The notes under the pieces are model-generated. The model was given only the letters and a program-made list of their open reading frames with translations, did no database searches and had not been told where the DNA came from. Positions 1 through 64,000 of a stretch of DNA of 64,000 bases are shown here, one piece after another; positions within the stretch are counted from its first letter, which is position 1; every line of letters starts with the position of its first letter. The position numbers and the translations under genes were made by a program. Source of the DNA: an uncultured Chloroflexia bacterium (GTDB taxonomy: Bacteria; Chloroflexota; Limnocylindria; Limnocylindrales; CSP1-4). The stretch covers positions 27,811 through 91,810 of the forward strand of contig CAVZTA010000013.1 of assembly GCA_963778025.1 (NCBI GenBank). Direction: 5' to 3'.

Positions 1-1260
1 TCCGCCGCCGCCGCCGCATCCACCGCGGTCGCGTCGGCCGCGAACGCCGCAGCCAACGGCGACGAGGTCCTGCTGGCCGTTCGCGAGGTCACGAAATACT
101 TCGACATCCGGGGCGGTGTCCTGGGCGTCAGCAAGGTCGCCTCGGTGCGCGCGGTGGACGGCGTCTCGTTCGACGTGCGGCGCGGCGAGACGCTGGGCCT
201 GGTGGGCGAGTCGGGTTGCGGGAAGACGACCCTGGGCAAGGTCGTGCTGGGCCTGATCCCGGCGACGTCGGGCTCGGTGAAGTTCAAGGACCAGATGCTG
301 TTCGACATCCCCACGCCAGCCCAGAAGAAGGCCGGCCGCAAGACGTACCACATCCCGTCGGGCAAGCTCAAGGACCTGCGCAAGGACGTCCAGGTCGTCT
401 TCCAGGACCCATACGCGTCCCTCAACCCGCGGATGACCGTCGGCGAGATCGTGGGCGAGGGTCCGCTCGTGCACGGGCTCAAGGACAAGCGCAAGCGTGA
501 GGCGGTGGTTCGCGAGCTGCTGGGCAAGGTGGGCCTCAACCAGAGCCACATCCATCGCTACCCACACGAGTTCTCGGGCGGTCAGCGCCAGCGCATCGGC
601 ATCGCCCGCGCACTCGCGGTCAACCCCGACTTCGTGGTCTGCGACGAGCCCGTCTCGGCGCTCGACGTGTCGATCCAGAGCCAGGTGCTGAACCTGCTCG
701 ACGACCTGCAGCGTGAGTTCGGCCTGACCTACCTGTTCATCGCCCACAACCTCGCGGTCGTCGAGCACATCAGCGACCGGGTCGGCGTCATGTACCTGGG
801 CCGGATGGCGGAGCTCGCCGACGTCGACACGCTGTACACCAATCCGCGCCACCCGTACACGGTGGCCCTGCTCTCCGCGATCCCGAATCCCGACCCGCGG
901 ATCCGCAAGAAGCGGCTGGTCCTCAAGGGCGACATCCCGTCGCCGGCGAACCCGCCGTCGGGCTGCCGGTTCCACACCCGCTGCTGGCTGCGCGAGCGCC
1001 TGGGCAACCCCGAGAACTGCGCCACGATCGATCCGGACTTCCGGGACATCGGCGACGGCCACCTGGTGGCGTGCCACTGGGCCGAGGAGATGTCGACGGT
1101 GGGTCGCGAGGTCAAGGAGGCGCTGGGGATCATGCCGCGCGACCCGGCCGCGAAGGGCGTCCCCCCGGCGAGCGCTCCGGCGCCCGTCCCGGTGATGGAG
1201 GTGGAGGAGCGGATGCCCACCCCGCCCACGGGTCCCCAGAAGGAGTTGCCGCTCACCTGA
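1..1260 (+). CDS. Oligopeptide/dipeptide ABC transporter ATP-binding subunit (OppF/DppF-like), 5' end beyond window
   Basis: Frame open from base 1; Walker A GESGCGKT, signature FSGGQRQR, Walker B VVCDEP, C-terminal [10 protein letters not shown] oligopeptide-ATPase tail. Confidence 0.95.
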
Positions 1261-1317
1261 TCGGCGTCAGGTGTGACGGGCCCGGCGGCGCCCTGCGCGC
1301 CGCGGCGCGGGACCGCG

Positions 1318-1710
1318 TCAGCCGACCTTGTCGAGCGTGACCGTCCAGTCCGTGCAGCCCGTGTCCGACTGGCTGATCGTGTAGTTGCCATCGGGCACGC
1401 TCGTGAGGATCGTCGAGTAGGTCGGGAGCTTCGTCGACTTCTCCTTGGTGTACCCGTTGTCGCCGGTCAGCACGAACGTCGAGCCGCCGACGCAGCCCGT
1501 CGTGGTCCATTGCAGGCGGTACGTCCCCGCCGCCAGCGGGAAGGGGGTCGTGTCGCCCGGCTTGATGGTGTAGTTCTTGGCGGGCGACGCCGACGGCGAC
1601 GCACCACCCCCGTCACCCGCCTGACCCGGAGCCGACGCGCCGCACGCGACGAGGAACAGGGTCGAGAGGGCGATCGCTCCGGCGACCGCCAGACGGCGCG
1701 GCAGATCCAT
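1318..1710 (-). CDS. Small secreted lipoprotein of unknown function, last gene of the minus-strand opp operon
   Basis: Hydrophobic signal ending LVAC (lipobox), S/P linker, beta-rich domain with two further Cys; GGAGAGG SD upstream. Confidence 0.75.
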   Translation of the reverse strand: MDLPRRLAVAGAIALSTLFLVACGASAPGQAGDGGGASPSASPAKNYTIKPGDTTPFPLAAGTYRLQWTTTGCVGGSTFVLTGDNGYTKEKSTKLPTYSTILTSVPDGNYTISQSDTGCTDWTVTLDKVG

Positions 1711-1722
1711 GATTCCCTCTCC

Positions 1723-2888
1723 TCAGGTCGAGGCCGACGAAGGCGCAGGTTCGGCGGGACTCGGATCGGACTGGATGGCGGCCAGGTTCTGCGCGGCCGA
1801 CGGGCCACGGAAATGACACGCGACGGACTGTCCGGCCTGGACCTCCACCAGCGCCGGCTCCCGCTCGACGCACAGGGAGGGCCCGCCGAGCTGCGCGCGC
1901 AGCTGACAGCGGGGATTGAAGCGGCAGCCGGGCGGCGGGTTGAGGGGGCTCGGGACGTCGCCCTCGAGGATGATCCGCTTCCGGTGCAGCTCGGGATCCG
2001 GGACCGGGATCGCGGAGAACAGGGCCTGCGTGTACGGGTGCAGCGGGTCGGTGAACATGATGCGTCGGTCGGCGAGCTCCGCGACCCGGCCCAGGTACAT
2101 CACCGCCACCCGGTCGCTGATGTGCTCCACCACGCCCATGTTGTGGGCGATGAAGAGGTACGTCAGCCCGAGCTCGCGCTGGAGGTTCTTCAGCAGGTTC
2201 AGGACCTGCGCCTGGATCGACACGTCCAGCGCCGACACGGGCTCATCGCAGACCACCAGGTCCGGCTCGAGGACGAGGGCCCGCGCGATCCCGATGCGTT
2301 GACGCTGCCCGCCCGAGAACTCGTGCGGATACCGCCGCGCGTGGTACGACGCGAGGCCGACCATGTCCATCATCCGCAGCACCTTGTCGCGCCGGACGGT
2401 GCCGTCGCCCCAGCCGTTCTCGCGCGTGGCGTGGATCCGCAGCCCCTCCGCGATCGACGACCCGATGGGCGTGCGCGGGTCGAGCGACGCGAACGGGTCC
2501 TGGAAGATGATCTGCATCCGTCGCCGGTAGGCCTTCAGGCGCGCGCCGTCGAGCTTCACGATGTCCACCGGGCCGCCCGGCGCATCGAACAGGATCTGCC
2601 CCGACGTCGGCTCGATCAGCCGCAGCAGCAACCGGCCGACGGTCGTCTTGCCGCAGCCCGACTCTCCGACCAGCCCGAGCGTCTCGCCCCGCCGGATCTC
2701 GAACGAGACGCCGTCGACCGCCTTCACCTGACCCACGGTCCGCTGCAGGATGCCGCCCTTCACCGGGAAGTACTTCACGAGGTCGCGGACCTCGACGAGC
2801 GGTACGACGCCCGGCGTCGCCGAAGGGGCGGCGGACGAGCCGGCTCCGCGGGGCCCGGGTTCCGGCACGCGATCGACCGCGAGGGCGC

Positions 2889-2892
<4 letters not shown>
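1723..2892 (-). CDS. oppF: Peptide ABC transporter ATP-binding subunit OppF
   Basis: GTG at 2892 overlaps oppD stop (GTGA); [32 protein letters not shown]. Confidence 0.92.
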
Positions 2893-4037
<1,145 letters not shown>

Positions 4038-4044
4038 CGACCGC

Positions 4045-5004
4045 TCATCGGTTCAGCCGCGGGTCGAGCGCGTCGCGGATGCCGTCGCCCAGCAGGTTGA
4101 ACGCGAGGACCGTCAGCACGATCGCGATGCCCGGGAACACGATGAGGTGCGGTGACGCGAACACCGAGTTGCGCTCGATGCCGATCATGGAGCCCCACTC
4201 GGCGGTCGGCGGCTGTGTGCCGAGGCCCAGGAACGACAGGGCCGCCACGTCGAGGATCGCCCCGCCGATGCCCAGCGTGCCCTGGACGATCACCGGCGTC
4301 ATCGCATTGGGCAGGACGCGCCGGGTCAGGATCCCGAACCGCGACTCGCCCAGGGCCTTGGACGCCGTCACGTAGTCGTTCTCGCGGGTCGCGAGCACCG
4401 ACGCTCGCATGACCCGGGCATAGATCGGCACGGCGACGATGCCCACGGCGATCATCGCGTTGGTCAGGCTCGCGCCCAGGACGCTCACGATGGCGATCGC
4501 CAGGAGCAGGGCGGGGAAGGCGAGCAGGACGTCCATGAGCCGCATGAGGATCGTGTCGGACCGGCCCGCGAAGAAGCCGGCGACCGCGCCGATCAACGAG
4601 CCGACGACGATCGCCACGCCCACGGTCACGACCCCGACCAGCAGGCTCACCCGGCTGCCCACGACGATCCGCGAGTACACGTCGCGGACGTTGGCATCGA
4701 GCCCGAAGAAGTGCTCCGGTTGGCTCGCCGGACAACCGAGGAGGTGGATGCACGGGGCGGCCCGCACCTTGGCGCCTGTCTCGTGTGCGTCGAGCATCGA
4801 CTGGTTCGGGTCGTGGGTCCGGACGACGTCGGCGAAGACCGCGACGAACACCAGGAGCGCGATGATCGCGAGCCCGACGACCGCGGATCGCTGGCGCAGG
4901 ACGTTGCGGGCGGTGTCGCGCCACAGGTTCGGGGCCGCCGTGCGCGTCGCTGTCTGCGGATGCGGCGTCGGGGCCAGGTCGAGCGGGGGTGCGACGCTGC
5001 TCAT
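4045..5004 (-). CDS. oppC: Peptide ABC transporter permease OppC
   Basis: Multiple TM helices, HFFGLD-RDVYSR motif, EAA-like loop YVTASKALG. Confidence 0.92.
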   Translation of the reverse strand: MSSVAPPLDLAPTPHPQTATRTAAPNLWRDTARNVLRQRSAVVGLAIIALLVFVAVFADVVRTHDPNQSMLDAHETGAKVRAAPCIHLLGCPASQPEHFFGLDANVRDVYSRIVVGSRVSLLVGVVTVGVAIVVGSLIGAVAGFFAGRSDTILMRLMDVLLAFPALLLAIAIVSVLGASLTNAMIAVGIVAVPIYARVMRASVLATRENDYVTASKALGESRFGILTRRVLPNAMTPVIVQGTLGIGGAILDVAALSFLGLGTQPPTAEWGSMIGIERNSVFASPHLIVFPGIAIVLTVLAFNLLGDGIRDALDPRLNR

Positions 5005-5007
5005 CGA

Positions 5008-6084
5008 TCAGTCCAATCGGATGCGCGGGTCGAGGAGCGCGTAGCTCACGTCGACCAGGAGGTTGACCACGACATAGATCGTGGCGATGACGATGACCAT
5101 GCCCTGCACGATGACGTAGTCACGCGCCGTGATCGCGTCGGTCACCGTCCGCCCGATGCCGCTCAGGTTGAAGATGGTCTCGGTCAGGACCGCGCCGGAC
5201 AGCAGGCCGCCGAGGGACAGGCCGACCACCGTCACGACGGGCAGCAGCGCGTTGCGCATCGCGTGGCGGGAGACGACGAGCCGCTCACGCAGGCCCTTCG
5301 CACGAGCCGTCCGGATGTAGTCCTGTCCCAGGACGTCGAGCAGGCTCGAGCGGGTCATGCGCGCGATGATGGCCATCGGGATGGTGCCCAGCGCGATGGC
5401 CGGCAGGATCATGTGCCGCAGCGCATCGCCCAGGACCGCCCACTGGCCGGTGACCAGGGCGTCCACCGTGTACATCCCGGACACGAAGTCGAGGATGGCT
5501 CGGGGGGGACCCTGGAGACCCTGGAGTCCCCACGCCTCGACCATGGGCACGGCGTGCAGCCCCGGGCTCAGCCGGCCAGACGGCGGCAGGCTCAGGATCG
5601 TGCCCTTGAAGCCCACCGCGAAGATGTACGCGAAGAGCAGGCCCAGGACGAAGACGGGGATCGAGACGCCGATGTTGGCGAGGATCATCGTCCCCACGTC
5701 GATGGGTGAGTTGCGGCGGACCGCGGAGATCCGTCCGAGCGTGATGCCGGCGACCGTCGCGAACGCCATCGCGAAGATCGTCAGCTCGATGGTCAGCGGC
5801 AACCGCTGCACGAGCACCGTCGTGACGTCCTGATCCAGCTGCACGCTGTGGCCCAGGTCGCCCCGGAGGATCGCGCCCAGGTAGATCAGGAACTGGGTCG
5901 GGATCGGCTGGTCCAGCCCGTAGCGCTGCGCGAACGCCGCGCAGATCTCGGGCGTCGCCTTCTCGCCCAGCGCGGCGGCGCACGGATCGCCCGGGATCAG
6001 CCGGGCGAGCGCGAACACCAGGAAGACGATCCCGAACAGGACCGGGATGCTGAGCAGGATCCTGCGGATGACGAAGCGGATCAT
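5008..6084 (-). CDS. oppB: Peptide ABC transporter permease OppB
   Basis: PGDP, GLDQP, GDLG motifs; DYIRTARAKGL EAA loop; RDY motif. Confidence 0.93.
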   Translation of the reverse strand: MIRFVIRRILLSIPVLFGIVFLVFALARLIPGDPCAAALGEKATPEICAAFAQRYGLDQPIPTQFLIYLGAILRGDLGHSVQLDQDVTTVLVQRLPLTIELTIFAMAFATVAGITLGRISAVRRNSPIDVGTMILANIGVSIPVFVLGLLFAYIFAVGFKGTILSLPPSGRLSPGLHAVPMVEAWGLQGLQGPPRAILDFVSGMYTVDALVTGQWAVLGDALRHMILPAIALGTIPMAIIARMTRSSLLDVLGQDYIRTARAKGLRERLVVSRHAMRNALLPVVTVVGLSLGGLLSGAVLTETIFNLSGIGRTVTDAITARDYVIVQGMVIVIATIYVVVNLLVDVSYALLDPRIRLD

Positions 6085-6106
6085 CGATCCGATCTCCGGG
6101 TAGACG

Positions 6107-6134
6107 AAGGGCGCCGCCCGAAGGCGGCGCCCTT
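6107..6134 (-). terminator. Stable stem-loop between oppA and oppB (mRNA stabiliser or partial terminator)
   Basis: Perfect 12-bp stem AAGGGCGCCGCC/GGCGGCGCCCTT with C(UUCG)G tetraloop on the minus strand. Confidence 0.75.
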
Positions 6135-6165
6135 GCGCACTGCTATCGCGTCCTGATGGCCGAGC

Positions 6166-7991
6166 TCAGCTCGGGCTCGCGCTCGGGCTCGTGCTCGGGC
6201 CGCGCTCGGGCTCGTGCTCGGGCTCGCGGTCGGCTTGGGGACCGGCGCGTTGAGGAACCCGCCGAAGAGGGTCGAGAAGTACACGAAGGTGCCGGTCCGG
6301 CCCTTGTGGAGCGGACTTTCGGCGTCCCACTGGGCGGCGAACGTGGAGACCACGTCGGTCGCGTCGAGCGTCGAGCCGTCCGCGAACTTCACGCCGTCCT
6401 TGAGCGTGCAGGTCCACTGCGTGAGGTCGCCATTCGGCTCGCACTTGGTGGCGAGGGCGGGCTCGACGTCGAGGCCACCGACCTTGTAGCCGTAGAGCGA
6501 CTCGGTCATCTGCTCGCAGGGGCGGAGCGCCTCGCCGTCGGTCTCGTCGGCGCAGTACAGGCCGCCTGGCGGGCCGCCCTGCATGAACACGAACTGCTGG
6601 CGGTCACCCGGGGTCATCACCGAGAACAGCTCGTTGCCCAGCGGCGACGAGTGCGCGTCCTGCACGTCGGCCCGATACGCGACCGCCGAGCCGCCATGCG
6701 CGACCGGGATCATCGGGACGTGCTCCTTGATGAGCTTGTTGGCCTCGGCGTACGCGGTGTTCCGGCCCGCCTGATCGGCCGTCGTGGCGCCCGTCTTGAG
6801 GGCCGCCTCGATATCCGGGAAGTGCGCGCCGAACTGCTGCGTGGCGCCGGCACCGAAGTGGACGTCCAGGAAGTTCGTGACGTCCGGGTAGTCGGCACCC
6901 CACCCGAGCAGGTGGATGCCGTCGAGCTTGCCAGCGTTGGCGTTGTCGATGTAGGCGGTGGTTTCCTGGATGTCGATCGCGGCGTCGATGTTCAGGTTGG
7001 TCTTCAGCTGCGCCTGGATGTCCGTGGCGACCTGTGTCGGGTTGGGCAGGTAGCCGCGGACGGTGTCGCGCAGATGGAGCGTGGTCTTGAAGCCGTCGGG
7101 GAAGCCCGCCGCGGCGAGCATCTCCTTGGCCTTCGTGGGGTCGAACTCGTACCAGGCGTCGCCCTCGCAGCCGCCGGGGATGGCGCACGGGGTGAAGTAC
7201 TTGGCGACCTCGGACCCGGCCGGGTAGAAGTTTTCGACGATGCGCTGGCGGTCGATGCCCATGGCCACCGCCTGGCGCACCTGCTCGTTGTCGAACGGCT
7301 TGTAGGCGTTGCTCATCCCGATGTAGAAGACGTTGAGGGCGGGCCGGGGGATGAGCTGCAGGTTCGGGTCGGCCTTGATCGTGTCGAAGTCCGTGGGGCC
7401 GACGTTGTCGATGCCGTCGATGGTCCCGGACTGCAGCTCGACCAGCCGCTGCGCGGCCTCCTTGCTCCAGTTGATGATGAGCGTCGGGGCCTTGGCGGGC
7501 TTGTCGCCGGTGTAGTTGGGGTTCGCGACCATCGTGATGTGGTCGCCCTTCACGAACTCCTGGAGCATGTACGGGCCGGTGCCGTTGGGCTTCGTGACGA
7601 TCGAGCCGTCGGCGGCTGCCTTGGCCAGATAGTCGGAGTCGTTGATCGCGAACGAGCTGAACGCGATCTTGGCGAGGAACGCGACATCCGGCGAGCACAG
7701 ATCGAAGACGACGGTCTTCGCATCGGGCGCCGAGATCTTCTTGAAGTTGCCGGCGTACTTCTTGTGCGTGGCATCCGGCGCTTCCTTCTGCCCGCACGGC
7801 GCCTCGCCGCTCACGGGGTAGACCGAGGGCGCCGACGCGCCGCCGGAGCTGCTCGCGGCGGGCGTCGCGGATGCGGGGGCGGCCGATGACGGCGCCGTAC
7901 TGGGCGATGCGGTCGATGTGCCGCACGCGCTCACGGCGATCGCCAGCGACGCCAGGACGGCGGGCAGCGACCACCGACGGGTTCGGGTCAT
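6166..7991 (-). CDS. oppA: Family 5 peptide-binding lipoprotein (OppA/DppA-like), apparently circularly permuted; 1-nt loss in the C-terminal repeat
   Basis: Lipobox VSAC; GTGPY, VRQAVAMGIDR, GWGADYPD, LKDGVKFADG motifs; restoring one base in the 12-bp repeat gives ...SPSASPS-stop at 6166. Confidence 0.9.
6169..6227. repeat. Five tandem 12-bp units GCTCGGGCTCGY encoding a (A/T)SPS tail; third unit lacks one T
   Basis: Units at 6169, 6181, 6193 (11 nt), 6204 and 6216. Confidence 0.9.
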
Positions 7992-8201
7992 GCGTTGCTC
8001 CTCCTTTGGTCCTCGCCCGGACCGAGCCTCCCTATTTGCAGGCCCAGGCGACGACCGTTATCCGCGCGCCACGGCGGCCCTCGCGGAAGTGCGCGCAGCC
8101 TAGCAGGCACACGGCCCGCCCGTCACGACGGGTGCCTGCCGTCGCGCGCCACCCTTGGAGGGGTCGCATCGCGGGACGGGCCTGCGCACACCGCGCTCCC
8201 C

Positions 8202-8207
8202 TAGACT
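8202..8207 (+). promoter_or_regulatory. -10-like hexamer TAGACT 6 nt before a GTG start (leaderless-type promoter)
   Basis: TAGACT-N6-GTG(8214), no SD. Confidence 0.55.
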
Positions 8208-8213
8208 GGCCTC

Positions 8214-9212
8214 GTGCAGCCGCTCCGCATCGCGCTCGCCCAGATCGCGCCGCGGCTCGGGGAGCTGGACGGGAACCTCGCCCGGCACCACGAGCTGCTG
8301 GACGCGGCGCGGTCCGCGGGTGCCGGGCTGGTCGTGTTCCCGGAGCTCGGACTCACGGGCTACCAGCTCCAGGACCTCGCGGCCGACGTGGCGATGCGGC
8401 TCGACGACCCGCGCCTGACACGGCTCGCGCGCGCGACGCGCGACCTGTCGGCGGTGGTCTCGTTCGTCGAGGAGTCGGGCGATCACCGGCTGTTCATCGC
8501 CGCCGCGCTGCTCGAGGACGGGGCGATCCGGCACGTCCATCGCAAGGTCTACCTGCCGACGTACGGGCTGTTCGACGAGCGGCGCTTCTTCGCCGCGGGC
8601 GACGTGATCCGGGCGACCCCATCGCGCCTCGGGGTGGGCCTGGGCATCGCGGTGTGCGAGGACTTCTGGCACGTGTCGGTGCCGCAGGTGCTCGCGACCG
8701 ACGGAGCGCAGGTGCTGATCAATGTGTCGTCGTCGCCCGGTCGCGACCTGGCGCGCGCCGACGAGGTGGGGTTGGGCACCGCGCGCTCGTGGGGCACGCT
8801 CATCCGGACGTATGCCCAGCTGACGACGTCGTACGTCGTGTTCTGCAACCGCGTGGGGGTCGACGAGTCGTTCTCGTTCTGGGGCGGCTCGGAGGTCATC
8901 GGGCCGGGCGGCGACCTGCGCCTGGGCGCGCCGCTGTGGGAGGAGGGCCTGTTCACGGTCGACATCGACCTCGCCGACGTCCGCCGCGAACGCATCTCGC
9001 TGCCCCTCCTGCGTGACGAGCGGCCGGAGCTGGTGGCACGCGAGTGGCGGCGCTTGATCGGGGAGCGGGCGGGTCTGACCGGCGACACCACGGCGGAGCC
9101 GGGTGCCGGACCGGGGCTCGATGTGGCGGCCGACGAGGGGACCGGCGCGGCCGGATCGAACGGCCGAGGGCGGCACGTGCGGCGGCGGACCCGGACCGGG
9201 AGCGACGGATGA
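8214..9212 (+). CDS. Nitrilase-family (carbon-nitrogen hydrolase) glutaminase partner of NadE
   Basis: E-K-C triad: VFPEL, HRKVYLPTYGLFDE, AVCEDFW; ATGA-coupled to nadE. Confidence 0.88.
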   Translation: MQPLRIALAQIAPRLGELDGNLARHHELLDAARSAGAGLVVFPELGLTGYQLQDLAADVAMRLDDPRLTRLARATRDLSAVVSFVEESGDHRLFIAAALLEDGAIRHVHRKVYLPTYGLFDERRFFAAGDVIRATPSRLGVGLGIAVCEDFWHVSVPQVLATDGAQVLINVSSSPGRDLARADEVGLGTARSWGTLIRTYAQLTTSYVVFCNRVGVDESFSFWGGSEVIGPGGDLRLGAPLWEEGLFTVDIDLADVRRERISLPLLRDERPELVAREWRRLIGERAGLTGDTTAEPGAGPGLDVAADEGTGAAGSNGRGRHVRRRTRTGSDG

Positions 9213-10099
9213 GCGCCGAGGCGCTGTTCGTCCTGCCCGAGGAGCTCGCGATCGACACGGACGTCGCGCGGCGGGTCATGCGTGGCTTCATCCGTGGCCA
9301 GCTCGAACAGGCGGGCTTCGAACGGGCCGTGCTCGGGCTGTCCGGGGGCATCGACTCCGCGCTCGTCGCGTATCTCGTCGCCGAGGCGATCGGCGCGGAC
9401 CGGCTGCTCGCGGTGCTGATGCCATACCGGACCTCATCGCCCGCGTCGCGTGCCGACGCCGAGACCGTGGTGGCGGCGTTGGGTTGCGCGAGCGAGCTCG
9501 TCGAGATCACCGCGATGGTCGACGGCTACTTCGGCACCGACGACCATGCCGGCGCGGGTGGGCCGGCGGCCGCCGAGGCATCCGCGCTCCGGCGCGGCAA
9601 CTTCGCCGCGCGGATGCGGATGGCGACGCTCTACGACCGCTCGGTGACGTGGGGTGGGCTGGTCGTCGGCACCGGCAACAAGACCGAGGGGCTGATCGGC
9701 TATACGACGCTGTTCGGTGACAGTGCCTGCGCGTTCAACCCGATCGGCGACCTGTACAAGAGCCAGGTGCGGCAGCTCGCGCAGGCCATCGGCGTCCCCG
9801 AGGCGATCATCCGCAAGGCCCCGTCGGCGGACCTGTGGCCGGGCCAGACCGACGAGCAGGAGGCCGGCTTCACGTACCACGAGCTCGATCGCCTGCTGTT
9901 CTGGCGCATCGACAAGCGGCGCTCGGTCGAGGAGCTCGTGGCGATGGGCTTCGACGCCGCGACCGTGACCCGCGTGGACCGGATGATCGCCGCGTCGGAG
10001 TTCAAGCGCCAGGTCCCGCCGATCGCCAAGCTGGGGCCGCGGACCGCCGGCGTCGACTACCTCTATCCGCGCCGACGGCCAGGCTCCGCCCGGGCGTGA
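9209..10099 (+). CDS. nadE: NAD+ synthetase (synthetase subunit)
   Basis: GLSGGIDS PP-loop, N..AR.RM, GTGNKTE, TLFGD, PIGDLYKSQV, KAPSADLW. Confidence 0.95.
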   Translation: MSAEALFVLPEELAIDTDVARRVMRGFIRGQLEQAGFERAVLGLSGGIDSALVAYLVAEAIGADRLLAVLMPYRTSSPASRADAETVVAALGCASELVEITAMVDGYFGTDDHAGAGGPAAAEASALRRGNFAARMRMATLYDRSVTWGGLVVGTGNKTEGLIGYTTLFGDSACAFNPIGDLYKSQVRQLAQAIGVPEAIIRKAPSADLWPGQTDEQEAGFTYHELDRLLFWRIDKRRSVEELVAMGFDAATVTRVDRMIAASEFKRQVPPIAKLGPRTAGVDYLYPRRRPGSARA

Positions 10100-10954
10100 C
10101 GGCCTCGCCCGGCGGCTCGCTCTACGTCGTCGCGACCCCCATCGGCAACCTCGGCGATATCACGCTCCGGGCACTGGAGACGCTCCGTTCGGTGCCGCTC
10201 ATCGCCGCCGAGGACACCCGCGTCACGCGGCGACTGCTGACGCGCTATGAGATCCCGACGCGGATGGTCAGCTACCACGCCCGCAGCGGGCCGTCTCGTG
10301 AGGAGGAGCTCGTCGGGCATCTCCGGGCGGGCGCGGATCTGGCCCTCGTGACCGATGCCGGGACGCCGGCCATCTCGGACCCGGGTGAGGGGCTGGTGGC
10401 GCGCTGGGCGTCGGAGGGCGGGTCGGTGGTGCCGATCCCGGGCGCGTCATCCGTGCTCGCGGCGGTCGCTGCCTCGGGCGTCGCCGGCCCTCGCTGGGGC
10501 TTCGAGGGGTTCCTCCCGCGGTCCGGGCGGGAGCGCCGCGAGCGGCTGGCCCGGCTGGCGGCCGACGAGCGGGGAAGCGTCTTGTTCGAGGCGCCGGGGC
10601 GGTTGGCGGCGACCCTGCGCGACCTCGCGGCGGTGTGCGGGGGCGCGCGCGCCGGCGCCGTCTGCCGGGAGCTCACGAAGCTCCACGAGACGATCTCGCG
10701 CGGGACGCTGGCGTCGCTCGCTGAGGCCGCGGCCGGCGGCGCCGATCCCGGCCCGGGGCGAGGTGGTCATCGTCGTCGGGTGGGGCACGCCGCCCGGGGA
10801 TCCGACGGAGGCCGCCGCCGAGAGCGTCGAGGCCGCCCGAGACGCGGTCGAGCGGCTCGTCGCGTCGGGGGTCGCGCGTGGCGAGGCCGCCAAACGCGTC
10901 GCCAGGGAGCGCGGGATCCCGCGCCGGCAGCTGTACGGAGAACCACGCGACTGA
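10096..10954 (+). CDS. rsmI: 16S rRNA (C1402) 2'-O-methyltransferase; frameshift near 10740
   Basis: LYVVATPIGNLGDIT, AAEDTR, DAGTPAISDPG, RELTKLHE; C-terminal RGEVVIVV...RRQLY in shifted frame. Confidence 0.92.
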
Positions 10955-11012
10955 ACGTCGGGATGGTCCCGCAACGCGGCCGGTGGCACGACGTCCGTAG
11001 GATGGAGGGCCG

Positions 11013-12144
11013 ATGACGCATCCCGCAGCCCCGCCGGTCAGCACCGGGTCGGGGATCCCGATCCTTGGACCGCTCGGCCGCGGCGCGCGGATCGGCGTGC
11101 TCGCGACGCTCGCCATCGCGGTCGTGGCGATCGTCCTCGAGGTCGTGTTCCACGTCGAGGGCACGCCGCTGTTCCTCGTGTCCGCGCTCGGGATCCTGGG
11201 GCTCGCGTGGGTCGTGGGGCTCGCGACGGAGCGGCTCGGGGCGATCACCGGACCGCAGATCGGCGGCATCCTCAACGCGACGTTCGGCAACATCGCGGAA
11301 CTGATCATCGCGTTCTTCGCGCTCCAGGCCGGCCTGATCACGGTCGTCAAGGCGTCGATCACCGGCTCGATCATCGGCAACCTCCTGCTCGTCCTGGGCA
11401 TCTCGCTGCTGGTCGGCGGGCTGCGCAACGGGATCCAGCGGTTCAGCCGGCTGATCGCGGGCTCGAACGCGGCGCTGCTGCTGCTCGCGCTGGTCGGGCT
11501 GTTCGTGCCGGCGGTGTTCGCGTTCAGCTCGGGCGATTCCTCGAACGACACGCTGACCGAGGAATCGGTGCTCGTCGCGTTCGCACTCATCGCGGGCTAC
11601 GTGCTGTCCATCGTGTGGCAGTTCACGAATCCCGAGCGCACGCTGGGCGGGCACGGCGAGCCGGCCGGGCACGGCGGGCCCGCGTGGACCGGGGGCATCG
11701 CGGTCGTCGTGCTCCTGGGCGCGGCGGCGCTGCTGGCGATCCTCTCGGAGTTCCTCGTGGGGTCCATCGAGCCGTTCATCGAGCAGTTCGGCCTGTCCGA
11801 GTTCTTCGTCGGCGTGATCCTCATCCCGACGATCGGCAACCTCGCCGAGCACGTCGTGGCCGTGCAGCTGGCCTGGAAGGACAAGATGGAGTTCGCGATG
11901 GCCGTGTGCTACGGCTCGTCGCTCCAGGTCGCACTGTTCGTCGCGCCGGTCCTCGTGCTCGCCGGTGTCGTCGATCGGCCAGCCGATGAACCTCGTGTTC
12001 CACCCGCTGGAGGTCGCGGCGGTGGGCGCCGCGGTGGGTATCTCGGCGCTCATCTCGCTCGATGGCGAGTCCAACTGGCTCGAGGGGGCACTGCTGACGA
12101 TCGTGTACGTCATCCTCGCCATCAGCTTCTTCGAGCTGCGATGA
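11013..12144 (+). CDS. Ca2+/H+ antiporter (CAX/ChaA family); frameshift near 11973
   Basis: [35 protein letters not shown]; shifted frame continues ...DGESNWLEG to TGA 12144. Confidence 0.9.
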
Positions 12145-12157
12145 GGCCCGGCTAGCG

Positions 12158-13812
12158 ATGTCCGTAGGGGGTGTCCGATCGGAGCCGCTCCCGCGTCGCC
12201 CGCGACGGTCGACGCGCTGGTCGCCGCTGCGCGCCCGCGTCGCGCACGGGACGCGGACCGATGCCTCTCGCCGGCTGGCGATCCGCGCGACCGGGGTCGG
12301 GGCCGCGGCACTGGCCGTCGGGCTGGTATCTGGGACCCGAGGACGGGCTGATCCCGGTGCTCGTGCTGGCGGGCCTCGGCGGATGTCTCGGGATCCGACG
12401 CGCGCGCGAGGTCTGGGCGCGACGGACGGTGGGCCGCTGGATCCGCCGCTCGGTGGGCGAGACGCCGGTGTCGCTCGGGACGTGGCGGGTCGCGGGGAGT
12501 GGCTACTGGCTGCGTCCCGCAGCGGATGGATCCGTGGCGCCGCCGGCACCTGCGGCGAGCGGCGGCGTGCCTCCGTCGGTCGCGTCGGGACCCGCCCCGT
12601 GGCCGATGACGCCTCCGGCGGCGCTTGCGGGGTGGCCTGCGGCGGCCGGCTCGGCGGCCGCGGCGCCGCCATCGGGGTTCGTTCCGCAGCCCGTCGCCCC
12701 ACTCGCGGTCGCGACGACCACGTTCGCCGCGCCGACGACGTCCGTCGCCCCGCCGGTCGCGCCGCCAGCCCTCGCGCCGCCCGCACCGGTGTCTGCGGGC
12801 TCGCCGGCCCGGGATCCCGCGAGCGCCGATGGGCCCATCTTCCCGTGGGCGCCGCCACGCGAACCGACGCCGGGATCGACGACCGGCGTGGGCACCCGCG
12901 GTCCCCGCGTCGTGGCCCGGCGCCGTCCAGCCCGGACCGGCCGGCCCGGCGTGGGGCCAGCCAGCGACCGGCTGGCCGTCGACCGCGTGGCCCGCGACCA
13001 CATCCGCGGGCGCGAGTGTCAGGCACGGGCCGCTGTGGGGGCCCGCGGCGGTCGGGCCGACGCCGGCCCCAGACGCGCCATCACCGGGCGGCCGGTGGCC
13101 CGTCGCTGGGAACCCTGGCGGGGCCTGGGTCACGGCGCCGGTCGGGTCGACACCCGCGGCACCCGCCTGGTCCGCGACGCCTCCGGCCGAGACCCCCGTG
13201 CCCGGCTGGCCGACGACCCGCGTGGCGCCGCCGTGGCTCCAGGGCGGTCGTCCCGCATCGCCGTGGATCGCGACCAGCGCGGGGCTCGGCTGGCGCCCAC
13301 CGAGCTCGGGTGTCGGGCCGTTCCAGCCCGGCGACGACGTGGAGCTGCTCGCGACGAGTGCCTGGATCTGGATCGCCGGGGTGCGCGTGGAGCGCTATGC
13401 GCGAGGGGCGACCCTCGAGATGATCGGCCAGGACGGCCTGGCGATCACGGACGGTCAGGCCGCCCTGCGCCGCTGGGTGACGCTCGTCCCGGATCAGGAC
13501 GATGCGGTGCCGTGGGCGATGAGCCAGCTGACGGCGTCGCCGATGGCGGCCGGACCGAACGACCTCCCCGTGCGGGCCGATGCGGGCGGCGTCGCCGGGC
13601 GCGCGATCATCGAGCCGACGCCGGCCCCGTCGGATGAGCCCACCAGCCCGCTGCCGGCCCTGGAGCCGAACCCGGCTCCTGGGACGCCGGTCGCGGCGCC
13701 AGCACCCGCCATCGAGGCGCCGTCGGATGGCGCTACGCCCGATGGTCCCGTCCGTCGCGCGGCGCCGCGCTGGGACGATCCCCGGTCCGTCACCGACGAC
13801 GGCCGGCGCTGA
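12158..13812 (+). CDS. Hypothetical membrane-anchored Pro/Ala/Trp-rich protein (at least two frameshifts; start uncertain)
   Basis: Consecutive plausible segments in three frames: hydrophobic N-region, long P/A/W low-complexity tract, globular segment GPFQPGDDVELL...RRWVTLVP. Confidence 0.5.
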
Positions 13813-13860
13813 CCGGCCGCTGACGGCCCGGGACCGCGCCGACGCGCTCGGCGCGAAGGA

Positions 13861-15106
13861 TCAGGCGACGGCGGCGGCAGCACCGCGGCGCGTGGCAGCG
13901 GCGGGGCGAGCCACCGCCGGCGCGAGCGGCGCGACCGGCGACAGTCGGGCTGGTTCCGCGCCCGGGTGGAGGAGATGGTCGAGGAAGATCGCCGACCAGA
14001 GCATCGCCTCCTCGCCGATCATGATCTTCCTCGGGCTGATCCAGCAGTTCCCCTCATGGTCGAGGACCTCCCAGAAGGTGCCGTCCCGCTCGATCCACTC
14101 GACGTAGCGGACCGTCTGCACCTTGGCGTCGGTCGGATCGACCTCGCGCAGGAGCTGCAGGTACATCGACCCGAGGCTCGTCCAGACCGTGCTGCCCTGG
14201 TAGTCGGGCAGGACGTGGCGCGTGAGCCACACCTCGATCTCCGGGCGACGCCGCGTCTCGTAGCGCAGCGGATACGGGTCGGTGTAGCCATCGCGCCGCA
14301 GCGTGTCGAACGCCGTGGCCATGACGTCGCGGTCCTCGACCACGCCGTTCCAGAACGGCCACAGGTTCGCCTCGCCGCTGGAGGTGTCGTCCGCGCCAAG
14401 CGCATCGATGAACCGGTCGCCCCGCCAGAAGTGGCGCATGAGGAGGCTGTCCCAGCCGTCCTTGAAGTGACGCTCGAGCGGGTTGGACACCCAGCCGGTC
14501 TCGGCGAGCGTCTTCGCAAGCAGCGCGACCATCGCGTTGCCATAGGCGTTCGAGCGGTTGGTGACCGTGTCGCGATGGGCGCTGAACTTGCGATCCGCAC
14601 GGACGAGTCCGGTCGACGCGATCGACGACGCGGTCGGCGAACCAGATGACCTCGTCGTCGAGCCAGCGCTTGTGCTCCAGCACGAGGTCGGTCGCGTTGG
14701 CGGCGCGAAGGGCCGCCACCAGGAGCGGCAGCGAGTCGACCCCGTAGTCGTAGACGTCTGCCGGCCAGTCGAGCTTGTGGATGGTCGTCGTGACGTGGCT
14801 CTTCCGCCGCTCCCAGGTCTCGAGCGCCCACGCGAGCGACGCGTGGAGCCGGTCGCGGTGCTCGGGCGAGATGCGGGCGAGGGACGTCGACGAGAAGCAC
14901 AGGTCGCGCGTCCAGAACATGTGGAAGTGCCCGGGCGACGCGGTGTACGAGCGGCCGTTCCAGGTGCGGTCGATCGAGGCGCGGATGATCGCCTCGGCCC
15001 CGCCGTCATGACGCGTGTGGCCGCGCAACCCGCGTCGCGCGCGGATGCCCGCGTTCTGCGTGTACTCGGCAAGGATCGCGGGGTGGAGCCACAGGCGGAT
15101 CGACAT
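13861..15106 (-). CDS. Six-hairpin (alpha/alpha)6 glycosidase-like protein; frameshift near 14610
   Basis: FWTRD motif, D-S-L-P, Y.NAM, DYQGSTVW and terminal LWSA motifs resemble GH15/63/100/133-type enzymes. Confidence 0.6.
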
Positions 15107-15257
15107 GCCGACATGGTCGCGGACGCCCGTCGCGGTGGCGACCGGTCGATGGGTGAACGCGACTAGCACTATCGGACCACCCCGGACCACATCAGCCGGG
15201 GATAGGAGGGGCGGCGGCGCGGGAGGGGGATCGCGCCGCCGCAGGGAAAGCGAGGGA

Positions 15258-15771
15258 TCAGGCGACGGCTTCGGCGAGCTGGGCCTCCTCGGCCTCCTCG
15301 GCGTCCTCGAGCTCCTCCTCGTCCGTCCCGTCGTCGATGCCCGCGGCGATCGCGAAGCCGGCAGTCGTCGGGGATGGGCTCGCTGGCCGGGATCTCGCCC
15401 AGCCGGAGTGCCTGCGCCTCGAGCGAGATGGCCGCGGTCTCGGCCGCGTAGTCCTTCTTGCGCCGGCCGGACAGCATCTCGACCGCGACCGCGACGATCT
15501 CGGTCTTCCAGTGGCGACGGCTCTGGTCGTCGTCCCAGCTCCGTGTCTGGAGGCGCCCCTCGATCGCGACCTGCTGGCCCTTGCCGAGATAGCGGCCGCA
15601 GGTCTCCGCGAGCTTGTCCCAGGTGACGACGTTGTGGTACTCGCTGCGCTCCTTGCCATTGCCCAGGTACTCGTTCGTCGCGATCGAGAACGAGGTGACG
15701 TGCTTCCCGGAGCTCGTGCTCCGGAGCTCCGGGTCGCGGGTGAGACGCCCGGTGAGCAGGACGCGGTTCAT
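15258..15771 (-). CDS. ssb: Single-stranded DNA-binding protein with atypical acidic tail; frameshift near 15365
   Basis: MNRVLLTGRLTRDPELR, KGQQVAIEGRLQTRSW OB fold; GAAGGAG SD. Confidence 0.9.
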
Positions 15772-16128
15772 CGTCCGAACACTCCTTCCGATCGGCCGGC
15801 GGGGTCGCGATGGCGCGACGAGTCGAGACGGCCGACCCTGCGTGATCCGGCGGGATCGTCGACGGCGGGCGGGGATGGGGCGCCGGCCCCGGCGGTCGGG
15901 CCTGTGGTGGCTCGGCGGTCCTCGGCGGGATCGGCGAGGCCGGCGGTTCCGGCGGGCAGACGAACCCTAGCCACCGTCGCTTCGCTGGCGCTTATCCGGG
16001 AGTGCACCCGCCCTTATCGGCGCCCCGTCGGCGCCCGTCGCCGCGGCGTTGATGGGACCCACGGGAGCGGCGACCCCGTACCTCCGACCGCTCCTGACCC
16101 GACCCCGCCACCCGTTACGGTTCGGGAC

Positions 16129-17826
16129 GTGTTGCGACTCACGGGGGTCCTGGTCGTCGTGCCCGCGGCGATCGGGCTGGTCACGGCTGTCGCGTTCGGG
16201 ACGCTCGCGCCGGTCGTGGACGAGGCCGCGCGTCTGACGCTCGTCGCGGTCGCGGTGGGCGGCGTGGCGCTGTCGCTGGGCATGGCGTTCGCGTCGTTCG
16301 CCTTCGGCTGGCGCTTCTCCAGCCTCGTCAAGGCGGCCGAGCGGCTCGCCGCCGGCGACCTCCAGACGAGCGTCCACGGCAGTGGCCGAGGCTTCGGCGG
16401 ACGGCTGGCGAGGGCCCTCGGCGCGATCGCGTCGGCGCTTCGCGAGACCCACGAGTCCGCCACGACCGACAGGCTCACCGGCGTCTCCAACCGCCAGGCG
16501 CTCCTGGGCGCGCTGTTCACGGAGGTCGAGCGCGCGGCGCGCTATCAGCGGCCGTTCTCGGTCGCCTTCGTCGACATCGACCACTTCAAGGCGGTCAACG
16601 ACACCTACGGCCACGCGGTCGGCGACGTCGTGCTGCGGGGCGTCGCCCAGACCATCCGGACGAACCTCCGCGCCACGGACTCGATCGGTCGGTACGGCGG
16701 CGAGGAGTTCATGCTCCTGCTGACGGAGACGAGCCCCGAAGAGGCGACGGTCCTGACCGAGAAGCTGCGGGTCCTCGTCGCGCGCCAGCGGTTCCCGGTC
16801 GACGGGCACGAGCTGCAGGTGACGATCTCGATCGGCATCGCGGGCGGGCTGGGGTCGACGCTGCGGGTCGAGGCGCTGGTGCGGGATGCCGACGCCGCGA
16901 TGTACTCCGCGAAGTCGCTCGGCCGGAACCAGACCTACGTGTTCGCCGAGCCCGACGAGGATGCACGGGTCCCCCGGGCCCCGATCTCCGCGGCCGGGCG
17001 CGCGCGGGCGATGGAGCTGGGACGGCAAGCCCGGGAGGCGGCCGCTGCAGCGCTCCATTCGATCGTCGCACCGCTGCCGAACCACCGCGGGCAGCCGTCG
17101 CCGGTCGTCGCGTCGATCGTCGCGGCCATGGCGACGCAGCTGGACCTGCCCGAGAACGAGATCGACCGCATCCGGATCGCTGCGCTGCTCCACGATGTGG
17201 GCAAGGTCGCCGTCCCGGAAGAGATCCTCGAGAAGCCGGCGCCGCTCACGTCGGCCGAATGGCGCACGGTCGTGCAGCACCCGCGCATCGGCCAGGTCAT
17301 CCTCGAGCAGGCGGCAGCCCTCAAGGACGCCGCGCCGATCATCCTGCACCACCACGAGCGGTATTCCGGGCACGGATACCCGTTCGGCCTGCGCGGGAAC
17401 GACATCCCGTTGGGCGCGCGGATCGTGGGCATCGCGGACGCCTACGACGCGATGACCCGCGACCGGCCGTACAAGGCGGCGATGACCCACGACGCGGCTG
17501 TCAAGGAGCTGCGACGCCAGGCCGGGACGCAGTTCGACCCCGAGCTCGTCGGGCTGTTCTGCGAGCTCTACGCCGACGCCGCGCCCGAGCCCGACGCCTC
17601 GGTGGTCGCGATGAACGCGGCGATGGTGCCGCCGATCGTGCAGCCCCTGCTGGTGCCGAAGGCATCGCGTCCCCGGCGCGCCGACGAGGGCGGGCGGACG
17701 GCCGCGGCGCCGGTCGACGTGGCGGCATCCTTCGTGGACGAGCCGCCGTCGCCTGCCGACGGTGCCCCGAAGCGGCGGCGACGTCGCCCCGGCACGGTCG
17801 GCGACCAGGGGATGGCCGCCGGCTGA
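16129..17826 (+). CDS. Membrane-anchored HAMP-GGDEF-HD-GYP c-di-GMP signalling protein (start uncertain, about 16050-16130)
   Basis: Two TM helices, HAMP-like segment, DIDHFK-VNDTYGH, RATD I-site, GGEEF; LLHDVGK and HHERYSGHGYP. Confidence 0.9.
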   Translation: MLRLTGVLVVVPAAIGLVTAVAFGTLAPVVDEAARLTLVAVAVGGVALSLGMAFASFAFGWRFSSLVKAAERLAAGDLQTSVHGSGRGFGGRLARALGAIASALRETHESATTDRLTGVSNRQALLGALFTEVERAARYQRPFSVAFVDIDHFKAVNDTYGHAVGDVVLRGVAQTIRTNLRATDSIGRYGGEEFMLLLTETSPEEATVLTEKLRVLVARQRFPVDGHELQVTISIGIAGGLGSTLRVEALVRDADAAMYSAKSLGRNQTYVFAEPDEDARVPRAPISAAGRARAMELGRQAREAAAAALHSIVAPLPNHRGQPSPVVASIVAAMATQLDLPENEIDRIRIAALLHDVGKVAVPEEILEKPAPLTSAEWRTVVQHPRIGQVILEQAAALKDAAPIILHHHERYSGHGYPFGLRGNDIPLGARIVGIADAYDAMTRDRPYKAAMTHDAAVKELRRQAGTQFDPELVGLFCELYADAAPEPDASVVAMNAAMVPPIVQPLLVPKASRPRRADEGGRTAAAPVDVAASFVDEPPSPADGAPKRRRRRPGTVGDQGMAAG

Positions 17827-17897
17827 TCGGGCGGCGACGTCGAGTCAGCCGACGCCCCGGGCGCGCGCCATGCCGCGCCGGCGGCCGCCATCGCCGC

Positions 17898-17906
17898 TGC
17901 TATACT
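17898..17906 (+). promoter_or_regulatory. Extended -10 promoter (TGnTATACT) for the pur operon
   Basis: TGCTATACT, an AT-rich island about 200 nt upstream of purA. Confidence 0.7.
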
Positions 17907-17911
17907 CGCCC

Positions 17912-18090
17912 GCGTCGTCGACCCCCGAGACCTAGCCCCGGGAGGCCCGCCATCGTTCGAGCTGGGAGCGCGTCGTCCGCCCCGTGAGACGGACTCGCAC
18001 CCCTGACCGACCGCTCCGCCGAAGCTCCGGTGGAGGACCGCGGGAGACGTGTAACCAGGACCCCGGCCGCAGGGCGCGGGGTCTTCGCAC
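17912..18090 (+). promoter_or_regulatory. Structured 5' leader of the pur operon (candidate riboswitch or attenuator)
   Basis: Several hairpins, mutually exclusive pairings and a terminal stem AGGACCCC/GGGGTCTT; no known family recognised. Confidence 0.45.
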
Positions 18091-18096
18091 GTCTGA

Positions 18097-20748
<2,652 letters not shown>

Positions 20749-20752
<4 letters not shown>

Positions 20753-22116
20753 TCCCGCGGTACACCCGCCCCGAGATGGGCGCGATCTGGACCGATGCGG
20801 CGCGGTTCGAGCGGATGCTCGACGTGGAGCTGGCCGTGACCCGAGCGCAGGCGCGCCGAGGCGTCGTGCCGGCCGGAGCGTTGGCGACCATCGAGGCACG
20901 CGCCCGCGTCGACCCCGAGCGCATCGCCGAGATCGAGCGCACGACCGACCACGACGTCATCGCGTTCGTCAGCCAGGTCGCCGAGAGCATCGGCCCGGAC
21001 GGCCGGTATCTCCACCTGGGGCTGACGAGCAGCGACGTCGTCGACACCGGTCTGGCCCTCCAGTTGCGCGCCGCGGGCGAGCTGCTGCTGCGAGACGCCG
21101 ATGCGCTCCTCGCCGTCCTCATCCGCCGCGCCCGCGAAGAGGCGAGCACGGTCCAGATGGGCCGGACGCACTCGGTCCACGCGGAGCCCACCACGTTCGG
21201 GCTCAAGCTGGCCGGCTGGGCGTTCGAGGTCGCGCGCGGGCGGGTCCGCCTCGCGCAGGCCACGACCGAGATCGCGACCGGCAAGATCTCCGGGCCGGTG
21301 GGCACGTACAGCCAGTTGCCACCGGAGGTCGAGGCGGAGGTGCTCGCGGAGCTCGGCCTGCAGGTCGATCCGGTGAGCACGCAGATCGTCCAGCGAGACC
21401 GGCACGCGGCGTTCGTCACGGCGATCGCGCTCCTGGGCGGCTCGCTGGAGCGGTTCGCGACCGAGATCCGGAACCTCCAGCACACCGAGATCGGGGAGGT
21501 GATGGAGCCCTTCCGCGCGGGCCAGAAGGGCAGCTCCGCGATGCCCCACAAGCGCAACCCGATCCGCTCCGAGCGCGTGGCCGGGCTGGCGCGGCTGCTG
21601 CGCGGCTATGCGCACACGGCGCTCGAGGACCAGCCGCTGTGGCACGAGCGCGACATCAGCCATTCCAGCGCCGAGCGCGTGATCCTGCCCGACGCGACGA
21701 TCGTGCTCGACTACCTGCTCGCGACGATGACGAGCCTGGTCGACGGCCTGGTGATCCGGCCGGAGCGGATGCGCGAGAACATCGAGCGGGGCCTGGGCCT
21801 CCACGCGAGCTCGAGGGTCCTGAGCGCCCTCGTCGAACAGGGCGGCCTGCCGCGCGAGGACGCCTATGCGCTCGTGCAGCGCAACGCCCTCCGCGCCGCC
21901 GACGAACGGCGGCCGCTCCAGGAGCTCCTCGTCGCCGACGTCGACGTCGCGGCGCTCCTGGCTCCCGACGACCTCGAGGCGTGTTTCGCCGACGACGCCT
22001 TCATCGCGCACGCCCCCGACATCATCGCGCGTCTCGACGCCCTCGAGGCGGAGCTGCTGGCACGCACGGCGCCGGCCATCGAAGCCACCCCGGAGACGGT
22101 CGATGTTGCGGGCTGA
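20749..22116 (+). CDS. purB: Adenylosuccinate lyase
   Basis: MIPRY start, HDVIAF, GRTHSVHA, GSSAMPHKRNP. Confidence 0.98.
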
Positions 22117-23023
22117 GGCGCTGTTCCTGGCGGCGGGCAAGGTCCGCGACCTGTATCGGCTCGACGAGTATCGACTGCTCCTCGTGGCCAGCGACCGCAT
22201 CAGTGCCTTCGATGTCGTCCTGCCCACGCCGATCCCGGACAAGGGCCGGATCCTGACCGGTCTGTCGCGGTTCTGGCTCCAGCAGACGGCGGACGTCGTC
22301 CCGAACCACCTGATCCACACGGATCCCGAAGCGCTGCCGCGCGATCTGATCGGCGAGCCAGGCGTCGTGGACGAGCTGCGCGGGCGGGTGATGATCTGTC
22401 GGCGAGCCGAGGTCCTGCCGGTCGAATGCGTCGTCCGCGGGTATCTCGCCGGCTCGGGCTGGAAGGAGTACCGGTCGACGGGCGAGATCTGCGGCATCGC
22501 GTTGCCGCCCGGACTGCAGGACGGCGATCGACTTCCCGCGCCGATCTTCACCCCCGCGACGAAGGCACCCCCCGGACAGCATGACGAGAACATCCCGTTC
22601 GCCCGGGTGGGATCGATGATCAGCCACGAGCTCGCGACCCGCGTCCGTCAGGTCTCGCTCGCGCTGTACGAGCGCGGCGCGGCCATCACCGAGCGCGCGG
22701 GGATCATCCTGGCCGACACGAAGTTCGAGTTCGGCGTGGACCCGCGCACCGAGGAGCTGTTGCTCATCGACGAGGTGCTCACGCCCGACAGCTCCCGGTT
22801 CTGGGACGCCGCCTCGTGGCAGCCCGGCGGGCCTCAGCCCAGCTACGACAAGCAGTTCGTCCGCGACTGGCTGGAAGCGCAGCCGTGGGCCAAGACCGCA
22901 CCCGGGCCGGCGCTCCCCGACGACATCGTGGCCGGCACGCGGGCCCGCTACGTCGAGGCGTTCGAGCGGATCACCGGCGCCAGCTTCGACCGCTACCTCC
23001 AGGAGGACGTCATCGCCCGATGA
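22103..23023 (+). CDS. purC: SAICAR synthetase
   Basis: [50 protein letters not shown]. Confidence 0.97.
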
Positions 23024-23301
23024 GCACGCATCGCTTCGCCGTGAACGTGCTGCCCAAGGACGGGATCCTCGATCCGCAGGGTCGGGCCGTCGAACGCTCG
23101 CTGCCGCACCTGGGGGTCGACGGCGTGGCCGACGTGCGCGTGGGTCGGCGGGTCGAGCTCACCGTCGAGGCGGCCGACGAGGCGGCGGCGCGGGCGGTCG
23201 TCGAACGCCTGGCGAGCGAGCTGCTGAGCAACCCGCTCATCGAGCGGTTCGAGGTCCAGCCGCTGGCCGGTGCCAGCTCGCTCACCGGGGCGGCCCGGTG
23301 A
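23020..23301 (+). CDS. purS: FGAM synthase subunit PurS
   Basis: [16 protein letters not shown]; ATGA coupling. Confidence 0.95.
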
Positions 23302-24042
23302 CCACCATCGGCATCGTCGTGTTCCCCGGGTCGAACCGGGATGTCGATGCCGTCAACGCCATCCGCGTCGCCGGCGCCGAGCCACGGATCCTGTGGCACG
23401 AGGATGTCGACCTTGCCGGGATCGACGGCGTGCTGCTGCCCGGCGGCTTCGCCTACGGCGACTACCTTCGAGCGGGCGTCATCGCGCGGTTCTCGCCCGT
23501 GATGCGCGCCGTGTCGGCGTACGCGGCGGCCGGCGGGCTCGTACTCGGGATCTGCAACGGCTTCCAGGTGCTGGCCGAGGCCGGGCTCGTGCCGGGCGCG
23601 CTGTTGCGCAATCGGGGCCTTCGATTCGTGTGCCGTCAGATCGCCATCGCACCGGAACGCCTGGACACGCCGTTCACGCACCTGGTGCCGCGAGCGCCGA
23701 CCGCTGCGGATGCCCGTCGCGCACGGCGAGGGCTGCTACTTCGCCGACGACGCGACGCTCGACGAGCTGGAGCGCGCCGGTCAGGTCCTCTTCCGCTACG
23801 TCACCGAGGACGGGCTCCCGGCACCCGACGGCGACCGCGCGAACCCCAATGGCTCGCTCCGGGCGATCGCCGGCGTGATGAACGCCCAGGGCAACGTCGC
23901 CGGGCTGATGCCGCATCCCGAGACCGCGGTCGAGCCCATCCTCGGCTCGGACGACGGCCTCCTGCTCATCCGGTCGTTCGTCGAGAGCGCCGGGGTCGTC
24001 GGTGCAGCCGCCCGCGAGCCGGCCGTCGTGGGCGCCCGATGA
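23298..24042 (+). CDS. purQ: FGAM synthase glutaminase subunit PurQ; frameshift near 23695
   Basis: [22 protein letters not shown]; shifted frame PVAHGEG, NPNGS, MPHPE. Confidence 0.95.
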
Positions 24043-26372
24043 CCGTGGCCGAGCGCGAGCCCGTCGCGACGCCGGTCGCCGCCGTGCCGCTCCATCGCGC
24101 GCTCGGCCTGACCGACGTCGAGCTTGACGCGATCCGCGAGAAGCTGGGCCGCGATCCGAACGACGTCGAGCTCGCGATGTTCAGCGTCATGTGGAGCGAG
24201 CATTGCTCGTACAAGAGCTCCAAGCCGCTCCTGCAGACGCTGCCGACGTCGGGCAAGCGCGTGGTCGCCGGTCCGGGCGAGCAGGCGGGCGTCGTCTCGA
24301 TCGGCGATGGGCTGGCCGTCGCGTTCAAGATCGAGAGCCACAACCACCCGAGCGCCGTCGAGCCGTACCAGGGTGCCGCGACCGGCGTGGGCGGCATCCT
24401 GCGCGACATCTTCGCCATGGGGGCGCGCCCGATCGCCGTCCTCGACGCGCTGCGCTTCGGCGACCCGTCCGATCCCCGGACCCGGCATCTCGTCGACGGC
24501 GTCGTCCGTGGCGTCGGCGGGTACGGCAACTGCGTCGGCGTCCCGACGGTCGGCGGGGAGCTCGTCTTCGATCCGTCGTACCAGGGGAATCCGTTGGTCA
24601 ACGTGATGGCCATCGGGCTCGTCGAGGAGCGGGGGCTGATGCGCGCGGCGGCCGAACGAGCTGGCGACCTGGTCGTGCTCTACGGCTCGACGACCGGTCG
24701 CGACGGTATCGGCGGTGCGAGCGTCCTCGCGTCGGCGACGTTCACCCACGACGATCCGTCCAAGCGCCCGTCGGTCCAGGTCGGGGACCCGTTCGCCGAG
24801 AAGCTCCTCATCGAGGCGACGCTGGAGCTGATCCACGGCGGGATCGTCGAGAGCGTCCAGGACCTGGGTGCCGCGGGCATCACGTGTGCCACCTCCGAGA
24901 CCGCCGATCGCGGCGGGATGGGCATGGCCCTCGACCTCGACTCGATCCCGCGGCGCGAGCCCGGCCTCGAGCCGTTCGAGGTGCTCATCTCCGAGTCGCA
25001 GGAGCGGATGCTCGCCATCGTCCGACCGGAGCGCTGGGCCGATGTGCGCGCCGTGTGCGACCGCTGGGACCTGCCGGTCGCGATCATCGGCCGTGTCACC
25101 GACGACGGGGACATCGCCGTGGCCGCGGGCGGCGTGGAGCTCGCGCGCGTCCCCGCGCGCGCCCTCGCGAGTGAGGCCGTGATCTTCGCGCGCGAAGCCC
25201 GGGCGCCCGCCCGCCGGCGCATGGCTCCCGCCCCGGGCGCGCCCGAGGAGCCCGTCGACACGCTCCCGGAGCGGGGCATGGATCCGGGCGCCGTGCTGCT
25301 GGGCCTCCTCGGGTCGCCGAACCTGGGGTCACGCGCCGTCGTGTACGAGCAGTACGACCACAACGTCCAGGCGAACACGGTCGCCGGTCCGGGTCGTGGC
25401 GCGGCGGTCATCCGCATCAAGGGCACGACGAAGGCGCTGGTCGCGACGACGGACGGCGACGCCCCGGTCGGGGCCCTCGATCCGTGGCTCGGCGCCGCGC
25501 GTTCCGTCGCCGAGGCGGCCCGCAACGTCTCGATCACGGGTGCGACGCCGCTGGGCGTCACGGACTGCCTCAACTTCGGGGATCCGACGCGCCCCGAGGC
25601 GTTCTGGCAGCTCCAGGAGGCGGTTCGCGGCCTCGGCGACGCCTGCCGTGCCCTCGACCTCCCGGTCACCGGGGGCAACGTCTCGCTCTACAACGAGGCG
25701 CCCGGCTCCGCCATCGCGCCCACGCCCGAGATCGGCGTCGTCGGGCTGCTGGAGGACGTCGCGAAGCTCCGTGGTCCCGCGTTCACCGCCGACGGCGACG
25801 CGGTGCTGCTGGTGGGGACGACCGTGCCCGGGCTCGCCGGGTCCGAGTACGCGCGCATCGCGGGCACCGCCGCGGAGGACCTTCCGCCGGCGATCGATCT
25901 GGAACGGGAAGCCGCCGTCCAGCGGTTCATCCGCGACGCGATCGACCGCGGGCTCGTCGAGGCGGTCCAGGACATCTCGGGTGGCGGCCTCGCCGTCGCG
26001 CTCGCGGAGATGGCGATCTGGGGCGGCCGCGGGGCATCGATCCGGGTACCGGTGGGCGACTCGCCTGCGGTCGAGCTGTTCGGCGAAGGTGCCTCGCGGC
26101 TCATCTGCCAGGTCCAGCCGCGGCACGTCCCGGCATGCATCCTGCTCGCCCGCGAGTACGGCCTGCCCGGTGAGGAGCTCGGCACGACCGGCGGGGACCG
26201 CCTGACGATCGAGCTCACGGGCGCGGGCGCGACCGGTGCCGCCGAGGAACGCGGCAGCCGCGTCGCCGATGCGGTCGACGTGCCCGTCGCCAACCTGCGG
26301 CACGCGTGGGACCACGGCCTCCCGCGCGCGCTCGGATGGGATGACGTCGACGGCCCGGAGGACGTGCGCTGA
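24039..26372 (+). CDS. purL: FGAM synthase subunit PurL
   Basis: [47 protein letters not shown]. Confidence 0.98.
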
Positions 26373-27826
26373 TGTGTGGCGTCACGGGCGTCGTGCTGCC
26401 GAACAGCTCGGGGTTCGAGGCTGCCGCGGTGGCGGCGACAGCGCTGCTCGCGCTGCAGCACCGAGGCCAGGAATCGGCCGGCCTGGCCGCATCCGACGGG
26501 GAGCACGTCCTGGTCTACAAGGACCTCGGCCTGGTGACGTCGGTCCTCGACGACCGCCGGCTGCCCTCGCTGCGCGGCGACCTCGCGATCGCCCACTGCC
26601 GCTATTCGACGACCGGTTCGACCGTCTGGGAGAACGCGCAGCCCACCTTCCGGTTCGGCCCGCGCCGGACGCTCGCCGTCGGACACAACGGCAACCTCGT
26701 CAATACCCGCGAGCTGCTGGCGCTCCTGTCCGGCGGGCTGGGACGGCTGCCCGCGACCACCGACACGGAGCTGCTGACCGCGCTGCTCGCGGACGACGAG
26801 GGCGTCGACACGGTCGATGCACTGGTGCGGGTCCTGCCGAAGGTGCGCGGCGCATTCAGCCTCGTCCTCCTCGACGAGCGGCGCGTCATCGGCGTCCGCG
26901 ACCCGCACGGCTTCCGGCCGCTGGTCATCGGCCGCCTGCCGGCGTCCGCCGTCCCGGGCCGCGATGACGCCCCGGGACTCTGGCCGGACGACACCGCGGG
27001 CTGGATCATCGCCAGCGAGACCGCCGCCCTCGACGTCGTCGGGGCGGAGGTCGTGCGGGACGTCGAGCCCGGCGAGATCGTCGTCCTCGAGCCGGGCCAG
27101 GAGCCGCGCTCCGTCCGCTATGCCGAGGCGAACCCGGCGCTGTGCGTCTTCGAGCTCATCTACTTCGCTCGCCCGGACTCGTACATGGAGGGGCGGAACC
27201 TCTACCAGGTGCGGCTGCGGATGGGCATGGAGCTGGCGGGCGAGCATCCGGTCGACGCGGACCTGGTGATGCCCGTGCCGGACACCGGTGCGCCGGCCGC
27301 GGCGGGGTTCGCGGAGGCCACCGGGATCCCCTACCGGGAGGGCATGGTCCGCAACCGGTACACCGGCCGGACGTTCATCCAGCCGTCGCAGGCGATGCGC
27401 CAGCGCGGGGTCTCGGTGAAGCTGTCGCCCCTTCGCGAGGTCGTCCGCGGGCAGCGGCTGGTGGTGGTCGACGACTCGATCGTGCGCGGCACGACGACCC
27501 AGCAGATCGTGGCCTCGCTGCGCAAGGCCGGCGCGCGCGAGATCCACGTCCGGATCTCGGCCCCGCCGATCTATCACCCGTGCTTCTACGGCATCGATAC
27601 CCAGGTCGAGACGGAGCTCATCGCGTCGACCCACTCGCTCGAGGAGATCCGGCGCTTCATCGACGCGGACTCGCTGGGCTACCTGTCGATCCGGGGCGTC
27701 CTCTCGGCGCTGGACCTGCCGTACGAGCAGTTCTGCTTCGCGTGCTTCGACGGGCGCTACCCGGAGCCCGTCCCGTACGACGCCGGCGAACGCAAGTTCA
27801 TGCTCGAGATGGCCGGCACGCGGTGA
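26372..27826 (+). CDS. purF: Amidophosphoribosyltransferase
   Basis: N-terminal [27 protein letters not shown], Fe-S cysteines (CVFE, CFYG, CFACF). Confidence 0.98.
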
Positions 27827-28951
27827 GCCGCACGGCGTACGCCCACGCCGGCGTCGACGTCGAGGCCGGGGACCGCGCGGTCGAGCTGATGCGCGCGGCG
27901 GTGGCCGCGACGCACGTCCCGGGCGTGCTCGGCGGCCTCGGCGGGTTCGGGGCGGCGTTCGCGGTGCCTCCGGGCTATCGCGAGCCGGTGCTGATCTCCG
28001 CGACCGACGGCGTGGGCACGAAGACCGCCATCGCGAACGCCGTCGCGGCGGTTCGACACCATCGGCCATGACCTCGTCGCGATGTGCGCGGACGACGTCG
28101 TGTGCGCCGGCGCCGCGCCCCTGTTCTTCCTCGACTACGTGGCGGTGGGCCGGCTGGACCCGATCCAGGTCGCGGAGCTCGTCGGCGGCATCGCGGACGG
28201 GTGCCGGCTCGCCGGCTGTGCGCTGGTGGGCGGCGAGACGGCCGAGCACCCGGGGCTGATGGGCGAGGACGACTTCGACCTCGCCGGGTTCTGCGTGGGG
28301 ATCGTGGAGCGCGCGGCGCTGCTGGACGGGACGGCTGCGCGGGCGGGCGATGTGATCCTGGGCCTGCCGTCGAACGGGCTGCATGCGAACGGCTTCTCGC
28401 TCGTGCGCGCGCTCGTGGCGCAGCACGACCTCCGGCTGGACGAGCCGTACCAGGCGTTCGTGCGCCGCACGCTCGGCGACGCGGATGCCGTTGCGGCGCT
28501 CCACGGCGAGGACGCCGCGGCGTTCCAGACGCTGGGTGAGGTGCTGCTGACGCCGACCCGCATCTACGCGCCCGCGGTCGTGGCACTGCGCGACGGGCTG
28601 GCGGCGCGCGGCTCGGGGCTCCACGGTGTGGCCCATATCACCGGGGGTGGCCTGCCGGGCAACGTGCCACGGATGCTGGGCGACGGCCTGGGCGCCCGTC
28701 TCGATCCCGCGCGCTGGCGGATGCCGTCGGTCATGCGCTGGCTGGGCGCCCTCGGCGACATCGCGGACGACGAGCTGCGCGCGACGTTCAACGGCGGTCT
28801 CGGGATGGTCGTCGCGGTCGCGCCGGCCGACGTGGATGCGGCGCTCGCGATCCTGGGCACGGCCGGTGTCGAGTCGCTCGCGATCGGCGAGGTGGTCACG
28901 ACGGCCGAGCTCGGCGGGGAACGGTACGCGGAGGGTCCCGTTGGCGGGTGA
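27823..28951 (+). CDS. purM: AIR synthetase; frameshift near 28050
   Basis: [15 protein letters not shown]; shifted frame [29 protein letters not shown]. Confidence 0.95.
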
Positions 28952-31163
28952 GGGGTCGGGTCACCGCCTCGCGGTCGCGGTCAGTGGCACCGGCTCGAAC
29001 CTGCGGGCGCTGGTCGGCGCGGCTCGACGCCGGGAGCTCGGTGGCGACATCGCGCTGGTCGTCGCCGATCGACCCTGCGCGGCGCTCGACTGGGCCGCGG
29101 AGGAGGGGATCGACACGGCGCTGATCCCCCGGGGCAGCGACGACGCCGTGTGCGACGCGCTCGCCTCGGCATCGGTCGATGCGCTGGTCCTGGCCGGGTA
29201 CCTGCGGCTCGTCGGGCCGCGTGTCCTTGCCCGCTGGAAGGGCCGCATCCTCAATGTCCATCCGTCGCTGCTCCCGGCGTTCCCGGGGATGCATGCCGTG
29301 CGTGACGCGCTGGCGGCGGGTGTCGCCGTCACGGGCGTCACCGTCCACCTGGTCGACGAGACGCTGGATGGCGGTCCGATCGTCGCCCAGGAGGCGGTGC
29401 CGATCCTGCCGACCGATGACGAGCGTTCGCTCGCCGCTCGGCTCCACGCTGTCGAGCATCGGCTGCTCCCCCGAGCGGTCGCGGCGCTCCTGGCCGGCGC
29501 GCTCCGCAGCGACGGTCGCCGGGTGACGTTCGATCCGGTCGTGGCCGACGCCCGCATCCCCGTCCCGCGCCGGGCGCTCCTCTCGGTGAGCGACAAGACC
29601 GGCCTGGTCGAGCTGGCCCGCGGCCTGGTCGCGCGCCGCTTCGAGCTCGTGTCGACGGGCGGCACGGCGCGGGCGCTGCGCGACGCCGGCCTGCCGGTCA
29701 CCGATGTCGCCGCGGTCACCGGGTTCCCGGAGATGCTCGACGGGCGCGTGAAGACGCTCGATCCGCATATCCACGCGGGGGTCCTGGCCGATCGCCGCCT
29801 GCCGGCCCATCGCGAGGCGCTGCTCGCCGCCGGGATCGCCCCGTTCGAGCTCGTCGTCGTCAACCTGTACCCGTTCGCGGAGGCGTCTCGCCGACCGGGC
29901 ATCACGTTCGACGAGCTGGTCGAGGAGATCGACATCGGTGGGCCGTCGATGGTCCGGGCGGCGGCCAAGAACCACGCGAACGTGGCCATCGTCACCTCAC
30001 CCGCGCAGTACGAGCGCGTCCTCGCGGCGCTGGACGAGCCAGATGGGCTTGCCGATCCGCTCCGCGGCGAGCTGGCCGTCGAGGCGTTCCGCCACACCGC
30101 GGCGTACGACGCGCGGATCGCGGCCGAGCTGCCGGCACGCATGGGCGGCGCGGACGACGCCGATCCCTTCCCCGACCGCCTGACGATCAGCCTCGAGAAG
30201 GTCGACACGCTGCGCTACGGCGAGAATCCGCATCAGCCGGCCGCCCGCTATCGACGGGTCGACCGGGAGCCGACGGCCGCGGACGGCCCCTTCGCGACCG
30301 GTCAGCCGCCACTCCAGGGCAAGCCGTTGTCGTACAACAACGTGCTCGACGCCTCGGCCGCCGCCGGCCTGGCCCGCCTGCTGGACGCCCCATCCGCGGT
30401 CATCGTGAAGCACACGAACCCGTGTGGCGTCGCGATCCGCCCGACGCTCCTGGAGGCGTGGCGGGCCGCGCTCTCGGGCGATCCCGTCTCAGCGTTCGGC
30501 GGCGTGGTCGCGCTGCGCGGCACGGTCGACGGGGACGTCGCCGCGGCCCTCACGGAGCTCTTCCTCGAGGTCGTCGTCGCGCCCGCGTTCGATGCCCGCG
30601 CCCTCGAGATCCTGGCCGCGAAGCCGAACCTCCGCCTCGTCGTCGACCCCACCCTGGACACGGCGACCGTCACACCGCCCCGCCTCGATCCGCTCGCCGG
30701 TCTTCGTTCGGCGGGCGGCGCCGTCCTCGTCACGGCTCCTGACACGCTCCACGACGACCCGTCCACGTGGCAGGTCGTGAGCGCTCGCCAGCCCACGGAT
30801 CGTGAGCGCACGGACCTCGACCTCGCGTGGCGCATCGTCCGGGCCGTCATCTCGAACGCGATCGTCCTCGTGCGGGACGGCATGGAGATCGGCTTCGGCA
30901 GCGGCCAGACGTCGCGCGTCGATGCCTGCGCCCAGGCCGTGGAGAAGGCCCGGCGCTTCCACGGCGAGGAGGCACTCCGCGGCGCGGTCGCGGCGAGCGA
31001 CGCGTTCTTCCCGTTCGCCGACGGCCCGCAGCTGCTCATCGAGGCCGGGATCATCGCCATCGTCCAGCCCGGTGGCTCGCTGCGCGACCAGGAGACCACC
31101 GAGCTCGCCGACCGCCACGGCGTCGCGATGCTCCACACCGGCACCCGCCACTTCCGTCACTGA
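28941..31163 (+). CDS. purH: Fused GAR transformylase (PurN) and IMP cyclohydrolase/AICAR transformylase (PurH)
   Basis: PurN: SGTGSNL, NVHPSLLP, GVTVH...LDGGPI; PurH: RALLSVSDK, STGGTA, GRVKTL, IDIGGP, RYGENPHQ, KHTNPCG, SDAFFPF, RHFRH; no stop between them. Confidence 0.92.
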   Translation: MAGEGSGHRLAVAVSGTGSNLRALVGAARRRELGGDIALVVADRPCAALDWAAEEGIDTALIPRGSDDAVCDALASASVDALVLAGYLRLVGPRVLARWKGRILNVHPSLLPAFPGMHAVRDALAAGVAVTGVTVHLVDETLDGGPIVAQEAVPILPTDDERSLAARLHAVEHRLLPRAVAALLAGALRSDGRRVTFDPVVADARIPVPRRALLSVSDKTGLVELARGLVARRFELVSTGGTARALRDAGLPVTDVAAVTGFPEMLDGRVKTLDPHIHAGVLADRRLPAHREALLAAGIAPFELVVVNLYPFAEASRRPGITFDELVEEIDIGGPSMVRAAAKNHANVAIVTSPAQYERVLAALDEPDGLADPLRGELAVEAFRHTAAYDARIAAELPARMGGADDADPFPDRLTISLEKVDTLRYGENPHQPAARYRRVDREPTAADGPFATGQPPLQGKPLSYNNVLDASAAAGLARLLDAPSAVIVKHTNPCGVAIRPTLLEAWRAALSGDPVSAFGGVVALRGTVDGDVAAALTELFLEVVVAPAFDARALEILAAKPNLRLVVDPTLDTATVTPPRLDPLAGLRSAGGAVLVTAPDTLHDDPSTWQVVSARQPTDRERTDLDLAWRIVRAVISNAIVLVRDGMEIGFGSGQTSRVDACAQAVEKARRFHGEEALRGAVAASDAFFPFADGPQLLIEAGIIAIVQPGGSLRDQETTELADRHGVAMLHTGTRHFRH

Positions 31164-31342
31164 CGTCGCGCGGCACCGGCTCCTGGCGACCGATCACGAA
31201 CACGAGCGACTCGGGTGCCGCGTGCAGGTGAGCCGTATCCTCCCGTCAGGCGCGCCGCACGCTCTCGCGAGCGTGATCGTTCCTCGCGTCGTCGAACAGG
31301 AGACGCAGCCGGTGGCGGGTCGACTCCGTATGCGGGCGGGCC

Positions 31343-32121
31343 GTGGCTGACCTGAACGTCGGGCAACTGGGCCTGCTGCTCGCCGTGACACTGGCGTCTG
31401 CCGTCGAGTTCGTCGAGGCGTTCACGATCGTGCTCGCCATGGGGATCACCCGCGACTGGCGCTCGACGCTGGCCGGGACCGCCCTGGCGCTCGTGGCACT
31501 CGCGGCGGTGACGCTGTTCGCCGGCTACGCCCTCATCGAGTGGTTCCCGGAGGCGCTGCTCCAGCTGGTGATCGGCACCCTGCTGCTCATCTTCGGGTTG
31601 CAATGGCTGCGGAAGGCGATCCTTCGCGCAGCGGGGCTCAAGGCGCAGCACGACGAGGACGCGATCTTCCACGAGGAAGCCGCCGCGGCACGTGGGGCAC
31701 GCCGGGAGTCGGTCATGGGACTTGACTGGTTCGCGTTCGTGGTGTCCTTCAAGGGCGTGTTCCTCGAGGGCCTCGAGGTCGTGTTCATCGTCCTGACCTT
31801 CGGGTTGTCAGCGGGCAACGTTCCGTTGGCCGTGGCCGGTGCTGCGGTCGCCGGAACGACCGTCCTCGTCGTGGGTGCACTGCTCCATCGTCCGCTGTCG
31901 CGCGTCCCGGAGAACACCATCAAGTACGGCGTCGGGATCCTGCTCTCGACGTTCGGGACCTTCTGGGCGGTCGAGGGTCTGGGCGTGTTCGCTCCGGACG
32001 GGCAGAGCCTGGAGTGGCCCGGCGCTGAGGCGGCCTTGATCGTCGTCCTGGTCACCTGGATCGCCGTGTCGCAGGTGCTGATCACGACCTTGCGGCGCCG
32101 GCAGTGCCCGCGGCGGCCTGA
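31343..32121 (+). CDS. COG4280-like multipass membrane protein (putative metal-ion transporter); probable frameshift near 32100
   Basis: About 6 TM helices, acidic motifs VEFVEA and FLEGLE, VPENTIK; TGA at 32121 in adjacent frame. Confidence 0.7.
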
Positions 32122-32132
32122 GGGGCGATCGC

Positions 32133-32336
32133 GTGCGGTGGATCGCGGCGTTCGGTCGCTTCTGGTACGACTTCATCATCGGCGACGATTGGCGGATCGC
32201 CGCCGGCGTGATCTCGGTGCTCGCCGGCGGTGCCGCGGCGCTGGTCGTCGGCGTGTCGCCCGAGATCATCGCGCCGGTGGTCGGGATCGCGATCGTCCTG
32301 GTGTTCGCGATCCCCTTGGCTCGCGTCGCGCGCTGA
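32133..32336 (+). CDS. Small membrane protein
   Basis: FGRFWYDFIIGDDW motif plus two TM helices; GAGGGG SD. Confidence 0.7.
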   Translation: MRWIAAFGRFWYDFIIGDDWRIAAGVISVLAGGAAALVVGVSPEIIAPVVGIAIVLVFAIPLARVAR

Positions 32337-32376
32337 TCGAGGCGACAGCCTCGGATCCCGCAGCGTGCCGGGCTGT

Positions 32377-32523
32377 ATGCAGATCCTGCATGTCGTGACC
32401 CTCGGGAGCACCTGACCCGCCGATCCGATGCACGCGCGGCATATCCCGGGCGAGGTCATGGACGAGGTGCATACCTCCGACGAGTTCGGGTGCCCCGCCG
32501 GTCACGACAGTCAGTTGCTGCAT
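32377..32523. repeat. Intergenic inverted repeat pair (REPIN-like)
   Basis: ATGCAG-N8-TGTCGTGACC (32377-32400) and its reverse complement at 32500-32523. Confidence 0.6.
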
Positions 32524-32609
32524 CCCGGACCGGGTCCAGCGGTCAAGCCACCCTGAGACGCCGCTGAAATCGGGCGCCACGGTCCGGTCCGTGTATCGTC
32601 GCCCCTGAG

Positions 32610-33497
32610 ATGGCCGATCCCGTACCGAACCGCCTCCGCTGGAGCGAGATCCGCAAGGAGCTGCCGATGCGCAGCCTCAAGCGGACGTTCACGCGCGGCA
32701 ACGGCGGCAAGCTCGCGTTCGTGTGGGTGCTCGGTGCCGGCGTCCTGATCACCCTGGCGGCGAACCCGCTGCTCGCCGGCGTCTTCTCGGTGGCGTGCGC
32801 GATCCTCGCCGTGCCCATCACCCGCGACGAGCTCAAGGACGACGCCGTCCGCCGCGACCTCATCGAACAGGTCATCGGCGAACGCTTCGCCACGCCCGGC
32901 ATCAGCGACCCGGAGCTCAAGGACGAGCTGAGCCGCACGCGCCGCACGCTCACGGAGATGGCCGGGCGCATCTCGCGCTCCGAGCAGCGCGGCCGGACCG
33001 ACACGCCGCTCGAGAGCGTGTTCGCCGACGCCACCGAGCTCGCGAGCCTCCAGCTCGAATCGGCCCAGCAGGCGGAGGACCTCGACCGCATCGTCGACTT
33101 CGTGCTGCGCAACGAGCTGGAGCGCGGCGCGTCGACGCGATGGGGACCCGGCCACGAGCCGTCGGAGGTCGTCCGGCAGCGGCGCGAGCAACAGGCCCGG
33201 GCCGCGATGCAGGCGACCGACGACCAGCTTCGCAGCCGGAACCTCAAAGCCGTCCTCGAGGAATCGAAGGCAGCACGGGAGATGGTCACGACCATCGGCG
33301 GTCAGCTGGAAACGATGCTCCTGCAGGGATTCCAGATCGAACGCGATACCGTGGACGTCGCCCGTGCCGAGCACGCGGCCCAGGAATCGCACGAAGCCGT
33401 CGCGCGGTTGCAGGACGTCGTGGACGCCCGGCGCCGCGCCGCAACACGACTGAACGACCTGTTCACCCCCGAAGGGGAGACGGGGGCCCGGGCCTGA
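32610..33497 (+). CDS. Two-TM membrane protein with long cytoplasmic helical/coiled-coil region
   Basis: Two hydrophobic helices near aa 35-70 followed by a charged helical region. Confidence 0.8.
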   Translation: MADPVPNRLRWSEIRKELPMRSLKRTFTRGNGGKLAFVWVLGAGVLITLAANPLLAGVFSVACAILAVPITRDELKDDAVRRDLIEQVIGERFATPGISDPELKDELSRTRRTLTEMAGRISRSEQRGRTDTPLESVFADATELASLQLESAQQAEDLDRIVDFVLRNELERGASTRWGPGHEPSEVVRQRREQQARAAMQATDDQLRSRNLKAVLEESKAAREMVTTIGGQLETMLLQGFQIERDTVDVARAEHAAQESHEAVARLQDVVDARRRAATRLNDLFTPEGETGARA

Positions 33498-33528
33498 CGC
33501 CCGGGCGAGGGGAAGAGAGGAAGCTCGC

Positions 33529-35343
33529 ATGGCATTCCGCCCGGGTGGACAGGGCGTCCGCTCGAACTGGCTCGCGCTCGCGCTGGGCCTCGCGGTGGTG
33601 TTCTTCGTCGTCGCGGTGGCCGGCCAGTTCATCGGCAGCCGGGGCGGCGACCCGACCGGGACCGGTGTCCCGGGCCAGGAGACCCCGACCCCGCCGCCCA
33701 ACGCGGTCGCGATCTCGATCGCCAGCTCGAATACGAAGGAAGCGTGGCTCCACCAGGCGGTCGATGCGTTCAACGCCGCGGCCGCCAGCGACACGGCGCT
33801 CCAGGTCGGCGGCAAGCCCGTCTATGTGACGGTGCTCCAGGAGGTCGTCGACGGCAAGAACGTCGACTACCGCTCCGGCACGATGGTCAGCGACACCCTC
33901 GGCGGCCGGATCGAGCCGACCGTCCTGTCACCCGGCGACGTCTCGTGGCTGAGCAAGCTCGAGCACGAGTGGAGCTCGCAGAAGGGCGGCGACCCGATCG
34001 GCGCCGCCGACTCGCCCATCGTCGCCCGCACGCCCGTCGTCGTCGCGATGTGGCAGTCGCGCGCCGCCGCCCTCGGCTGCTGGCCCACCGCGGGCCCGGA
34101 CTGCACCTGGTCCCGCCTCCGCGACCTCGCGGTGGCGACCGACGGCTGGGGATCGGCCGGCCACCCCGAATGGCGTCGCTTCAAGTTCGGCTATGGCTAC
34201 TTCGGTGAATCGAACTCGGGCACGCTCGCCATCACCGCGATGTGCGCGGCCGGCCTCGGCAAGTCCGCCGGGCTCACGGTCGCGGACATCGACCCCGCGA
34301 ACGGCTGTGGCCAGTTCGTGACCCAGATCGAGAAGGCCAAGGTCCACTCCGGCAAGTCCGATGTGTGGCTGCTCGACCAGATGACCGGTGGCGGGCCCGA
34401 GTACCTCGACGGCGTCGTGACCTACGAATCGAATGTCATCGCCCGGAACAAGTCGGCCGGCGCCACGCTCCGCGAGCCGCTGGTGAGCGTCTACCCGCAG
34501 GACGGCACCATCGTCGCCGGCCATCCGTACGCGATCCTCGACGGCGCACCGTGGATCACCGACGAGCAGGTCCAGGCGGCCGGCGTGTTCCGCGACTACC
34601 TTCTCTCGAAGGAGCAGCAGACGAAGCTCCTGGAGCTCGGCCTGCGACCTGCCGACACCAGCGTCCCGCTGACGTCGCCCATCGACCCCGCGCTGGGCGC
34701 CAACCCGAACGCGAATCTCGTCGGCATCCAGATGCCCGACACGCTCGTGATCGACCGGATCGGCGAGGTGTGGCACCAGGTCCGGAAGCACGCCGCGATC
34801 GCGATCGTGTTCGACAAGTCGGGCTCGATGGCCGATAGCGGCAAGATCACCTACGCGGTGAAGGGCGCCCAGGAGTTCGTGAAGCGCATGGAGCCCACGG
34901 ATACCCTGCTCTGGATGCCGTTCGACAGCGAGATCTACGCGCCGGTGACCGGCCTGAAGTCCCAGATCGGCGAGCAGCTCATCTCGACCATCGGCGGCAC
35001 GCCCGCCGAGGGTGGCACGGCGCTCTACGACGCGGTCCTCTCGGCCTACGCCGAACTCTCGAAGATCCGAGCGACCGAGGGTGACTCGCTGCGCTACGGC
35101 ATCGTCGTGCTGTCGGACGGGCAGGACCAGAACAGCAACGCCTCGCTGGCCCAGCTCGAGGCCCAGCTCCAGCCGGGCGAAGCGGATCCGACGGGCATCC
35201 AGATCCATACCATCGCCATCGGCGACGACGCCGACGAGACGGTGCTCAAGAAGATCGCCAATGCGGCCCACGGGCGCTACTGGAAGACCCAGCAGGAGTC
35301 CGAGGTCGTGAACGTCTACCGGGACATCGCCGCGTACTTCTAG
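33529..35343 (+). CDS. Membrane-anchored extracellular solute-binding-fold plus VWA domain protein
   Basis: N-terminal TM; SBP-like region (SSNTK, SNSGTL, TYES, YPQDGT); VWA MIDAS DKSGS...GGTALYD...VVLSDG. Confidence 0.88.
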   Translation: MAFRPGGQGVRSNWLALALGLAVVFFVVAVAGQFIGSRGGDPTGTGVPGQETPTPPPNAVAISIASSNTKEAWLHQAVDAFNAAAASDTALQVGGKPVYVTVLQEVVDGKNVDYRSGTMVSDTLGGRIEPTVLSPGDVSWLSKLEHEWSSQKGGDPIGAADSPIVARTPVVVAMWQSRAAALGCWPTAGPDCTWSRLRDLAVATDGWGSAGHPEWRRFKFGYGYFGESNSGTLAITAMCAAGLGKSAGLTVADIDPANGCGQFVTQIEKAKVHSGKSDVWLLDQMTGGGPEYLDGVVTYESNVIARNKSAGATLREPLVSVYPQDGTIVAGHPYAILDGAPWITDEQVQAAGVFRDYLLSKEQQTKLLELGLRPADTSVPLTSPIDPALGANPNANLVGIQMPDTLVIDRIGEVWHQVRKHAAIAIVFDKSGSMADSGKITYAVKGAQEFVKRMEPTDTLLWMPFDSEIYAPVTGLKSQIGEQLISTIGGTPAEGGTALYDAVLSAYAELSKIRATEGDSLRYGIVVLSDGQDQNSNASLAQLEAQLQPGEADPTGIQIHTIAIGDDADETVLKKIANAAHGRYWKTQQESEVVNVYRDIAAYF

Positions 35344-35427
35344 GCGCCTGCGAGGCCGGCGCGCGTCGCCGGTTTGCGCGCGGCGCGCCGGACCGCGACA
35401 CTCGACCCGACCGCTACGAGGACATCG

Positions 35428-36274
35428 ATGGGCCGCTTCTTCGCCTCCATCCGGCGCTGGTTCGACTTCTTCTTCCTCCGGCGCAGCGAGGACGTCCGCC
35501 GCTCCGCCGACGGGCAGTTCACCGGCTCCGTCGAGGGCATCCGCGCGGCGTACGCGATCGACCGTGACCGCCTGGCCAAGGACTTCCGTGGACTGCAGGA
35601 GGCCGTCGCCCAGGTCCTCCAGGTGTCCGAGGACAAGAAGATCCGGCTGGAACGCCTGGATGCCGAGGAGAAGGATCTCCAGGCCCAGCTCAACGGCGCC
35701 ATCCGTGCAGCCGAGCAGGCGCAGGCGACGGGCGACACGGCCGGGTACGAGAAGGCGCAGGCCGCGTACACCCGCTACAAGACGCGCCTCACTGATATCG
35801 ACGCCTCGCCAGGAACAGCTGACCGCCGAGGTCGCCGCGCTCGAGAAGAGCATCCAGACCCACATGGGCCGGCTCACCGAGTTCCAGGCCCGGCTCGAGG
35901 CGCTGCCGCAGGAGGAGGCGGAGACCGTCGCCGACTTCGTCTCGGCCAAGCAGATCATCGAGCTCAACAACCGCCTGATGAACGCATCCGACTCGTTGAA
36001 GGAAGGGCCGACGGCCACCGTCCGCGAGCAGGTGCGCCAGATGTCGTCCCAGGCGCGGATCACCGAGAAGCTCGCCGGCACCGACGTCAAGCTCCAGGAC
36101 CAGGAGTACGCGACGCTGGGCAAGCAGATGGAGGGCGAGGACTCGCTCGAAGCCGTCCTGCGCGCCCGCAAGGCACAGCGTGCCGCGGCCGAGGGGACGC
36201 CGCTCCCGGAGCAGCCCGTCGCCGAATCGGCCACCGCGGAGCCCGCCGAGCCGGCCGAGCGGCCGCGGATCTGA
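35428..36274 (+). CDS. PspA/IM30/Vipp1 (ESCRT-III-like) protein; one extra base near 35806
   Basis: N-terminal amphipathic helix MGRFFASIRRWFDFFF, long helical hairpin with AQATGD turn, C-terminal DSLEAVLRARK helix; about 280 aa once joined. Confidence 0.7.
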
Positions 36275-36299
36275 CCGGGGTGACCGCGGATCTGACGAG

Positions 36300-38222
36300 G
36301 TGACGACGGAGGCCACCGGCGGGTCGGCCTCCGGCACCACGGGCGAGACGCCGCCCGTCGCGGCGCTCGGGCCCGAGAGTGCGCCTCACGCTCCGGCCAC
36401 CGCCGCCTCGGGCGCGGCGGCACCCATCCGCCCGGCGTTCCTGGACGAGCTCTCGGGGGCGCACTACGCGCGCCTCGCGCGGTGCCTCGTCCTGTCGGGC
36501 AACGTCGACGACCTGTTCCCGAACGTCGGGGCGGGACCGCGCTACGTCGGCCTCGACCGCCTCCTCCGTGAGGCGTTCCACAACGCCCGCTATCCGACCA
36601 CCGGGCAGGCGGTCCGCTTCCTCGTGCTCGCGCTCCGGAGCGACGGCCTCGTGTTCGCGACCGACGACGACCGGCAGGTGCTCCTCGACGTGCTCGCGAC
36701 GCTGCGGCCGCCGAACGACGACCTCGCCGACCAGCTCCAGACGATCCTGCGCGAGGCCGCCCGTGAGCGGTCGTCCTCGCTGGTCACGCTGACGCTCGTC
36801 GCCGAGCTGCTCCGGCTGGCCGCCCGGATCCGCAAGCGGAAGATCCGTGTGCCACCCATCGCGGTGACCATCGACCACGCGGACACGCTCCTGCCGTCGG
36901 GCGACGTGGCGCGGATGCCGCCGCTCGACCGCGAGTCGGTGAAGGTGTTCGCGGATCTCCTTCGCGACGACGAGATCTGGGCCGAGGCCGAGACCGCCGA
37001 CGTGTATCCGGACGTCGTGCTGCTCATGGCGAGCGCCGCTGCGGAGCTCAATCAGCGGGTCTCGACCCTGCCCAAGGTCGTGCGCATCGATGTCCCGGCG
37101 CCCGACGAGGCGACCCGGCTCGCGTTCCTGCGCGACCGCCTCGCGGCGCGCGCGAGCAGCGGCGATGGACCGCTGCCCGACGGCTACACGGTCGAGGCAC
37201 TGAGCGTCGACTCGAAGGGCCTCACCCTGCGAGCGCTGGACGACCTGGTCACCGCGGCGCAGCGCGACCCCGCCACCTACCGGATCGATCGCGCGGCGGT
37301 GGTGACGGCCGTGAATCGCGTGCTCCAGGACCGGCTGGGCTCGATCATCAACGTCGTCTACCCGGACCACTCGATGGCCGATGTCGTCGGGTTCCGAGGC
37401 CTCCGCCGACGGCTCACCCAGCTCCGGCGCCGCTTCGACGACCCGGACCGCGCGCCGGCCGGCATCACCGTCGTCGGCCCCAACGGGGCAGGGAAGACGT
37501 TCATCCTCGAGGCGTTCGCCGCCGACACCCAACGCACGGTCATCACGCTCAGCCAGATCCGCAGCGAGTGGTACGGCAAGACCGACGTCTTCGCCGAGCA
37601 GTTCGAGAAGGGCATCAGCGCCTTCGGCCGGATCCTCGTGCTGGTCGACGAGGCGCACGTCGCGTTCGGCTCCATCCACAGTCGCGACACGCACGAGACC
37701 GAGGCGCGGCTCACGCGCCACATCATCCAGATGATCGACGACCTGTACCTGCGGTCACGGGTCGTCTGGGCGCTCATCACCACCCGCCCGGATCTGCTGG
37801 ACCCGGACTTCGTCCGATCCGGGCGCTGTTCGGTGTTCGTGCCGATCTTCGACCCCGAGGGCGACGACCTGACCGACTTCGCGGCGATGGTCGAGCAGCG
37901 GCTGGTGAAGGCCGGCGTCACCTTCTCGCCCGAGGAGCACGCCCTGTTCGTGGACAAGTCGAAGGGCTTCTCGGCGGGCGACTTCCGCGAGTTCAGCGAC
38001 GACTTCGCCGACGAGCGCTCGTTCGACCCGGACCGGTCCCTCGCCGACTTCCTGACCGGCTGGACGCCGTCGTCGGTGGCGCTCGCCCGCGAGCGCGAGG
38101 TGCAGATCCTGCTTGCCGCGCTGAACTGCGACTGGCCGGAGCTCCTCCCCGAGCGCCTCAAGGGCGTCCCCAAGGACGAGCTGCGCGCGCGCCTCGACGA
38201 GCTGCAGCTCCGCCTCCGGTAG
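36300..38222 (+). CDS. Classical-clade AAA+ ATPase with degenerate N-terminal AAA-like domain
   Basis: Walker A GPNGAGKT (37476-37499), pore loop SEWYG, Walker B VLVDE, SRH TTRPDLLDPDFVRSGR, GFSAGD lid. Confidence 0.9.
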   Translation: MTTEATGGSASGTTGETPPVAALGPESAPHAPATAASGAAAPIRPAFLDELSGAHYARLARCLVLSGNVDDLFPNVGAGPRYVGLDRLLREAFHNARYPTTGQAVRFLVLALRSDGLVFATDDDRQVLLDVLATLRPPNDDLADQLQTILREAARERSSSLVTLTLVAELLRLAARIRKRKIRVPPIAVTIDHADTLLPSGDVARMPPLDRESVKVFADLLRDDEIWAEAETADVYPDVVLLMASAAAELNQRVSTLPKVVRIDVPAPDEATRLAFLRDRLAARASSGDGPLPDGYTVEALSVDSKGLTLRALDDLVTAAQRDPATYRIDRAAVVTAVNRVLQDRLGSIINVVYPDHSMADVVGFRGLRRRLTQLRRRFDDPDRAPAGITVVGPNGAGKTFILEAFAADTQRTVITLSQIRSEWYGKTDVFAEQFEKGISAFGRILVLVDEAHVAFGSIHSRDTHETEARLTRHIIQMIDDLYLRSRVVWALITTRPDLLDPDFVRSGRCSVFVPIFDPEGDDLTDFAAMVEQRLVKAGVTFSPEEHALFVDKSKGFSAGDFREFSDDFADERSFDPDRSLADFLTGWTPSSVALAREREVQILLAALNCDWPELLPERLKGVPKDELRARLDELQLRLR

Positions 38223-38391
38223 GTCGGCGGCCCGCGGCGCATCGTCGTCATCGGCCGGGTCCGCAAAGCCATCCACATCCCGCGGCCAGCCGCTTGACGG
38301 GCGACATCGCGATGCGACGATGCGTCCGCGAGGAGGTGGCGGTGGTCGCGATGCAGGTATCGACGGCGCGTGATCCGGGGATGCGGCCCCG

Positions 38392-39934
38392 ATGACCGCG
38401 GCGCCGCCGGTCCAGGGGATGGTCACGATCGATGACGGCCCCCTCTCGCTCGCCGACCTGTGCGCGGTCGCACGGGGCGCCCACCTGCAGCTGGGGCCGG
38501 CGGCACGGGCGCGGATCGCCGATGCGCGGGCGGTCGTGGACGAGGCCGTCGATGGCCCCGACCTGATCTACGGGCTGAACACCGGTCTCGGCCACATGCG
38601 CGACGTTCGTGTCGACCGCGGGACGCTCGGCCTGTACCAGGAGGTCATCGTCAGGAGCCACGTCGGCGCGATCGGCCGGCCGCTCCCGACGGATGTCGTG
38701 CGGGCGGCGATCGCCGTCCGGATCAATGGCTTCGCGCGCGGCGGCTCCGGGATCAGCCCGGCGGTCGCCGACGGCCTCGTTGCGATGCTCGAGGCGGGCA
38801 TCCATCCCGTCATCGGCGAGACAGGCTCGGTCGGTGCCGCGGACCTCATGCACATGGCGGCCATCGCGCAGGTGCTCATCGGAGCCGGGCGCGCCGAGCT
38901 CCGCGGCGAGATCCTCGATGGCGCCGAGGCCCTCCGGCGAGCCGGGTTGGCACCCGTCCGGCTGGGCCCCAAGGACGGCCTCGCCCTCATCTCGGCGAAC
39001 GGCGTGTCCATCGGGCGTGGCGCCCTCGTCATCGACCGCGCGACCCGCCTGGCACGAGCCGTCGACGTGGTGTTCGCGCTCAGCCTGGAGTCGGTGCGGG
39101 GCAACCCGTCCATCGTCGAGCCGATCGTGGCCCGGTCCAAGCCGGTCCCCGGACAGCGCGAGGCGGCGACGCGGATCCGCCGGTTCCTCACGGGCAGCGG
39201 CCGTTGCGAGCCGGGCGGCGCCACATCCGTGCAGGACCCGCTGTCGTTCCGGGTCGCTCCCCAGGTGCACGGCGCGCTGCGCACGTTCCTGACCCTCGCG
39301 CGCGACGCCGTCGAGCTGGAGCTGAACGCCGCGGACGACAACCCGGTCGTCGACATCGACGAAGGCCGGCTCGTCAGCAACGGCAACTTCCATCCCATCG
39401 CGATGGCGCTCGCCTTCGATGCGCTGCGCCCGGCGCTCGCGCATGTCGGCGTGCTGGCGGATCGCCGGCTCGACCATCACTGGCGGCTCGTGTTCGCGCA
39501 GGAGATGACCGAGGAGCTCCTCCTGGGGCTCGCTGACTCGGGCGCGCTCCTGCGCTACGCGGCGGCCGCCCGGACTGGGGACCTGCGCGCGCTCGCGGCG
39601 CCCGCGACGCTCGACATCGGCTCCCTGGATCTCGGGCAGGAGGACCATTCCACGAACGCGCCGACGACCGTCGCCCGCACGGACGCCGCCCTCGACGCGC
39701 TCGCGGACGTGTTGGCGACCGAGGTGCTCAGCGCCCGCTGGCTGCTCCGCCTGAACGAGACCATCGATCTCGGGGTGGGGACGGCAGCGGCGCTCGGCGC
39801 GGTCGAGACGGTCCTCGCCGGGCTGCCCGAGACGGCGACGACCGAGGACCGCCACGCGGCGGTCCGCGACCAGCTCGACACGACGATCGTCGAGGCCGCC
39901 GAAATCGACGCTCGAGTCCACGATCCGACGATGA
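38392..39934 (+). CDS. Histidine ammonia-lyase-like protein lacking the MIO tripeptide (3' end uncertain; reads in-frame into MFS gene)
   Basis: IYGLNTGLG, GSVGAADL, KDGLALISAN, QDPLSFR..PQVHG, DNP, GNFH, GQEDH. Confidence 0.85.
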
Positions 39935-41343
39935 CGGCTCGGCCGCGCCCGGCCGCGGCGGGCGGGCTCGTCCTGCTTGCGGCGCTGGCGTCCTTCACCG
40001 CGAACCTCGACCTCAGCATCGTCAACCTCGCGCTGCCGGTCATCGGCAAGGCGTTCGGCGCCGGGCAGGCGGAGCTCGCGTGGGTCGTGAACGCGTACGT
40101 CCTGCCGTACGCCGTCTCGATCCTCGCGGTCGGCCGGCTGGGCGATGGGTTCGGCCACCGGCGCGTGCTTGCGTACGGCGCCCTCCTGTTCGCCCTCGGG
40201 TCGTTCGTCGCGGCGGCGGCCGGCGTCGCGGGCGGCTACCCGGCGCTGCTCCTGGGTCGCGCGATGCAGGGCCTCGGCGGAAGCGCGTTGCTCACCATCG
40301 CGCTCGCCGTCGTGTCCGCGAACTTCAGCGGGGAAGCACGGGGCGTCGCGCTGGGGCGGTACTTCGCGGCCGGCGCCGGGGCGGCGGTCATCGGTCCGCT
40401 GATCGGCGCGGTCCTCGCCTCGGTGTTCGGATGGCCGGGCATCTTCGCGAGCCAGGTGCCGCTGGGCATCCTCGTCGCGGTGCTGGCGTGGCGGCTGCTG
40501 CCCGATGCGTCCCGGACCCGCCACGTGTCGCTCGATGTGCCGGCGCTCGTCGCCGCGACGATCGCGCTCGCCGGCATCAATGTGGCCCTCCTCCAGGGCG
40601 AAGCGTGGGGCTGGACGTCAGCCGCGATCCTCGGAGCGTGGGCGGTGGCGGCGGTCGCGCTGGCCGCGTTCGTGGTGCGGGAGCGCACCGCTGCGGAGCC
40701 AGCCGTTCGGCTGGCCATCTTCCGCAGCCGCGGCTTCGTGGCGTCGGCGCTGGTCGGCGCCGCGGCCTGGTTCGGCATCCTGTCGGGCTCGATCCAGCTC
40801 GCGATCTATCTGCAGGTCGGGCGGGGGCTCGGGGCGCTGGAAGCGGCGCTCGTGCTCGTCCCGTGGCCGCTCGTCGCCGCGTTCCTGTTCCCACGGTCGG
40901 CCGCCATCGCCCGCCGGTTCGGCCCCGATCGGACGATGACGGCCTGCCTCCTCGTCGCGGTGATCGCCGCGGCGCTGATGATCGGCCTCGACGCGTCGAC
41001 GCCCCTGCCGGTCGTGTCGCTCCTCGCGGCACTGGGCGGCGCGCCCATCGCCGTCGCGGTCACCGCCAGCACGCTTCGGGCACTCGCGGACTTCCCGCCG
41101 CAGGAGGCGGGCGTGGCCTCGGGCGTGTTCAACAGCCTGCGCCAGGTCGGGGCGTCGCTCGGCGTGGCCATCCCGGCGGCGGTCTTCGAGCTGGTGGCCG
41201 CCACGAGCGGCCCGGCCGCGGCGACGTCGGCCGCGTTCGCGTCGCGTGCCGTGGTGTTCGGCCTGGTGCTGGTGGCGGTCGTGGGGCTCCTGGGTACGCG
41301 CCCACGAGCCACCGCCGCGCCCGCGGGCGCGCCCGCCACCTGA
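39931..41343 (+). CDS. MFS transporter (DHA2/14-TM-like)
   Basis: LDLSIVNLALP, WVVNAY, GRLGDGFGHRR motif A, GRAMQGLGG, GVASGVFNSLRQVG. Confidence 0.9.
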   Translation: MTARPRPAAAGGLVLLAALASFTANLDLSIVNLALPVIGKAFGAGQAELAWVVNAYVLPYAVSILAVGRLGDGFGHRRVLAYGALLFALGSFVAAAAGVAGGYPALLLGRAMQGLGGSALLTIALAVVSANFSGEARGVALGRYFAAGAGAAVIGPLIGAVLASVFGWPGIFASQVPLGILVAVLAWRLLPDASRTRHVSLDVPALVAATIALAGINVALLQGEAWGWTSAAILGAWAVAAVALAAFVVRERTAAEPAVRLAIFRSRGFVASALVGAAAWFGILSGSIQLAIYLQVGRGLGALEAALVLVPWPLVAAFLFPRSAAIARRFGPDRTMTACLLVAVIAAALMIGLDASTPLPVVSLLAALGGAPIAVAVTASTLRALADFPPQEAGVASGVFNSLRQVGASLGVAIPAAVFELVAATSGPAAATSAAFASRAVVFGLVLVAVVGLLGTRPRATAAPAGAPAT

Positions 41344-41548
41344 GGCACCGCTTGACCCGTCCGCGCGCTCGGTCCCATCATCGGTCCGTGACCCGTCCGC
41401 GGCGCTCGATGGCGATGCCCGGGCGGCCCCGTCTCGCGCGAAGCTAGCCTTCGCCGGCGGCCGGCCGCCGCACCCTCGCGCGTCCAGCGACGCGCCCTCA
41501 TCGTCCCGAGTCCTTGCCGGCCCGCGCCGGTCACCCCACGAGGACCTC

Positions 41549-43192
41549 ATGCCCGACCGTCCGCGCTTCTACCTCACGACCGCCATCGCCTACGCCAACA
41601 ACGCGCCCGGCCTCCACACCGTCTACGAGGTCATCGGCGCGGATGCCATCGCGCGGTGGCATCGCATGAAGGGCGACGACACGCGGTTCCTCACCGGCAC
41701 CGACGAGCACTCGGTGAACATCGCGATGTCGGCCGAGGCGCAGGGCCGGACGCCGCGCGACTTCGTCGACGAGAAGGTCGAGCTGTTCCGGTCGGCCGAG
41801 GACGCGCTGCTCATCAGCCCCGATCGGTTCATCCGGACCACGGACCCCGATCACTACCGGGCGGCCCAGGAGGTCGTCCGGCGGGCGCACGCGAACGGCG
41901 ACATCTACCTCGGCACGTACGAGGGCTGGTACTGCCCGAACGAGGGCTTCAAGGCCCCCTCGGACCTGCTCGAGACGTCGAACGGCTGGCGCTGTCCCAA
42001 CCATCCCGACGTCCCCCTCCAGTGGCTGACCGAGCGCAACTGGTTCTTCCGCCTGTCGGCGTACCAGGAGCGGCTCGAGCGCTGGTTCGAGGAGCACCCC
42101 GACTTCGTGCGGCCCGAGTACCGCCGCAACGAGATGCTCGGCTTCATCCGCCAGGGGCTCGAGGACTTCTCGATCTCGCGCGCCGGCGCCGCGTGGGGCA
42201 TCCCGTTCCCGATCGGCGAGGATGGCCAGACCGCCCAGCGGGAGGATGGGTCGTGGGATCCCGAGGCCGGCACCATCTACGTCTGGTACGACGCGCTCAT
42301 CAACTACATCACCGGCGCGGGCTTCCCCGACGACCCGGACGCGTTCGCGAGGTGGTGGCCGGCCGATCTCCACGTCATCGGCAAGGACATCGCGCGGTTC
42401 CACACGATCTACTGGCCCGCGATGCTGTGGTCGGCCGGGCTCGAGGCGCCACGCCAGGTGTGGGTCCACGGGTTCATGACCGTCCAGGGCGAGAAGATGT
42501 CGAAGAGCCGCGGCAACTTCCTCGACCCCGCCGCGGTCGTCGACGCGTTCGGTGCCGACGGCGCGCGCTACGTGACGCTCCGCGAGATCCCGTTCGACCG
42601 CGATGCCGACGTCTCGTGGGACTCGTTCGTGCGGCGCTACAACGCCGATCTCGCGAACGACTTCGGCAACCTCGTGAACCGCACGGTCTCGATGGTCAAC
42701 CGCTACCTCGACGGGGAGCGGCCGGCCCCGCGGCCGGTCGGCGAGTCGCCGCTGGCCGAAGGCTGGGCGGCCACGCTGCGGACGGTCGAGGAGCGGCTCG
42801 ACGGCTGCCTGTTGCATGACGCGCTCGCGGAGCTCTGGGAGTTCGTGCGCGGCGCCAACAAGACGGTCGACGCCGAGCAGCCCTGGACGCTCGCCAAGGC
42901 GGCGAAGGCGGGTGACGAGGCGGCCGCCGCGCGCCTCCGTGCGGTGCTGGGCGACCTGGTGGAGGCGTGCCGGCTGGTCGGGCTCGCCGCCGCGCCGGTG
43001 ATGCCGGGCATCGCACCGCGCCTCCTGGCGCAGCTCGGGCACCGCTACGGCTACGACCCGACCGGCAACGGCGGGCCGCCGATCCATGCCGAGCTCCAGT
43101 GGGCCGCACATGCCGCCGACGCGGGCCGGGTCACGGCACCCGAGCCGCTCTTCCCGCGGCTCGATGTGGAGGTCGCGGAAACCACCGGTTGA
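41549..43192 (+). CDS. metG: Methionyl-tRNA synthetase (short form) with non-canonical HIGH motif
   Basis: FYLTTAIAY, TGTDEH, FIRTT, YVWYDALINY, GKDIARFH, KMSKS, YNADLANDFGNL. Confidence 0.96.
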   Translation: MPDRPRFYLTTAIAYANNAPGLHTVYEVIGADAIARWHRMKGDDTRFLTGTDEHSVNIAMSAEAQGRTPRDFVDEKVELFRSAEDALLISPDRFIRTTDPDHYRAAQEVVRRAHANGDIYLGTYEGWYCPNEGFKAPSDLLETSNGWRCPNHPDVPLQWLTERNWFFRLSAYQERLERWFEEHPDFVRPEYRRNEMLGFIRQGLEDFSISRAGAAWGIPFPIGEDGQTAQREDGSWDPEAGTIYVWYDALINYITGAGFPDDPDAFARWWPADLHVIGKDIARFHTIYWPAMLWSAGLEAPRQVWVHGFMTVQGEKMSKSRGNFLDPAAVVDAFGADGARYVTLREIPFDRDADVSWDSFVRRYNADLANDFGNLVNRTVSMVNRYLDGERPAPRPVGESPLAEGWAATLRTVEERLDGCLLHDALAELWEFVRGANKTVDAEQPWTLAKAAKAGDEAAAARLRAVLGDLVEACRLVGLAAAPVMPGIAPRLLAQLGHRYGYDPTGNGGPPIHAELQWAAHAADAGRVTAPEPLFPRLDVEVAETTG

Positions 43193-43246
43193 TCTCCCGG
43201 GCGTACGCTCGGCCGACGCACCGGGTCACCTCCAGGAGGACGCACC

Positions 43247-43606
43247 ATGGCCAAGGGCACCATCACGCATATCGAGTTCCCGGCCGATGACGTGGATCGG
43301 GCACGGGACTTCTACGCCGCCGTCGCCGGCTGGGAGCTCACTGAGATGGAGGGCTTCCCGGGCTACCTCGTGTTCCGCTCCGAGGAGGGCCACGGCGGCG
43401 GTCTCGGCAAGCGCGGCGAGTCGGTCGGCTCGGTCGTCCGCGTGTACATCACGGTCGACAAGCTCGAGGACGCCATCGCGACGGCCGAGCAGCACGGCGG
43501 GTCGGTGGTCACGCCGCCCAGCGAGATCCCGGGCATGGGTCGCTGGGCCGCGGTGACCGATTCGGAGGGCAACGAGATCGGCCTCTGGGAGAACATCCCG
43601 GGCTGA
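43247..43606 (+). CDS. VOC/glyoxalase-family protein
   Basis: THIEFPADD..RA..FY, YITVD, DSEGNEIGLWE; AGGAGG SD. Confidence 0.9.
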   Translation: MAKGTITHIEFPADDVDRARDFYAAVAGWELTEMEGFPGYLVFRSEEGHGGGLGKRGESVGSVVRVYITVDKLEDAIATAEQHGGSVVTPPSEIPGMGRWAAVTDSEGNEIGLWENIPG

Positions 43607-43617
43607 CGGGCGCGCAG

Positions 43618-43637
43618 CCCCCCGCGGCGGCGGGGGG
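43618..43637 (+). terminator. GC-rich hairpin after metG-VOC
   Basis: CCCCCCGC-GGCG-GCGGGGGG. Confidence 0.55.
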
Positions 43638-43645
43638 CCGCGTCG

Positions 43646-44718
43646 GTGTGCCGCGCCAGACACCATCCGACGAAGGAGTCCGTGCTCCGTCGCCGATCGG
43701 GTCCGGTGGGGGCTCGGACCGCTACCGAGCGCCCGGTCAAGCGCCGGTTGGTGCTGTGCCAGTACCGCCCGACCCCATCACAGGACGACGATGCCGTTGC
43801 GTTCGGGTGGCAGCCCTCGCGAGACCCGGGCCATCACCGCGCGCGTATCGAGCGGGAACGAGGCGCGCAGTGCCTCGCGGTGGAGGGCAAGGACGCGCCG
43901 GTTGTGATGCGTGTCGGCCACCAGCAGGATGAGGACCGGGAGCCCGGCGTCTCGCTGCTTCTGCAGCGCCCGGCGTTCGAGCGCCTGCAGGTCCGCCAGA
44001 TGCGTCTCGGCTTCGACACCGATGCGTCGTCGAGCCAGGATCGCCGTCCCATCGATCCCGCGCAGATCACCCGGGATCGCAAGGGGCGTCTCTCGTCGGA
44101 ACGGTGTCCCGGGCGGGAGCCGACCCTCGAACCGCGTCAGGAGTCGCGTCTGGCCAGCATCGCGGATCGGGTCGCCGTCGGGATACGCCTTGCCGCTCAG
44201 CCGCAGCCCGACGGCGGCACACGCCAGGGACACCTGCAGGACCGTCACATTTGCCAGTACGCCACGCTCGATCCGTCCCAGCACCGAGTAGCTCATCCCG
44301 ACGCTCGCGGCCGCGGCGCGAAGGCTCAGCCCCGCGCTGATCCGAGCGTTCCGGATCTCAGCGCCGAGCTTCCGACGGAGGTCGACCGCTGTGGCGCGGG
44401 CGCGATCGGATCGCCGTTGGGTGGTCGCCATCGGCGCACCGTCGCAGACGGCACGTAGCTGTGACTTAGCCGCCGGTCTCCGAAACCTGGGCCCGCCACC
44501 GCGGTGCTCGCTGCAGCGGTGCTGGTCAACCACGAGGACGTCCGGTTCTTGTCCGGGACGTTGAAGACCTCGCGAAGCGGGAGGGTGGCTCGTCCATGGT
44601 GCTGTCTCCGCACCATCCGACGAACCAAGGGCCTGTCCGTCGCGGTCCGTGTCGCTGGCAGCACCGATCGGCCGACCAGCGCCTCGAGGTTCGTCGGTTG
44701 GTGCCCCAGGCGGCACAC
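43646..44718. mobile_element. Candidate selfish cassette: HTH-nuclease gene bounded by four REP-like units
   Basis: Outer 29-nt inverted repeats 43646-43674 and 44690-44718 (23/29 identical); inner copies near 43743-43766 and 44598-44626. Confidence 0.5.
43778..44431 (-). CDS. XRE-type HTH fused to a PD-(D/E)xK-like nuclease-fold domain
   Basis: IRNARISAGLSLRAAAASVGMS....GRIERG HTH; RRE...GID...GVEAET acidic motif. Confidence 0.75.
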   Translation of the reverse strand: MATTQRRSDRARATAVDLRRKLGAEIRNARISAGLSLRAAAASVGMSYSVLGRIERGVLANVTVLQVSLACAAVGLRLSGKAYPDGDPIRDAGQTRLLTRFEGRLPPGTPFRRETPLAIPGDLRGIDGTAILARRRIGVEAETHLADLQALERRALQKQRDAGLPVLILLVADTHHNRRVLALHREALRASFPLDTRAVMARVSRGLPPERNGIVVL

Positions 44719-44926
44719 AGGCACATGAGGGGTCCCCGCCGCGCCCGTCGCTTCGGGGACTTGGGTCATCCGCGATCGTGGTCCGCCGCACGTGTGGGAG
44801 GCGTTGTCGAGTGGCGCGCGGACGGGGAGCGCCCGCGCCGCGTGCGGGAGTGCGGGGTCGATGCATCAGCCCGATCGATCGGCTCGGCTGTGGCAGGCGG
44901 ACGTCGCTGCGGCAGACTGCGCATCG

Positions 44927-45748
44927 ATGCGGCTCATCGACCCGCATGCGCACCTCAATGCCGACCGCTTCGCCCACGATGTCGAGCTCGTCGTGGGCGC
45001 GGCGAAGCTGGCCGGCATCGAGCGCATGCTCATCCCCGGCTGGAACGTGGCGAGCTCCGAGCGGGCGCTCGAGCTCGCCGAGCGCTGGCCGTGGCTCGAC
45101 GCGAGCGTCGGCATCCATCCGCATGACGCCGCGAAGGTCGATGACGCCGGGTGGGCACGGATCGAACGCTGGGCGGCCGACGAGCGCGTGAGCGCCATCG
45201 GCGAGACCGGGCTCGATTCGGACCGGCTGTTCTCGCCCTGGGACGCGCAGCTCGAGAACCTGCGCCGGAACCTCGCCCTCGCGTGCGCGACGGGGAAGCC
45301 GGCGATCCTCCACTGCCGCTCGAAGGACGGCCGCCGCGATGCCCAGGACGCGCTGGTCGAAGAGGTGGACCGGGCCGGGCTGGGCTCCGGAGCGGCGCCG
45401 TTCGGCGATCGCCCGGCGGCGGTGATCCACTCCTTCTCCGGGCCGGTCGACTACGCCCGAGCGATGCTCGACCGCGGGCTCGCGATCAGCTTCAGCGGTC
45501 TCGTGTTCCGGCGCGGTGAGGAGGCCTCGGGGCAGGTCGCGCCGCTCGTGCCGTCCGACCGACTCCTCGTGGAGACGGATTCGCCGTTCCTCACGCCACC
45601 CGGCGGTCCGAAGGGGCGCAACGAGCCGTCTGCCGTGGCGATCACCGCCAGCTGGCTCGCCGAGCGCCGCGGCGAGGCATCGGACGCGCTGGGCGCGCAC
45701 CTGGTCCAGGCCTACGACCGCACCTTCCCGAGGGAACGCCCACGATGA
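44927..45748 (+). CDS. tatD: TatD-family hydrolase/DNase
   Basis: IDPHAHL, GIHPH, AIGETGLD, ILHCR, VIHSFSG, VETDSPFL. Confidence 0.95.
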   Translation: MRLIDPHAHLNADRFAHDVELVVGAAKLAGIERMLIPGWNVASSERALELAERWPWLDASVGIHPHDAAKVDDAGWARIERWAADERVSAIGETGLDSDRLFSPWDAQLENLRRNLALACATGKPAILHCRSKDGRRDAQDALVEEVDRAGLGSGAAPFGDRPAAVIHSFSGPVDYARAMLDRGLAISFSGLVFRRGEEASGQVAPLVPSDRLLVETDSPFLTPPGGPKGRNEPSAVAITASWLAERRGEASDALGAHLVQAYDRTFPRERPR

Positions 45749-46428
45749 GCGGTCCGTTCCGTCGTGTCGCGCTCGTCGCCATGCTCGCGCTCGTCGGCTG
45801 CGGGACGTCCGTGGCGCCGGCCTCATCCCCCTCGGCCTCGCCGACGACCCCCTCATCGCCCGCGACGCCCGGGCTGGTCACTCCTGGCGTGGAGAGCGGC
45901 TCGGCGCCGCCCACCCGCGCCGGGTCCGCGACGCCCATCTCGCCGCCGACCCTCCCGCCCGGCCAGACGCCGTCGCCGACCGGGTGCCTGCCGTTCCCGA
46001 CGGTCGAAGGTCCGTGGCCCAGCGACCGGCTCATCGCCGTCGACGTCGACACCGATGGAGGCCAGGACCGCGTGGTCTTCCGCTTCGGTCCGCCGTCCCG
46101 TCCGGGCGCCACGTCTACGGTCTCCGTGCGCGAGGTCCCGGGGCCGTTCACGAACGCGGGGAGCGGCGAGCCCGTCCAGGTCGGCGGGGGCATGTACACG
46201 TCGTTCCGCGCCGAGGGCCTGCAGCTCGTCGGCGCGGACGGACAGCCGACCTTCCCGGGCGAGCTCGATCAGCGACCCGGGCTGCCGGTCGTCAAGCAGC
46301 TCGTCGCCATCGACGCGTCCGAAGGCGTGATGGAGTGGATCATCGGCACGAACTTCGCGTGCGTCGGCCTCGATACGCAGCCCGCTGCCGGGACGATCGC
46401 CATCGGCTACAGCCACGCGGTGCCCTGA
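45745..46428 (+). CDS. Lipoprotein with AMIN-like domain
   Basis: Lipobox LVGC, S/P/T linker, DRVVFRF...EGVMEWIIG pattern. Confidence 0.65.
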   Translation: MSGPFRRVALVAMLALVGCGTSVAPASSPSASPTTPSSPATPGLVTPGVESGSAPPTRAGSATPISPPTLPPGQTPSPTGCLPFPTVEGPWPSDRLIAVDVDTDGGQDRVVFRFGPPSRPGATSTVSVREVPGPFTNAGSGEPVQVGGGMYTSFRAEGLQLVGADGQPTFPGELDQRPGLPVVKQLVAIDASEGVMEWIIGTNFACVGLDTQPAAGTIAIGYSHAVP

Positions 46429-46440
46429 CGGCCGTCCGCG

Positions 46441-47292
46441 TCAGGCCCGGTGCCAGCGGATCTCGAACGACGCCTCCAGCGCCTGACCGGGCTCGAGCAC
46501 CGGCGGATCGCCCAGCGGACCGCCGTTGAGCCCGTTCGGGGCACCGGTCTGCGGCTCGATGCAGATGCCCGCGTCGCGCTCGGTGAACACGACCCAGGCG
46601 ACGGCTTCCGGGGCATGGAGCGAGAGCTCGAGGGCGCCCGGCCAGCGCACGACGGGCGGTCCGGCGACATCGACGAACGTGTCGTCCCACGGGCCGGCCG
46701 GCACCGGGACGCGCGGGCCGCTCGGGATGCCCGGCGGATCCGCGACCAGCATCGCGCCTGCCTCGAACGCCAGCTCGAGCGGGCCGGGCGCGACCCGCCC
46801 GTCAGCCGGCACCAACCGCCGCACGAACCACGGGTGCCAGCCGACGATCACCGGCATCGCGAGGTCCGCCGCCACGACGCGGACTGCCAGCCGCAAGCGG
46901 TCCGGTGCGACCGAGATCCATTGCTCGACCCGTCCGCCGAACGGCCACGGCTCGCCGAGCTCGGCCGCCAGGGCGCACGATGGGCCCCCATCGCGTCCGC
47001 CGACCACGGTCCAGGGCACGTCCAGCAACGTCCCGTGGATCGCATGCGGCGGCAGGGTGGGGGGCAGCTGCCACGTTCCGCCGCGCCACTCGAGGCGGCC
47101 ATCGCGCAGGCGGCCTGCCCAGGGCGCCATCACGTAGCAGCCCCAGTCGATCGCCGTCGGGCCGTCGCGCACCACCAGATCCCAGCCATCGACCCGAAGA
47201 CGGCCGACCCGGCCCCCGACGGCCGGAAGGACCTCGACCTCGACGCCGTCCGCGCTCAGATGGAGCGCGGCCGTCGAACCCTCCACGCGCAC
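46441..47292 (-). CDS. Aldose 1-epimerase / galactose mutarotase-like protein
   Basis: GGRV, MAPWAGRL, HAIHG, GWHPWF, CIEPQT. Confidence 0.88.
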   Translation of the reverse strand: MRVEGSTAALHLSADGVEVEVLPAVGGRVGRLRVDGWDLVVRDGPTAIDWGCYVMAPWAGRLRDGRLEWRGGTWQLPPTLPPHAIHGTLLDVPWTVVGGRDGGPSCALAAELGEPWPFGGRVEQWISVAPDRLRLAVRVVAADLAMPVIVGWHPWFVRRLVPADGRVAPGPLELAFEAGAMLVADPPGIPSGPRVPVPAGPWDDTFVDVAGPPVVRWPGALELSLHAPEAVAWVVFTERDAGICIEPQTGAPNGLNGGPLGDPPVLEPGQALEASFEIRWHRA

Positions 47293-47305
47293 AGCGTACC
47301 GTTCC

Positions 47306-47335
47306 TTGACATCGGCGATGCCTCTCAGGTACGGT
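47306..47335 (+). promoter_or_regulatory. Housekeeping-sigma promoter of groESL
   Basis: TTGACA (47306-47311), 18-nt spacer, TACGGT (47330-47335). Confidence 0.75.
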
Positions 47336-47337
47336 GA

Positions 47338-47364
47338 TTGGCACTCTGACGTCGAGAGTGCCAA
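47338..47364 (+). promoter_or_regulatory. CIRCE operator (HrcA-binding site)
   Basis: TTGGCACTC-N9-GAGTGCCAA immediately downstream of the promoter. Confidence 0.95.
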
Positions 47365-47546
47365 CCGACGTCCACCGGTCGCGAGGAGCGACCAGATGCG
47401 GCCGCAGCGACCCACATCGTGCTCGCGGCGCAGTCGTCGGATGGGGCACTCGCCATCAGCGGATCGGACCCCGTGCCAAGACCCGGTTCGGGGAATCACC
47501 ACGGCGCGACGACGGCTGCAGCCGATCGTCCAAGGAGGGAAGCACG

Positions 47547-47858
47547 TTGGCCACCGCTACCGCCACGTCCTCGAAGCTCAAGCCGCTCGGCGACCGTGTC
47601 GTCATCAAGCCCACACCGCGTGAGGAGATGACGAAGTCGGGCATCGTCCTGCCGGACACCGCCAAGGAGAAGCCCCAGGAGGGCGAGATCATCGCCGTCG
47701 GTCCGGGCCGCACCCTCGACGACGGGAAGCGCGAGGCGATGGACGTCCAGGTCGGACAGAAGGTCCTCTACGCCAAGTACGCCGGGACCGAGTTCAAGGT
47801 CGAGGGCGACGAGCTCCTGATCGTCAGTCAGAAGGACATCCTCGCGGTCGTCGAGTAG
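47547..47858 (+). CDS. groES: Co-chaperonin GroES
   Basis: [26 protein letters not shown]; AAGGAGG SD with TTG start. Confidence 0.97.
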
Positions 47859-49652
<1,794 letters not shown>

Positions 49653-49832
49653 TGATGCTTCCAGGAGAGCGAGCGAGCGCGCGGCGCAGTCGCTCCGCCG
49701 TCAGCGGCCGACCAGACCGCCGCTCGTGATCGTGGATGCGGGCCAGAGATGCGAGGCGGCAGCGCTCCTCGAAGTCCTCGATGGCGAGAGGGGTCGCCTC
49801 GTTGCCGGGCCCCTCGCCCGGAACGCCTGGCC

Positions 49833-50631
49833 CTAGTCGAAGACGATCCAGGACACCCTCGTCTTCGCCGTGACGGCCTTGCTGAGATAGATCCGTAGCT
49901 TGCCGGTGATGGGGTAGTTCGGGCGCACCGCCGCGATAGAGACGCCAGGGCGGTAGACCTGCAGGTTCGCGAAGAGGCGCGGATCGCCTCCCAGGCCACC
50001 ACGTTCCCGCAGGTCCACGTCCACGTAGGAACGACCCGCGGCGACGTCGACGGACCCGCTCCGATCGAACTTGATCTTGCCGGATGCCTGGATGGCCGTC
50101 CCGCGGTACCACTCGTGGTTCACCACGAGGGCAGGCAACCGGCTCTGCTCCGAGACGGTGGCTTGGACCCCGATCCTGGCCGCGCTGACGCCGGATGCTG
50201 GCCGCAGGCCTGGGCCGACTGGCCCACACCGACTCCGGTCCTGCTGCTGGCCCCTGAGACGCCGACTTCTGGTGGCGACGACCCCTCCACCCCGAAGGCC
50301 GGCCCTTCACCGACGACGCCGGCGAAGGTTTCGCTGGTACCACGGACGCCGACATACCTGGCTTCGCCGACGACGCCGATGTTGCCGTGCCCGGTGATGG
50401 CGGTGCTCGGCGCCTGATCGTTGAGCTTCCGTTGACGATGAGCGCGTCGCCATCGGCCGAGTTGGTGATCGTCGTGGGCGTGACGGCCGTATTCGTCGTG
50501 CCGAGCACGACGTCGCCGTCCGAGCCGGCGAGCGTCGGCAGGGGTCGCGCCGCCGCCGCGACAGTGGCGGCTAGCGCGCCCGCTCCTGCCGCAAGGACCG
50601 ATCGTCGGGTGCGCGTGGTGCTCTCGTCCAT
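49833..50631 (-). CDS. Putative Tat-exported Gly-rich repeat protein (several frameshifts)
   Basis: TRRSVL twin-Arg signal with AxA site; GVxG repeats; C-terminal beta domain; pieces in three frames. Confidence 0.55.
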
Positions 50632-51092
50632 CGGACGCCCTCCCGCCGGACGACCGTCGACAACGCCGCGGTCCCCGACAGATCGGGGGACGCCGACCAA
50701 GGGCGGGATGTGACGCCTCGATGACCGCGACCGATCCGCCTTCGAAGCGCCGAGCGCGGGCTTGCCGTTCCAGTGGCCACCAGGGGATCGCCTGCCGCGG
50801 GCCGTCGTGCACCGGGCGCGTGCTACGACGAATGGACCCTCATCGTGCGCGGCTCGCGAGGCCATCCGGTGCCGATCCATGCACCCGGTGCGCAAACGAG
50901 CGAGGAAGGGCTCGGGACAGGCCGGTGAAGGCGGTTCGGGGCCCGTCGTTCGTCGCATGCTGCATGGGATGCACGCGCTGGATGTCGGCGGTGTCGGCGC
51001 GCCGACTGCGCCGCATGAGACGATGCTGCGGGACTCGGAGCCGGCCGGCCAGGGGTTGCGGTGGCTCACGATCCCGTCGGGAGGGCCCATTC

Positions 51093-53729
51093 GTGCGCAC
51101 GCGTCCGCTCCGCCTCCTCCTCAGCGCGCTCGCCGTGCTCGCGCTCGCACTGCCGTCGACCGCCCTTGCGGCCGATCCGAAGCAGGACGTGATCGTCGTC
51201 TTCGCCGACAGCGTGGCGCATCCACACGGCCGCGCCGCGGCGCTCGCGAAGCACTACGGGACCACCCCCAAGGCCACGTATGAGCATGCCCTCAAGGGGT
51301 TCGCCGCCCGACTGCCCGCCTCGGCCGTCCGGACGCTCCGCGCCGATCCCACCGTGCAGCTGGTGACCCTCGACGCCGCGGTCCATCTCTCGGACACGAC
51401 GCAGTCCCCGGCCACGTGGGGCCTCGACCGCATCGACCAGCGCGACCTCCCGCTGTCGAACTCGTACACGTACAGCGCGACCGGCGCCGGCGTCGAGGCG
51501 TACGTCATCGACACCGGCATCCTGTTCACGCACCAGGACTTCGGTGGGCGCGCCGTCCTGGGCGCCGACTTCGTGAACGATGGCCGCAATGGCGTCGACT
51601 GCCAGAGTCACGGCACCCACGTGGCGGGCACGATCGGCGGGACGACGTACGGCGTCGCGAAGGGCGTGAAGCTCGTCGCGGTCCGCGTCTTCGACTGCGC
51701 GGGCAACACGACGTGGTCCCAGATCATCTCCGGCGTCGACTACGTCACCGGCCAGAAGCAGGCGCGACCGGCCGTGCCGATGGTCGCGAACATGAGCATC
51801 GAAGGGCCGCCCGATGCCGCGACGGACCTTGCCGTGTCGAACTCCATCGCTGCGGGCGTGAGCTACGCGATCGCGGCCGGGAACGGCAACATCTTCGGCT
51901 TGGGGGTCGATGCGTGCGGCGTGTCGCCCGGCCGCGTCGGCGCGGCGATGACCGTCGGCGCGACGGGCACCAACGACGCGCGGGCGACCTTCTCGAACTA
52001 CGGGTCGTGCGTCGACTGGTTCGCGCCGGGCGTGAACGTCGTCTCGGACGGCATCGCCAGCAAGACGGCGAGCGCGACGAAGAGCGGGACATCGATGGCT
52101 GCGCCGCACACCGCAGGTGTGGCGGCGCTCTACCTGCAGACGCATCCCACCGCCTCGGCGGCCGCGGTCCGTGACGCGCTGTTCCAGGCCACGACGAAGG
52201 ACAAGGTCGGCAACGCGAACTCGACGAACGACCATCTGCTCTACAGCCGCTTCCCGAGCGGCACGCCGAACCAGCCGCCGACGGCCGGTGACCTGTCGAT
52301 CTCGACGGCGGAGGACACGTCCACCGCCTGGACCCCATCGGTCTCCGATCCGGACGCCGGTGCCACGCTCACATGCTCGATCGTCAGCGCGCCGACGCGC
52401 GGTTCGGCGACCGTCGCGTCGGACTGCTCGTCGGGCACCTATACGCCGAACGCCAACGTGAACGGCAGCGACTCGTTCACCTACCGCGTGAGCGACGGCA
52501 CCGATACCGACACGGGAAGCGTCAGCGTGACGATCTCGGCCGTGAACGACCCGCCGATCGCCGGCGACCTGTCGATCTCGACATCCGAGGACACGAGTGC
52601 CGCGTGGACCCCGGCCGTCTCCGATCCCGACAGCGGCGCGACCCTCACCTGCTCGATCATCACGGCGCCGGCGCGGGGCACCGCGAGCGTCGCCACGGAC
52701 TGCGCCTCGGGCACGTACACCCCGAATGCGAACGCCACCGGGAGTGACTCCTTCGTCTACCGCGTCAGTGATGGGACGGCGACGGACACGGGCACCGTGA
52801 GCGTGACGATCTCGGCGGTCAACCATCCACCGGTGGCCGACGATCGGTCGATCTCGACGGCCGAGGACACCGCGACCGGCTGGACGCCCTCCGTGTCGGA
52901 CCCGGACACGGGGGCGACGCTCACCTGCACGATCGTCACGCAGGCCAGCCGCGGGACGGCGACGGTCGCCGCGGACTGCGCATCCGGCACCTACACCCCG
53001 AGCGCGAACGCGAATGGTGCCGACTCGTTCACCTATCGGGTCAGCGACGGGACCGCCACCGACACGGGAACGGTCAGCGTCTCGATCTCCGCGGTGAACG
53101 ATCGACCGAGCGCGGGCAACGACGGCTATTCGACGACCGCGGGCACGGCGCTCGTGCGGGCGGCGCCGGGCGTCCTGGCGAACGACAGCGACATCGACGG
53201 TGACGCCCTGACCGCGGTGCTCGCCACCAGCCCGAGCCACGGGACGCTGACGCTGAACGCGAACGGCGGCTTCACCTACACGCCGGCAGCCGGCTACAGC
53301 GGCCCCGACTCGTTCACGTACCAGGCAAGCGACGGCGTGGCCACGAGTGACCCGGCCACGGTCAGCATCACCGTCACCCCGGCGAGCGCGGCCACGATGC
53401 GTGTCGCCGACCTCGACGCGACCGCCACGACCAAGGCCAACAAGTGGACCGCGAGCGTCACGATCGAGGTCCGTGACGACCTCGGGGCGGCGGTGTCAGG
53501 TGCCGTCGTCACCGGCGACTTCACCAGCACCGGCGGCACCAACCGGACATGCACCACCGCGGGCACGGGTCGCTGCACGATCACCAGCGCCCAGATCGCG
53601 AAGTCCGTGGCCTCGGTGACGTTCACGGTCCGGTCGGTCAGCAAGTCGGGTCTGACCTACACGCCGTCCGCGAACAGCGATCCCGAGAGCGACAGCAACG
53701 GGACGTCGATCACCCGGACTCGGATCTGA
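51093..53729 (+). CDS. Secreted subtilisin-family S8 protease (aqualysin/proteinase K-like) with I9 propeptide and tandem Ig/cadherin-like repeats
   Basis: Signal peptide; triad VIDTG, HGTHVAG, SGTSMAAPH; N-terminal mature WGLDRIDQ. Confidence 0.93.
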   Translation: MRTRPLRLLLSALAVLALALPSTALAADPKQDVIVVFADSVAHPHGRAAALAKHYGTTPKATYEHALKGFAARLPASAVRTLRADPTVQLVTLDAAVHLSDTTQSPATWGLDRIDQRDLPLSNSYTYSATGAGVEAYVIDTGILFTHQDFGGRAVLGADFVNDGRNGVDCQSHGTHVAGTIGGTTYGVAKGVKLVAVRVFDCAGNTTWSQIISGVDYVTGQKQARPAVPMVANMSIEGPPDAATDLAVSNSIAAGVSYAIAAGNGNIFGLGVDACGVSPGRVGAAMTVGATGTNDARATFSNYGSCVDWFAPGVNVVSDGIASKTASATKSGTSMAAPHTAGVAALYLQTHPTASAAAVRDALFQATTKDKVGNANSTNDHLLYSRFPSGTPNQPPTAGDLSISTAEDTSTAWTPSVSDPDAGATLTCSIVSAPTRGSATVASDCSSGTYTPNANVNGSDSFTYRVSDGTDTDTGSVSVTISAVNDPPIAGDLSISTSEDTSAAWTPAVSDPDSGATLTCSIITAPARGTASVATDCASGTYTPNANATGSDSFVYRVSDGTATDTGTVSVTISAVNHPPVADDRSISTAEDTATGWTPSVSDPDTGATLTCTIVTQASRGTATVAADCASGTYTPSANANGADSFTYRVSDGTATDTGTVSVSISAVNDRPSAGNDGYSTTAGTALVRAAPGVLANDSDIDGDALTAVLATSPSHGTLTLNANGGFTYTPAAGYSGPDSFTYQASDGVATSDPATVSITVTPASAATMRVADLDATATTKANKWTASVTIEVRDDLGAAVSGAVVTGDFTSTGGTNRTCTTAGTGRCTITSAQIAKSVASVTFTVRSVSKSGLTYTPSANSDPESDSNGTSITRTRI
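52269..53372 (+). repeat. Intragenic tandem repeat, 276-bp (92-aa) period; three similar units and one divergent
   Basis: Unit starts at 52269, 52545, 52821 and 53097; motifs TAEDT, YTP, G.DSF.Y..SDG. Confidence 0.9.
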
Positions 53730-53800
53730 CGGGACCTGCGCCAGCGCGACGGATTCGGGCCCGCCAGTGGCAATACCGGACATCGCATCCGAGGGGTTTC

Positions 53801-54217
53801 ATGCATCGTTCGGTCGGGCTTGTCCTCGTCGCGCTGCTCGTCGGCGCCTGTTCCGGCAGCGGAGCGTCGGCACCGTCGTCCGCGTCCCCGACCCCAGCAC
53901 CCATCGCGACACCCGCGCCCAGCCGGTCGCCATCGCCCGTCCCGTCGGCCAGTCCCGCGGCCAGCGTCGACACCACCCCACCGCTGACGCAGGCGCAGAA
54001 GGACTGGTGCGTCATCCACACCGGCGGCCCGACCGACGACCTGCACGCGGTCGAGGACATGGCCATCCAGCTCGGGGTCATCCCGGGCGCCAGGACGCGC
54101 GAGGACATCTTCGGGCGTTGGGCCGGTCACACGATGGCCGACATGAACGCGGACCCGACGTACAAGGCCGCCTGCGTGGCCGCCTACGCGACGTTCGCCT
54201 CGCCGTCGCCTAGCTGA
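53801..54217 (+). CDS. Small lipoprotein of unknown function
   Basis: Lipobox VGAC, S/P linker, helical domain with two Cys; GAGGGG SD. Confidence 0.7.
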   Translation: MHRSVGLVLVALLVGACSGSGASAPSSASPTPAPIATPAPSRSPSPVPSASPAASVDTTPPLTQAQKDWCVIHTGGPTDDLHAVEDMAIQLGVIPGARTREDIFGRWAGHTMADMNADPTYKAACVAAYATFASPSPS

Positions 54218-54374
54218 GCCCGCCGGTGGGTTCATCCGAGGCCGGCGGCTGGAACGGTCCGCCAGGGACGTCGGCGATGACCACGTCCACCTCGGTGGTC
54301 ATACCCGATCGCGTCGTCGGATGCACCTCGATCGTGAGCGCCGGATCGGTGTCGCGCGCCTCGCCGCGTGTCAA

Positions 54375-54495
54375 CGAAGGTCCTGGGACCTCGTGGACTG
54401 TGCGCACCGGGTTCGCCGGTCGGTCTCGGCGGGTGGAGTGAGGTGGCGGCCGGAGCGGGTCGAACGCGAGTACTCGACAGGTCCCAGGACCCTCG
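54375..54495. repeat. Inverted pair of short palindromes (REPIN-like)
   Basis: CGAAGGTCCTGGGACCT (54375-54391) vs AGGTCCCAGGACCCTCG (54479-54495), 16/17 complementary. Confidence 0.65.
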
Positions 54496-54824
54496 CGGAG
54501 AGTGGCGCTGCCGAAGACGATCGCCCAGTCCAGGGCGATCGCGGGGATATCGGCGGATCGGGGACCATGGACATGTCTCACCGCCGACGACGGGCCGGGT
54601 GTCGCGGCGAGCACGGTCCTTGTCCTCCTGCGGCGCTGACCGCGTCGTCGCGACCGTCGACACGCGCCGCGGGCATCGTCGGCACCTCCACCGCCGCGGT
54701 GGTGGGCATCGGCCGCCGGCCGCCGCGCCTAGCGCGGGCGAACACGAACCATCCCTTCGTGGGGCCGGGGTGCCGTGCGGTACCCCGGCCCCGCCACATG
54801 ACACCGCCACAGGAGGATCGAGCG

Positions 54825-55205
54825 ATGGTCAGGCTCCGGCGCTTCGGGATCGTGCAGACGGCGACATCGATCGCGGTCATGTACGCGATCGTGGTCTTCA
54901 TCTTCTTCGCGGTCCTTGCGCTCATCACGCTGATCGCGGGCAGCACGGCGCGGACGGATCAGCTCGGCGGGTTCGCCGCCGGGGGCATCGGGCTCCTGGT
55001 GATCGGCGTCCTGGCCGGGCTCGTCTACGCGGCCCTCGGCTGGGTGTTCACGGCCATCGCCTGCGCGCTGTACAACCTCGTCGCCGGCTGGACCGGTGGG
55101 ATCGAGATGCAGTACCTCCAGCCGGCGCCGCCGCCGGCGATGCCCGCCCCGGCGCCGTGGACCGGCCCGGTGCCGCCCGCACCGCCCGCTCCTCCGGCGA
55201 GCTGA
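54825..55205 (+). CDS. Two-TM membrane protein (DUF3566-like)
   Basis: LRRFG, two TM helices, LYNLVAGWTGGIE motif; AGGAGG SD. Confidence 0.75.
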   Translation: MVRLRRFGIVQTATSIAVMYAIVVFIFFAVLALITLIAGSTARTDQLGGFAAGGIGLLVIGVLAGLVYAALGWVFTAIACALYNLVAGWTGGIEMQYLQPAPPPAMPAPAPWTGPVPPAPPAPPAS

Positions 55206-55234
55206 CGGTCCCGACCTCACGGACGCAGAGGCGG

Positions 55235-56299
55235 TCACGCCGGCGCGCTGGCCGCCTCTTCGCTGGTCTCGTCCGTCGCCGGTCCGGCCGTGGCGATCGA
55301 GGTCTCGCCCGCATCGAGGCCGGCCGGTGCGTCGGCGGCAGTCCGCTTCTCGCCCTCTGGTGGCTTCGCCTTGCCGCCCGGTCCGTGGGCCCTGTTCCAC
55401 TCGTCGCGGTAGAAGATCCAGTAGCTGCGGTGCTCCTCCGGGCCGAGCATCGGGAGGCGGGTGCTGCCGTCGTCACCCGGGTTCCCGCGGATCTGCCACC
55501 GGACGATGGCCCGGCCCTTCGCCTTGGACACCGCCTCCGCACCGCTCGTGTCGCCCGGGTTCTCCGTCAGGTGCCGCGCTCGCCAGTCGTTCCGGACGCG
55601 CTTGTACTGGGCGTACGCATCGGCCAGCGGACCCGACCCGAGGGCGCCCGCCGGATCGGCCTCGAAGCGCGCCTCGAACGACAGCGCCGTCGCCGTCGTC
55701 TCCTCCTCGACCATCCGCTCCACGTACTCCGCGCGGTCCGGGCTCTCCTCCGCGACCGGCGACTTGCCCTGCTTGAACCGCTGGGCATGCAGCATCTCGT
55801 GCACGAAGTACGCGGCCAGCTGTCCGGGGTCCATCGTCCGCTTCAGGTAGCACCGGTTGTGCGATGGCGCGTACCCCGCGATCTTGCCGCCCGGAGCGCC
55901 GTTGTCGGTGAACTCCAGCGCCACCTGGTAGACCGCCGCGATCGCGAGCGCCTTCTGCCCGATGCTCGACCCGCGAAGCGCGGCGAACATCGCCTTGCCA
56001 CCCGGATCCGTGGGCAGCGGCGGCTCCGTCGATGCGGGCGCGTTCTGGCCGCTGCCGCCCGACGGCAGCGGGATGGGCTGGTCATGCGTCGGGCCGTCAC
56101 GCTGGACGACCGGAGCGTCGGCACCCAGCAGTGAGCCCATCGCCCGATTCCCGGCCAGCTCCTGGAACGCGCTGGCGGCTTCGAGCAGCTCATCGCCGCG
56201 CAGGTTGGGCAGGAGCGACGGCTGGACCGAACGCGTTCGTGCCGCACCGTGACCGTTCGGCGCGGACGGATCGACCGTCCGATGGAGGCGGCTCCGCAC
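55235..56299 (-). CDS. Hypothetical protein with HExxH zincin motif (start uncertain)
   Basis: FVHEMLHA followed by a downstream EEE helix; N-terminal QELAGNRAM...VVQRD motif. Confidence 0.6.
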   Translation of the reverse strand: MRSRLHRTVDPSAPNGHGAARTRSVQPSLLPNLRGDELLEAASAFQELAGNRAMGSLLGADAPVVQRDGPTHDQPIPLPSGGSGQNAPASTEPPLPTDPGGKAMFAALRGSSIGQKALAIAAVYQVALEFTDNGAPGGKIAGYAPSHNRCYLKRTMDPGQLAAYFVHEMLHAQRFKQGKSPVAEESPDRAEYVERMVEEETTATALSFEARFEADPAGALGSGPLADAYAQYKRVRNDWRARHLTENPGDTSGAEAVSKAKGRAIVRWQIRGNPGDDGSTRLPMLGPEEHRSYWIFYRDEWNRAHGPGGKAKPPEGEKRTAADAPAGLDAGETSIATAGPATDETSEEAASAPA

Positions 56300-56423
56300 G
56301 ACCTCAGCATCCGCCCGCGTGCGCCGGCACGCCATGTCCGAACGGGCAGACCTGCGATCAGCGGTCGGCTCGAGCCCGGCCATCCGAAGGCTTCCCGGAG
56401 AGCCCGGGCGAAGGGCCCCGACC

Positions 56424-56429
56424 TACAAT
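56424..56429 (+). promoter_or_regulatory. -10 hexamer TACAAT 6 nt before the pcrA GTG (leaderless-type)
   Basis: TACAAT-N6-GTG(56436). Confidence 0.6.
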
Positions 56430-56435
56430 CCACGG

Positions 56436-59241
56436 GTGCCTCCCACCCCTCGTCGCCCCGCCGGCGACCCCGCGTCCGCGCCTGCCCCGGAAGCGCGCCG
56501 ACGTGCTCGACGAAGCCTCGGCGAGGGGCCTGGGCAGGGCACCTGGCTCGAGCTCGCGGACCCGCCGGCGGCCGTCGACGTGGCCGCTCCGCCGGACGAC
56601 GGCGGGGCCGGCACCACGCTCGACGAGGATGACGCCCGCCCGAAGGTCGCGACGCTCCCCGACGAGCCCGACTGGCTGACCGAGGCGATCGACGCCGCGC
56701 CGCGCGCGGCCGGGACCAGCGGCGTCATCGATGAGGCGACGGCGCTCGCCGCGCTGGCCGAACGGCGCGAGGCCCGGGCGCGCGAGCTCGTCGGTCACCT
56801 CAACGAGGAGCAGGCACGCGCCGTCACGACGACCGACGGCCCGCTGCTCATCCTCGCCGGCGCCGGCAGCGGCAAGACCAGGGTCATCGCCCATCGCATC
56901 GCCTACCTGATGGGCGTGAAGGGCGTGAACCCGCGCCGGATCCTGGCCGTGACCTTCACCAACCGCGCGGCAGGCGAGCTGCGGGAGCGGATCGTCGGGC
57001 TCGCCGGGGACGCGGGCACCGAGGTGGAGGCGGGCACGTTCCACAGCCTCAACGCCCGGGTGCTCCGGCGAGACGGCGACGCCATCGGCCTCGACCGGCG
57101 GTTCGTGATCTACGACAGCGACGACCAGCAGCAGCTGATGAAGCGGATCCTCAACGACGAGGACCTGCCCGCGAACGGCGAGTTCCGGCCGGCGGCGATC
57201 CTGGGCGCGATCAGCCGGGCGAAGAACGAGATGCTCAGCCTCGAGGACCTGGCACAGCACGCGACCACGCACCGCGAGCGGATCATCGCGAGGCTCGCCC
57301 GTCAGTACGAGACGCGCCTCCGGGCGGCCAACGCGCTCGACTTCGACGACCTGCTGCTCAAGGCCGTCGAGCTGTTCGACCAGGCACCCCAGGTGCTCGA
57401 GAAGTACCAGGCACGCTGGCGCTACCTCCACGTCGACGAGTACCAGGACACGAACCGGCCGCAATACCTGTGGATCCGAGCGCTTGCCGCGAAGTACCGG
57501 AACCTCACGGTCGTCGGGGACGACGACCAGTCGATCTACGGCTGGCGCGGCGCGGACGTCCAGAACATCCTCGACTTCGAGCGCGACTGGCCGGACGCGA
57601 CCGTCGTCAAGCTCGAGCGGAACTACCGCTCCACCCAGCTCATCCTCGACGCCGCCCACGCGGTCGTCAGCCGGAACGAGCGGCGGAAGGAGAAGAAGCT
57701 CTGGACGTCGAACCAGGGCGGGCGGCCGATCCAGCGCTTCGAGGCCTACAACGAGGAGGAGGAGGCGGAGTGGATCGCCCGCCAGATCGAGGGGCTGACG
57801 GGCGGCAAGGGCTCGCTGCTCACGAGGCGGGCCGACGACGACGAGGACGGTCCCTTCCGCGCCCGCGACATCGCGGTCATGTACCGGATGAACGCCCAGT
57901 CCCGGGCGATCGAGGAATCGTTCCTGCGCTATGGCCTTCGGTACCAGCTCGTCGGTGGGGTCCGGTTCTACCAGCGGCGCGAGGTGAAGGACGCCCTCGC
58001 GTACCTGCGGATCCTGCGCTCCGACACCGATGTGGTGAGCTTCGAGCGGATCATCAACGTGCCGTCGCGCGGCATCGGCGACAAGAGCCTCGAAGCGCTC
58101 CGCCGGTGGTCGGCGCAGACGGAAAAGCCCGCCTGGGACGCGATCGAAGCCGGCGCCTCGGGTGATCTCGAGGGCCTCCAGCCGCGGATCCGGTCCGCGC
58201 TGTCGGACTTCGCCAACCTCGTCCGGCGGCTCCGACGGCGGGTCGGGCTGCTCGCGCTGCCCGAGCTCCTCGACGAGGTCCTCGAGCAGTCGGGCTACCG
58301 CGCGATGCTCGCCGACGGCTCGGAGGAGGGCGAGGAGCGCTGGGCGAACCTGCTCGAGCTGCGCGAGGTCACCTCGCGCTACGCGGACCTCACGCCGGAG
58401 GACGCCCTCGACCGGCTGCTCGAGGAGACCGCGCTGGTCGCCGACCAGGACGCCTACGAGGGCGACGCCGACGCGGTGACGCTCATCACGCTCCACGCCG
58501 CGAAGGGCCTGGAGTTCCCGGTCGTGTTCATCGCGGGTCTCGAGGAGGGGCTGTTCCCGCACAACCGTGCGCTCGACGACGAGCAGGAGCTGGAGGAGGA
58601 GCGGCGGCTCGCGTACGTGGGCATCACGCGCGCCAAGCGACGGCTCTATCTGTCCCACGCCTGGCGGCGCGCCACGTGGGGTGGTGGCGGGATGAGCGTC
58701 CCGTCGCGGTTCCTCATCGAGATCCCGCCCGAGCTGATGGTCGGCCCGCAGCTGACCCAGGGCGACTACGGCTCGGACCTCGACCCCGACCTGGTCTTCG
58801 GGGAGCGACGGGTGAACCGCTTCGGGACGACGATCCGGACGGGCGGCGGCGCCTATCGCCAGGGGAGCGGCCGCCCGGGAGCCCCGCCACCGGGCGAGAC
58901 CTTCCGGCCGTCGCGCGACCTCGACGCGCGGCGAGGCGCGTACGCCGGCGGCGCCCCATCGGGTTCGCTCGGTCGCCTCGACGAGCCGAGCGACTCCGTG
59001 GTGACCCGCCCTGCCGACGCCGCGCCCGCTCGCGGCACCATCCCGCCTCGCCCCATCATCCCGGGCGAGCGGCGCTATCGCGACGGCGACCGTATCCGCC
59101 ACGTGCGCTGGGGCGACGGGATCGTCGTCACCTCGAAGCTCACCCGTGACGACGAGGAGGTCACGGTGGTCTTCCACGACCCGCAGGTCGGGCCGCAAGA
59201 CGATGCTCGCGAGCCTCGCCAACCTCGAGCTCGTCGGGTGA
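56436..59241 (+). CDS. pcrA: UvrD/PcrA SF1 DNA helicase; frameshift near 59190
   Basis: AGAGSGKT, TFTNRAA, VDEYQDTN, GDDDQSIYGWRGA, NYRST, HAAKGLEF, EERRLAYVGITRA; C-terminal Tudor-like H.RWG.G domain ending LANLELVG-stop in shifted frame. Confidence 0.95.
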
Positions 59242-60365
59242 CGACGCCGCCGCCGGCCCGCACCGCGCCCATCGCCTACCCGCCCACCGCCGACCCGCCG
59301 ATCGACCTTGCGACGATCGCCGCGCTCGAGGACTTCGAGCCGGCGGCACGGGATCGGATGCACCCCATCGGCTACTCCTATGTGGCGGGCGGCGCGTGGG
59401 CCGGCGAGACGGTGGTCGAGAACATCGCCGCGTGGCGGCGCTTCCGGCTGGTCCCGCGCGTGCTCGTCGACATCGGAGCCGTCGACCTTCGGACGACGCT
59501 GCTGGGGCGCGAGGTGGCGATGCCGCTGGGGATCGCGCCCGCCGCTCTCCATGGGCTGGCCCACCTGGAGGCCGAGCGCGCGACCGCGCGCGCCGCCACG
59601 GAGGCCGGCGTCCTGCAGGTCGTCTCGACCGCCGCCAGCGCCAGCCTCGAGGAGGTGGCCGACGCCGCGCCGGGCGGGCCGCGCTGGTTCCAGCTGTACG
59701 TCGCTCGCGACCATGGGTTCACCCGTTCGCTCGTCGAACGTGCCGAAGCGGCCGGGTACGACGCCATCGCCCTCACCGTGGACCTGCCGGTCCTCGGGCG
59801 CCGGGTGGACCTCCAGCGGCACGGGTTCGATCCCGGGGTCGGGTGTTACGGGAACTTCCCCCTGGCCGACGAGCTGGGCGGCGACCCCAGCGAGCTCATC
59901 GACACGCGGTCGATCGGATTCCTGTGGCGCGACCTGGACACGATCCGAACGTGGTCATCGCTGCCCCTCGTGCTGAAGGGGATCCTGGCGCCCGAAGACG
60001 CACGCCTGGCGATCGAGCACGGAGCGGCGGGCGTCTGGGTCTCGAACCACGGCGGCCGGCAGCTCGACCGCGTGCTGAGCGGAGCGGAGGCACTGGCGCC
60101 CATCGTCGACGCGGTCGAGGGTCGGGCGGAGGTCTACGTCGACGGCGGGATCCGCTGGGGGACCGACGTGCTCACCGCGCTCGCGCTCGGAGCGCGGGCG
60201 GTGTTCACGGCGCGTCCGTTCCTGTACGCCCTCGCGTGTGCCGGCGAGGCGGGCGTGGCGCATGGCCTGGCGATCATGCGTGACGAGCTGGAGCGCGGAC
60301 TGGCGCTGCTGGGTGTGCGTTCACCCGGCGAGGTGACACGCGCACACGTCCAGGCGCCGCGCTAG
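59238..60365 (+). CDS. FMN-dependent alpha-hydroxy acid oxidase/dehydrogenase
   Basis: WFQLY, LTVD, LVLKGI, VSNHGGRQLD, DGGIR; GTGA overlap with pcrA stop. Confidence 0.93.
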   Translation: MTTPPPARTAPIAYPPTADPPIDLATIAALEDFEPAARDRMHPIGYSYVAGGAWAGETVVENIAAWRRFRLVPRVLVDIGAVDLRTTLLGREVAMPLGIAPAALHGLAHLEAERATARAATEAGVLQVVSTAASASLEEVADAAPGGPRWFQLYVARDHGFTRSLVERAEAAGYDAIALTVDLPVLGRRVDLQRHGFDPGVGCYGNFPLADELGGDPSELIDTRSIGFLWRDLDTIRTWSSLPLVLKGILAPEDARLAIEHGAAGVWVSNHGGRQLDRVLSGAEALAPIVDAVEGRAEVYVDGGIRWGTDVLTALALGARAVFTARPFLYALACAGEAGVAHGLAIMRDELERGLALLGVRSPGEVTRAHVQAPR

Positions 60366-60380
60366 CGACGGCGCTCGCGA

Positions 60381-60412
60381 AGACGCCCCGCCGGCGGACC
60401 GACGGGGCGTCT
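60381..60412. terminator. Hairpin between convergent genes (likely bidirectional terminator)
   Basis: AGACGCCCCG...CGGGGCGTCT 10-bp perfect outer stem. Confidence 0.7.
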
Positions 60413-60433
60413 GCGCTGTCGCGAGGCGTCGCG

Positions 60434-61438
60434 TCAGGGGCTGACGCTCACCGTCTGGTTCGAGGTCGGCGCCGTGTTCGCGCGGTCGAACGTGGCCTGG
60501 GTGTTCCCATTGAACTTCGGGCCGTACATGTTGCTGATGCCGCTGTAGCCGTAGGAGTTCAGGCCGTTCAGCGTGCCCGCGCCGGACGTCTCGCTGAAGC
60601 CCGTGAGCCAGGGTCCGCCGGACGAGCCGCCGGTCATGTCGCACGCCATCCCGATCGTCGCGTTGCCGTTGTACGGGTCGTTCGCCGGCGTGCCCTTGCA
60701 GTACGTGAGATCGCTGCCGTTGTACTTGCCGGCCGCCGGATAGCCGAAGGCGTAGGTCGTGCCAGAGGCCGTCGAGAACGAGATCGGGAACGAGCCGACC
60801 GTCGCGTCGAGCTGGGTATTCGACTTGCCGCCCGCCGGGACCACGGCGAAGGTCCAGTCGTGCTTCGTCGCCTGGGTGTTGAATCCACCGGCCGTGGTGA
60901 AGCCGGAGTCGAGCACGAGGGCCCGCGCCGTCCAGCAGCCGTAGATCGTGTTGGCACACGTGTAGGTGGGCGCGCCGTCGAAGTTCGGGATGAACATCCA
61001 GTTGCGCGCGAACCCGCCATCCTGGCCGTCATACCCACAGTGGCCGGCCGTGAGGACGATCGAGACACTCGCCTGGTTGTCGTTCACCACGGTGCCCGAG
61101 CAGATGTAGTCGCCGCTGTTCAGCGTGAACACGACCTTGCCGCTCTTGACCTGGATCTGGCCGCCCTTCGTCCAGGACGCGCCGGTGACGTTGCCTCCGC
61201 CGCCGCCCGGCCTGGGCGGCTTCGCATCCTGGTGGGGCGCCTTCTCGAATCCGCCGCTCGGCGCCCGCAAGAAGTCACGCGGCTTGGCATGTGCGATCCG
61301 TGACGCCGTCCAGTACGCGAGCGTCCGCTGGTGCGCGTTCTGGGCGGGCTTCGCTGCCACGGCTGTCCCGGCCGAGGCGATCGTCAACCCGATGACCAAC
61401 CCCAGTCCGAGCACGGCGAAGCGACGTCGACCCCGCAT
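60434..61438 (-). CDS. Secreted trypsin-like (S1, V8/glutamyl endopeptidase-like) serine protease
   Basis: Signal peptide, YWT propeptide, CSG, LTAGHC, HDW, GGSSGGPW; GGAGGA SD. Confidence 0.88.
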   Translation of the reverse strand: MRGRRRFAVLGLGLVIGLTIASAGTAVAAKPAQNAHQRTLAYWTASRIAHAKPRDFLRAPSGGFEKAPHQDAKPPRPGGGGGNVTGASWTKGGQIQVKSGKVVFTLNSGDYICSGTVVNDNQASVSIVLTAGHCGYDGQDGGFARNWMFIPNFDGAPTYTCANTIYGCWTARALVLDSGFTTAGGFNTQATKHDWTFAVVPAGGKSNTQLDATVGSFPISFSTASGTTYAFGYPAAGKYNGSDLTYCKGTPANDPYNGNATIGMACDMTGGSSGGPWLTGFSETSGAGTLNGLNSYGYSGISNMYGPKFNGNTQATFDRANTAPTSNQTVSVSP

Positions 61439-61580
61439 CCTCTGTCCTCCCGGCATGTCGCGACGGCGGTGGGCGCCGCGCTCAGTACCCGTACGGTACT
61501 GGTTCGTCCGAGCCAGGGCGCGTCGTGCACATGACGTATCCCGCCCCGCGGTGCCTCGGCGCACCGACCCGCGCGCTCTC

Positions 61581-63839
<2,259 letters not shown>

Positions 63840-63867
63840 CGACACGGGCTGAAGGGAGGGGCAGGGC

Positions 63868-64000
63868 ATGGATCGAACGACCGCGCCGATCGATGATGAG
63901 CGGATCGATGACGCGGTCGAAGCCGCCGAGATCCCGCCGCCGCTCGCGGACGTTCCGGTCACGCGCGAGGATCTCCGGATCGCCGAGCACGGCCTGGAGC
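63868..64000 (+). CDS. Start of a hypothetical protein running off the window
   Basis: GGGAGG SD, ATG 63868, frame open to the window end. Confidence 0.5.
   Translation, partial: MDRTTAPIDDERIDDAVEAAEIPPPLADVPVTREDLRIAEHGLE

Follow-up and report, generated by a model that had tools for sequence, protein, structure and literature searches.

A four-gene cluster in an uncultured Chloroflexia bacterium encodes a divergent PspA-like protein, which we call p3, next to a double-cassette AAA+ ATPase and two predicted envelope proteins, W1 and W2. We consider that it is probably an accessory envelope-stress or membrane-remodelling module built around p3 and its dedicated classical-clade ATPase, in which a p3 polymer would be turned over by extraction of its subunits through their tails. 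The cluster lies in a stretch of 64,000 nucleotides analysed at its full length (the window), from a genome that is 81% complete (G000). ORF calling placed four ORFs in one orientation on the + strand within 32610-38222, with intergenic gaps of 31, 84 and 25 nt (Table 1), which bears out the co-oriented, closely spaced genes of a preliminary description made from this DNA. A scan for sigma-70 promoters and terminators returned nothing useful in this 70% G+C DNA.

The cluster is not a canonical Psp regulon (PspF-PspABC), in which pspB, pspC and pspF adjoin pspA, and the ATPase linked to p3 is not PspF. As the preliminary description had noted, none of the three genes is present here: a profile search of the genome's contigs found none on the window's contig. 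A PspC-domain gene is located on contig 9, PspB had no match anywhere in this 81% complete genome, and Sigma54_activat gave weak matches solely on other contigs.

Table 1. Features of the cluster, in window coordinates unless residues are given.
Feature	Position	Strand	Description
W1, 2TM-hairpin protein	32610..33497	+	295 aa; TM residues about 32-76; helical bundle predicted cytoplasmic
W2, SBP-VWA	33529..35343	+	604 aa; TM anchor 9-39, Pro/Thr-rich linker, SBP ~116-384, VWA 424-591
p3 N-terminal part, frame 1	35428..35806	+	helix alpha0 and hairpin arm 1 of putative divergent PspA/IM30-like protein
Frameshift site in p3	35806..35808	+	one base in excess relative to orthologues
p3 C-terminal part, +1 frame	35807..36274	+	hairpin arm 2, alpha4 to alpha6, disordered linker
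p3 tail ERPRI	36257-36271	+	conserved C-terminus; stop 36272-36274
AAA+ ATPase	36300..38222	+	640 aa from GTG 36300; longest ORF begins 36180
ATPase D1, degenerate AAA cassette	residues about 40-345; nt 36417-37334	+	hhalign against its own D2
ATPase N-terminus	residues 1-40		low complexity
ATPase D2	residues about 346-560		classical-clade, predicted active
ATPase C-terminal helical region			follows D2

p3 is a divergent PspA-like protein

Profile and model comparisons support the assignment of p3 to the PspA/IM30 family, as a divergent member within the ESCRT-III superfamily. Alignment of 32 p3 with 18 canonical PspA sequences gave hhalign 88.5% (E = 2.7e-6), and 84.5% with the option -M first (E = 6.9e-6, 181 columns, 54-252 against 39-221). 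As intermediates we took 42 distant members of the p3 family (HMM E-values of 6e-28 to 4e-22), which aligned with PspA in register over 216 columns (hhalign 97.8%, E = 7.1e-13). Nine of these 42 matched PF04012 at E <= 1e-3 (best 3.4e-7), and every other Pfam family was matched by at most one of them. The unpublished genome L085 was excluded from the PspA alignment, and the rows of L064 and L047 were dropped for a stop codon within the reference.

In the AF2 model of p3 (pLDDT 80.5; helices 2-32, 35-100, 104-190, 194-217, 219-234 and 237-255), alpha0 precedes a long hairpin and three short helices, and the tail is disordered, so that the predicted protein has the layout of the PspA/IM30 fold: an N-terminal helix, the alpha1-alpha2/3 hairpin, alpha4 and alpha5. 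Its sole Foldseek match at E <= 1e-3 was Vipp1 (6zvr, E = 7.6e-4). The all-helical, PspA/Vipp1-like layout first proposed for p3 is thus upheld by the model, and the possibility raised at the same time, that p3 might lack an ESCRT-III fold, runs counter to both kinds of comparison, which instead place it with PspA/IM30. The N-terminal amphipathic helix proposed earlier stood in part. A helix rich in Phe, Trp and Arg is predicted at residues 2-32, but its amphipathicity does not exceed that of shuffled sequences (hydrophobic moment 0.33 against a shuffle mean of 0.34, reached by 48% of 2000 shuffles).

The divergence of p3 is evident from Pfam. The two halves in the window gave no PF04012 match, an intact orthologue stayed under the gathering score (14.8 bits, E = 0.022, against a cut-off of 33.9), and 8 of the 32 p3 members matched at E <= 1 (best 1.7e-4). 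A scan of the whole 81% complete genome found no PF04012 match.

A frameshift splits p3 in the window

The extra base suspected near 35806 is borne out by comparison, the window being one base longer there than 4/4 aligned orthologues. The two halves share one frame in all 45 homologues found. The N-terminal part is 83% identical to an intact orthologue (L013:8025-8876), and identity to the orthologue is 76-83% across the two halves, in which no second lesion is seen. One soil-metagenome contig (X1; 531 nt, 98% identical, nine other differences, depth 4.4) is without one base at 35806; it is the sole metagenome contig crossing the frameshift site, at low depth, and no contig spanning 35806 was found in X2 or X3. 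RNA-library contigs match 35976-36126 exactly (X15), which does not in itself prove transcription. Neither a second p3 copy nor a canonical PspA was found in the window's genome (81% complete). This strain may carry an inactive module; alternatively, the extra base may be an artefact of assembly.

We regard it as possible, if on the unlikely side, that the module is a decaying remnant in this genome, with a genuine frameshift and a system that no longer works. The base is present in the assembly, the genome shows no second p3 or canonical PspA, and the cluster is rare in the organism's class; but the remaining three genes are intact, the p3 halves carry no further lesion, a closely related soil contig is without the base, single-base indels are frequent among assembly errors, and the RNA-library contigs match exactly.

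The ATPase has two cassettes and is not Vps4

The fourth protein matched PF00004 (Pfam, 1.3e-14). In agreement with its first description as a classical-clade AAA+ ATPase with an aromatic pore loop and an arginine finger, SEWYG occupies residues 422-426, and the D2 Walker A, Walker B and pore-loop Gly, together with R509, are conserved in 47-48 of 48 family members. In a motif comparison of the same number of sequences, D1 has neither the Walker A lysine nor an acidic Walker B; it aligned with D2 in the correct register (hhalign E = 3.3e-3). Among solved structures its closest relatives are VAT, Afg2 and p97 (E = 3e-30 to 1e-27), and the alignment covers the D1 lid and D2 in tandem. Judged by sequence, the ATPase combines two cassettes, an apparently dead D1 and an intact D2.

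No MIT domain was found among the Pfam or NCBIfam matches of the ATPase, and the region before D2 aligns to an AAA cassette; lacking an MIT domain, the enzyme is not Vps4. The motifs of the single-cassette Vps4/CdvC enzymes are all found in the active cassette, but a second, dead cassette precedes it, and the NCBIfam CdvC model matched over the AAA core at E = 1e-5, far under its 650-bit cut-off. The ATPase therefore appears to be an analogue of Vps4 and not a homologue of the Vps4 architecture. The Cdc48/VAT/Afg2 unfoldases are closest by sequence and share the aromatic pore loop and arginine fingers, whereas the cluster ATPase is much shorter (640 aa), with a D1 that is predicted to be catalytically dead and, unlike Cdc48, with no recognisable N domain (its N-terminal 40 residues lie outside the model).

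The p3 tail recurs in TelA proteins of the same loci

RPxI is found at most 3 residues from the end in 33 of 45 p3 homologues and in none of 18 canonical PspA proteins. The same loci contain 1786 further ORFs of 150 aa or more, of which four have the tail, and three of the four are TelA-family proteins (PF05816; E = 3e-26, 9e-26 and 3.5e-9), which take the place of p3 in L023-L025, all CPR loci, adjoining a VWA protein. These three operon-linked TelA proteins showed no homology to p3 (hhalign 1.2%), and TelA is not among the 25 families most matched by p3 members, each matched by at least 4 members. A C-terminal RPxI common to PspA-like proteins and to TelA proteins, which are unrelated to them and stand in for them in three CPR loci, is, to this extent, new here. 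The 12 of 45 p3 homologues without RPxI end in ELKA/FKA (8), KPTMAG (2), LPKI or VPKI (2 in all) or RPEL (1). Four ATPase columns (R44, G347, R378 and L403) differ between the RPxI-linked and ELKA-linked forms, which is a lead only since the ELKA group is a single lineage.

More tentatively, and at somewhat less than an even chance, (D/E)RPxI may be a portable tag by which a double-ring AAA+ ATPase engages and recycles two unrelated membrane-stress proteins, a PspA-type ESCRT-III polymer and TelA. Bacteria would then have arrived, without recourse to Vps4 and MIT-MIM, at their own ATP-driven machine for disassembling ESCRT-III-like coats, and this machine would be connected to a binding-protein/VWA module outside the cytoplasm that monitors or grips the envelope.

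p3 and the ATPase are linked across phyla

Across many phyla, 45 of 68 loci have p3 next to the ATPase; 14 of the 23 ATPase loci without p3 have less than about 2.6 kb of upstream sequence. Over 43 loci, pairwise distances between p3 sequences correlated with those between the ATPases (r = 0.82, reached by 0 of 999 permutations; L036 was left out as a duplicate of L034). These observations support a tight link of p3 to this ATPase across phyla. In six ATPase loci with at least 4 kb upstream both p3 and TelA are missing, suggesting either that the ATPase can stand alone or that its partner is encoded at another genomic site.

Most often the two genes belong to a nine-gene operon that also encodes OmpA-fused binding proteins, a VWA lipoprotein and an ABC transporter, and in 29 loci a full ABC transporter and three NMT1-type binding proteins are found in one operon. 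The window form, L047, L075 and L021 keep p3 and the ATPase without the transporter. The window cluster is a reduced Chloroflexota variant of the nine-gene operon. The four-gene arrangement, for which a search for conserved synteny had been proposed, does recur, with all four genes in 5 loci and only some of them in 2 more, but is not the general form.

On this evidence the ATPase could instead serve an envelope or transport complex, in extraction, assembly or quality control of W1/S4, the ABC permease or VWA/OmpA-linked parts, with p3 or TelA only protecting the membrane locally. The 29 transporter-bearing loci and the six loci with neither p3 nor TelA fit such a role, as does the general extractor or unfoldase activity of the nearest solved relatives (VAT, p97, Afg2 and Msp1). 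We nevertheless find it improbable, the transporter being dispensable in the four forms named above and RPxI staying with the occupant of the slot despite the change of fold to TelA, an observation that would be difficult to account for if no conserved partner recognised the tail.

Carriers of p3 and the ATPase include, by their record titles, the cultured Sulfidibacter corallicola, Acanthopleuribacter pedis, Haloferula luteola and H. rosea. Within the organism's class the cluster is nearly absent: of 151 genomes, two have an ATPase orthologue, and one of these is the genome of the window itself. So patchy a distribution over many phyla would suit a conflict or defence system, directed against phages or epibionts, in which p3 or TelA is a membrane effector that the ATPase checks or activates once the outside VWA/SBP protein detects an invader. 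One stand-alone ATPase orthologue (L033) adjoins a TIR-domain gene and a DUF3516 helicase, and pairs of VWA and AAA+ proteins sense threats elsewhere, but with MoxR-type ATPases, according to the available part of a preprint (bioRxiv 10.64898/2026.09.08.750141). The chances of a defence role are slim, however: the cluster lies between purH and metG in four related genomes and not in an island, the operon holds no nuclease, toxin or mobile-element gene, and PADLOC gave weak coiled-coil or P-loop matches alone for the four proteins, with nothing specific.

W1 and W2 are recurrent partners of PspA

W1 has one hydrophobic hairpin (residues 32-72), and its AF2 model is all-helical, with helices 32-51 and 53-76 followed by a helical bundle (pLDDT 79, pTM 0.73), in line with the two-TM protein with a long helical tail described at the outset. 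In the protein database its gene call begins at Met20 (276 aa). No Pfam or NCBIfam family matched W1, its model had no Foldseek match at E <= 1e-3, and it showed no similarity to PspA, p3 or TelA. The W1 family is narrow (29 matches). A 310-aa protein encoded at the corresponding position of the nine-gene operon aligned weakly with the C-terminal part of W1 (54%, E = 1.3e-4, 44 columns), and we draw their equivalence mainly from position and layout.

W2 has a single N-terminal TM segment and is predicted to be extracytoplasmic. Pfam identified a VWA domain above the cut-off (PF00092, 5.1e-9) along with SBP_bac_11 (3.4e-6) and SBP_bac_8 (3.7e-6). The metal site of a MIDAS is made up of DxSxS, Thr and Asp residues, and residues of this type (DKSGS, GGT and SDG) are readable in the translation, so the membrane-anchored SBP-fold protein with an intact VWA MIDAS is recovered as described. 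The VWA domain shares homology with the VWA lipoprotein encoded in the nine-gene operon (hhalign 98.4%, E = 7.5e-15). No relation was detected between the SBP domain and that operon's NMT1-type binding proteins, so W2 is not just a fusion product of these genes.

In locus L115 a canonical PspA (PF04012, 2.7e-23) is followed by a W1 homologue (HMM 5e-43) and an SBP-VWA protein, with gaps of 12 and 2 nt, and L118 and L121 have PspA, SBP and SBP-VWA, in this order. These loci support W1 and SBP-VWA as recurrent partners of PspA; the pair adjoining canonical PspA in another genome is new here. L115 also bears on a very improbable reading, namely that p3 is a generic coiled-coil protein whose likeness to PspA is compositional: its Pfam matches fall under the cut-off, and coiled-coil noise dominates both the profile search of solved structures (Vipp1/PspA at E = 0.7-2, amid unrelated coiled coils) and the VIA-align list (ESCRT-III hairpins at Z 11.5-11.7, tied with chemoreceptor, Smc and PI3K coiled coils at Z 11-13, so that hairpin proteins are not told apart), but the full-length, in-register alignment through intermediates, PF04012 as the sole family matched repeatedly, Vipp1 at the top of the Foldseek search and a canonical PspA in the equivalent place beside W1 and W2 homologues all speak against it.

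Comparison with known systems

Neighbourhoods of PspA and AAA+ genes had been said to be known from genomics, and the link is indeed published. The available sections of Ravi et al. 2024 (mSystems, PMC11237479) describe PspA with a double-AAA+ protein whose N-terminal copy is inactive, longer operons in which genes for an ABC ATPase, a permease and PBPB-OmpA proteins join the pair, and a proposal of ATP-dependent membrane remodelling. Our nine-gene form fits what those sections describe, the ATPase agrees with them in domain structure and synteny, and the proteins may belong to the same family; the window form differs from the operons described there in having no ABC transporter or OmpA and, instead, the SBP-VWA fusion and W1. 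The term 'VWA' has 0 occurrences in the main text of that article, and neither the RPxI tail nor TelA replacement was seen in those sections. Beyond those genomics, we found no experimental study of the operon in the literature.

p3 resembles PspA/IM30 proteins (Vipp1, PF04012) in profile homology over alpha0 to alpha5, in the equal helical layout predicted for it and in its partners, W1 and SBP-VWA being shared with the canonical PspA of L115. It differs in falling under the Pfam cut-off and in an extra C-terminal linker with the RPxI tail, which is absent from 18/18 canonical PspA proteins. As in ESCRT-III/Vps4 and CdvB/CdvC, the gene of a putative ESCRT-III-type protein adjoins that of a classical-clade AAA+ ATPase. 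ESCRT-III subunits carry a MIM on a flexible tail, a position comparable to that of the C-terminal motif of p3. In contrast to those systems, the cluster ATPase has two cassettes, no MIT domain and VAT, Afg2 and p97 as its nearest solved relatives, and the p3 tail bears no relation to MIMs. According to a 2025 review (PMC7619361), a Vps4-like ATPase 'appears absent in bacteria'.

In mycobacteria (ClgR-PspA-PspM-PspN), PspM is a two-TM protein paired with PspA and has no other domain, as given in the available sections of PMC11237479. W1 shares the two-TM layout but has a long helical bundle, and the cluster has no ClgR or PspN. None of 17 W1 members matched Rv2743c (PspM, PF25587) at E <= 10. 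In the ESM Atlas the nearest named cluster to W1 carries the Rv2743c family (score 0.90), a score that shuffled proteins reach in 4-10% of cases, and this is a lead only. Anantharaman, Iyer and Aravind are said to have described, in 2012, TelA/Ter-type stress clusters with VWA proteins. Replacement of p3 by TelA beside a VWA protein in the three CPR loci recalls such clusters; however, p3 is unlike TelA, and no TerD, TerC or TerY kinase/phosphatase genes were seen.

Proposed working and significance

In the turnover module that we favour, p3 would polymerise at the cytoplasmic face of the membrane, where W1, with its cytoplasmic helical bundle, would position it. W1 would be coupled within the membrane to extracytoplasmic W2, which may sense or tether an envelope component through its ligand pocket and metal-dependent adhesion site and pass a signal to W1. 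A hexameric ATPase, with a dead D1 ring and an active D2 ring bearing the aromatic pore loop, would recognise the (D/E)RPxI tail of p3 and thread and extract its subunits, turning the polymer over at the cost of ATP. The logic would be that of Vps4 acting on ESCRT-III, with another ATPase architecture and another tag. Polymerisation and membrane binding of p3, binding of the ATPase to the polymer, tail recognition and disassembly are steps that we infer.

This rare system could show a route by which bacterial ESCRT-III-type polymers such as PspA and Vipp1 are disassembled and recycled. A PspA-like protein with a defined tail and an ATPase with an apparently intact unfolding ring make a concrete pair, present in cultured bacteria. 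The tail shared with TelA leads to the prediction that deleting or transplanting it would remove or confer dependence on the ATPase. Finally, the recurrence of the SBP-VWA and 2TM partners, beside canonical PspA as well, suggests an unstudied connection of PspA function with the envelope exterior in Chloroflexota.

The W1–W2–p3–ATPase cluster

The window, whose G+C content is about 70–74%, carries the four genes on one strand and closely spaced, as the preliminary description had stated; the gaps between them are 31, 84 and 25 nt. Its account of the first, second and fourth products was likewise confirmed. W1, described as a two-TM helical protein, contains one hydrophobic hairpin (residues 32–72) and was modelled as all-helical (pLDDT 79, pTM 0.73). 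W2, described as a membrane-anchored protein with solute-binding and VWA domains, has a single N-terminal TM segment and Pfam matches to SBP_bac_11 (3.4e-6), SBP_bac_8 (3.7e-6) and VWA (5.1e-9), and the DKSGS, GGT and SDG residues of a MIDAS-type site can be read in its translation. The exception was the amphipathic N-terminal helix attributed to the third protein, p3: this helix is rich in Phe, Trp and Arg, but does not exceed shuffled sequences in hydrophobic moment. The interpretation that had been placed on the cluster is partly supported, as detailed below.

Two neighbouring ORFs are missing from the corresponding places in related loci. Between purH and W1 lies a 351-aa multi-TM ORF with a weak, below cut-off match to the GDT1 type (2.2e-4). 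Between the ATPase gene and metG, a single 983-aa ORF combines an aromatic amino-acid ammonia-lyase domain (5e-123) with an MFS transporter (9e-46), and may be either a true fusion or two genes joined through an assembly error.

Coordinates of the cluster genes and of other features discussed in the text
Feature	Location	Coordinates	Strand
W1 (2TM helical protein)	window	32610-33497	+
W2 (SBP-VWA protein)	window	33529-35343	+
p3, helical protein, in two frames	window	35428-36274	+
AAA+ ATPase	window	36300-38222	+
351-aa multi-TM ORF	window	31343-32398	+
983-aa ammonia-lyase/MFS ORF	window	38392-41343	+
PspC-domain protein	window's own genome, contig 9	373087-373263	
Intact p3 orthologue	L013	8025-8876	
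SBP-VWA gene in two overlapping ORFs	L017	6196-8050	
Double-TM-hairpin ORF, no known family	L118	8071-8871	
Double-TM-hairpin ORF, no known family	L121	8556-9347	
Double-TM-hairpin ORF, no known family	L119	6241-7002	-
Double-TM-hairpin ORF, no known family	L120	6279-7061	-
TelA (PF05816) between S4-type gene and ATPase	L023	6324-7598	
TelA (PF05816) between S4-type gene and ATPase	L024	7696-8919	
TelA (PF05816) between S4-type gene and ATPase	L025	6110-7420	
TIR-domain protein	L033	7267-8898	-
DEAD/DUF3516 helicase	L033	10727-13465	+

The reading frame of p3 shifts near 35806, where the window has one extra base, at exactly that position, relative to all four aligned orthologues. The one soil-metagenome contig that spans the site (531 nt, nine other differences, depth 4.4) is also one base shorter at 35806, indicating that near relatives have an intact p3 frame. 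The extra base may be either an assembly error, in which case the gene would encode an intact 282-aa protein, or a strain-specific lesion that would make it a pseudogene. Contigs from an RNA library are identical to 35976–36126, which is no proof of transcription. No second p3 or canonical PspA (PF04012 member) was found in the window's own genome (81% complete), though the same genome encodes a PspC-domain protein (8e-21) far from the cluster. A split SBP-VWA gene, likely reflecting a second frameshift or indel, was seen in a related MAG (L017).

p3 is a divergent PspA/IM30 protein

The third protein had been proposed to be PspA/Vipp1-like and of ESCRT-III type. Neither the two halves of p3 nor its intact 283-aa orthologue gave a match reaching Pfam or NCBIfam cut-offs; PF04012 (PspA_IM30) matched the orthologue below cut-off (E = 0.022) and 8 of 32 p3-family members at E ≤ 1, the best at 1.7e-4. 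A profile search of solved structures was dominated by unrelated coiled coils, with Vipp1 and PspA at E = 0.7–2. Profile–profile comparison gave a clearer result: the 32-sequence p3 alignment matched 18 canonical PspA proteins of the same phylum at 88.5% (E = 2.7e-6) and, with the -M first setting, at 84.5% (E = 6.9e-6) in register across 181 columns. The p3 profile, run against 1.84 billion representative proteins, returned 501 at E ≤ 1e-3. Forty-two full-length distant members, chosen near the bottom of the best 150 of these 501 (E = 6e-28 to 4e-22), matched canonical PspA at 97.8% (E = 7.1e-13, 216 columns); nine of the 42 matched PF04012, and every other family was matched at most once.

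The AF2 model of p3 (pLDDT 80.5) shows an N-terminal helix, a long hairpin (35–100, 104–190), three short helices and a disordered tail. Vipp1 (6zvr) was its sole Foldseek match at E ≤ 1e-3; other Vipp1, PspA, CHMP1B and Asgard ESCRT-IIIB entries were listed intermixed with Smc and chemoreceptor coiled coils, and VIA-align left these coiled coils unseparated from ESCRT-III-type proteins. Taken together, and in agreement with the earlier proposal, these results place p3 in the PspA/IM30 branch of the ESCRT-III superfamily, as a divergent member. Profile comparison detected no similarity between p3 and TelA.

A double-cassette ATPase with an inactive first cassette

The fourth product matches PF00004 (1.3e-14), and the features reported for it, an SEWYG pore loop and an arginine finger, were located together with GPNGAGKT, a DEAH Walker B and the arginines of the second region of homology. 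Among proteins of solved structure, it is closest in sequence to VAT, Afg2 and p97/Cdc48 (E = 3e-30 to 1e-27), with the alignment extending from the lid of their N-terminal cassette (D1) into the second (D2). The approximately 300 residues preceding the active cassette match that cassette in the correct register, that is, Walker B strand, sensor-1 strand and then lid (E = 3.3e-3, probability 9.7%), and are devoid of a Walker A lysine and of a conserved acidic Walker B. Across 48 family members, the D2 Walker A, G426, R496 and R509 are invariant, D450 is kept in 48 and E451 in 47, and the pore loop is aromatic at position 424 in 40 and at 425 in all 48. From these sequence features, the protein is an unfoldase-type, double-cassette AAA+ ATPase whose D1 is predicted to be dead. 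It lacks an MIT domain and does not belong to the Vps4/CdvC family.

The ATPase occurs in several operon forms

Orthologues of the ATPase are rare, with 73 clusters among 5.8 billion proteins. With the window's ATPase as query, 40 close relatives yielded FtsH-like core matches only, and 2 of 151 sampled genomes of the class, the window's own included, carry an orthologue. A scan of species-representative genomes provided 68 loci, assigned from database record titles to Chloroflexota, several CPR lineages, Acidobacteriota, Verrucomicrobiota, Melainabacteria, Bdellovibrionota, Myxococcota, Nitrospinota and others. By HMM searches, p3 adjoins the ATPase in 45 of these. Cultured bacteria such as Sulfidibacter corallicola and Haloferula are among the carriers of the pair. 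In 14 of the 23 loci without p3, the sequence upstream of the ATPase gene is shorter than about 2.6 kb; in three (L023–L025), TelA takes the place of p3; and six with at least 4 kb upstream have neither. In L033, a lone orthologue that has neither p3 nor TelA within 9 kb is bordered by genes for a TIR-domain protein and a helicase. Pairwise distances of ATPase and p3 correlate across 43 loci (r = 0.82, reached by 0 of 999 permutations), as expected for co-inherited genes; the correlation does not prove contact.

The conserved four-gene synteny anticipated for the cluster was found in part: the complete W1–W2–p3–ATPase order is present in five Chloroflexota loci (L013, L016, L017, L018 and L022) and, cut short where contigs end, in a further two (L014 and L015), but a nine-gene operon, found in 29 loci, is the most frequent arrangement. 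Its genes encode, in order, PBP-OmpA, VWA lipoprotein, TM-PBP-OmpA, S4 (a membrane protein of about 310 aa), p3, NMT1-type binding protein, ABC permease, ABC ATPase and AAA+ ATPase. Two loci (L047 and L075) lack the transporter genes, and L021 has the ATPase, S4 and p3 alone. As in the window, the cluster lies downstream of purH and upstream of metG in L013, L017 and L018; in L022 it is upstream of metG only. The complete nine-gene operon is present twice, with identical match values, on Acanthopleuribacter pedis scaffolds 6 and 2 (L034 and L036), either through recent duplication or because the region was assembled twice.

PspA-type partners of W1 and W2

W1 resembles S4 in position, in size and in having an N-terminal hydrophobic hairpin; the two sequences match weakly (54%, E = 1.3e-4, 44 C-terminal columns). 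The VWA domain of W2 is homologous to that of the VWA lipoprotein (98.4%, E = 7.5e-15), whereas its SBP domain differs in class from the NMT1-type binding proteins. W2-like SBP-VWA fusions were present in 31 of 201 sampled genomes of the phylum, counting the window's own, and we inspected eight of their neighbourhoods. In L115, a canonical PspA (PF04012, 2.7e-23), a W1 homologue (HMM 5e-43) and the SBP-VWA gene follow one another at distances of 12 and 2 nt, with no AAA+ gene in the neighbourhood. L118 and L121 have the order PspA, SBP, SBP-VWA; no PspA was found near SBP-VWA in the remaining five. In four of the eight (L118–L121), a 247–260-aa ORF with an N-terminal double-TM hairpin lies directly downstream of SBP-VWA, sharing the layout of W1 without detectable sequence similarity. 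The PspA-containing neighbourhoods identify W1 and W2 as independent partners of PspA-type proteins, and the window operon is this pair joined to the p3–ATPase pair.

p3 and TelA share a C-terminal tail

In the p3 alignment, a variable linker leads into (D/E)RPxI at the extreme C-terminus (ERPRI in the window). RPxI lies within the last three residues in 33 of 45 p3 homologues versus 0 of 18 canonical PspA, and in 4 of 1786 other ORFs (at least 150 aa) of the same 68 loci. One of these four is an antisense ORF within an ATPase gene; the other three are the TelA-family proteins (PF05816; E = 3e-26, 9e-26 and 3.5e-9) that occupy the p3 slot in CPR loci, with the tails ERPQI, ERPKIGG and ERPQIGA. 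Since two unrelated helical proteins share slot and tail, recognition of the tail by a conserved operon partner is the simplest explanation, and the ATPase, the partner found in all these loci, is the putative reader. Against this reading, 12 of the 45 p3 homologues have other tails; of the eight that end in ELKA or FKA, seven belong to loci with the label Verrucomicrobiota or Akkermansiaceae. RPxI is found in 28 of the best 150 of 501 representatives of the wider p3-like family. Many distant members (P0201–P0252) instead end in a (K/L)LPE-type tail, which may be a tag for another partner.

Relation to known systems and proposed mechanism

The preliminary description stated that PspA–AAA neighbourhoods had been noted genomically, and the literature bears this out. 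Ravi et al (2024; PMC11237479) describe bacterial PspA occasionally co-occurring with a double-AAA+ protein whose N-terminal domain is inactive, as in the window's ATPase, and propose that membranes are remodelled in an ATP-dependent manner; the core idea has thus already been published. Our literature searches found no experimental work on the PspA-like/ATPase system. The searches likewise returned neither the SBP-VWA/W1 variant and its link to canonical PspA, nor the TelA replacement with its shared RPxI tail, nor a VWA component of a PspA–AAA+ operon ("VWA" has 0 matches in the main text of PMC11237479), some of which the supplements of that paper may cover. A Vps4-like ATPase is apparently absent from bacteria according to a 2025 review (PMC7619361).

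The PspA-type/ATPase kind of system has therefore already been noted in comparative genomics, and the variant in the window is new. We consider it reasonably likely that here the ATPase would recycle a PspA-type polymer of p3 by way of its C-terminal tail, with the outside binding/VWA module taking part and the 2TM protein serving as adaptor; the central step of this mechanism would be the putative contact between ATPase and tail.

Follow-up and report, generated by a model that had tools for sequence, protein, structure and literature searches.

What kind of element is a single gene that lies between inverted pairs of short palindromic repeats? This question is raised by the gene for P0001, a 217-aa protein encoded at 43778-44431 (- strand) in the 64,000-nt stretch of DNA analysed here (the window), which comes from an uncultured soil Chloroflexota bacterium. 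A reading of the sequence alone had proposed a REP-associated system built on a restriction-fold nuclease, and had placed the gene antisense between metG and tatD. The gene is antisense; however, a VOC gene (glyoxalase, 119 aa, 43247-43606) sits between metG and the element, and the order is therefore metG, VOC, the antisense element and tatD.

The palindromic units and the history of the locus

Four hairpin-plus-tail units bracket the P0001 gene as two inverted pairs that are in register at a distance of 950 nt. In unit 1 (outer left, 43645-43674, + strand), the tail ATCCGACGAA comes after a small palindrome, GGTGT..ACACC; in unit 3 (inner right, 44597-44626, + strand), the tail TCCGACGAACC comes after the palindrome TGGTGC..GCACCA; and unit 4 (outer right, 44688-44718, - strand) reads GGTTCGTCGGTTGGTGCC..GGCACAC. 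The motif CACCATCCGACGAA occurs without mismatch at 43661-43674 and 44611-44624 (both + strand), as does CACCAACCGACGAA at 44690-44703 (- strand). The fourth copy, in unit 2 (inner left, 43742-43772, - strand), is degenerate, i.e. the core CGCCGGTTGGTGC at 43742-43754 is followed by a weak hairpin and matches 44692-44704 at 92%.

The left module (43645-43772), downstream of the gene, is an inverted unit pair with 81 nt from start to start; it begins 6 nt past the stop codon of the P0001 gene and folds with z = -1.6. The right module (44597-44718), upstream of the gene, folds as a ~130-nt hairpin (dG -72.7 kcal/mol, z = -4.25 on the + strand) and is homologous to the upstream modules at the orthologous loci L013, L015 and L017. 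The arms of the right unit pair are 17 nt long, 94% complementary and 61 nt apart, and the outermost arms (43646-43674 and 44690-44718) are complementary over 29 nt at 79% (23/29). The sequence-only reading had described the same four units at these positions as inverted pairs around the gene, with a right pair complementary at 16/17 and 29-nt inverted ends at 23/29, and all of these were recovered. Moreover, three separate segments recur at exactly 950 nt spacing and, therefore, each side of the gene carries a palindromic module of ~120 nt, in register with that on the other side.

At up to 2 mismatches, the window contains 7 matches to the motif, with 1.24 expected, and 0/100 shuffles reached 7. 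At up to 1 mismatch, the 4.28-Mb assembly contains 6 matches, and all 3 exact ones are at the P0001 locus. The genome-wide search that had been suggested for this unit found no further copy in the 4.28-Mb assembly. In total, we conclude that the palindromic bracketing of the P0001 gene is confirmed as real.

Just past the VOC stop codon, a GC-rich hairpin at 43613-43642 (+ strand; 13-nt arms, 4-nt loop, 92% complementary) is probably the VOC terminator, outside the element's units. Upstream of the gene, a spacer of 165 nt (44432-44596, - strand) extends from the start codon to the right module and presumably holds the promoter and the 5' UTR, a position inferred from the recurrent layout described below; a promoter and terminator scan of 43500-45000 gave no match, including no sigma-70-like site in 44432-44596. 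No Rfam family reached the gathering score in the window, and 43000-45300 gave just a chance miRNA match (E 0.17).

Empty metG-tatD sites, which had been proposed as something to look for in relatives, were found. In 22/28 relatives, metG lies within 180 nt of tatD, and 0/28 carry a P0001-type gene at the metG-tatD site; moreover, this junction holds different inserts in different lineages. Orthologues with 82-83% and 58% aa identity sit between the VOC and tatD genes, and at the orthologous loci the unit cores are conserved and the module centre drifts. Thus, stable vertical inheritance, which the sequence-only reading had listed as speaking against a selfish element, was found down to 58% aa identity. 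RAYTs are likewise described as vertically inherited.

One metagenome contig lacks a segment of 1276 nt (43622-44897) and has 26 other letters instead. This empty-site contig (X2; 134 nt, depth 2.4, side 30) joins 43621 to 44898 through a junction that is not clean, the 26 letters being unrelated, and one X1 contig also departs from the window at 44898. The comparison covered four runs as low-depth Logan contigs, among which no contig spans the locus and the uncovered bins at 44453-44887 are uninformative; a contig from an RNA library covers 43649-43831. Two joints with short sides that lead from inside metG to inside tatD (42834>45062 and 42928>45270) were taken as other organisms or chance. 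On informal inspection, no target-site duplication was noticed at the locus. We conclude that 43622-44897 is the maximal extent of a lineage-specific insertion between VOC and tatD, a boundary that rests on one contig, and that the P0001 copy is an old insertion in the VOC-tatD gap that occurred in the ancestor of a genus-level lineage, has been vertically inherited since and has kept its four units.

An XRE-type HTH domain and a predicted nuclease fold

P0001 consists of an XRE-type HTH domain (~aa 10-80) and a domain of PD-(D/E)xK fold (~aa 88-217), as the sequence alone had suggested. HTH_3 (27.8 bits, cut-off 23) and HTH_31 (27.8 bits, cut-off 27) match aa 22-69 above their gathering scores, and no other Pfam family matches P0001. 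For aa 88-217, Pfam and NCBIfam gave no match, and no named family that covers the C-terminal domain was found in PADLOC, PHROGs and the ESM Atlas. The structure model of P0001 (pLDDT 91.3) has strands at 111-116, 125-132, 135-142 and 167-171, and its C-terminal domain matches the XisH-like protein 2okf (Z 9.3, rmsd 2.7, 105 aligned), AF1548 (1y88, Z 9.2) and the C-terminal domain of NucS (2vld, Z 8.5). We conclude that the C-terminal domain, as modelled, has a PD-(D/E)xK fold with an alpha-beta-beta-beta-alpha-beta core. NucS/EndoMS, XisH-like proteins and AF1548 share this C-terminal fold, and NucS is also a two-domain protein of ~220 aa; by contrast, P0001 has no sequence-level relation to them, an N-terminal XRE HTH and a D..ExE motif.

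In an alignment of 44 sequences, D127, E140 and E142 are invariant, as is K158. The putative catalytic motif is D127...E140-x-E142, in which the third residue is E and not K, with the invariant K158 on the next helix. BamHI has a triad of this D..ExE type. In P0001, neither Pfam and NCBIfam nor structure matches revealed a recombinase domain of the DDE, HUH, serine or tyrosine type, in line with the earlier observation that DDE and HUH motifs are missing. Similarly, Y1_Tnp (PF01797) had 0 matches in the host genome, which is 81% complete; the control gave matches in 6/14 genomes.

The N-terminal domain raises an alternative explanation, i.e. that P0001 is an autoregulated XRE-type repressor or controller, for which the units on both sides would be duplex operators and the C-terminal domain an effector or oligomerisation domain. 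The dimer would be able to form DNA loops and to insulate or repress the transcription of its neighbours, and dispersed units would be regulon sites. The phage lambda immunity region has such an arrangement: the XRE-class repressor gene cI is flanked by arrays of its own palindromic sites, OL and OR. In support of a repressor, the HTH domain is of the XRE class, with C-proteins, HipB and ClgR as the nearest structures, and a dimer is predicted through this domain. The homodimer model scored 0.78, with 0.00 for the best of 3 controls, and has its interface at aa 3-86; at least 84% of contacts agree between runs, and the partner pLDDT is at least 83. The mark applied was reached by 20/30 proteins solved as pairs and by 1/23 solved as single chains; nevertheless, the pass may reflect likeness to solved XRE dimers, because such dimers exist. 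Moreover, each unit contains a 15-20-bp palindrome of the type bound by HTH dimers (TGGTGC-N7-GCACCA here and ATGCAG-N3-5-CTGCAT in the C1-type repeat), the conservation of unit cores beside drifting module centres at the orthologous loci fits operators, and the sites of the P0001 copy are confined to the surroundings of its own gene.

Several observations argue against a repressor. The acidic triad of the nuclease fold is invariant, and no methylase, immunity or toxin partner gene is present in the cassette, which has VOC and tatD as neighbours. Unlike the lambda arrangement, the modules are copied elsewhere, as described below, the nuclease fold is conserved, and there is no prophage context around the locus. 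The locus also differs from those of restriction-modification controller (C) proteins in that no restriction or methylase genes are adjacent and the match to Control_protein (E 0.0055) concerns the HTH only. Together with the distribution of modules described below, we regard a repressor as a serious but rather unlikely explanation.

Cassettes and dispersed modules across the family

P0001 belongs to an unnamed family of 468 clusters at 50% identity (E <= 1e-30). With the single protein as query, members were found in 64/81 genomes of the taxonomic family, with at most 6 copies per genome. Thus, the family of ~217-aa XRE-HTH/PD-(D/E)xK-fold proteins is widespread in Limnocylindria-type Chloroflexota. 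Genomes have several diverged copies, plus fragments and stop-codon copies; in the host genome, paralogues share at most 52% aa identity.

At 11/39 loci, the similarity between the upstream and downstream flanks was above the 99th percentile of 1482 mismatched pairs, whereas, among 1500 genome positions drawn at random with this geometry, 1.9% passed, i.e. flank-to-flank similarity is enriched ~15-fold over random positions. L001 and L013 are not independent positives because they are orthologues. Two of the 11 positive loci (L009 and L044) resemble simple repeats rich in GC. Modules consist of 25-30-nt units that are arranged as a pair or an array. L001, L003, L045, L034 and L049 have the layout (+ -) gene (+ -) with similar distances; L013 has four units in a different order, L016, L004 and L027 have three units, and L024, L018, C6a and L002 have direct unit arrays. 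At L003 and L034, the flanks are inverted over 170-190 nt at 85-90%. In total, these data show that a sizeable minority of copies lies in a discrete cassette of a palindromic module, a spacer of 60-140 nt, the gene and a palindromic module.

The association could be incidental, if generic REP-like or terminator palindromes, spread by another agent or by local duplication, gather by accessory genes in permissive intergenic DNA. The 28/39 loci without flank-to-flank similarity support this explanation, as do the position of the left module between convergent genes, where terminators are expected, and the frequent local tandem duplications of modules (C6b, 235 nt; C1, 180 nt; L013, 53 nt). By contrast, the enrichment over random positions, the recurrence of layout and distances, the joint change of gene and units at one locus and the repeat that abuts a paralogue in the host genome (both described below) make an incidental association highly improbable.

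For pairs of proteins with less than 60% aa identity, the flank scores are at background level (median 26, n=101), and the 4 pairs with at least 82% share modules. These comparisons show that the unit sequences are specific to each paralogue, i.e. paralogues each have their own flanking repeat family, as the sequence-only reading had asked. A k-mer enrichment analysis of the flanks across loci detected no common motif. A universal CGACGAA/CGTC tag was rejected, its density being 0.28/kb near the genes and 0.26/kb farther off.

Dispersed copies were counted genome-wide in 5 genomes. The L034 module is present at ~24 other loci of G060, many on both strands, the L024 units at ~6 other loci of G054, and the C6b unit has 13 matches, whereas its reversed control has none. 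For the core AAAGGTTGCTAA, 10 matches were counted in G005 and 6 in G061, and again none for the reversed control. The L049 unit (G087) has one other locus only, and the G089 unit one further near-match only. Modules of 140-190 nt are found again at other loci over their whole length, including the spacers, with 70-88% identity, which looks like DNA copying and not like the gain of operators. The dispersed copies are mostly between convergent or tandem genes, not upstream of genes, according to a crude GC3 strand call, and the downstream module begins 6-50 nt past the stop codon in many loci; both speak against repressor sites. Thus, a REPIN-like dispersal of modules was found for other members of the family but not for the P0001 copy, which is without a dispersed population.

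The host genome contains a 160-nt palindrome with 14 copies at 11 loci, the only both-strand family among 272 self-BLAST repeat families. With two tandem copies, it abuts the paralogue C1 (C1:79392-79955), one of five; the chance of such adjacency within 500 nt is ~0.01 (11 loci x 5 genes x 1 kb / 4.28 Mb), as estimated post hoc. One copy is in the window at 32369-32532 and differs from the P0001 units. The suggestion that the P0001 system explains the orphan inverted pairs of the window therefore did not hold: 32369-32532 belongs to the repeat of another paralogue, and the genome has no second copy of the pair at 54375-54495. Two further pairs, 58279/58403 and 27948/28047, resemble coding DNA.

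The dispersed copies are mostly 70-90% identical and, together with the paralogue identities of at most 52%, give no sign of recent bursts of paralogues or dispersed copies. A solo module in G005 (C9:562867-563007) was considered as a case of recent mobility and rejected: it sits at the same site in G061. No recent movement was thus seen, because the sole solo module checked occupies the same site in two species. What distinguishes G005 from G061 at this site is not the module but the insertion of a Phd/VapC pair, which adjoins the module in G005.

At one chromosomal locus, G089 and G005 have flanks that are 84-87% identical, whereas the gene is just 67% identical and the units differ; no copy of the unit core of G005/G061 was counted in G089. 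Thus, the cassette behaves as one unit: between sister species of one genus, module, gene and module differ together at this locus, and the dispersed unit goes with the allele. This observation also fits a rapidly exchanged defence or addiction-type cassette, with a sequence-specific nuclease, a controller HTH and palindromes that are recombination or insulation sites and not mobile repeats. The diverged copies with their fragments and stop-codon versions, the lineage-dependent inserts at the metG-tatD junction and the Phd/VapC pair beside the solo module are in agreement with such a cassette. However, PADLOC gave just weak HTH-only matches (E 0.005-0.08, Control_protein among them) and PHROGs HTH matches only, the cassette has no methylase or immunity partner, and the genome-wide dispersal of modules is left unexplained. 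We consider a defence cassette improbable.

A proposed REPtron-like system on a different enzyme

The alternative that we favour is that the P0001 locus belongs to a REPtron-like system, with a gene between its own cognate palindromes but with an enzyme that has no relationship to the tyrosine transposases of RAYT type; we put the chances of this reading at about even. In the descriptions of the REPtrons of Proteobacteria, the REPIN-RAYT system likewise has a single gene bracketed by inverted short palindromes with an unpaired tail, units that pair into larger hairpin-forming doublets, a repeat family of its own for each paralogue, vertical inheritance at a fixed locus and dispersed doublet populations in some genomes. 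By contrast, the enzyme here has an XRE-HTH and a PD-(D/E)xK fold and not an HUH/Y1 fold, there is no GTAG tag, genomes have several paralogues, and the host is a member of the Chloroflexota. Moreover, 0 to ~25 diverged loci compare with the hundreds of near-identical REPIN copies in those descriptions. Units at many extragenic sites, a feature of REPtrons, are absent for the P0001 copy and present for other family members. In the REPtron-like reading, the protein would dimerise via its HTH domain, and the dimer would bind the short palindrome in each unit. The BamHI-like D..ExE nuclease domains may then cut at or near the units, and cutting together with host repair or replication may copy modules to new sites, or exchange or excise the cassette. 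However, a PD-(D/E)xK nuclease alone can cut and is not known to do strand transfer and, therefore, the copying step has no known mechanism.

The cassettes also resemble IS elements and MITEs in having terminal inverted repeats (29 nt at 23/29 here and 170-190 nt in L003/L034), a discrete extent (here ~1.07 kb between the outermost units, inside the 1276 nt that the empty-site contig lacks) and gene-less ends elsewhere; they differ from IS elements in having no recombinase of the DDE, HUH, serine or tyrosine type and in the low identity of gene copies within the genome (at most 52% aa).

A broader and more tentative proposal, which we regard as possible but doubtful, is that the XRE-HTH/PD-(D/E)xK family is the dedicated mobiliser of REPIN-like repeats in Chloroflexota and a second, independent replicator of the REPIN-RAYT type, which would act by site- or structure-specific cutting and host repair and not by HUH chemistry, with interchangeable cassettes.

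The CGTC REPs are described as lacking a dedicated transposase and as having a CCA tail, a loop of 4-5 nt and an 8-9-bp stem that begins with AT pairs (Di Nocera et al. 2013, PMC3733652). The units of the P0001 locus similarly carry CGTC beside the palindrome (TTCGTCGG...); however, their stems are 5-6 bp and GC-rich, their loops are 4-10 nt, and the CGACGAA tail is not family-wide. The units of the P0001 locus do not belong to the CGTC REPs.

In a search of open-access papers, no description of such a nuclease-palindrome system was found. Where REPs and REPINs have a dedicated enzyme encoded in single copy, it comes from essentially one known class, the RAYTs; for other palindromic repeat families, e.g. 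the CGTC REPs, no mobilising protein is known (PMC3733652). If the reading of the P0001 locus as a REPtron-like system is true, the arrangement of a gene with its cognate palindromes would have evolved more than once, and the non-RAYT palindromic repeats would have a testable candidate enzyme. The locus also offers a first clue to the function of an unnamed family of proteins, one that occurs frequently in a lineage of soil bacteria that is abundant and uncultured.

The repeat units and the protein they flank

The four repeat units that the sequence-only reading described around the gene for P0001, a predicted protein of 217 aa encoded at 43778-44431 on the minus strand, are borne out in their positions, pairing and outer arms. 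CACCATCCGACGAA is present in two exact copies (43661-43674 and 44611-44624), its variant CACCAACCGACGAA occupies 44690-44703 of the opposite strand, and the fourth copy, at 43742-43754, is degenerate. The right pair of units is 94% complementary over 17 nt, and the outermost arms of 29 nt are complementary at 23/29 positions. Three separate repeated segments have an exact spacing of 950 nt; thus, an imperfectly palindromic module of about 120 nt lies in register on either side of the gene. The right module folds into a hairpin of about 130 nt (dG -72.7 kcal/mol, z = -4.25), and the left module folds weakly (z = -1.6).

The window contains seven matches to the unit motif at ≤2 mismatches vs 1.24 expected, and none of 100 shuffles reached seven. 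In the assembly of this genome, G000 (4.28 Mb, 19 contigs), the only exact motif copies are the three at the P0001 locus, and BLAST with the modules found no further copy. The genome-wide BLASTN search proposed earlier for other copies of the unit therefore yielded none beyond this locus, and we conclude that the P0001 repeat is real yet not a dispersed family in G000.

In P0001, Pfam detected HTH_3/HTH_31 at aa 22-69 and nothing else; similarly, NCBIfam, PADLOC and PHROGs matched the HTH and no other domain. In an AlphaFold prediction (44 homologues, pLDDT 91.3), residues 10-80 resemble XRE repressors, C-proteins and HipB (Z 9-10), while residues 88-217 resemble PD-(D/E)xK folds, i.e. XisH-like 2okf (Z 9.3, rmsd 2.7, 105 residues aligned), AF1548 1y88 (Z 9.2), the NucS C-terminal domain 2vld (Z 8.5) and the nuclease domains of Card1 (Z 8.3) and Can2 (Z 7.8), values that are middling on the tool's scale though they span the whole domain. 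Further Foldseek matches were Bax1, OkrAI, McrC and R2 endonuclease. The Pfam match and the predicted fold together uphold the proposed combination of an XRE-HTH with a PD-(D/E)xK-like domain. Moreover, E114, D122, D127, E140, E142, D147, Q149 and K158 do not vary among 44 sequences; strands 2 and 3, where the superfamily has its signature, bear D127 and E140-x-E142. The ExE form is BamHI-like.

A homodimer model scored 0.78 (best of three controls, 0.00), with contact agreement between runs of at least 84% and partner pLDDT of at least 83; of the proteins solved as pairs, 20 of 30 reached the mark used, as did 1 of 23 among those solved as single chains, and the score may mirror likeness to known structures because solved XRE dimers exist. 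The modelled interface, aa 3-86, is the HTH domain. Based on these models, P0001 is a probably dimeric HTH protein with a conserved nuclease-fold domain. That P0001 is a repressor with flanking operators is a reading that we consider unlikely.

History of the locus

Both metG and tatD, the neighbours named by the sequence-only reading, are present, but a glyoxalase/VOC gene of 119 aa (43247-43606) had been overlooked; tatD starts at 44927. On metagenome contigs, orthologues with 82-83% aa identity (L013, L015, L017) and 58% aa identity (L014) lie in the same place, adjoining the start of tatD and the end of the VOC gene. Among the 82% orthologues, the upstream module is alignable, with both units conserved and the centre less so. 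Empty metG-tatD sites, as anticipated, were present in relatives: a P0001-type gene was found at this site in 0/28 relatives of other genera, metG lies at most 180 nt from tatD in 22 of them, and one relative genome (G007) has metG-VOC-tatD with a gap of 11 nt. Same-site orthologues together with relatives lacking the gene there indicate that the P0001 element was inserted once and vertically inherited since. Vertical inheritance, which had been named as evidence against a REP-like system, is thus seen at this locus with orthologues down to 58% aa identity; by itself, it does not contradict such a system because RAYT transposases are likewise described as vertically inherited in published accounts.

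Sequencing run X2 yielded one 134-nt Logan contig (depth 2.4, side 30) in which 43621 and 44898 are linked by 26 other letters, and a contig from run X1 parts from the window sequence at 44898 as the X2 contig does; these contigs hint faintly at a near relative with an unoccupied VOC-tatD site. An RNA-library contig spans 43649-43831, i.e. the left module and the 3' end of the gene, and gives coverage only, without strand or ends.

Separately, the metG-tatD junction of other genera holds unrelated inserts (L070:2358-3653 and L064:2393-3808). In G003 this is an ORF resembling luciferase-like (LLM-type) oxidoreductases, and in G017 a protein rich in Gly/Ser that looks secreted. Insertions seem to recur at this junction.

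Modules across the family

A profile search recovered 468 clusters (50% identity) at E ≤ 1e-30; named records are from Chloroflexota MAGs, several labelled Limnocylindria or Limnocylindrales, and the C-terminal domain matched only unnamed Chloroflexota clusters in the ESM Atlas. Of 81 genomes sampled from the taxonomic family of the window, 64 carry at least one copy (E ≤ 1e-20), and the highest number per genome is six; a single-protein query gave matches in 0/12 genomes of the sister family. G000 has four more paralogues with 37-52% identity to P0001. Some family copies are fragments or contain stop codons, and decaying-looking members with in-frame stops, splits or truncations lie at G012:C12:45373-46023, G080:C1:1586727-1587371, G010:C6:123275-123712 and G011:C9:294428-295076. 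Database relatives are mostly on contigs of only about 0.9-2 kb, a pattern that would be compatible with assemblies breaking at the flanking repeats.

For 39 loci, we aligned 350 nt upstream with 350 nt downstream of the gene, using as cut-off a score of 39, the 99th percentile of 1482 mismatched upstream/downstream pairs. The cut-off was exceeded at 11 loci, two of which (L009, L044) resemble GC-rich simple repeats, and at 1.9% of 1500 random G000 positions with the same geometry; among the tested loci, L001 and L013 are orthologues and L006 and L043 are one locus. The remaining 28 loci had no flank-to-flank similarity. The expectation of a separate flanking repeat family for every paralogue therefore holds for a sizeable minority of copies. 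The 28 loci speak for an incidental association of gene and palindromes, a reading that we regard as highly improbable given the random-position rate.

At convincing loci, modules are 40-190 nt, the downstream module starts 6-50 nt past the stop codon and the upstream module ends 60-140 nt ahead of the start codon. A 12-mer scan found the four-unit layout (+ -) gene (+ -), at about -260, -150, +30 and +150, at L001, L003, L045, L034 and L049, four units in a different order at L013, three units at L016, L004 and L027, and direct arrays at L024 (three upstream, five downstream, 61-nt period), L018, L002 and paralogue C6a. These comparisons of sequence show that a discrete module-gene-module cassette exists. 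In gene pairs with <60% aa identity, flank scores stayed at background (median 26, n=101), and all four pairs with at least 82% had modules in common, showing at this level of comparison that unit sequences are paralogue-specific. The CGACGAA tail is not a family-wide feature. At C6:227080-227485 in G000, a whole module is tandemly duplicated just after a paralogue (235-nt period, 92-93% identity).

Copies away from the genes were found in several genomes. In G060, about 24 other loci carry the L034-flanking module, with a length of ≥100 nt at about 11 of them and matches on both strands at many; G054 has L024 units at about six further loci, G005 has one extra full copy of the L003 module and several single units, and G087 has one other locus only. 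In G000, paralogue C1 (C1:79392-79955, intact, conserved residues kept) has two tandem 160-nt palindromes downstream of it, at +35 (C1:79014-79357, 180-nt period, 89% identity). By nhmmer, copies of this palindrome number 14, spread over 11 loci; each is matched on both strands, three loci have tandem doublets, and one copy lies in the window (32369-32532 = C13:60179-60342); the copies have invariant ATGCAG-N-CTGCAT and GTGACC/GGTCAC blocks and a variable centre. It is the only both-strand family among 272 short-repeat families in a G000 self-BLAST. For the unit next to paralogue C6b, 13 matches were obtained at ≤5 mismatches (reversed control, 0). By a crude GC3 strand call, dispersed copies lie mostly between convergent or tandem genes. 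In total, sequence matches show that some genomes carry dispersed modules; populations of the repeats are small and old. Elsewhere in the window, a 17-nt inverted pair (ACGAAGGTCCTGGGACCT...; 54375-54391 and 54479-54495, 94% complementary, 87-nt spacer) is unique in G000.

In genus g6, sampled by three genomes (G005, G061, G089), G005 and G061 have orthologous cassettes (91% aa identity) with units identical in kind. At the corresponding locus in G089, flanking DNA is 84-87% identical to G005 and the gene just 67% identical, and a different unit, GGCCGTTATRGGCAC, flanks the gene in an unchanged layout. The G005/G061 unit core AAAGGTTGCTAA occurs ten times in G005, six times in G061 and not in G089 (reversed control, 0 in all three); the G089 unit is found at the G089 cassette and has a single near-match at another G089 position and a single one in G061, but G005 lacks any. 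Within these three genomes, the comparison shows that the gene changes together with both the flanking and the dispersed units. A swappable cassette of defence or addiction type might also differ in this way between close relatives; with units dispersed beyond the cassette, we consider it improbable. In G005, a Phd/YefM-like antitoxin and PIN (VapC-like) toxin pair adjoins a solo palindromic module (L090:773-1445; G005:C9, about 562070-562745), and the pair is missing at the same site in G061.

Comparison with REPtrons

We give even chances to the reading of the P0001 locus as a REPtron-like system, a REPtron being a RAYT gene with its cognate REPINs. A P0001 dimer would bind a 15-20-bp palindrome within each unit, its nuclease domains would cut close to the bound unit, and cutting with host repair could spread modules or swap cassettes. 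A PD-(D/E)xK nuclease by itself has no known strand-transfer activity. The defining HUH enzyme is absent here, as a search of G000 (81% complete) for Y1_Tnp (RAYT/IS200) genes found none, and the P0001 copy also has no dispersed population. The system would thus be REPtron-like in its working but is not a REPtron.

A match of the units to the CGTC REP was rejected, since stem, loop and tail all differ from those in its description (PMC3733652).

An open-access literature search returned no account of an HTH/PD-(D/E)xK gene tied to palindromic repeats. On the comparative evidence, the P0001 system would be of clear interest to researchers of bacterial repeats and mobile DNA.
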